From: Phyllobates terribilis
Taxonomy: Eukaryota
Length of the DNA stretch: 64,000 nucleotides
Assembly (NCBI RefSeq): GCF_046119375.1
Contig: NW_027362769.1
Coordinates: 381,362,001-381,426,000 of the forward strand
Reading direction: 5' to 3'
Under the pieces are notes generated by a model that was not told the DNA's origin, ran no database searches, and saw only the letters and a list, made by a program, of their open reading frames with translations. Shown here piece after piece: positions 1-64,000 of this stretch. The position numbers and the translations under genes are program-made. How positions within the stretch are numbered: the stretch's first letter is position 1; every line of letters starts with the position of its first letter.

Positions 1-15
1 CCGAAAAATACAGTA
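1..15. mobile_element. Right terminus of a Tc2/pogo-like MITE (element extends off the window)
   Basis: ccgaaaaatacag|ta is identical to the right end of the TA-flanked MITE at 59789-59803. Confidence 0.55.
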
Positions 16-2358
16 ATTATATATATACAGCTGGTATAACCTGGGCATCTCCCGTATATATTTATATATGTACAGCTGGAATAACCTGGGCATCTCCTGT
101 ATATAATTATATATGTACAGCTGGTATAACCTGGGCATCTCCTGTATATAATTATATACTGTATGTACAGCTGGTATAACCTGGGCACCTCCTGTATATA
201 ATTATATATGTACAGCTGGAATAACCGGGGCATCTCCTGTATATAATTATATACTGTATGTACAGCTGGTATAACCTGGGCACCTCCTGTATATAATTAT
301 ATATGTACAGCTGGTATAACCTGGGCATCTCCTATATATAATTATATATGTACAGCTGGTATAACCTGGGCATCTCCTGTATATAATTATATATGTACAG
401 CTGGTATAACCTGGGTATCTCCTGTATATAATTATATATGTACAGCTGGTATAACCTGGGTATCTCCTGTATATAATTATATATGTACAGCTGGTATAAC
501 CTGGGCACCTCCTGTATATAATTATATATGTACAGCTGGAATAACCGGGGCATCTCCTGTATATAATTATATACTGTATGTACAGCTGGTATAACCTGGG
601 CACCTCCTGTATATAATTATATATGTACAGCTGGTATAACCTGGGCATCTCCTATATATAATTATATATGTACAGCTGGTATAACCTGGGCATCTCCTGT
701 ATATAATTATATATGTACAGCTGGTATAACCTGGGTATCTCCTGTATATAATTATATATGTACAGCTGGTATAACCTGGGCATCTCCTGTATATAATTAT
801 ATATGTACAGCTGGTATAACCTGGGCATCTCCTGTATATAATTATATATGTACAGCTGGTATAACCTGGGTATCTCCTGTATATAATTATATATGTACAG
901 CTGGTATAACCTGGGCATCTCCTGTATATAATTATATATGTACAGCTGGTATAACCTGGGCATCTCCTGTATATAATTATATACTGTATGTACAGCTGGT
1001 ATAACCTGGGCACCTCCTGTATATAATTATATATGTACAGCTGGAATAACCGGGGCATCTCCTGTATATAATTATATACTGTATGTACAGCTGGTATAAC
1101 CTGGGCACCTCCTGTATATAATTATATATGTACAGCTGGTATAACCTGGGCATCTCCTATATATAATTATATATGTACAGCTGGTATAACCTGGGCATCT
1201 CCTGTATATAATTATATATGTACAGCTGGTATAACCTGGGTATCTCCTGTATATAATTATATATGTACAGCTGGTATAACCTGGGCATCTCCTGTATATA
1301 ATTATATATGTACAGCTGGTATAACCTGGGCACCTCCTGTATATAATTATATATGTACAGCTGGAATAACCTGGGCACCTCCTGTATATAATTATATATG
1401 TACAGCTGGAATAACCGGGGCATCTCCTGTATATAATTATATACTGTATGTACAGCTGGTATAACCTGGGCACCTCCTGTATATAATTATATATGTACAG
1501 CTGGTATAACCTGGGCATCTCCTATATATAATTATACATGTACAGCTGGTATAACCTGGGCATCTCCTGTATATAATTATATATGTACAGCTGGTATAAC
1601 CTGGGTATCTCCTGTATATAATTATATATGTACAGCTGGTATAACCTGGGCATCTCCTGTATATAATTATATATGTACAGCTGGTATAATCTGGGCATCT
1701 CCTGTATATAATTATATATGTACAGCTGGTATAACCTGGGTATCTCCTGTATATAATTATATATGTACAGCTGGTATAACCTGGGCATCTCCTGTATATA
1801 ATTATATATGTACAGCTGGTATAACCTGGGCATCTCCTGTATATAATTATATACTGTATGTACAGCTGGTATAACCTGGGCACCTCCTGTATATAATTAT
1901 ATATGTACAGCTGGAATAACCGGGGCATCTCCTGTATATAATTATATACTGTATGTACAGCTGGTATAACCTGGGCACCTCCTGTATATAATTATATATG
2001 TACAGCTGGTATAACCTGGGCATCTCCTATATATAATTATATATGTACAGCTGGTATAACCTGGGCATCTCCTGTATATAATTATATATGTACAGCTGGT
2101 GTAACCTGGGCATCTCCTATATATAATTATATATGTACAGCTGGTATAACCTGGGCATCTCCTGTATATAATTATATATGTACAGCTGGTATAACCTGGG
2201 TATCTCCTGTATATAATTATATATGTACAGCTGGTATAACCTGGGCATCTCCTATATATAATTATATATGTACAGCTGGTATAACCTGGGCATCTCCTGT
2301 ATATAATTATATATGTACAGCTGGTATAACCTGGGTATATTCTGTATATAATTATATA
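14..2358. repeat. 45-bp AT-rich minisatellite (tatataattatatatgtacagctggtataacctgggcatctcctg), ~51 units, with ~870-bp higher-order structure
   Basis: Direct periodicity; variant units recur at 870-bp spacing (572/1442, 982/1852, 1077/1947). Confidence 0.97.
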
Positions 2359-2573
2359 CAGTACAGACCAAAAGTTTGGACACATCTTCTCATTTAAAAA
2401 TTTTTCTGTATTTTCATGACTATGAAAATTGTACAAAAAAGGGGGATACGTGGCACTCCTTGAACTTATGGGTGCTCAGATAGGATTCCACTCCAATTAA
2501 TGAAAAGTAAGAATCTGGCACTCCCAATTTCAGTGAAAAGATTTCAAAAACTATTTTTTATTATCATGATTCA

Positions 2574-2619
2574 TTAGAGTTAACGTTTCGGCCTCATTCG
2601 GCCTTCATCAGAACTGTAA
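2574..2619 (-). ncRNA. Minimal type I hammerhead ribozyme motif (mirror copy)
   Basis: Exact reverse complement of 2971-3016. Confidence 0.78.
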
Positions 2620-2970
2620 ATACAATTGACAAGAAATACATATGAGTATAAATTCCATGTTTCAACATATGTAACAAACAGTTAATACATATATGAATCA
2701 AGTTTTAAAGGAAATAATTACAAAGACAATATACAAAAAAAAGGAAACAGAGAAATAATTAATCAAAACTAGTTCTTAGTATACTTAGTATACTATACTA
2801 TACTAGTATACTAAGAACTAGTTTTGATTAATTATTTCTCTGTTTCCTTTTTTTTGTATATTGTCTTTGTAATTATTTCCTTTAAAACTTGATTCATATA
2901 TGTATTAACTGTTTGTTACATATGTTGAAACATGGAATTTATACTCATATGTATTTCTTGTCAATTGTAT

Positions 2971-3016
2971 TTACAGTTCTGATGAAGGCCGAATGAGGCC
3001 GAAACGTTAACTCTAA
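2971..3016 (+). ncRNA. Minimal type I hammerhead ribozyme motif
   Basis: Stem I ttacagtt/aactctaa (7 of 8 pairs), core CUGAUGA plus extra A, stem II ggcc-gaatga-ggcc, GAAA, palindromic stem III ACGU, predicted cleavage after GUU. Confidence 0.78.
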
Positions 3017-3444
3017 TGAATCATGATAATAAAAAATAGTTTTTGAAATCTTTTCACTGAAATTGGGAGTGCCAGATTCTTACTTTTCATTTTATGAAAA
3101 TTGTACATTCACACTGAAAGCATCACAACTATGAATTAACACATGTGGAATTATATACTTAACAAAAAAGTGTGAAACAACTGAAAATATGTCTTATATT
3201 CTAGGTTCTTCAAAGTAGCCACCTTTTGCTTTGATGACTGCTTTGCACACTCTTGGCATTCTCTTGATGAGCTTCAAGAGGTAGTCACCGGAAATGGTTT
3301 TCACTTCACAGGTGTGCCCTGCCAGGTTTAATAAGTGGGATTTCTTGCCTTATAAATGGGGTTGGGACCATCAGTTGTGTTGTGCAGAAGTCTGGTGGAT
3401 ACACAGCTGATAGTCCTACTGAATAGACTGTTAGAATTTGTATT

Positions 3445-4497
3445 ATGGCAAGAAAAAAGCAGCTAAGTAAAGAAAAACGAGTGGCCATCATTATTTTAAG
3501 AAATTAAGGTCAGTCAGTCTGAAAAATTGGGAAAACTTTGAAAGTGTCCCCAAGTGCAGTTGCAAAAACCATCAAGCGCTACAAAGAAACTGGCTCACAT
3601 GAGGACCGCCCCAGGAAAGGAAGACCAAGAGTCACCTCTGCTTCTGAGGATAAGTTTATCTGAGTCACCAGCCTCAGAAATCGCAGGTTAACAGCAGCTC
3701 AGATTAGAGACCAGGTCAATGCCGCACAGAGTTCTAGCAGCAGACACATCTCTACAACAACTGTTAAGAGGAGACTTTGTGCAGCAGGCCTTCATGCTAA
3801 AATAGCTGCTAGGAAACCACTGCTAAGGACAGGCAACAAGCAGAAGAGACTTGTTTAGGCTAAAGAACACAAGGAATGGACATTAGACCAGTGGAAATCT
3901 GTGCTTTGGTCTGATGAGTCCAAATTTGAGATCTTTGGTTCCAACCACCGTGTCTTTGAGCGACGCAGAAAAGGTGAACGGATGGACTCTACATGCCTGG
4001 TTCCCACCGTGAAGCATGGAGGAGGAGGTGTGATGGTGTGGGGGTGCTTTGCTGGTGACACTGTTGGGGATTTATTCAAAATTGAAGGCATACTGAACCA
4101 GCATGGCTACCACAGCATCTTGCAGCGGCATGCTATTCCATCCGGTTTGCGTTTAGTTGGACCATCATTTATTTTTCAACATGACAATGACCCCAAACAC
4201 ACCTCCAGGCTGTGTAAGGGCTATTTGACCAAGAAGGAGAGTGATGGGGTGCTACGCCAGATGACCTGGCCTCCACAGTCACCAGACCTGAACCCAATCG
4301 AGATGGGTTGGGGTGAGCTGGACCGCAGAGTGAAGGCAAAAGGGCCAACAAGTGCTAAGCATCTCTGGGAACTCCTTCAAGATTGTTGGAAGACCATTTC
4401 CGGTGACTACCTCTTGAAGCTCATCAAGAGAATGCCAAGAGTGTGCAAAGCAGTCATCAAAGCAAAAGGCAGCTACTTTGAAGAACCTAGAATATAA
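3445..4497 (+). pseudogene. Tc1 transposase (DD38E) with 4 in-frame stop codons
   Basis: MARKKQLSKEKR start, GRPR linker, WSDES, HDNDPKH...SPDLNPIE; 38 residues between the second D and E; single frame with premature TAA/TGA/TGA/TAG. Confidence 0.93.
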
Positions 4498-4659
4498 GAC
4501 ATATTTTCAGTTGTTTCACACTTTTTGTTAAGTATATAATTCCACATGTGTTAATTCATAGTTTTGATGCCTTCAGTGTGAATGTACAATTTTCAAAGTC
4601 ATGAAAATACAGAAAAATCTTTAAATGAGAAGGTGTGTCCAAACTTTTGGTCTGTACTG

Positions 4660-4866
4660 TATGTACATCTGGTATAACCTGGGTATCTCCTGTATATAAT
4701 TATATATGTACAGCTGGTATAACCTGGGTATCTCCTGTATATAATTATATATGTACAGCTGGTATAACCTGGGCATCTCCTGTATATAATTATATATGTA
4801 CAGCTGGTATAACCTGGGCATCTCCTGTATATAATTATATATGTACAGCTGGTATAACCTGGGCAT
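4660..4866. repeat. Continuation of the 45-bp minisatellite right of the Tc1 insertion
   Basis: Same unit, in register with the left array across the TA duplication. Confidence 0.95.
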
Positions 4867-5379
4867 GTTCTGGTACATATAATATAATATAACACCATCA
4901 GTAAGCACCAAATAGAAGTATATATTTTACAGTACAGCGGTTTGTCACATATATTCTTTTTACAGTGCATATATGATATATTATTTCTTATAATAACATT
5001 TTTATATTTCTCCATCTTTATAGAATAACACAAAGAACAATCCTATCGGGCTACAGAGAATGGAGGCGGCTCCGGTCACAGTGAGCCAGGACCCTTCACA
5101 ATACAGTGTAAATGTTATGCTACCATTCATACTGAATATTACAGATAATAGCGCGTCCCGTTCACCCGTCGTTACGTCACAGTTCTTCATTTTGTAGATA
5201 AAAAAAAAAAAAATCTGGAGCCTTAACCCAATTCACCCCAATGTGCCGCTCCTCTTGTTACCCTATCAGGAAGCTGAGATATGAGGAGCTGTTTCTACAC
5301 AGTAATCCATACAAATAACTCCTTATATCTCAGAATCCGGGACTTAAAGGGAAAGTGTCATCAGAAAATTATCAATTGT

Positions 5380-5760
5380 TTAAAGAGAACCTGTCACTCG
5401 CCATGAACATGTACGATATTTTTTTTTTACCTGGTGTAAATGCCGCTGTTCTCCTGAATCCGGTGATGTTTTTCTTTTGTTCCTGCGCCTCTCCGTTCCT
5501 GAGATATGGCTTCATCTTCCCTGCAAATACCTCTAATCTCGTTAGCCAAGTGGGCATGGTCAGATCTTCTGTGGGCGTGTTTTTGAGGGACACTCCCCAC
5601 TGCCTAACAAGAATAGATTTATATCCAAAGAATAGGGGACGATATCTCAGGAATGGAGAGGCACAGGAAGAAAATGAAAACATCGCCGGATTCAGGAGAA
5701 CAGCGGCATTTAAACCAGGTAAGAAAATTATATCTTTATGGCAAGTGACAAGTCTTTTGA
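5380..5760. mobile_element. TTAA-associated T2/Kolobok-like MITE
   Basis: Begins ttaa-agagaacctgtcac; arms ~5384-5510 and ~5640-5757 are inverted repeats, which explains the mirror ORFs. Confidence 0.7.
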
Positions 5761-5764
5761 ACAT

Positions 5765-7102
5765 CAGGTTTTTACATTTCTTGCATGTTTGTCACACTTA
5801 AATGTTTCAGATCACAAAACAAATGTAAATAGACAAAGATAACACAAGTAACCACAAAATGCAGTTTTTAAATGAAGGTTTTTATTATTAAGGGAAATAG
5901 AAATCCAAACCTAAAGGGCCCTGTGTGATAGTGATTGCCCCCTAAACCTAATAACTAGTTGGGCCCTTAGCAGCAACAACAGCAACCAAGCGTTTGTGAT
6001 AACTGGCAATGAGTCTTTTACAACGCTCTGGAGGAATTTTGGCCGCTCATCTTTGAAAGATTGTTGTAATTCAGCCACATTGGAGGGTTTCCGAGCATGT
6101 ACGGCCTTTTTAAGGTCATGCCACAGCATCTCAATCGGATTAAGGTGGGGACTTTGACTAGGCCACCCCAAAGTCTTAATTTTGTTTTTCTTAAGAAATT
6201 CAGAGGTGGACTTGCTTGTGTGTTTTGGATCATTGTCCTGCTGCATAACCCAAGTGCGCTTCAGCTTGAGGTCAAAAACAGATGGCCGGACATTCTCCAT
6301 CAGGACTTTTTGGTAGACAGCAAAATTCTTGGTTCCATTTACCACAGCAAGGTCCTGAAGCAGCAAAACAGCCCCAGACTTTCCGAAAAGTTAAACTTTT
6401 GTCTTTTCAGTCCACAGAGTATTCTCCCAAAAATCTTGGCGATCATCAAGATGTTTTCTGGCAAAACTGAGACGAGACTTTGTTCTTTTTGCTCAGCAGT
6501 GGTTTTCGTCTTGAAACTCTGCCATGCATGTCATTTTTTCCCAGTCTCTTTCTTATGGTGGAGTCATGAACACTGACCTTAACTGAGGCAAGTGAGGCCT
6601 GCAGTTTATTGGATGTTGTCGTTGCTGCGCTCTTGGGGTAATTTTGGTCGGCCGGCCACTCCTGGGAAGGTTCACCACTGTTCCATGTTTTCGCCATTTG
6701 TGGATAATGGCTCTCACTGTGGTTTGCTGGAGTCCCAAAGCTTTAGAAATGGCTTTATAACCTTTTCCAGACTGATAGATCTCAATTACTTTTTTTCTCA
6801 TTTGTTCCTGAATTTCTTTGGATCGCAGCATGATGTCTAGCTTTTGAGGATCTTTTGGTCTACTTCACTTTGTCAGGCAGGTCCTATTTAAGTGATTTCT
6901 TGATTGAGAACAGGTGTGGCAGCAATCAGGTCTGTGTGTGGCTAGGGAAATAGAACTCAGCTTCCCAAAGATGTTATAAACCACAGTTAATTTATGTTTT
7001 AAGGGGGAAGGGGGGCAATCACTTTTTCACACAGGACCCTATAGGTTTGGATTTCTTTGTTCCTTAATAATAAAGACCTGCATTTATAAACTGCATTTTG
7101 TG
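5765..7102 (-). mobile_element. Decayed Tc1-like transposon, DD34E, frameshifted
   Basis: ORF fragments MLRSKEI...GRPTKIT, KPLLSKK, QQDNDPKH...PSQSPHLNPIE (34-residue spacing); inverted repeats ~5870-5945 and ~7010-7100. Confidence 0.88.
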
Positions 7103-7177
7103 GAATTTAAAGTGGAAAAACACACTACAGGCTGATCCAACTCTGATGTAATGTCCTTAAAACAAGTCAAAATAAGG

Positions 7178-7453
7178 CTCAGTATTGTGTGTGGCCTCCA
7201 CGTGCCTGTATGACCTCCCTACAACGCCTGGGCATGCTCCTGATGAGGCTGAGTATTGTGTGTGGCCTCCACGTGCCTGTATGACCTCCCTACAACGCCT
7301 GGGCATGCTCCTGATGAGGCTGAGTATTGTGTGTGGCCTCCACGTGCCTGTATGACCTCCCTACAACACCTGGGCATGCTCCTGATGAGTCTCAGTATTG
7401 TGTGTGGCCTCCACGTGCCTGTATGACCTCCCTACAACGCCTGGGCATGCTCC
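7178..7453 (-). repeat. 71-bp tandem repeat (~4 copies) derived from the 3' end of a third Tc1 transposase
   Basis: Period 71 (7181, 7252, 7323, 7394); minus strand reads LIRSMPRRCREVIQARGGHTQY*. Confidence 0.85.
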
Positions 7454-7470
7454 CTTTATTTTTTTGAGAA

Positions 7471-7475
<5 letters not shown>

Positions 7476-7532
<57 letters not shown>
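7476..7532. repeat. (TA)n microsatellite
   Basis: Direct; similar tracts at ~34655-34710, ~58238-58272 and ~58625-58684. Confidence 0.95.
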
Positions 7533-7538
<6 letters not shown>

Positions 7539-7971
7539 TTAAAAATAATTTTTACATTATCCATGTTATTGATAAAAAAAATCTTCTTTTTATATAAATA
7601 GTAATATGAAAAATCAGGAAAAATAATGTATTTGACCGAAAAACCTGATTTGAACAATCAGTAATTTTTCTACTAACACATTCCCTTTAAGTAAAGTTAG
7701 ATCATAAGACACTATTCCTAAAATACAATGTGGGACATAAACAGCACTCAATACTTTCGCTATATATATATATTTTTTGTATTTTCTTTATTTTAGTTTT
7801 TTTTTATGAGGGTAAAGTGATAATGATCCTCTAAAGAAAAAAATACAATCCACGCTAAAAACTAAATCAAGTAAAAAGTTTCTTGAGGATTAGTGTTATT
7901 CACCCCCATAGACAATAAATAACTTCATATTACCATATTTTCTGTGTGTCAGGCTCCGCCCCCTCAGACCC

Positions 7972-8474
7972 TGCACTGGCATAGCACACAGCACTGGCAT
8001 AGCACACAGCACTGGCATAGCACAAGGCACTGGCATAGCACACAGCACTGGCATAGCACACAGCACTGGCATAGTACACTGCACTGGCATAGCACACTGC
8101 ACTGGCATAGCACAAGGCACTGGCATAGCACACTGCACTGGCATAGCACACAGCACTGGCATAGCACACTGCACTGGCATAGCACACAGCACTGGCATAG
8201 CACACAGCACTGGCAAAGCACACAGCACTGGCAAAGCACAAGGCACTGGCATAGCACAAGGCACTGGCATAGCACACTGCACTGGCATAGCACACTGCAC
8301 TGGCATAGCACAAGGCACTGGCATAGCACAAGGCACTGGCATAGCACACTGCACTGGCATAGCACACTGCACTGGCATAGCACACAGCACTGGCAAAGCA
8401 CACAGCACTGGCATAGCACACAGCACTGGCAAAGCACACAGCACTGGCAAAGCATACAGCACTGGCATAGCACA
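7972..8474. repeat. 18-bp minisatellite (cactggcatagcacacag), ~28 units
   Basis: Direct periodicity. Confidence 0.95.
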
Positions 8475-9100
8475 GTCTGATCAGATTTACCCAGATAATT
8501 CCTTGAAGGTGTCTGGCACTGCCATAAAACTGGCAAGAGTAATAAAAAAAAGTATAAATAAATGTTTCAGTGAATTAAAAACAAAAATAGTAAAATGCCA
8601 TCATGCCCCTTTAATGGTATGGCAAGAATGGAAGTGGTGAAAGGGGCTTTCCAGTGGACGGCAAAGCTGCGTCTTTCCTATACAAGCTATTCAAAGGAAC
8701 ATATCTAAAGGAGCGTTGCGCTAACATGTCTCATCTCTAAAAGTAGAATGCCCCTTTAAGGCGGAGTGCTGCTTATGTCCCACCCTTTTTCCGGGTCACC
8801 TGGAGGCAGCCATTTTTACTTCTCTTACCTGAATTGTCCCAAAGATGTCAGCAGCATCTAATGATTTGTTAAGGTGCATGATACTGGTGGCCTTCATTGT
8901 GGGTAGCACCTGACATACCGGTAGTGATCAGTCACTGCGCCGCCGTGCGTTTCCATTTGTGTGAATGTATGGTGTAACCACGTGCGCTAGTAAAAGGAAT
9001 AATTCTGAACCAATCAGACACTTCCTTTTCAAAAGGGGGAGGAGCATTGGAGGATTGCTCGGATTTGATTAGTTAGGTCTGATCCACAGGTTTCTTCACA

Positions 9101-9106
9101 TTTATT
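9101..9106 (-). terminator. Candidate NT5M polyadenylation signal AATAAA
   Basis: AATAAA on the minus strand 2 nt after the NT5M stop codon. Confidence 0.45.
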
Positions 9107-9108
9107 GA

Positions 9109-20718
<11,610 letters not shown>

Positions 20719-21116
20719 GACGCCGGGGGAACTAGTCGCGCACTGTGCGGGGTCCACCGACACTGCGCTTGTATTCATGGAGCATCAGATCCGCACCTAT
20801 GTAAGAGGATGGGATGTGAGGGGGCTCTCCGGGGACGCCTGTGCTATACGCATGTGTGATATCACCCCGTCGGGGCTACCATTCAGGTCCCAGGAGGAGA
20901 TCTTGTTCTTCTTGGTGCCAAGTCTCATTCATTCAGCTGCAGCGATCTGTAGGGAATCATAGATTGTATATGTCACTTGTAGTCCGAAGCATCATGAATG
21001 CAACAAGCAACGTCACTGCAGGGTGTGAGCTGCAGACCGGAGCCCAGCAACAAGGGACTGCAGCAGTGTCCTCAGCATGCAGAAAGGTCTGCTGCAGCAT
21101 GTCATGTAATGATCAC

Positions 21117-22835
21117 AATCACTGCATGCACCGACCCCCCGACCCGCAGACACAGGGAGGGCTCGGGATCACTGCATGCACCGGCCACCCGATCTACAGA
21201 CACAGGGAGGGCTCGGGATCACTGCATGCACCGGCCCCCCCCGACCTACAGACACAGGGAGGGCTCGGGATCACTGCATGCACCGGCCACCCGACCCGCA
21301 GACACAGGGAGGGCTCGGGATCACTGCATGCACCGGCCACCCGACCCGCAGACACAGGGAGGGCTCGGGATCACTGCATGCACCGGCCCCCCGACCTACA
21401 GACACAGGGAGGGCTCGGGATCACTGCATGCACTGGCCCCCCAATCTACAGACACAGGGAGGGCTCGGGATCACTGCATGCACCGGACCCCCCCCGACCT
21501 ACAGACACAGGGAGGGCTCGGGATCACTGCATGCACCGGCCACCCGACCCGCAGACACAGGGAGGGCTCGGGATCACTGCATGCACCGGCCCCCCGACCT
21601 ACAGGCACAGGGAGGGCTCGGGATCACTGCATGCACCGGCCACCCGACCCGCAGACACAGGGAGGGCTCGGGATCACTGCATGCACCGGCCACCCGACCC
21701 GCAGACACAGGGAGGGCTCGGGATCACTGCATGCACTGGCCCCCCAATCTACAGACCCAGGGAGGGCTTGGGATCACTACATGCACCGGCCCCCCCGACC
21801 TACAGACACAGGGAGGGCTCGGGATCACTGCATGCACCGGCCACCCGACCCGCAGACACAGGGAGGGCTCGGGATCACTGCATGCACCGGCCCCCCCGAC
21901 CTACAGACACAGGGAGGGCTCGGGATCACTGCATGCACCGGCCACCCGACCCGCAGACACAGGGAGGGCTCGGGATCACTGCATGCACCGGCCCCCCCGA
22001 CCTACAGACACAGGGAGGGCTCGGGATCACTGCATGCACTGGCCACCCGACCCGCAGACACAGGGAGGGCTCGGGATCACTGCATGCACCGGCCCCCCCG
22101 ACCTACAGACACAGGGAGGGCTCGGGATCACTGCATGCACCGGCCACCAGACCCGCAGACACAGGGAGGGCTCGGGATCACTGCATGCACCGGCCCCCCC
22201 AACCTACAGACACAGGGAGGGCTCGGGATCACTGCATGCACCGGCCACCCGACCCGCAGACACAGGGAGGGCTCGGGATCACTGCATGCACCGGCCCCCC
22301 CGACCTACAGACACAGGGAGGGCTCGGGATCACTGCATGCACTGGCCCCCCAATCTACAGACACAGGGAGGGCTCGGGATCACCGCATGCACTGGCCCCC
22401 CAATCTACAGACACAGGGAGGGCTCGGGATCACTGCATGCACCGGCCCCCCAATCTACAGACACAGGGAGGGCTCGGGATCACTGCATGCACCGGCCCCC
22501 CAATCTACAGACACAGGGAGGGCTCGGGATCACTGCATGCACCGTCCCCCAATCTACAGACACAGGGAGGGCTCGGGATCACTGCATGCACTGGCCCCCC
22601 AATCTACAGACACAGGGAGGGCTCGGGATCACTGCATGCACCGTCCCCCAATCTACAGACACAGGGAGGGCTCGGGATCACTGCATGCACTGGCCCCCCA
22701 ATCTACAGACACAGGGAGGGCTCGGGATCACTGCATGCACCGGCCCCCAACCAACATAAACAGGGAGAGCACTGCATCTCTACATGCACCGGCTTTCCGA
22801 CCTACATACACAGGGGGGCTCTGCACTGCATGGAC
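21117..22835. repeat. ~50-bp GC/CpG-rich minisatellite, ~34 units, upstream of NT5M
   Basis: Unit gacacagggagggctcgggatcactgcatgcaccggccacccgacccgca; explains the 500-670-aa ORFs in all three + frames. Confidence 0.96.
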
Positions 22836-23021
22836 TTCTGATGCCACAGACTCTCATCCTTCCTGCCAGTTCCTGTCCTGCTGCCCTGTAAGAGCTGGCG
22901 GCCTCCTCTATTTAAAGAAACAGGCGCCTTCTGCTTGTGTTTCTGCTCTGCATAGCAACTCTCCAGGGGAGGGAGAAATATTAACCCCTGCAAGTCTGTA
23001 TTGTATCTAGTCAGCAAGGGG

Positions 23022-23112
23022 ATAGATAGAAAGAAAGATAGATAGATAGATAATACAGATCGATAATAGATAGATGATAGATAATAGATAGATGATAGAT
23101 AATAGATAGATA
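23022..23112. repeat. Imperfect (TAGA)n microsatellite
   Basis: Direct. Confidence 0.85.
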
Positions 23113-23471
23113 ACAGATATTATATTATTAATTATGTATATTTTCTCTATAGGATCCTCCACTATGTGTCACTGTAAGTAGGGAGCACTTTATATGATCC
23201 TCTGTTATGTGTGCAGTAGATAAATCAAAATACCTCACTGACTAAGCCCTATAAGGTATACAACATAAGAATGTGTGTATATAGTAAGCTGGAGAGTCAA
23301 ATGACTGATAAATAAGGGCTGAAGTACAGGGCAAAACCAAAAGACAAACAGCACATTAGACAGGAAAAATAAATGGTAACGAGCCCACATATATATTTTG
23401 GTCTAAAAGATGAACACAGTGGTTAAAAGGCGTCATCCACAGCAGGAGAGGACATCCAAATAAAATACATA

Positions 23472-23890
23472 CAGTACAGACCAAAAGTTTGGACACACCT
23501 TCTCATTTAAAGATTTTTCTGTATTTTCATGACTATGAAAATTGTACATTCACACTGAAGGCATCAAAACTATGAATTAACACATGTGGAATTATATACT
23601 TAACAAAAAAGTGTGAAACAACTGAAAATATGTCTTATATTCTAGGTTCTTCAAAGTAGCCACCTTTTGCTTTGATGACTGCTTTGCACACTCTTGGCAT
23701 TCTCTTGATGAGCTTCAAGAGGTAGTCACCGGAAATGGTCTTCCAACAATCTTGAAGGAGTTCCCAGAGATGCTTAGCACTTGTTGGCCCTTTTGCCTTC
23801 ACTCTGCGGTCCAGCTCACCCCAACCCATCTCGATTGGGTTCAGGTCTGGTGACTGTGGAGGCCAGGTCATCTGGTGTAGCACCCCATCA
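23472..23890 (-). mobile_element. Truncated copy of the DD38E Tc1 (TIR plus transposase C-terminus)
   Basis: TA-cagtacagacc TIR; minus strand encodes DGVLHQMTWPPQSPDLNPIE...FEEPRI*, near-identical to the 2359-4659 copy. Confidence 0.93.
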
Positions 23891-24378
23891 TGGTATCTTT
23901 GCTTTGGGATAGGAGGTTTTACTATCATCATTTTTTGGCTATTGTTGGTACATATTGATTTGTGATACTTTTTTGTGGTTTCTACTGAAGGATCATGCTT
24001 TTTTAAATGCTTATAAATCTCTACGTTGTGTCTAGTTCTGTATTCACTCAATAAAAATTATGATATTTTTTATCCATATGCTCCCTGTCTAATTATACAT
24101 ACCACTTTTTCTTGCTGTATGTCTTTGGTCCTGCCGGGCAGAGACGCCTCATCGCTGCGGTCCCGGTCCGGGGTCCTGCGGCTCCCCTGCTGAATCTGCC
24201 CGGGATGCGCGCACCATGCGCAGTTCTCTGGGCACTGTACTTAGGGCGCGCGCTCCCTCCCTCTTAAAGGGGCCGCACGCCATTCTAAAGAGTCCCCGGC
24301 CAATGGAAGGAGGACTGCTCCTATATAAGGCACCTCCTCCAAAATGCTCTGTCCTATCTGCGGACAGTCAACTCCCAC

Positions 24379-27300
24379 TTGGACGCGCTGTCCACCCCGA
24401 CTGTGTCCACCTCTAACCAAGCGGCACCCGCTCCGGCGGCACCTCAACGCAGAGGCGCTGTGGCATCCGACTTAGGACCCCGGCTTTCTTCCCCTCCATG
24501 TTTCGGTGGTAACCCTGCCCTATGTCGGGGCTTCATTAATCAGTGCACGCTGCGCTTTGAGCTCCTGGCACACCAGTTCGCCTCTGACCGGGCCAAGGTG
24601 GCATTCATCATGTCTCATCTCACCGGAGAGGCGTTGGCGTGGCTTAACCCTCTGTGGTAGAGAGGGGATCCTCTGGTTTCCGACCTCCAGGCCTTCCTCG
24701 CGGCTTTCCGAAAGGTGTACAATAAGCCCGGACGAAAATCTTCGACTGCCTCCTCTCTTCTCCAACTCCGCCAAGGAGTCTCTCTGTGGGACAGTATGCC
24801 ATGCTTTTCCGCACCCTCGCATCTGAACTTGCCTTGAACAATGAGGCTCTGGTGTCCACCTTTTGGTAGGGCCTTTCCAGACGGATCAACGATGAGCTAG
24901 CCGGTCGTGACATACCTCCCTCTCTAGACGACCTGGTGTCATTAGCTACACGGATCGACATCCGTTTTCAGGAGCGTTCAAAGGAGGCGACTCGTGAGAG
25001 AAGGCCCCTGCCCCTCGCACCAACCTTCCAAAGGCCAGTCTCGCAACCAGCATCCCCTCCGGTGTCTTCTCTAGAGTCTATGCAAATAGAGCAAGTTAAC
25101 ATGGTCAAGTCTCGTCAGGAGATCCGCCGCGCAGAGGGGAGTTGCTCCTGTCCGGTGAGACCGGGAAACTCCAGTGTCTAGGACCGCTCGGAGAGGTCAT
25201 CCTAGGCAAAAGTTCTTCCTCTCCTCCCTTGACTCTGTCCGTTTCAGTTACCAGTCATGAGACCCGCTTCTTCGAGACTGCCTATCTGGATTCCGGAGCC
25301 ACTGGGAACCTCATTCAACAGGCCGCTATGGGGCGATATCGGATTCCTACCATACGTCTGGCTGATCCTTTAGCGGTTTCCTCTGTGGATGGAAAGCTTC
25401 TCTCTGAGACCATCTTGTTTGTCACTGAGCCTGTAACTCTTCAGGTGGGAATGCTACATTCGGAGAGGATATCCTTTTACGTGCTGTTCGGTCTTTCTAA
25501 TCCCCTCTTGCTTGGCCTGCCTTGGTTACAGAGACATGAGCCCGTCCTGAATTAGAGATCTGGTGAAGTGCTTCGTTGGAGTCAGGAATGTCATAAGTCC
25601 TGTCTGGTTCCGGCTCGTCCTGCTCGACTTCCGTCTACTCCAGCTAACCTACCTGGCCTGCCAGCACCCTACTGGTCATATGCGGACGTCTTTGATAAAA
25701 AGGAGGCAGAGACACTACCACCTCATAGGCCGTATGATTGCCCCATCGACCTAATACCTGTTGCTTCACCTCCTTGCGGGCGAATCTGCCCCTTGTCGCT
25801 GGCCGAGACCCGTGCTATGGCTGAGTACATAGAACAGAATCTTGCTAGGGGATTTATCCAGAACTCCACCTCTCTGGATGGAGCAGGATTCTTCTTCGTC
25901 AAAAAGAAAGACGGCTCTCTTCGTCCATGTATCGACTATAGGGGCCTAAACCAGATTACCATCAAAAATAAGTACCCCCTGCCTCTCACCTCAGAGCTGT
26001 TTTGCCGCCTAAAAGGCGTGAAGATCTTCACTAAGCTCAATCTTCGTGGGGCATACAATCTGGTCCGTATTCGCCAGGGAGACGAGTGGAAGACGGCATT
26101 CAACACTCGGGATGGTCACTACGAGTACCGCGTGATGCCCTTCAGTCTCTGTAATGCTCCAACCATCTTCCAGGAGTTAGTGAACAACATCTTCCGAGAT
26201 CTCCTGTATTCCTGCGTGGTGGTGTACCTAGACGATATCTTGGTGTTCTCCCCTCTTACCGGAGGGATGTTCGTCAGGTACTGCTGAGGCTCCGGAAGAA
26301 TCGCCTGTATGCAAAGCACGAGAAATGCTTCTTTGAGCAGACCTCCCTACCACTTTTGGGGTATATCATCTCTGAGACCGGACTGCGGATGGATCCCAAG
26401 AAGGTGTCTGCCGTCTTAAAGTGGCCCCGACCTGAGGGGTTGAAGGCTATTGAGTGGTTTCTGGGATTCGCTAACTATTACTGCCTCTTCATTCCTCATT
26501 TCTCCTAACGGACTGCTCCCATCTCTGCTCTCACCCGTAAAGGAGCAAATCCCAGGGAATGGACTTCCGAGGCGGAAAGTGCCTTTGTCTCTCTTAAGCA
26601 AGCCTTCTCCTCCGCTCCAGTGCTACATCGTCCAGATTGCAATAAACAGTTCTTCCAGGAGGTTGATGCCTCTTCCTCCGGGGCCGGAGCAGTGCTCACC
26701 CAGAAATCCTCGTCCGGGCGAATGGTGACCTGCGGCTTCTTCTCCAAACTCTTTTCTTCGTCCGAGCGCAATTACTCCATAGGAGATCGAGAACTGCTGA
26801 CCATCAAATTAGCGCTGGAGGATTGGCGCTACTTTCTTGAGGGGGCTCTGCACTCGGTGGTCATCTACACTGACCATAAAAACCTTGTTTACTTGCAGAC
26901 CGCCCAAAGACTAAATCCGCGTCAGGCCAGATGATCTTTGTTCTTTGCTCGTTTCAGCTTCACTCTCCATTACCGCCCAGCAGACAAGAATATTAAAGCT
27001 GACGCTCTATCCCGCTCTTTTCTGTCTACCGACCAAGAGGAGGAGCCTCTACACATCATTGACCCCTCCAGAATAATGACTGTTGCTCCGTTTGACCTGT
27101 CTCACCTACCTCCTGGTAAGACCTTTGTAGCGGATCAGGATCGGAAGAGGGTCTTACTCTGGGGTCATTCGTCCAAACTGGCTGGTTATGCCGGCCAGAG
27201 GAAGATGCTTCTGCTCATGGCCCGACATTATTGGTGGCCCACCCTGGGCAAGAATGTTGCGGATTTTGTTGCCGGCTTGTCCCTCCTGTGCCAGTAACAA

Positions 27301-28415
27301 GATACCTAGGCACCACCCAGCTGGTCGTCTCCTTCCTCTTCCCGTGCCTTCTGCTCCTTGGCAACACATTGCTATGGACTTCATCACTGATCTTCCGGTA
27401 TCTGTCGGTTCTACCGTCATATGGGTGGTCACTGATCGCTTATCCAAGATGACTCACTTCATTCCTTTGCCTGGTCTTCCGTCCGCACCTGTGCTGGCTA
27501 AGGACTTCATCCGTCACATCTTTCGTCTCCACGGCTTACCCCTCCATATTGTCTTGGACAGAGTTCAGTTCACTTCTCGCTTCTGAAGAGCCACGTGCAA
27601 CCTGGTGGATGTCACTTTGGACTTTTCTTCAGCCTATTATCCTCAGTCCAATGGTCAGGTGGAACGTATTAATCAGATCCTTACGAGTTTTCTTCGGGAC
27701 TTTGTCAACGCTCACCATAGCGATTGGGTAGAACTTCTGCCTTGGGCCGAGTTTTCTTATAACAACCATGTGAGTGAGTCCTCTGCTAAGTCTTTTTGTG
27801 GTTTACGGTCGACACCCCCGAATTCCGTTTCCCGTCTCTTCTTCAGTGGACAATCCTGCTGCGGACTCTCGTCAGTGACTTTTCGGTGATTGGGAAGACA
27901 CTAGATCTGCGCTTCTTCAGTCCTCCGAGCGGATGAAGAAGCATGCTGATAAGAGACGTCTGGATCCGCCTCTACTTCGTCCGAGAGACAAGGTCTGGCT
28001 TTCTTCCAAATATGTCCGTTTCAAGATACCATCATACAAGTTGGGCCCGCGGTTCATCGGTCCTTTCGAGATTCTGAACCAAATAAATCCAGTGGCGTAC
28101 AAGCTGAAACTCCCTGATTCCTTACGGATTCCCAATTCCTTTCATGTGTCTCTCCTCAAGCCTGTTGTCCTTAATCCTTTCTCTGACGATCCAGTTACCA
28201 CCCCAGCTCCAGTCTCCGCGGAGAACGTCTTTGAGGTTGAGAATATTTTGGCCATCAAGAGAGTAAAAAGAAAGACTTTCTTTCTTGTGGATTGGAAGGG
28301 GTTTGGTCCTGAGGAGAAGTCTTGGAAGCCCAGGGAGAACATTCATGCTCCTCATCTTCTAGAAAAATTTCTTGCGGGCTTAAAGAAGTGGGGGCGTAAA
28401 GGGGGGGTACTGTAG
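24379..28415 (+). pseudogene. Gypsy gag-pol remnants with stops and frameshifts
   Basis: Gag (CRGFINQC), protease YLDSGATGN, RT ([20 protein letters not shown]), RNase H (EVDAS, YTDHKNL), integrase (HIAMDFIT, QSNGQVER), chromodomain (FEVENIL...FLVDWKGFGPEEKSW). Confidence 0.92.
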
Positions 28416-29228
28416 CGTCGGCGTCTCTGCCTTCTGCCGGGCAGAGACGCCGATCCCCCCACCGCCGCGGTCCCGGTCCGGCGTCCTCCGGCTCCCCTGC
28501 TGCATCTGCCTGGGATGTGCGCACCATGCGCAGTTCCCCGGGCACCGTACTTAGGGCGCGCGCGCGCCCTCCCTCTTAAGGGGCCGCACGCGCCGTTCTA
28601 AAGAGTCCCCGGCCAATGGCCGGAGGACTGCTCCTATATAAGGCACCTCCTCCAAAATGGAGGTGCCTCTACAAGGTTGTTGTGTGCTAACACTCTCCTC
28701 AGCCCTCAGGTTCCAGTGCCTGCCTATCAGCCGTGCCCGCCTGCCTGTCTATCAGCCGTGCCGGCCAGCCTATCAGCCGTGCCGGCCAGCCTGTCTATCA
28801 GCCGTGCCCACCTGCCAGTCTATCTGCAGTGCCGGCCAGCCTGTCTATCAGCCGTGCCGGCCAGCCTGTCTATCAGCCGTGCCCGCCAGCCTGTCTATCA
28901 GCCGTGCCCACCTGCCTATCAGCCGTGCCCGTCTGCCTGTCTATCAGCCGTGCCCGTCTGCTTGTCTACCCACATCACTTGCCTGTCTACCAGCCGTGCT
29001 CATCTGCTGTGCCTGTCGGCTTTGGCCATCAGTCCCATGGGAGTCGCCTGCTCTCACACAAGTTCGGTCCTAGAGTGGCACCTGGATCACCTTCCCGGTC
29101 CCTCCTTGGTTCACGGAGTCGACTAAGCCGCCGTGTGGCCAGGGTCGGTCCGGGCAGGCACTTAGTTACACCCCTCTGGTCCCTGCTTGTATCACAGCAC
29201 AGAGGTTCCACCACCCGGATTCGTAACA
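28411..29228 (+). repeat. Gypsy 3' LTR with TATA box and internal ~20-24-bp tandem repeat (28720-28990)
   Basis: Starts tgtagcg right after the PPT; TATATAA at ~28635; the end at 29228 (gtaaca) is the best guess, 29170 (gttaca) is an alternative. Confidence 0.75.
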
Positions 29229-29429
29229 TCATGTTTAATGGCGCCAGCCCTAAAGCGCATATCGGCGCAATGCCTTTGTCTGGGGGTGGCATCATCCCAG
29301 CAGGAAACAGTGTAGAAGCAAGTCCCCTCCAATCAGAAAGCAGGGGCCATCAGCTTGTTCCTGACCCGCCGGCCACGTCGCTGAACACACGTCACAGTGA
29401 CCAGTCACATGATCCCACGAGGAATGTCC

Positions 29430-30003
29430 AGTGGATCCTCCACCATGTTTCCTGTAGGATAGGGACACTTTTTTATAGGTTCCTCCAACATGTGTCCTGT
29501 AGGTCGGGGGCACTTTTCTGTATAGGATCCTCCGCCATGTGTCCTGCAGGTAGGGGGCACTTTTCTCTATAAGCTCCTCGGCCATGTGTCCTGTAGTTAG
29601 GGGGCACTTTCCTCTATATGCTCCTCTGCCACGTCTCCTGTAGGTAGGGGGCACTTTCCTCAATAGGATTCTCCACCATGTGTCCCATTGGTGGGGGGGC
29701 AGTTTTCTCTATAGGCTCCTCCACCATGCGTCCTGTAGGTAGGGGGCACATTTGTCTATAGGCTCCTCTGCCATGTGTCCTGTCGGTTGGGGGCACTTTT
29801 CTCTATGGGATCCACCGCCATGTGTCTTGTCAGTTGGGGGCACTTTTCTCTATAGGATCCTACACCATGTGTCCTGTAGGTAGGGGGCACATTTGTCTAT
29901 AGGCTCATTTGCCATGTGTCCTGTCGTTTGGGGGCACTTTTCTTTATGGGATCCTCCGCCATGTGTCCAGTCTGTTTAGGGCACTTTTCTCTATAGGATC
30001 CTG
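29430..30003. repeat. ~47-bp minisatellite (ggggcacttttctctataggatcctccgccatgtgtcctgtaggta)
   Basis: Direct periodicity, diverged units. Confidence 0.9.
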
Positions 30004-30582
30004 AAGATTTTTGGATGCTGAACAACACGTTGTATCTTTGCCACTGATAGGCTGACCTGGTGAGGTGGATTCCCGAAGCCGCAGGTCAGGGTAGACTCAC
30101 GTACCCAGGGCAATGGCACAGAAGGCTGGAAGCCACATAGAACACTAAGACCTGGTCAACTGGTTATGCTGGGTGGCAGACATACAGGTGTGGCAGTGCT
30201 TGCTGGAAGCCACAGGAACCAGGAGGGTAAATTAAGTGGATAACGTCAGGTCTGAAGCACCACATAAATATAGATGACAGAATCGCTTAATGTAAACCAT
30301 CTCTGATAGCAGTTTGTGATGCTCACAGCAAACGATTGGCTAACCAGCAAATCTGAAGGTTCACGGAAATCACAAGAGTTTGCAAAGATAAATGCAGTAA
30401 ACCAAATATTCAAATTGCACATAATCAATAAATGTGGCTAGGAACGGAATGAGTAGTATAGTTCCCCCAGAAAGAATATAGCCAAGTGAAAGGAGGTGGA
30501 GTACTCCTAAAACATCTGGTCAAAAGAGAACGTGGAGTAACCATAAACCACCAGAGCTGGAGAAGGATGGAAGTATCCCATG

Positions 30583-30624
30583 CAACCCCGACGCGCGTTT
30601 CGCTTTCCGCTTTATCAAGTGAGA
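30583..30624 (-). ncRNA. Degenerate or variant hammerhead motif (U3-A8 core) in a probable Penelope remnant
   Basis: Minus strand: ttgataa-a-gc-ggaaa-gc-gaaa-cgcgcgtc; palindromic stem III ACGCGCGU, GUC site; stem I weak. Confidence 0.4.
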
Positions 30625-31085
30625 TAAATGCAGTGTACAGATAAGTTTCCCAATGTCAGTTCTTAGCGCTTACTGCAAGCGATGGGTTATTTGGCTGGTC
30701 TTGTGGAACCGTAGCTGCTGGTTGCAGAATCGGATACGTCTGAGGGGATAGTAGCAACAGAAGAAGCTGGATACTGACTGAGTCCAAACAAACAGCAGCT
30801 GAACACAGAGCTGTTTCATCACCCAGATACAGGTGTGCGTCCAACTGGGCCTTAAGAGGCCTATGGAGATGATGTCACTGAGACGACTTGTAAAACTTGA
30901 CGTGGCCCAGCCCAGATGAGACAGGTGTATAACATTCGCATTTCTAACTAACTTGTATAGAGTTATCTCCTCAGTTTTCCTCTTCCCATCATGTCCAGTG
31001 AGGTTCTTAACTGTTCTATGTAGAGCACCATTTCTTATGACATTTGGAATTGTTGAAGCTGCAATGTCAATGGAGTCTTGTACTC

Positions 31086-31325
31086 TTTAGACTGCTTGTG
31101 CTTAGTGATAATATCATTTACACTGCTTGTGCTTGGTGATACTAGCATTTAGACTGCTTGTGCTTGGTGATAATATAATTTAGACTGCTTGTGCTTGGTG
31201 AAAATATAATTTAGACTGCTTGTGCTTGGTGATACTAGCATTTAGACTGCTTGTGCTTGGTGATAATATTATTTAGACTGCTTGTGCTTGGTGATAATAG
31301 CATTTAGACTGCTTGTGGTTATAGA
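31086..31325. repeat. 31-bp minisatellite (tttagactgcttgtgcttggtgataatataa)
   Basis: Period 31 (31086, 31117, 31148...). Confidence 0.9.
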
Positions 31326-31595
31326 TAATAGAATTTCTGGTCTGCATAGAAAGCTCTCTCACTTTAGCCATTATACACAAAGAACTGAAATAAAACTGGT
31401 CTTTCTGAGGGTTTCACTTAGCATTATCAAAAGATGTTGACCACTAATTTCTTAGTGACTGTCAAGACATGTTTTATCATGTCCACCAAGGTGTTTTTTC
31501 TACTGCAGATGCCTTTTTATGGTGCAGCAGCATGAGCCCCAAATGGGTGGAGCAGGGCGTCTATTGACACTGGAGCTCAACTCTAGGGGCCTAGA

Positions 31596-33810
31596 TCTCA
31601 GAAACCTCTGATCCTGGCTGTTCAGGAATCTCTGATCCCGGATGTTCAGAAACCTCTGATCCCGGCTATTCAGAAACCTCTGATCCCGGCTATTCAGAAA
31701 CCCTCAGATCCGGGCTGTTCAGAAACCACCTCTGATCCCTGCTCTACAGAAACCTCTGATCCTGGCTGTGCAGAAACCTCTGATCCTGGCTATTCAGAAA
31801 CCTCTGATCCTGGCTGTTCAGAAACCACCTCTGATCCCTGCTCTACAGAAACCTCTGATCCTGGCTGTGCAGAAACCTCTGATCCTGGCTGTACAGAAAC
31901 CTCTGATCCTGGCTGCACAGAAACCTCTGATCCCGGCTGTTCAGAAACCTCTGATCCTGGCTGTGCAGAAACCTCTGATCCCGGCTATTCAGAAACCCTC
32001 AGATCCCAGCTGTTCAGAAACCACCTCTGATCCCTGCTCTACAGAAACCTCTGATCCTGGCTGTGCAGAAACCTCTGATCCTGGCTGTGCAGAAACCTCT
32101 GATCCTGGCTGTACAGAAACCTCTGATCCTGGCTGTACAGAAACCTCTGATCCCGGCTGTTCAGAAACCTCTGATCCTGGCTGTGCAGAAACCTCTGATC
32201 CTGGCTATTCAGAAACCTCTGATCCCGGCTATTCAGAAACCCTCAGATCCCGGCTGTTCAGAAACCACCTCTGATCCCTGCTCTACAGAAACCTCTGATC
32301 CTGGCTGTGCAGAAACCTCTGATCCTGGCTGTGCAGAAACCTCTGATCCTGGCTGTACAGAAACCTCTGATAATGGCTGTATAGAAACCTCTGATCCTGG
32401 CTGTTCAGAAACCTCTGATCCTGGCTGTGCAGAAACCTCTGATCCTGGCTGTGCAGAAACCTCTGATCCTGGCTGTGCAGAAACCTCTGATCCTGGCTGT
32501 ACAGAAACCTCTGATCTCGGCTATTCAGAAACCTCTGATCCCGGCTATTCAGAAACCCTCAGATCCCGGCTGTTCAGAAACCACCTCTGATCCCTGCTCT
32601 ACAGAAACCTCTGATCCTGGCTGTACAGAAACCTCTGATCCTGGCTGTTGAGAAACCTCTGATAATGGCTGTTCAGAAACCTCTGATCCCGGCTCTTCAG
32701 GAATCTGTTATCCTTGTTGTTCAGGAATCTCTTATCCCGTCTGTTCAGAAACCTCTTATCCCGGCTATTCAGAAACCTCTAACCCCGGCTATTCAGAAAC
32801 CTCTGATCCCGGCTGGTCAGAAACCTCTGATCCCGGCTGTTCAGAAACCTCTGATTCCGGCTGTTCAGAAACCTCTGATCTCAAATGTTCAGAAACCTCT
32901 GATCCCGGCTGTTCAGAAACCTCTGATCCCGGCTGTTCAGAAACCTCTGATCCCGGCTGTTCAGAAACCTCTAATACCGGCTGTTCAGAAACCTCTAATA
33001 CCGGCTGTTCAGAAACCTCTGATCCCAGCTGTTCAGAAACCTCTGATCCCGGCTGTTCAGAAACCTCTTATCTTGGATGTGCAGAAACCTCTGACCCTGG
33101 CTGTTCAGAAACCTCTGACCCCGGCTGTTCAGAAACCTCTGACCCCGGCTGTTCAGAAACCTCTGACCCCGGCTATTCAGAAACCTCTAACCCCGGCTAT
33201 TCAGAAACCTCTGATCCCGGCTATTCAGAAACCTCTGATCCCGGCTGTTCAGAAACCTCTGATCCCGGCTGTTCAGAAACCTCTGATCCCAAATGTTCAG
33301 AAACCTCTGATTCCGGCTGTTCAGAAACCTCTGATTCCGGCAGTTCAGAAACCTCTCATCCTGGCTGTCCAAGAATCTATTATCCTGGTTGTTCAGGAAT
33401 CTCTGATTCCGGCTGTCCAGGAATCTCTTATCCTGGTTGTTCAGGAATCTCTGATTCCAGCTTTCCAGGAATCTCTTATCCTGGTTTTCAGGAATCTCTG
33501 ATCCCGGCTGTCCAGGAATCTGTTATCCTGGTTGCTCAGGAATCTCTGATCCCGGCTGTCCAGGAATCTGTTATCCTGGTTGTTCAGGAATCTCTGATCC
33601 TGGCTGTCCAAGAATCTGTTATCCTGGTTGTTCAGGAATCTCTGATCCCGGCTGTCCAGGAATCTCTTATCCTTGTTGTTCAGGAATCTCTGATTCCGGC
33701 TGTCCAGGAATCTGTTATCCTGGTTGTTCAGGAATCTCTGATCCCGTCTGTTCAGGAATCTCTGATCCCAGCTGTTCAGATATCTCTGATCTTGGCTGTT
33801 CAAATAACTG
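31596..33810. repeat. 24-bp minisatellite (cagaaacctctgatcccggctgtt), ~90 units
   Basis: Direct periodicity; source of the QKPLIPAV pseudo-ORFs. Confidence 0.96.
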
Positions 33811-34658
33811 TGATCCTAGCTTTTTAATTTTCACGTCAGTTATTGCATACGGTAAACCACTTGTCATTCCTTCCCGACCAGATGTTTTTCCATTTTTTTT
33901 TTTTATTTTGCTCTTTCGTTTTTTTTTCTCTCCTTCTTCCAGAAACCACAACTTTTTTTTATTTTTCCCTCGCCATCGCGCTGTATGAGAATTTTTTTTT
34001 CACTCGTTTTCCAGAAAATTATAGGAAAAAATGCACGGAGTCACGAATTTTATAAAAAAAACAAACAAAAACAACGTCATTTTTAAAACTTTTTTTAAAA
34101 ACTTTTTACCTAATTTTAAAAACTTTTTTTTAAACTTTTTACTGTATTTTAATAAGGGAATCATTTGATTGTTTGTGCTACATACAGCAACACCATGGTA
34201 AAAAAAAAAATAACGGTCTCCTATGAACAGGAGCACCGATCAGACAGGCACGTGGGAAGGGGGGTCTTCAGCAGATCGTCAGCTGTCGTGAGGACCCATG
34301 GGCGCCCTGCGATCACGTCCCTGCACAGATTGACACTGGCATTTCATAGGTTAAAAGCCTCACTTGCGGCCGCTAGAGGCAGAATATCACAGACAACGAT
34401 GCGGGCTCAGCTCCTGAGCCTGCATTAAACACAGGGAGCCGGCTTGTGACTTAATAGGAGGCCAAACGGCGGTAAGAGGTTAAATAAAAACAAACAGAAA
34501 AACTGTTCGAATTGTTAATACATGGAAAAGTAGGAGTAAAAATTATTTTTACTGTCAGAGCGAGCTCACTGATGGATTCTCAGTTAACTCATTCGGCAGC
34601 CAGTAATATCAAAGGTGCAACATTATTAATGTAAATAACGAAAATGATTTCTACATGC

Positions 34659-34715
<57 letters not shown>

Positions 34716-34809
34716 GTCCCGGAAGGTGGACCACTCCTTTAAGGTGACATAAAGAGTGGAGAATCCCTTTAAATGTGGAGGAACACAACATAGAAGTGAC
34801 GGTTGCTGC

Positions 34810-35134
34810 AGCTTAGCGCCCCCTGCGGAGATACTGCGCCCCACGGTGTCAGGGCATGCTGGGAATTGTAGTCCCCAGCAGACAGTGTGCAGCACCGGTC
34901 TATCCCCGCTGTCACTAACCTTCTGCTGTCTGCTATCGCGAGAGTTCCAGCAGTGACGTCACCTGGCTCCGCCCCCTCCTTTCACGTCGTTCTCGCGAGA
35001 TGTAGCTGGGCGCATGCTCCAGGGAGTCTCGCGAGATTTCGGCGCGGTGAGTGAGCTCGGCCTGTGCTCCAGCTCTCTCGGCTCCCCGGCACCGGCTCTC
35101 CTCCGCGGAGGGAGGCGGGAGACTTCCCCGCACC
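34810..35134 (+). promoter_or_regulatory. COPS3 CpG-island promoter and 5' UTR
   Basis: CTCF-like tccgcagggggcgcta (-, 34814-34829); ZNF143/THAP11 ACTACAATTCCCA (-, 34860-34872); CRE TGACGTCA 34954-34961; GC box; TCTCGCGAGA at 34991 and 35027. Confidence 0.8.
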
Positions 35135-46628
<11,494 letters not shown>

Positions 46629-46788
46629 AGGGAGGAGGGGACAATCTTGCACCCCCCAACTCCAGAATGTGGATTGTCAGCAATGCAAAATTTTTTTTGT
46701 TTGTTTGTTCCAAGTTGGACTGCAAAACAAAGTCTTCGATAACAAACTGGGAGAACGGCCACCACCTTTATGCCTGGACATTTAACTG

Positions 46789-46794
46789 AATAAA
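46789..46794 (+). terminator. Candidate COPS3 poly(A) signal (second AATAAA at 46890-46895)
   Basis: AATAAA 160 nt after the stop codon. Confidence 0.6.
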
Positions 46795-47140
46795 AAAAAA
46801 AAATGGAAATCCAATATTTATGATAAAAAAAGTTCTTCTCTCAGTCCTGTATGCGTTCAGTTATATTCTGAGGAGCAGAGACGACCTATAATAAAGTCTG
46901 TTGTGAATTTGTCTCTGGAGCTTCATTTACTTGTGTGCGAGAGCGGCAAGGGAGAGGGGGGGAGCGGCAAGGGAAATGTATTCTCCTGGACCACAGTGAC
47001 CTTCCTTCCATCGGGGTCATCTGCGCTGTCGCTGCATCACTATAGATGCATTTGGCTGAGATCTATTATTTTAAAGGTCTGCGCTCTCGAGGACGCGGTA
47101 ATAAATCAATTTGCAGCCACACAGTACGTTTGATCAAGTC

Positions 47141-47539
47141 TTAAAGGGAATCTGCCAGCAGGTTTTTGCTACCTGATTTGAGAGCAGCATGATGGAGGGG
47201 GCAGAGACCCTGATTCCAGCGGAGTCACTTTCTGGGCTGCTTACTGCAGTTTTGATAAGAAATCATTTTTCTCTGCTGCAGCTGTAGCAGTTGTCGGAGC
47301 TGTGTATAACCCCGTCCACACTACTGGTTGGCAGATTTCTGTGTACATTGTGCATAGGCAGAAAGTTGGCAATCAGTGGTCGGGACCGGTGGGAATACCC
47401 GGCAGCTGATTTACTAGTCCTCTATTATTAAAAATGGTGGTTTTATCAAAACTACATCAAGCAGCCCTGTAAGTGACATCACTGGAATCGGGGTCTCTCC
47501 CCCTATATTATGCTGCTCTCTGTGCTAGATTTCCTTTAA
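47141..47539. mobile_element. TTAA-flanked T2-type MITE
   Basis: ttaa-agggaatctg ... tagatttcct-ttaa. Confidence 0.6.
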
Positions 47540-47924
47540 AGTCTACCCGTTGCTGCAGGTGGAGACACCGGGGTCAGTGGGTGCTCTCATCCACTGGCCT
47601 GAGAACGCATGGACCAGGGCTCATCCTTCTGATCGCCCGCTCTCCTTTCTCGTGGGCAGAATACTACTCAGACAACACAGGGTGAGGGTAAAACAGCGTG
47701 GCAATACTTTATTGAACCACCCAATGGACAATAACACATAGAACAGTCCCAGCAAATACCCAAGATGGTGCAAATTAGAGTCTCACCCTTCCGCTGACTT
47801 GCCGGGATTAGACCCGCTGCGACTTTGGGGCTTCCAGGGCCGACTACCCCCACCAGTGGCCCCCCGGTTTCGGTGGGCACCCACAGTGAGGAGGTAATGA
47901 CACGCTTAGGAAGCCCTTTGAGTT

Positions 47925-48565
47925 ATAAGACCAGGTGACCGGAGGGTCCCAACCTGGCTTCTCCAAATGTATACATGGGGCCAGGTGACTGGATAGTTGC
48001 AACCTGGCATCTCCCAACATGTCCATGGGGGTCAGGTGACTGAAGGATCCCAACCTGGCTTTTCCCAATGTATCCATCGGGCCAGGTGCCGGGAGAAGCC
48101 AGGTTGGGATCCTTCGAACGTCTCCATGGGGCCAGGTGACCAGAGGGTCCCAACGTCTCCATGGGGCCAGGTGACCGGAGGGTCCCAACCTGGCTTCTCT
48201 CAACGTCTCCATGGGGCCAAGTGACCCGAAGGTCCCAACCTGGCTTCTCCCAACGTATCCAGGGGGCCAGGTGACCGGAAGGCCCCAACCTGGCTTCTAC
48301 CAATGTCTCCATGGGGCCAAGTAACCCGAAGGTCCCAACCTGGCCTCTCTGAACATATCCATGGGGCCAGGTGACCGGAAGGCCCCAACCTGGCTTCTAC
48401 CAATGTCTCCATGGGGCCAAGTAACCCGAAGGTCCCAACCTGGCCTCTCTGAACGTATCCATGGGGTCAGGTGACCCAAGAGTCCCAACCTGGCTTTTTC
48501 TCCCAACGTATCTATGGGGCCAGGTGACTGGATGGTTCCAACCTGCCTTCTCCGAACGTCTCCAT
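47925..48565. repeat. ~50-bp minisatellite (ccatggggccaggtgaccggaaggccccaacctggcttctaccaatgtct)
   Basis: Direct periodicity, diverged units. Confidence 0.88.
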
Positions 48566-49699
48566 CTCTTCAGTTTTGAGATGAAGGGGGCACACGTACG
48601 CCGTGCACATTACAATCGTCTTAAAGTGGTTGTCCATTATTTAGGATCATTTTTTAACTAGTGGAAAAGATTTAACAAAACATATAGTCTCCTACCCGAC
48701 CCCCCTCGATGCTCCTCTGTACCGTTGTTGGTGCTCCACGCCGGTCTTTTGGCTTTGCAGGGTGTCGACTGATTGGCTGCATCGGTGCCGTTCCATCAAG
48801 GTAGGAAAAAACAGTCTCCTCTAGCATGGATGTAATGTGACTGATACCACAGGCACCAAATGCTGGAGGAGGAGGGCAGTGGGGGTATGGTAGGTGTGGA
48901 CGAAAGTGGGTTGTAAAGGAGAGGAACGAGCTAATCCCTACGGTCTGTGACCACTGTAATATTGCGGTATATCGTCACATTACCTGTCTCCTATGAGGCC
49001 CAGCCACGGGAGCACACACATAGCAGACATGGGGGGTGGTGAGGTGGTCAGACGGCGTTGTCTTCCATCATTTCCAGCTGTCACATTGATGGTGGCATCT
49101 ATGAGGTTAAGCGCGTAGCAGTCAGGCTTGGTTGCCATCTACATGACACAGCTGAGCAGAGCGGCTTCGGCATTTGCCAGGATTTGCCAGCACAGATTAT
49201 GTTATAATAGCGATGTGTTGGCATCAAGTTGTGACATCTGAGTGTACTGGCCCTTTAAGAGCCGACTTTAAGGGACTGACTTGGATGATGTCTGCATTAG
49301 GTTTCCTAATAACCTTAATAATCTGTGTGACTGTGATACTCCCAGGATCTGTCTGGCCATGCTGGGCGTTGTAGTTTTGCTGCAGCAGGAGAAAGGCACC
49401 GGCTGGGGATCTGTGATGAGACGTCCTAGCACGTGCAGGGAGGAGGAGTCATGTGACCGATCAGCTGACACATTCCCCGCAGTAACCTAAGCTTCGGGTT
49501 AAACCATTATTACGACGACACGGAGGGGGAGATGAAATTGGATTCTTAATTCTCCGCCTCCTTAATCCATTCCGTATAATATCCGCCAATATTATCACGA
49601 AGTATAAAGTGAACATCTTGACAACAGAGTTCATTCCAAGCAATATTTTGGCCGATAAATATTTTAACCCCCCCCCCCCCTTCTATTGCGACACTTAAG

Positions 49700-49810
49700 A
49701 TCGTTCAAAGAAGCGGACGTCAGGCGCTGTCACGTGATGTAAACATGGCGGAGTGTCAGGTGAGTGAGGGCAGCTGCGGAGGACTGGGGCTGCTGCTGGG
49801 ACTTGTAGTG
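49700..49810 (+). promoter_or_regulatory. FLCN promoter and putative first 5'-UTR exon (donor at 49760)
   Basis: GTCACGTGAT CLEAR/E-box 49729-49738; YY1-like aaacatggcgg 49741-49751; CAG|GTGAGT donor; ZNF143-like ACTACAAGTCCCA (-, 49797-49809). Confidence 0.7.
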
Positions 49811-49936
49811 CCACCAGGGCTATAGGGAGAGCCCGATATACAGTCTCTGGTCAGTGCTGACTGTATTACTGGTGGGGACTGTCTGCAGGGACCCCACCAT
49901 CACAGGGGCTCCAGCAGGGGGGGGTGGACAAGCCCT

Positions 49937-50405
49937 TTAACCCCTTCCTGTCATAGACTATTTTCGCTTTTTTTCCTCCTCCTCTTCTTCCAAGAGCTGT
50001 AACTTTTTTATGTCTCTGTTCACATTGACGCATGTACCTTTACTGTTCATAGGAAAATTACTGATCTGATAAGGCAGCCATAGGCCAGGCTTCACATGAG
50101 TACCAAGATAGTGGCGACATGGGCGAGTAGTAGCCACCGGGGTTCACATGAGTACCAAGATAGTGGCGACATGGGCGAGTAGTAGCCACCGGGGGCCATG
50201 TGGACTCCTGGGGATTGTGGCGCTCGAGGGTCATCGCAATTACACAATTTAAATGCCCCTGACCGGGATTGACCGGCATATAAATGGTTAAAAGCCGCAA
50301 TCCGAGCTCCGCTCCGGTCACTGTTGATACTGGCAGGTGCGGACTGTACATCACAGCTGGCAACGGCTCCCAGACCCAGCGCTGAATGTGTCAGGAAAGG
50401 CTTAA
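49937..50405. mobile_element. TTAA-flanked MITE in FLCN intron 1
   Basis: ttaa-ccccttcctg ... tcaggaaaggc-ttaa. Confidence 0.6.
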
Positions 50406-50616
50406 AGGGAATCTGTCCTTGAGTTTATTCTATCTGAGGTCCTATAAGACAGGCACCATTAGCATGGTGTGGGGGGGAGGGGGGGTCACAGTTTTTCTTG
50501 TATTTGTCATTACAGCCCTGAGTATTAATGCTTCCTTCAGATGAGAGAGCGAAAACAATGTGACATATTCTCTTGAAGTAATAAAATTTTCAGCCACCTC
50601 TATCGAGACGAAATAG

Positions 50617-53327
50617 TATACAGATTTATACAGCCACCACTAGGGGGAGCTCACTACATACAGATTTATACAGCCACCACTAGGGGGAGCTCACTACATA
50701 CAGATTTATACAGCCACCACTAGGGGGAGCTCAGTACATACAGATTTATACAGCCACCACTAGGGGGAGCTCACTACATACAGATTTATACAGCCACCAC
50801 TAGGGGGAGCTCACTACATACAGATTTATACAGCCACCACTAGGGGGAGCTCAGTACATACAGATTTATACAGCCACCACTAGGGGGAGCTCACTACATA
50901 CAGATTTATACAGCCACCACTAGGGGGAGCTCACTACATACAGATTTATACAGCCACCACTAGGGGGAGCTCACTACATACAGATTTATACAGCCACCAC
51001 TAGGGGGAGCTCACTACATACAGATTTATACAGCCACCACTAGGGGGAGCTCAGTACATACAGATTTATACAGCCACCACTAGGGGGAGCTCACTACATA
51101 CAGATTTATACAGCCACCACTAGGGGGAGCTCACTACATACAGATTTATACAGCCACCACTAGGGGGAGCTCACTACATACAGATTTATACAGCCACCAC
51201 TAGGGGGAGCTCACTACATACAGATTTATACAGCCACCACTAGGGGAAGCTCGCTACATACAGATTTATACAGCCACCACTAGGGGAAGCTCGCTACATA
51301 CAGATTTATACAGCCACCACTAGGAGGAGCTCACTACATACAGATTTATACAGCCACCACTAGGAGGAGCTCACTACATACAGATTTATACAGCCACCAC
51401 TAGGGGGAGCTCACTACATACAGATTTATACAGCCACCACTAGGGGGAGCTCAGTACATACAGATTTATACAGCCACCACTAGGGGGAGCTCAGTACATA
51501 CAGATTTATACAGCCACCACTAGGAGGAGCTCGCTACATACAGATTTATACAGTCACCACTAGGGGAAGCTCGCTACATACAGATTTATACAGCCACCAC
51601 TAGGGAGGAGGTCACTACATACAGATTTATACAGCTACCACTAGGGGGAGCGCACTACATACAGATTTATACAGACACCACTAGGAGGAGCTCACTACAT
51701 ACAGATTTATACAGTCACCACTAGGGGGAGCTCACTACATACAGATTTATACAGTCACCACTAGGGGGAGCTCACTACATACAGATTTATACAGCCACCA
51801 CTAGGGGGAGCTCACTACATACAGATTTATACAGCCAACACTAGGGGGAGTTCACTACATACAGATTTATACAGCCACCACTAGGGGAAGCTCGCTACAT
51901 ACAGATTTATACAGTCACCACTAGGGGGAGCTCACTAGATACAGATTTATACAGCTACCACTAGGGGGAGCTCACTAGATACAGATTTATACAGCTACCA
52001 CTAGGGGGAGCTCACTACATACAGATTTGTACAGTCACCACTAGGGGGAGCTTACTAGATACAGATTTATACAGCTACCACTAGGGGGAGCTCACTACAT
52101 ACAGATTTATACAGTCACCACTAGGGGGAGCTCACTAGATACAGATTTATACAGCTACCACTAGGGGGAGCTCACTACATACAGATTTATACAGCCAACA
52201 CTAGGGGGAGTTCACTACATACAGATTTATACAGCCACCACTAGGGGAAGCTCACTACATACAGATTTATACAGCCACCACTAGGGGAAGCCCGCTACAT
52301 ACAGATTTATACAGCCACCACTAGGGGGAGCACACTACATACAGATTTATACAGCCACCACTAGAGGGAGCTCACTACATACAGATTTATACAGTCACCA
52401 CTAGGGGGAGCTCACTACATACAGATTTATACAGCCACCACTAGGGGGAGCTCACTGCATACAGATTTATACAGCCACCACTAGAGGGAGCTCACTACAT
52501 ACAGATTTATACAGCCACCACTAGAGGGAGCTCACTACATACAGATTTATACAGTCACCACTAGGAGGAGCTCACTACATACAGATTTATACAGTCACCA
52601 CTAGGAGGAGCTCACTACATACAGATTTATACAGCCATCACTAGGAGGAGCTCACTGCATGCAGATTTATACAGCCAACACTAGGGGGAGCTCACTACAT
52701 ACAGATTTATACAGCCACCACTAGGGGAAGCTCGCTACATACAGATTTATACAGCCACCACTAGGGGAAGCTCGCTACATACAGATTTATACAGCCACCA
52801 CTAGGGGGAGCTCACTACATACAGATTTATACAGTCACCACTAGGGGGAGCTCACTAGATACAGATTTATACAGCCACCACTAGGGGAAGCTCGCTACAT
52901 ACAGATTTATACAGCCACCACTAGGGGGAGCTCACTACATACAGATTTATACAGTCACCACTAGGGGGAGCTCACTAGATACAGATTTATACAGCCACCA
53001 CTAGGGGAAGCTCGCTACATACAGATTTATACAGCCACCACTAGGGGAAGCCCGCTACATACAGATTTATACAGCCACCACTAGGGGGAGCACACTACAT
53101 ACAGATTTATACAGCCACCACTAGAGGGAGCTCACTACATACAGATTTATACAGTCACCACTAGGGGGAGCTCACTACATACAGATTTATACAGCCACCA
53201 CTAGGGGGAGCTCACTGCATACAGATTTATACAGCCACCACTAGAGGGAGCTCACTACATACAGATTTATACAGCCACCACTAGGGGGAGCTCACTACAT
53301 ACAGATTTATACAGCCACCACTAGGGA
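50617..53327. repeat. 40-bp minisatellite (cagatttatacagccaccactagggggagctcactacata), ~68 units
   Basis: Very homogeneous direct periodicity. Confidence 0.98.
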
Positions 53328-53496
53328 GACCACAGTTTTAAGCTTTCTTTCCTATTCTGCTCGCTCTCTTCTTTCTTATTACTATTAATCTGTGTGTGAG
53401 CAGTGAGAGGAGGTGATGAACATCACTGATTATTCTACAGGATGAAACGTTGCTGTAAATTGACTCCACGGTATTGAAGATTGCCAAGTCACAGTC

Positions 53497-60950
<7,454 letters not shown>

Positions 60951-61844
60951 CTATATACAAAAAAAAAGGGACCCCTATATCTACCAGACTGGCGTCCATT
61001 GTAAATGTGTTGTAAGAACAGGAATACATGCGACTCTTGTTGACCCCATAGCGCCACGCCTATCTACAGGTTGTGTGCGGTATTGCAGCATGGCACGATT
61101 CACCTCATCAGGGGTGGCGCTGGAAGAAAGCAGCTGTGTTGTTTGTTTTGTTTTTTTGTGTTTCTTTTTAATTTCTGCACAACCGTTTTAAAGGAAACTA
61201 CTGTATGCGAGTGGAAAGGCGTCTGTCCGCATATACGCTCGTCTGAACAAGCCCTGAAAGCCGCAGCACGGCGGTGCCTTCTTATTATGACCGTGTGGTT
61301 ACTTTACCGATTTACCCCCTTTTTTTTAACTTATATACTATTTTGCTTCTCCATTCACAGCCAAAGGTGCATTCAGAGAGAGCTATTTATTGCAGGACTT
61401 GAGCATATAGTCTCTCTCCGTTTAGTAGGGGGCCGCACCGTGCCTTTTTTTTTTTTGCAAATGGAGGAATTTTTGCGGCACGCTCTATCAGAGGAGAAAA
61501 ATTTGACGGCAAAGAGAAGCTGCGCCAAACTGACGGAGATCATGAGGAAACTGATTATTAAGCCGGTGGGGTCCCATCCTCGGCCGCCCGGTCGGGGTCC
61601 CACCCTCGGCCGCCCGGTGGGGGTCCATCGCACAAAGGAATCTGGCTTCCGTTCCAGACGACTGAGATTGTTGAAAACTCCAATTTGCAAATTGGCGTTT
61701 TCACCATTTTTGGTCAGAAATCTAGAACAGAAGCCAGATTGCTTTGTGCAATGGACCCCCGCTGGTGGACCCCACAAACCGTTTTCTCATTGTTTTTAGA
61801 TTTTATAAAGGCGTGAAAGGTATTTTAACACTTTATTTAAAAAA

Positions 61845-61850
61845 AATAAA
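61845..61850 (+). terminator. Candidate FLCN poly(A) signal
   Basis: AATAAA ~900 nt after the stop codon, followed by a U-rich tract. Confidence 0.45.
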
Positions 61851-62880
61851 TTTTTTTTTCCTTTGGCACGACTTCATTTTTGAGTAATTGTACAAAGGAG
61901 TGAATGACGCCCGGGATGGACAGCATGGTCCCGGCCCAATGTAATTCGCTCTGACCGTCGCGGGCGTCTGAAGGATACCATTCATCTTACATACAATATA
62001 CAGATTTTTTATTTTTTTTACTTTTCTGACGATGAGATGGAAAAAAATAATAATCCGCCATTGGTTTTATGGCGTTCATTGTATGGTAAAAAATGCCGCG
62101 ATTCTCCAGCTCAGTAAGGTTCCACCATCCGCCATGCTTGGTGCGGACTCGCTCCGTCCACCCGCCCGTGTACGGTGGAGGTCGGGAAGCGGTTACCGTG
62201 AGAACAATCCGTAAAAGCGCGAAATGCGTTTCTGACTCCAGCGGACGATTTTGGTCGACTTTAAGTGAGCCACCGCCATTGTAAGTTGGGAGAACGCTGG
62301 CCTTGTCAGTCTCCATTTTGATGGAACCCAATTGGGCTTGGGTTTAGCAAAACCGTGACCAAAAGTGAAGAGTTCTTGTCCAGTTTTGGGGCACGGGTTT
62401 ACTTCTTATTAATGGGACCCCCCATACTGACATGGCGGTGGAGTAGTCGCCATTACATGAGTGTTAATCCTCCTCAGCGGGGGCCGTCACGTCTAGATCC
62501 TCCATACAGGCTTGTTTTTCTTTTCCATAAGAGACCTTACACCCCATTCACTGAGAAGCTTTATGGGGTAAAATTGGTCATTTTTCCCATCAGAAGCCAA
62601 ATTTGAATAGTGAATGAGACGTAGCCAAAAAAAGTTAATTAAGGGAATAAAACATTTTTATTATTATTTTCTACACTTAAAGCCCCCTGTTTGTTGTGAC
62701 TGCCCCCATACTGCCATAAATGTGTGTTTTATGCACGTTCCCAGTCATTTTCTTCTCAGAAACCATCAGTGGCAGCTTCTGCCTCAGCAGTAGGCGCCAT
62801 TTTGTGTCCTCCCTCGCTTCCCGCGCTCCGCCCCTGAGGCCTCACTTCCCGCCATTGTTCGGGCCCCGCCCCCCGCTGTC

Positions 62881-63280
62881 ATGGTCCCCGCGGTGTCCTG
62901 GCGGCGGCTCGGTGTGGCGGCGGTGGCCGTGGCGCTGGCTCTGGAGCTCGTGTACCGCTTCATGCGGCGGCGGCGGCGGCCGCCGGTGCGGGAGGTTCTG
63001 TTCTTCCCGGCTCCTCTGGTGTGTGCGGAGCCGCTGCTGAGCCCCGGGAGCCGCTGCTCCTGCCCGCTACCTCACCGCACGGACGGGCCGCTGTCAGCGC
63101 TGCTCAGGCGGCTCCTCGGGGCTCGGCGCTCGCTGGAGCTCTGCATCTTCACCCTCTCCAGCCTCCCGCTGGCCCGGGCCGTGCTGCTGCTCCATGGCCG
63201 CGGGGTGCGGGTGCGAGTCATCACCGACAGCGACTACATGGCGGCGGCAGGATCCCAGATCGGAGAGCTGAGGAAGGCGG
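62881..63280 (+). CDS. PLD6: Phospholipase D6 / MitoPLD / Zucchini, exon 1 (partial; exon 2 lies beyond the window)
   Basis: N-terminal TM segment, REVLFFP, CCCH zinc motif, [17 protein letters not shown]...[10 protein letters not shown]; donor G|GTAAGA at 63281; synteny downstream of FLCN. Confidence 0.94.
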
Positions 63281-63349
63281 GTAAGATGGCGGAGAGGAGG
63301 ATGGGGGCGGCGGTGACTGGGGAGTGTGGTGGGGAGTGTGGCAGCGGTA

Positions 63350-64000
63350 CATCTTGGGGGGCTGCGCTGACTGGGGCAGCGGTACATCTTGGGGGGCTGC
63401 GCAGACTGGGGCAGCGGTACATTGGGATTGGGGGGGGTTGCGCTGACTGGGGCAGCGGTACATGGGGGGGCTGCGCTGACTGGGGCAGCGGTACATGGGG
63501 GGGCTGCGCTGACTGGGGCAGCGGTACATGGGGGGGGCTGCGCTGACTGGGGCAGTGGTACATCGGGGTGGGCTGCGCTGACTGGGGCAGCGGTACATGG
63601 GGGGGGCTGCGCTGACTGGGGCAGCGGTACATGGGGGGGGCTGCGCTGACTGGGGCAGTGGTACATCGGGGGGGGTTGCGCTGACTGGGGCAGCGGTACA
63701 TCGGGGGGGGGCTGCGCTGACTGGGGCAGCGGTACATCGGGGGGGGGGCTGCGCTGACTGGGGCAGCGGTACTTCGGGGGGGGCCTGCGCTGACTGGGGC
63801 AGCGGTACTTCGGGGGGGGCCTGCGCTGACTGGGGCAGCGGTACATCTTGGGTGGCTGCGCTGACTGGGGCAGCGGTACATCGGGGGGGCTGCGCTGACT
63901 GGAGCAGCGGTACATCTTGGGGGGCTGCGCTGACTGGGGCAGCGGTACTTCGGGGGGGGCCTGCGCTGACTGGGGCAGCGGTACATCTTGGGTGGCTGCG
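63350..64000. repeat. 31-35-bp G-rich minisatellite in PLD6 intron 1 (runs off the window)
   Basis: Unit ggggggctgcgctgactggggcagcggtacat. Confidence 0.95.

What the first reader, a model, noticed from the sequence alone, without database searches (positions are those of the whole stretch)
157..2358. Transposon excision scars amplified as satellite variants at the same TA where an intact Tc1 still sits
Seen: the normal unit reads attata-TA-tgtacag. Eight units instead read attata-TA-CTG-TA-tgtacag (TACTGTA at 157, 252, 572, 982, 1077, 1442, 1852, 1947). The intact Tc1 is inserted at exactly that unit TA (attata-TA|cag...ctg|TA-tgtaca). All eight variants are followed by the same linked SNP (gggcaCctcc), and they recur in ~870-bp higher-order register. 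The unit after the resident element carries a different allele (gggtatct). Established: Sleeping Beauty/Tc1 excision in vertebrate cells leaves TA-CAG-TA or TA-CTG-TA. Inference: one germline excision footprint was multiplied by satellite turnover, and a separate insertion hit the same unit position. The array would then be both a recurrent target and a fossil record of transposition.
Basis: partly seen in the sequence, partly recalled or inferred. Interest (0 to 1): 0.75.

Follow-up and report, generated by a model that had tools for sequence, protein, structure and literature searches.

The report
Tc1 excision scar copied through a satellite
A frog satellite array carries eight identical 5-base inserts that look exactly like the scar a Tc1/Sleeping-Beauty-type transposon leaves when it jumps out, copied along with the repeat, and a dead Tc1 sits at the same position of a neighbouring unit; it is a tidy textbook example, not a new mechanism.

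Summary
The 45-bp array (14-2358) has 50 anchored units. Forty-one full units are exactly 45 bp, and eight are 50 bp with the same insert, reading TA-CTG-TA at the stated coordinates. There is no other indel in the array.

The scars sit in a higher-order repeat of 18-19 units (825/870 bp) whose copies are 99.6% identical. Eight scars therefore amount to about one mutational event that was later amplified.

A Tc1 element (2359-4659, TA duplication, CAG...CTG ends, Sleeping-Beauty-like transposase) lies at the same unit TA. That TA is the only one of nine in the unit that fully matches the published Tc1/SB target core AYATATRT.

The scar reading is the best explanation (about 0.7). It rests on one event and cannot be told apart from a microhomology deletion of a Tc1. 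No filled, empty or TA-CAG-TA alleles could be retrieved.

"Intact Tc1" is wrong. The element has four in-frame stops and a nested 658-bp palindromic insert. A separate insertion versus a local hop is unresolved.

The same scan noted a similar TA-CAG-TA case on another piece of this genome (s1-218038), which I did not test. The mechanism is textbook, so interest is modest.

The parts
14..2358 (+). 45-bp satellite array, left part (about 52 units), ending at the Tc1 insertion
   Evidence: TRF period 45, 51.4 copies, 92% matches; unit table
157..163 (+). scar 1, TA-CTG-TA (unit type B*)
252..258 (+). scar 2, TA-CTG-TA (unit type D*)
572..578 (+). scar 3, TA-CTG-TA (unit type D*)
982..988 (+). 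scar 4, TA-CTG-TA (unit type B*)
1077..1083 (+). scar 5, TA-CTG-TA (unit type D*)
1442..1448 (+). scar 6, TA-CTG-TA (unit type D*)
1852..1858 (+). scar 7, TA-CTG-TA (unit type B*)
1947..1953 (+). scar 8, TA-CTG-TA (unit type D*)
115..939 (+). higher-order repeat copy 1 (18 units, 3 scars)
   Evidence: 99.6% identical to copy 2 apart from one 45-bp unit
940..1809 (+). higher-order repeat copy 2 (19 units, 3 scars)
1810..2358 (+). higher-order repeat copy 3, partial (2 scars); diverges in unit order after about 325 bp
2357..2358 (.). left TA target-site duplication
2359..4659 (+). resident Tc1 (SB-like, long inverted repeats), coding-dead and interrupted
   Evidence: ends CAGTACAGACC.../...GGTCTGTACTG; inverted repeats; Pfam HTH_Tnp_Tc3_2 and DDE_3; SB100X 5cr4 E 3.6e-48
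2436..3093 (.). nested palindromic insert inside the Tc1 left inverted repeat, flanked by a 14-bp direct duplication (2422-2435 and 3094-3107)
   Evidence: arms 2499-2785 and 2805-3091 are 100% complementary; boundaries read against the uninterrupted copy at 23472
3445..4497 (+). transposase reading frame, 350 codons, four in-frame stops (codons 21, 26, 73, 138), no frameshift
4660..4661 (.). right TA target-site duplication
4660..4866 (+). remainder of the same satellite array (4.6 units) to its right boundary

Best explanation
A Tc1/Sleeping-Beauty-type element once sat at the last TA of ATTATATA|TGTACAG in one unit of this 45-bp satellite and was later lost. Most likely the transposase excised it with 3-nt staggered cuts and end joining followed. 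This left the duplicated TA plus three terminal transposon bases, TA-CTG-TA, a net gain of 5 bp. The scar arose upstream of a unit carrying the 24C allele.

Unequal exchange or duplication then spread the scar-plus-24C block to three places of an 18-19-unit higher-order repeat. Amplification of that repeat to about 2.7 copies gave the eight scars seen. Eight scars are therefore about one transposition event.

The resident Tc1 at 2359-4659 entered the equivalent TA of another unit, either as an independent insertion or as a local re-insertion. This happened because that TA is the unit's best match to the family's target preference. The copy has since decayed.

Shown: the anatomy, the higher-order repeat, the match of site and letters, and the SB-like transposase. 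Inferred: that a Tc1 ever occupied the scar site, the 3-nt stagger of this family's cleavage, and the order of events.
For: - Exact 7-bp canonical footprint at a TA, with a net gain of 5 bp, and the only indel in 50 units.
- Canonical SB footprints are TACAGTA or TACTGTA (PMC6943129).
- The Tc1 family in the window ends in CAG/CTG, at three loci.
- Its catalytic domain aligns to SB100X at E 3.6e-48.
- The scar TA is the only one of the unit's nine TAs that matches all 8 positions of the core AYATATRT of the SB consensus RCAYATATRTGY (consensus from PMC2577343).
- A short Tc1 derivative at 58285-58602 sits in a 12/12 site with the same core ATATATGT.
- Family-wide junction flanks in four sequencing runs are (TA)n-rich (table 7).
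- The insert is not a tandem duplication, and only 18 of 34,816 possible 5-bp insertion products of the unit are footprint-like.
- Six other arrays in the window (about 560 units) show only 1-4 bp insertions, mostly homopolymer or tandem, and none of this type.
- Higher-order repeat copies are 99.6% identical, and each complete copy carries three scars, always followed by 24C.
Against: - Everything rests on one independent mutational event, found post hoc.
- No allele or orthologue with a Tc1 at a scar position was seen, and there is no TA-CAG-TA counterpart in this array.
- No other genomic copies of the satellite could be retrieved.
- The read-laying output was swamped by Tc1 copies, with most rows hidden.
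- CTGTA is also the reverse complement of TACAG two bases downstream and a copy of CTGTA 17 bases upstream, so a templated origin is not excluded.
- The identical product can arise without transposase, through a 3-bp (TAC) microhomology deletion of a Tc1.
- The 3-nt stagger is known for SB, not for this frog family.
Confidence: 0.7

Rival explanations
1. The 5-bp insert has nothing to do with a transposon. It would be a replication template switch or repair error that copied nearby sequence, either an inverted copy of TACAG two bases downstream or a direct copy of CTGTA from CCTGTATATA 17 bases upstream. It then spread with the higher-order repeat. On this view the resemblance to a footprint and the Tc1 at the same TA are coincidence, helped by that TA being the favoured target anyway.
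For: Both candidate templates are present in the unit. Only one independent event needs explaining. If two of the nine TAs (unit positions 41 and 43) are the favoured sites, the Tc1 sharing the position has a chance of about one in two.
Against: The insert is not a tandem duplication. No microhomology supports the direct-copy jump. The inverted copy would need a 5-bp stem with a 2-nt loop. All other insertions in about 560 units of six other arrays are 1-4 bp and mostly slippage-type. All seven positions of the canonical footprint match, as does the AYATATRT target context; AYATACWGTATRT is expected 0.04 times in the window.
Confidence: 0.17
2. A Tc1 did occupy the site but was removed without transposase. 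A spontaneous deletion would have joined the TAC at the left junction (TA plus the first C of the element) to the TAC five bases from the right end, which gives the identical TA-CTG-TA.
For: This family's ends read TA-CAGTACAG... and ...CTGTACTG-TA, so the junctions themselves contain TACAGTA and TACTGTA and offer a 3-bp microhomology.
Against: A precise 1.6-kb or longer deletion through 3 bp of homology is far rarer than transposase excision for an abundant family. Tc1 contig depth here is in the millions in all four runs.
Confidence: 0.08
3. The scars are several independent excisions at the same hot TA, not one scar amplified.
For: Scars follow two different upstream unit types: B (consensus) and D (11A, 18G).
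Against: All eight have the same middle base and the same downstream 24C allele, and they lie in strict register in higher-order repeat copies that are 99.6% identical. Independent events should give a mix of CAG and CTG.
Confidence: 0.05

Closest known systems
Canonical Sleeping Beauty / Tc1-mariner excision footprint (TACAGTA or TACTGTA), as described in PMC6943129
   Same: It is the same 7-bp product at a TA and adds 5 bp net. The middle trinucleotide equals the transposon terminus. The associated transposase is an SB homologue.
   Different: Here the footprint is inferred from a germline genome sequence, with the neighbouring satellite units serving as the 'empty site' reference. It was not observed after an experimental excision, and it was then multiplied eight-fold by repeat amplification.
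Tc1/SB palindromic AT-rich target-site preference (Tc1 CAYATATRTG; SB RCAYATATRTGY; table in PMC2577343)
   Same: The occupied TA and the scar TA lie in ATATATGT, a full match to the 8-bp core. A second element in the window lies in a 12/12 site.
   Different: Nothing differs in mechanism. Because the target is repeated once per satellite unit, the array offers dozens of equivalent landing sites.
Higher-order repeat structure of satellite DNA, in which monomer variants are amplified as blocks
   Same: A diagnostic variant recurs in register at 825/870 bp, with 99.6% identity between blocks.
   Different: The diagnostic variant is a putative transposon scar, not a point substitution.

Membership tests
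Canonical Tc1/SB excision footprint | TA-C(A/T)G-TA replaces a single TA (net +5 bp) | tested here: met
   Eight units read ATTATA-TA-CTG-TA-TGTACAG against ATTATA-TA-TGTACAG in all the 45-bp units
Canonical Tc1/SB excision footprint | The retained trinucleotide equals the terminus of a transposon family present in the genome | tested here: met
   The Tc1 family ends in CAG...CTG at 2359/4659, 23472 and 58285/58602
Canonical Tc1/SB excision footprint | The site fits the family's target preference | tested here: met
   It is the only TA of nine in the unit with 8/8 matches to AYATATRT (consensus from PMC2577343)
Canonical Tc1/SB excision footprint | A filled allele or orthologue shows that an element occupied that very site | tested here: inconclusive
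   Contigs of four runs were laid on 1810-4920, but the output was dominated by Tc1 copies and showed no informative joint. No other copies were retrievable
Canonical Tc1/SB excision footprint | The transposase cleaves with a 3-nt stagger | not testable with these tools
   Only homology to SB100X is shown. The stagger is inferred from SB
Tc1/mariner element, SB-like IR/DR group (resident copy) | TA target duplication and terminal inverted repeats | tested here: met
   TA at 2357-8 and 4660-1. Inverted repeats 2353-2435/4583-4665, 3095-3168/4522-4595 and 3165-3302/4389-4526
Tc1/mariner element, SB-like IR/DR group (resident copy) | Transposase with a paired-like HTH and a DDE domain | tested here: met
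   HTH_Tnp_Tc3_2 at 2.6e-09 and DDE_3 at 1.1e-06; 5cr4 at E 3.6e-48
Tc1/mariner element, SB-like IR/DR group (resident copy) | Intact and autonomous (open reading frame, uninterrupted ends) | tested here: not met
   Four in-frame stops and a 658-bp nested insert in the left inverted repeat
Satellite higher-order repeat | Multi-unit blocks are more alike than neighbouring monomers | tested here: met
   Blocks are 99.6% identical. Self-identity is 0.90 at a shift of 870 against 0.84 at 45. Unit-type string

The most novel reading that the evidence does not exclude
The scar would be more than a passive marker. On this reading the double-strand break left by Tc1 excision inside the array was repaired from a misaligned sister or neighbouring unit, and that repair itself seeded the local duplications (scar plus 24C block, then the 18-19-unit block). 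In Tc1-rich frog genomes, transposon excision would then be a driver of satellite higher-order-repeat birth, with satellites whose unit contains ATATATGT acting as recurrent landing pads. A second note in the same genome (s1-218038) hints that the pattern recurs.
Probability: 0.08. Interest if true: 0.6.

Novelty: new member of a known kind. Interest (0 to 1): 0.33.

Why it matters
Germline excision footprints of vertebrate Tc1 elements are hard to document, because the pre-insertion sequence is usually unknown. A satellite supplies dozens of internal 'empty-site' references, so a scar can be read directly. Once the scar is caught in a higher-order repeat, it becomes a marker that orders transposition relative to array amplification.

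If the pattern holds genome-wide, such arrays could be mined to measure excision versus insertion rates and target preference of the huge Tc1 population of poison-frog-type genomes. The mechanism itself (canonical footprint, AT-palindromic target, block amplification) is established, so this is a clean illustration and a usable idea for a survey, not a discovery of a new process.

Tried and rejected
1. Laying public runs on 1810-4920. All four runs are kept as Logan contigs. The Tc1 drew 50,000-110,000 contigs per run, and most rows for the satellite part were hidden.
   - No empty, filled or footprint polymorphism could be read, and no TA-CAG-TA row was shown.
   - The usable results were these: the satellite and the Tc1 family occur in three samples of organism A and in organism B; contigs cover the place beside the scar at 1851 in all four runs, including a variant A>G there; Tc1 flanks genome-wide are (TA)n-rich.
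2. Exact-pattern scan of metagenome contigs for the unit junction with 0-8 inserted bases: no hit.
3. Word search of the protein collection with the satellite's open minus-strand frame across a scar, hoping to reach other contigs of the satellite: no candidate.
4. Earlier findings searched by sequence: blank.
5. TACAGTA in the 35-bp satellite (13380, 16312, 18651, 19009) was considered as further scars and rejected. These are T>C substitutions in TATTATAGTAG with no length change.
6. Simple slippage was rejected because the insert is not a tandem copy of either flank.
7. Enrichment of TACWGTA outside the array and outside the Tc1 junctions: 13 found against about 16 expected, so none.
8. Literature searches for an amplified footprint in a satellite found no precedent. 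The library is incomplete.

Full report
**What is there**

TRF reports a 45-bp tandem array at 14-2366 and its continuation at 4660-4866. I split the left part at the anchor GTACA.CTGG, which gives 50 units. Forty-one full units are exactly 45 bp. Eight are 50 bp, and the last is cut by a transposon.

All eight long units carry the same insert, so that ATTATA-TA-TGTACAG reads ATTATA-TA-CTG-TA-TGTACAG. An alignment of the whole array to its consensus finds these eight 5-bp insertions and no other indel.

**Higher-order structure**

I coded each unit by its differences from the consensus, marking scars with an asterisk. The array reads:

- A B* C D* C E B F F C D* C E B F B B F B
- B* C D* C E B F B C G D* C H B F B I F B
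- B* C D* C E B J B F E B K [Tc1] L F B B

This is a block of 18-19 units (825 and 870 bp) present in about 2.7 copies. Each complete block holds three scars. Blocks 1 and 2 differ by three substitutions and one whole unit, so they are 99.6% identical.

Inside the block the motif C D* C E B F occurs twice, so there were earlier rounds of duplication. Every scar is followed by a unit with C at position 24 (GGGCACCT). Three units with 24C have no scar before them. Hence 24C is the older variant and the scar arose next to one such unit.

The most economical history is one mutational event spread by at least two rounds of block duplication. It also means that the statistical weight of the finding is that of one event, not eight.

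**The transposon**

An element spans 2359-4659 with a TA duplication (2357-8 and 4660-1). Its ends are CAGTACAGACCAAAAG... and ...CTTTTGGTCTGTACTG, and it has long inverted repeats.

Its 350-codon frame (3445-4497) gives Pfam HTH_Tnp_Tc3_2 and DDE_3. The catalytic part aligns to the Sleeping Beauty SB100X catalytic domain, PDB 5cr4, at E 3.6e-48.

The element is not intact. The frame has four in-frame stops, at codons 21, 26, 73 and 138. At all four of those places most contigs of the family in public runs read another letter (table 3: places 3505, 3520, 3661, 3857), so this copy has decayed.

The left inverted repeat is also interrupted by a 658-bp palindromic insert (2436-3093). The insert's arms are 100% complementary, and it is flanked by a 14-bp direct duplication.

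The pre-insertion site reconstructs uniquely as ATTATA-TA-TGTACA, which is the same unit TA as the scars. The flanking units carry private substitutions: K has 22T, 25A and 27T, and L has 6T and 22T. They differ from the scar haplotype at three sites within 32 bp.

**Is the insert a transposon scar?**

Canonical Sleeping Beauty footprints are the 7-bp TACAGTA or TACTGTA, that is, three terminal transposon bases between two TAs (PMC6943129, read). The insert matches all seven positions. Its middle letters equal the terminus of the Tc1 family in the window.

The TA it occupies is the only one of the unit's nine TAs that matches all eight positions of the core AYATATRT of the published SB target consensus RCAYATATRTGY (consensus from the table in PMC2577343). 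A 320-bp Tc1 derivative at 58285-58602 sits in a 12/12 match with the same core, ATATATGT. The flanks of the family's junctions in four sequencing runs are (TA)n-rich (table 7).

The insert is not a tandem duplication of either flank. Of 34,816 distinct products of a 5-bp insertion into the unit, only 18 look like a footprint, and only 2 do so at this TA.

As a baseline, I examined six other tandem arrays in the window, about 560 units in all. They show only 1-4 bp insertions, mostly homopolymer or tandem, with no 5-bp insertion and none of this form. TACAGTA strings in the 35-bp satellite are substitutions, not insertions.

**What keeps it from being proven**

It is one event, noticed after the fact. 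CTGTA is also the reverse complement of TACAG two bases downstream and a copy of CTGTA 17 bases upstream, so a templated repair error cannot be excluded.

This family's ends read TA-CAGTA... and ...TACTG-TA. A non-transposase deletion through the 3-bp microhomology TAC would therefore give the identical product.

I could not obtain other genomic copies of the satellite:

- The reads tool returned only Logan contigs and was swamped by Tc1.
- A metagenome pattern scan found nothing.
- A protein-word search with the satellite's open frame found nothing.
- A look-up of earlier findings by sequence found nothing.

One search does suggest that scar-bearing units exist beyond this array. Contigs in all four runs, three samples of organism A and one of organism B, cover the base next to the scar at 1851 with at least 27 letters to either contig end, including an A>G variant. 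I could not see those contigs' letters, so this is only suggestive. No TA-CAG-TA counterpart was listed, but most rows were hidden.

**Separate insertion or local hop**

The differing flank haplotypes fit either an independent insertion or a re-insertion of the excised copy into the equivalent TA of a nearby unit. The data do not decide between them. The 'recurrent target' is what the known target preference predicts for a motif repeated once per unit.

**Comparison and verdict**

The thing works like a canonical Tc1/SB footprint caught in a satellite higher-order repeat. Four membership features were tested and met: form, terminus, target context and an SB-like transposase. The defining proof, a filled allele at the same site, was inconclusive, and the cleavage stagger is not testable here.

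Literature searches found no described case of a footprint amplified as a satellite variant, but every component is textbook. An earlier unchecked note of this scan reports a TA-CAG-TA one satellite unit before a Tc1 on another piece of the same genome (s1-218038). I could not read that piece.

I rate the scar reading at about 0.7. I class the novelty as a new member of a known kind, and the interest as modest (0.33). Its main value is as a cue for a genome-wide survey of scars in satellites.

Noticed in passing
window 2436-3093 (flanks 2422-2435 and 3094-3107): A palindromic insert is nested in the Tc1 left inverted repeat. Its arms, 2499-2785 and 2805-3091, are 287 nt and 100% complementary, with 19 nt between them. 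It is flanked by a 14-bp direct duplication, ATGAAAATTGTACA.
   Followed up: partly
window 3165-3302 versus 4389-4526: The inner part of the Tc1 left inverted repeat is an inverted copy of the last ~110 bp of the transposase gene plus its 3' flank. The minus-strand ORF 3194-3304 encodes almost the same C-terminal peptide (...[32 protein letters not shown]) as the real gene.
   Followed up: no
window 9-15: TACAGTA sits directly before ATTATATATATACAGCTGG at the degenerate left edge of the array. It could be a TA-CAG-TA at another unit TA or mere chance. The window starts here, so the upstream context is missing.
   Followed up: partly
window 4928-4937: TACAGTACAG, 60 bp beyond the array's right boundary, equals TA plus the first eight bases of the Tc1 terminus, but the sequence after it is unrelated. 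No matching right end was found in the window.
   Followed up: partly
window 58285-58602 and 23472-about 23890: There are two more members of the same Tc1 family. One is a ~320-bp internally deleted (MITE-like) copy inside (TA)n/(TG)n sequence, at a 12/12 match to the SB target consensus. The other is a copy truncated after about 420 bp of the left end.
   Followed up: partly
window 3505, 3520, 3661, 3857: Each of the four nonsense codons of the resident transposase lies at a place where 66-97% of the family's contig depth in run X1 reads another letter. The stops therefore belong to this copy or a minority sublineage. Most differences from the family are C>T or G>A.
   Followed up: partly
window 9767-19017 and 53795-55269: Two arrays of the same 35-bp satellite (9.3 kb and 1.5 kb) lie 35 kb apart. 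The window as a whole is a mosaic of at least seven different tandem arrays.
   Followed up: no
window 1810-4920 in runs X9-X12 (organism B): A second organism label holds both the 45-bp satellite and the Tc1 family at high contig depth. It has family-level differences from organism A, for example at 3187, 3292, 3561 and 4399.
   Followed up: no

What the first reader, a model, noticed from the sequence alone, without database searches (positions are those of the whole stretch)
2436..3092. ~590-bp palindromic Penelope-like insert carrying two mirror-image hammerhead ribozymes
Seen: 287-bp arms (2499-2785, 2805-3091) around a 19-nt spacer, apparently perfect by eye, flanked by a 15-bp target-site-like duplication inside the Tc1 left TIR. 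Each arm holds a complete minimal type I hammerhead (2971-3016 +, 2574-2619 -) with an extra A after A9 and a palindromic ACGU stem III. Established: Penelope-like elements carry minimal hammerheads in their pLTRs, often form inverted pLTRs, and such short-stem-III ribozymes are proposed to act as dimers. Inference: near-identical arms imply a young event. Read-through from either strand gives an RNA that can either self-cleave or fold into a long hairpin masking the ribozyme (a possible endo-siRNA/ADAR substrate). The DNA could extrude a cruciform.
Basis: partly seen in the sequence, partly recalled or inferred. Interest (0 to 1): 0.7.

Follow-up and report, generated by a model that had tools for sequence, protein, structure and literature searches.

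The report
Head-to-head Penelope retrotransposon stub
This mirror-image stretch of DNA is a short leftover of a known kind of jumping gene, pasted twice head to head, whose two self-cutting RNA motifs are predicted to be locked up and inactive; its sister copies, some with and some without the element's introns, likely show how these elements copy themselves.

Summary
The palindrome, 15-bp target duplication and two minimal hammerheads are real, and a contig from a separate run spans the centre. It is a 657-bp, 5'-truncated, head-to-head insertion of a Neptune-type Penelope-like element whose RT/GIY-YIG parent lies elsewhere in this genome. This shape, and opposite-strand hammerhead pairs, are published (PMC3846280, PMC4209133). 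The ribozymes are likely inert: they need a dimer, sit on opposite strands, and are predicted buried in a 287-bp duplex. The promoter is missing. The more useful result lies in sister copies. 17 short insertions lack both leader introns and never extend upstream of the inferred start site, while 12 of 12 leaders that run into the ORF keep the intron. So sense, spliced mRNA is a template, which bears on the open question of Penelope intron retention. This scan has noted such stubs in other genomes and a spliced one in this genome (e1-9506236).

The parts
2353..4665 (+). Host Tc1-type DNA transposon (broken transposase); left TIR split by the insert (2353-2435 and 3108-3302), right TIR 4389-4665
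   Evidence: stop codons in the frame 3442-3660
2421..2435 (+). Target-site duplication, left copy (15 bp)
2436..2498 (-). 63-nt tail of the Penelope-like element, on one arm only (distal priming site, inferred)
   Evidence: tail defined as the stretch between two RT start sites in PMC11167929
2499..2783 (-). Left arm: 3' part of leader intron 2 (2614-2783) plus exon 3 with hammerhead
2578..2615 (-). Minimal type I hammerhead, mirror copy
2784..2806 (.). 23-nt junction filler made of repeats of the adjacent motif (includes the 19-nt spacer 2786-2804)
   Evidence: spanned by a contig of run X1
2807..3091 (+). Right arm, untailed: 3' part of leader intron 2 (2807-2976, ending in AG) plus exon 3 up to the proximal end
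2975..3012 (+). Minimal type I hammerhead; helix I spans the 3' splice site; predicted cut after GUU 3006-3008
3093..3107 (+). Target-site duplication, right copy (15 bp); base 3092 is untemplated

Best explanation
The insert is a 5'-truncated, head-to-head insertion of a Neptune-type Penelope-like retrotransposon, likely made when two short cDNAs were primed from the two nicks of one 15-bp staggered cut and joined end to end, and its two hammerheads are predicted to be inert passengers. Shown: parent family, target duplication, one tailed and one untailed end, truncation inside leader intron 2, filler. Inferred steps: (1) the element's GIY-YIG endonuclease cut both strands 15 bp apart in the Tc1 TIR; (2) RT primed on unspliced sense RNA of one donor at two sites 63 nt apart; (3) both cDNAs are antisense, so they can join only through microhomology; the shorter one ended in the self-complementary word TATA, which finds a partner at the same place on the other cDNA, so that trimming gives a perfect palindrome without both RTs stopping at one base; (4) slippage synthesis added the 23-nt filler. 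The result has no promoter or ORF and cannot move again.
For: Sister copies 94-98% identical occur as inverted pairs around up to 25 kb, with RT and, read directly in L021, the DKG, YIDD, CxxCxxC and GIY-YIG-type motifs (Pfam GIY-YIG in the related L045). One tailed plus one untailed end in 15 of 16 insertions with both ends found (16 of 17 with C11:489M, P=1.4e-4). Duplications of 11-17 bp in 14 of 24 insertions. Both arms share variants private to their insertion in 6 of 6 pairs and the same splice state in 17 of 17 informative pairs (hand count). In L066 the longer arm is untailed and the shorter is tailed, so neither was copied from the other. 4 of 21 junctions are symmetric and all 4 sit on a 4-nt self-complementary word. 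A purified Penelope-like protein cuts and extends both strands and primes at two adjacent internal RNA sites (PMC11167929).
Against: No experiment on this element. The in vitro work is on a Poseidon element with a shorter tail. One insertion (C11:110M) has two untailed ends and 10 of 24 show no clear duplication. Shared variants and zero arm differences could also come from gene conversion. The hammerhead helices show no compensatory changes within families A-C. The second arm of L032 starts at the same base as the window's arms, so an RT pause site may contribute.
Confidence: 0.85

Rival explanations
1. One cDNA folded back on itself at the TATA word and was extended into a hairpin (self-priming, as proposed in PMC3846280), giving the second arm.
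For: Arms are identical and end at the same base; the centre is self-complementary. In this copy the tailed arm is the longer one, so it could serve as template.
Against: Copy-back would have to stop at the untailed end shared by nearly all copies. Most sister insertions have arms of unequal length, and in L021 and L066 the shorter arm carries the tail that the longer arm lacks.
Confidence: 0.2
2. The insertion was first asymmetric and was later trimmed and homogenised into a perfect palindrome by hairpin or cruciform processing and gene conversion.
For: Only 1 of 8 two-armed unspliced family-A insertions is symmetric; filler is typical of end-joining repair (own knowledge).
Against: Both target duplications are intact; a pair 25 kb apart also has 0 differences (C9:48M), so identity needs no hairpin; symmetric junctions recur on self-complementary words.
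Confidence: 0.1
3. The palindrome works as an RNA element: a source of double-stranded RNA or small RNAs, or a ribozyme switch.
For: Read-through RNA would form a very stable hairpin, about -485 kcal/mol; the catalytic core is intact.
Against: No promoter in the insert; it lies in a dead transposon inside a satellite with no host gene found; junction unique in the genome; ribozyme predicted masked in both directions; no sign of selection.
Confidence: 0.05
4. Assembly or library fold-back artefact.
For: Perfect long palindromes can arise this way (own knowledge); three other runs did not cover the centre.
Against: Target duplication, one-sided tail, filler, many sister insertions of the same build, and an X1 contig across the centre.
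Confidence: 0.02

Closest known systems
Insertion units of endonuclease-bearing Penelope-like elements with inverted 5'-truncated pLTR, one-sided tail and TSD (Pen2a_Av, PMC3846280, passages; scheme in PMC8557442, passages)
   Same: Head-to-head inverted ends, tail on one end, target duplication, palindrome at the junction.
   Different: Both copies are cut inside the leader, leaving a near-perfect palindrome; tail is 63 nt rather than 30-40; duplication 15 bp rather than 8-10.
Minimal hammerheads of metazoan PLE pLTRs (PMC4209133, parts 1-2 of 4 read)
   Same: Core, extra base between 9 and 10.1, G10.1-C11.1, palindromic 15.2-16.2 without loop 3; pairs on opposite strands 100-700 bp apart are reported there; an intron end in helix I is reported for Drosophila Penelope.
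   Different: GUU triplet in this subfamily (position 17: 42 U, 36 C, 6 A, 0 G in 84 contexts, some duplicated); intron end in helix I here in a Neptune-type element.
Neptune clade of PLEs (PMC8557442, passages)
   Same: RT followed by a CxxCxxC linker and a GIY-YIG endonuclease.
   Different: No tree was built; Nematis shares the linker. Two leader introns and an upstream ORF1 in another frame.
Non-LTR retrozymes (bioRxiv 10.64898/2026.07.22.740005, part 1 of 5 and passages)
   Same: Short, non-coding, pLTR-derived, type I hammerhead.
   Different: Retrozymes are head-to-tail tandems giving RNA with two or more ribozymes; this is head-to-head with one ribozyme per strand.
Poseidon PAc in vitro system (PMC11167929, parts 1-2 of 4 read)
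   Same: Two RT start sites downstream of the hammerhead define the tail; both strands primed.
   Different: In PAc the sites lie inside the ORF; here ORF1 begins about 50 nt after the tail.

Membership tests
EN+ Penelope-like element (insertion unit) | Linked to PLE-type RT and GIY-YIG endonuclease | tested here: met
   Sister copies 94-98% identical flank RT ORFs; Pfam GIY-YIG E=7e-4 in related L045, below the curated cut-off. The window copy itself has no ORF.
EN+ Penelope-like element (insertion unit) | pLTR copies in direct or inverted order, 5'-truncated | tested here: met
EN+ Penelope-like element (insertion unit) | Tail at one end only | tested here: met
   2436-2498; 15 of 16 two-ended insertions
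EN+ Penelope-like element (insertion unit) | Target-site duplication | tested here: met
   15 bp; 14 of 24 insertions with 11-17 bp
EN+ Penelope-like element (insertion unit) | Spliceosomal intron in the leader | tested here: met
   Two GT-AG introns of 98 and 269 nt, proven by intron-less copies
Neptune clade | CX2-5CxxC motif between RT and EN | tested here: met
   definition from PMC8557442
Neptune clade | Placement in the RT tree | not tested
   No reference sequences fetched; Nematis not excluded except that vertebrate surveys list Neptune and Poseidon
Minimal type I hammerhead ribozyme | Conserved core with helices I and II and an NUH triplet | tested here: met
Minimal type I hammerhead ribozyme | Match to an Rfam hammerhead model | tested here: not met
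   expected for a motif without helix III (inference)
Minimal type I hammerhead ribozyme | Compensatory changes in helices | tested here: inconclusive
   None within families A-C; other families in the genome have different helix I/II sequences that still pair by eye
Minimal type I hammerhead ribozyme | Self-cleavage | not testable with these tools
   Needs an in vitro assay
Non-LTR retrozyme | Head-to-tail tandem units each with a hammerhead | tested here: not met
   Head-to-head pair
MITE or fold-back DNA transposon | Fixed ends with terminal inverted repeats and a fixed short TSD | tested here: not met
   Ends differ by the tail; lengths and duplications vary

The most novel reading that the evidence does not exclude
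The family's genomic copies record why Penelope-like elements keep their introns. RT primes on sense RNA at a pair of sites that occurs twice in a tandem transcript. Priming at the first pair, on spliced mRNA, runs off the RNA's 5' end and leaves short intron-less dead ends. Only priming at the downstream pair, on RNA whose leader is unspliced (nascent, or cut out between two hammerheads and circularised), gives long copies with promoter and ORF. An antisense template is then not needed, and the window's stub is an early-terminated product of the unspliced route.
Probability: 0.5. Interest if true: 0.65.

Novelty: new member of a known kind. Interest (0 to 1): 0.33.

Why it matters
The palindrome itself is an ordinary dead insertion. 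Its value is as an entry to the family. PMC3846280 leaves open whether intron retention comes from an antisense or an unspliced sense template, and PMC8557442 calls its significance unknown. Intron-less copies with the same tails, duplications and inverted build show that sense, spliced RNA is reverse-transcribed in the germline, and their strict shortness gives a testable rule for which RNA yields living copies. I found no report of such copies in searches, but two key papers were not held and Repbase was not seen.

Tried and rejected
Rfam scans gave only sub-threshold miRNA and snoRNA matches: chance. Free folding of the isolated motif does not give the hammerhead fold (helix I 0.02-0.03 in a single arm). 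The alignment had wrong minus-strand coordinates in 6 of 14 rows and was dropped; one search replaced it. The idea that the centre marks the RNA 5' end was rejected: it lies 100 nt inside intron 2 and sister copies run through it. The idea that the spliced copies are one self-amplifying SINE-like family was rejected: they pair with different unspliced lineages and occur in families A, B and D. Laying contigs to find a spliced RNA running into ORF1 was uninformative: run X10 holds one spliced-junction contig at depth 5, but spliced copies exist as DNA and its far end was not shown. Absence of the centre in X4, X6 and X10 is no evidence. Pfam aminoglycoside and cornifin hits in the window are on low-complexity repeats. 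Dropped before counts: C796 (same flank as C1:603M), L158 and L159 (same flanks as L157), and two-armed insertions whose second arm crosses no splice site.

Full report
Observation. The insert is 2436-3092 and splits the left TIR of a Tc1-type element that itself sits in a 45-bp satellite. A minimal hammerhead descriptor hits only 2975-3012 (+) and 2578-2615 (-) in the window, with 0 of 5000 arm shuffles and no hit in 30 window shuffles. Rfam has no matching model. A contig of run X1 spans the unique centre without differences, and the left junction occurs once in the genome.

Parent. A search of the own genome (10.6 Gb) with the right arm gave 46 matches from 40 scored of 293 candidates, many as inverted pairs 0.3-25 kb apart. 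Longer pairs enclose RT frames. L021 shows RT, a CxxCxxC linker and a GIY-YIG-type end, then a T-rich UTR, a promoter-like block with a TATA box, and the leader. Related copies hold open frames of 826-832 aa, with an ORF1 in another frame upstream. The linker places it with Neptune or Nematis (PMC8557442); no tree was built. The 63 nt at 2436-2498 are the tail. The arms stop inside leader intron 2, and the 23-nt centre is filler.

How it was made. Of 16 insertions with both 3' ends found, 15 have one tailed and one untailed end. 14 of 24 show duplications of 11-17 bp. Both arms share private variants in 6 of 6 pairs. In L021 and L066 the shorter arm has the tail and the longer lacks it, so neither arm is a copy of the other. 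This fits two cDNAs primed from the two nicks at two sites on RNA of one donor, as a purified Poseidon protein does in vitro (PMC11167929). All 4 symmetric junctions among 21 inspected lie on a 4-nt self-complementary word, which explains a perfect palindrome by annealing and trimming. These steps are inferred. The arms differ at 0 of 285 sites (95% bound about 1%) against 9 of 277 for the host TIRs, so the event is young unless conversion intervened.

The ribozymes. The core is conserved across 84 contexts of families A-C (selected by a core pattern; some duplicated), and the cleavage base outside that pattern is never G. The motif has no loop 3 and matches the dimer-type minimal hammerheads of PMC4209133, where a single motif did not cleave and where opposite-strand pairs 100-700 bp apart are already noted. 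Here the two copies can never share a transcript. In either direction the complement is made first, and predicted pairing of helices I and II is below 1e-17. The insert has no promoter, and no host gene was found among 17 ORFs scanned of 45 listed. A regulatory role is unlikely.

Spliced sisters. About a third of the hits began at window 2976, just behind an AG. These copies lack two GT-AG introns of 98 and 269 nt. Of 29 family-A loci mapped, 18 are spliced (17 insertions; one has a non-standard second junction) and 11 unspliced, the window among them. 14 of 17 spliced copies begin within 13 nt around a site 30 nt after the TATA box; none reaches upstream of it, against 7 of 11 unspliced (Fisher P=2.8e-4). 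All 12 leaders that run on into ORF1 are unspliced at the intron before the hammerhead (8 of 8; 4 of 4). Two-armed insertions never mix states (17 of 17, hand count). Spliced copies pair with several unspliced lineages, occur in subfamily B, and in a family about 60% identical in protein, where 7 of 20 fetched loci (5 insertions) are short and intron-less. DNA-type run X1 holds both GT-AG joints. These counts are lower bounds from tight patterns, not a census. The start site is inferred from copy ends, not from RNA.

Meaning. PMC3846280 (passages) favoured an antisense template to explain retention and left an unspliced sense one open; PMC8557442 (passages) calls the significance unknown; PMC2377424 (passages) offers selection. 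The spliced copies show that sense mRNA is a template. They do not show which RNA gives the long copies: nascent RNA, a hammerhead-excised circle (the model of PMC4209133) and, for long copies only, an antisense RNA all remain possible. Searches found no report of intron-less genomic copies; two key papers were not held, and no supplements were read.

Verdict. The finding is real and ordinary: a new member of a described kind of insertion. Earlier notes of this scan describe similar stubs in other genomes and a spliced one in this genome; I reached both readings before that look-up, and they are not independent support. Interest 0.33, carried mostly by the sister copies.

Noticed in passing
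G000 loci L062-L071, L086-L088, L099-L105, L112-L129, L154-L159, L163: Short intron-less copies of three Penelope-like families that start near the inferred transcription start and carry tails, duplications and inverted arms.
   Followed up: yes
L137, L142, L144, L145, L146: Five long copies begin within about 75 nt after the tail end, near the ORF1 start, as if RT often stops on reaching the upstream priming site; alignment drop-off in divergent copies is not excluded.
   Followed up: no
L077:2900-3650, L072: ORF1 overlaps the RT-EN frame at a run of six T, consistent with a programmed -1 frameshift.
   Followed up: no
L021:2600-2900 (-): Promoter-like block upstream of exon 1 with CCAAT-, ETS- and E-box-like words and a TATA box (motif names recalled).
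   Followed up: partly
L148-L153: Other young Penelope-like families with open frames of 791-871 aa, arms up to 99.9% identical, and an acceptor-like site 2-5 nt before helix I of a different hammerhead.
   Followed up: partly
window 1-2352 and 4666-4870: 45-bp satellite array interrupted by the Tc1 element at a TA.
   Followed up: no
window 5415-5734 and 5852-7103: A 134-bp-arm MITE-like inverted repeat and a second Tc1-type element with 77-bp arms and a DDE_3 match.
   Followed up: no
window 10001-18000: About 8 kb of low GC with strong GC skew (0.42-0.44), probably another satellite.
   Followed up: no
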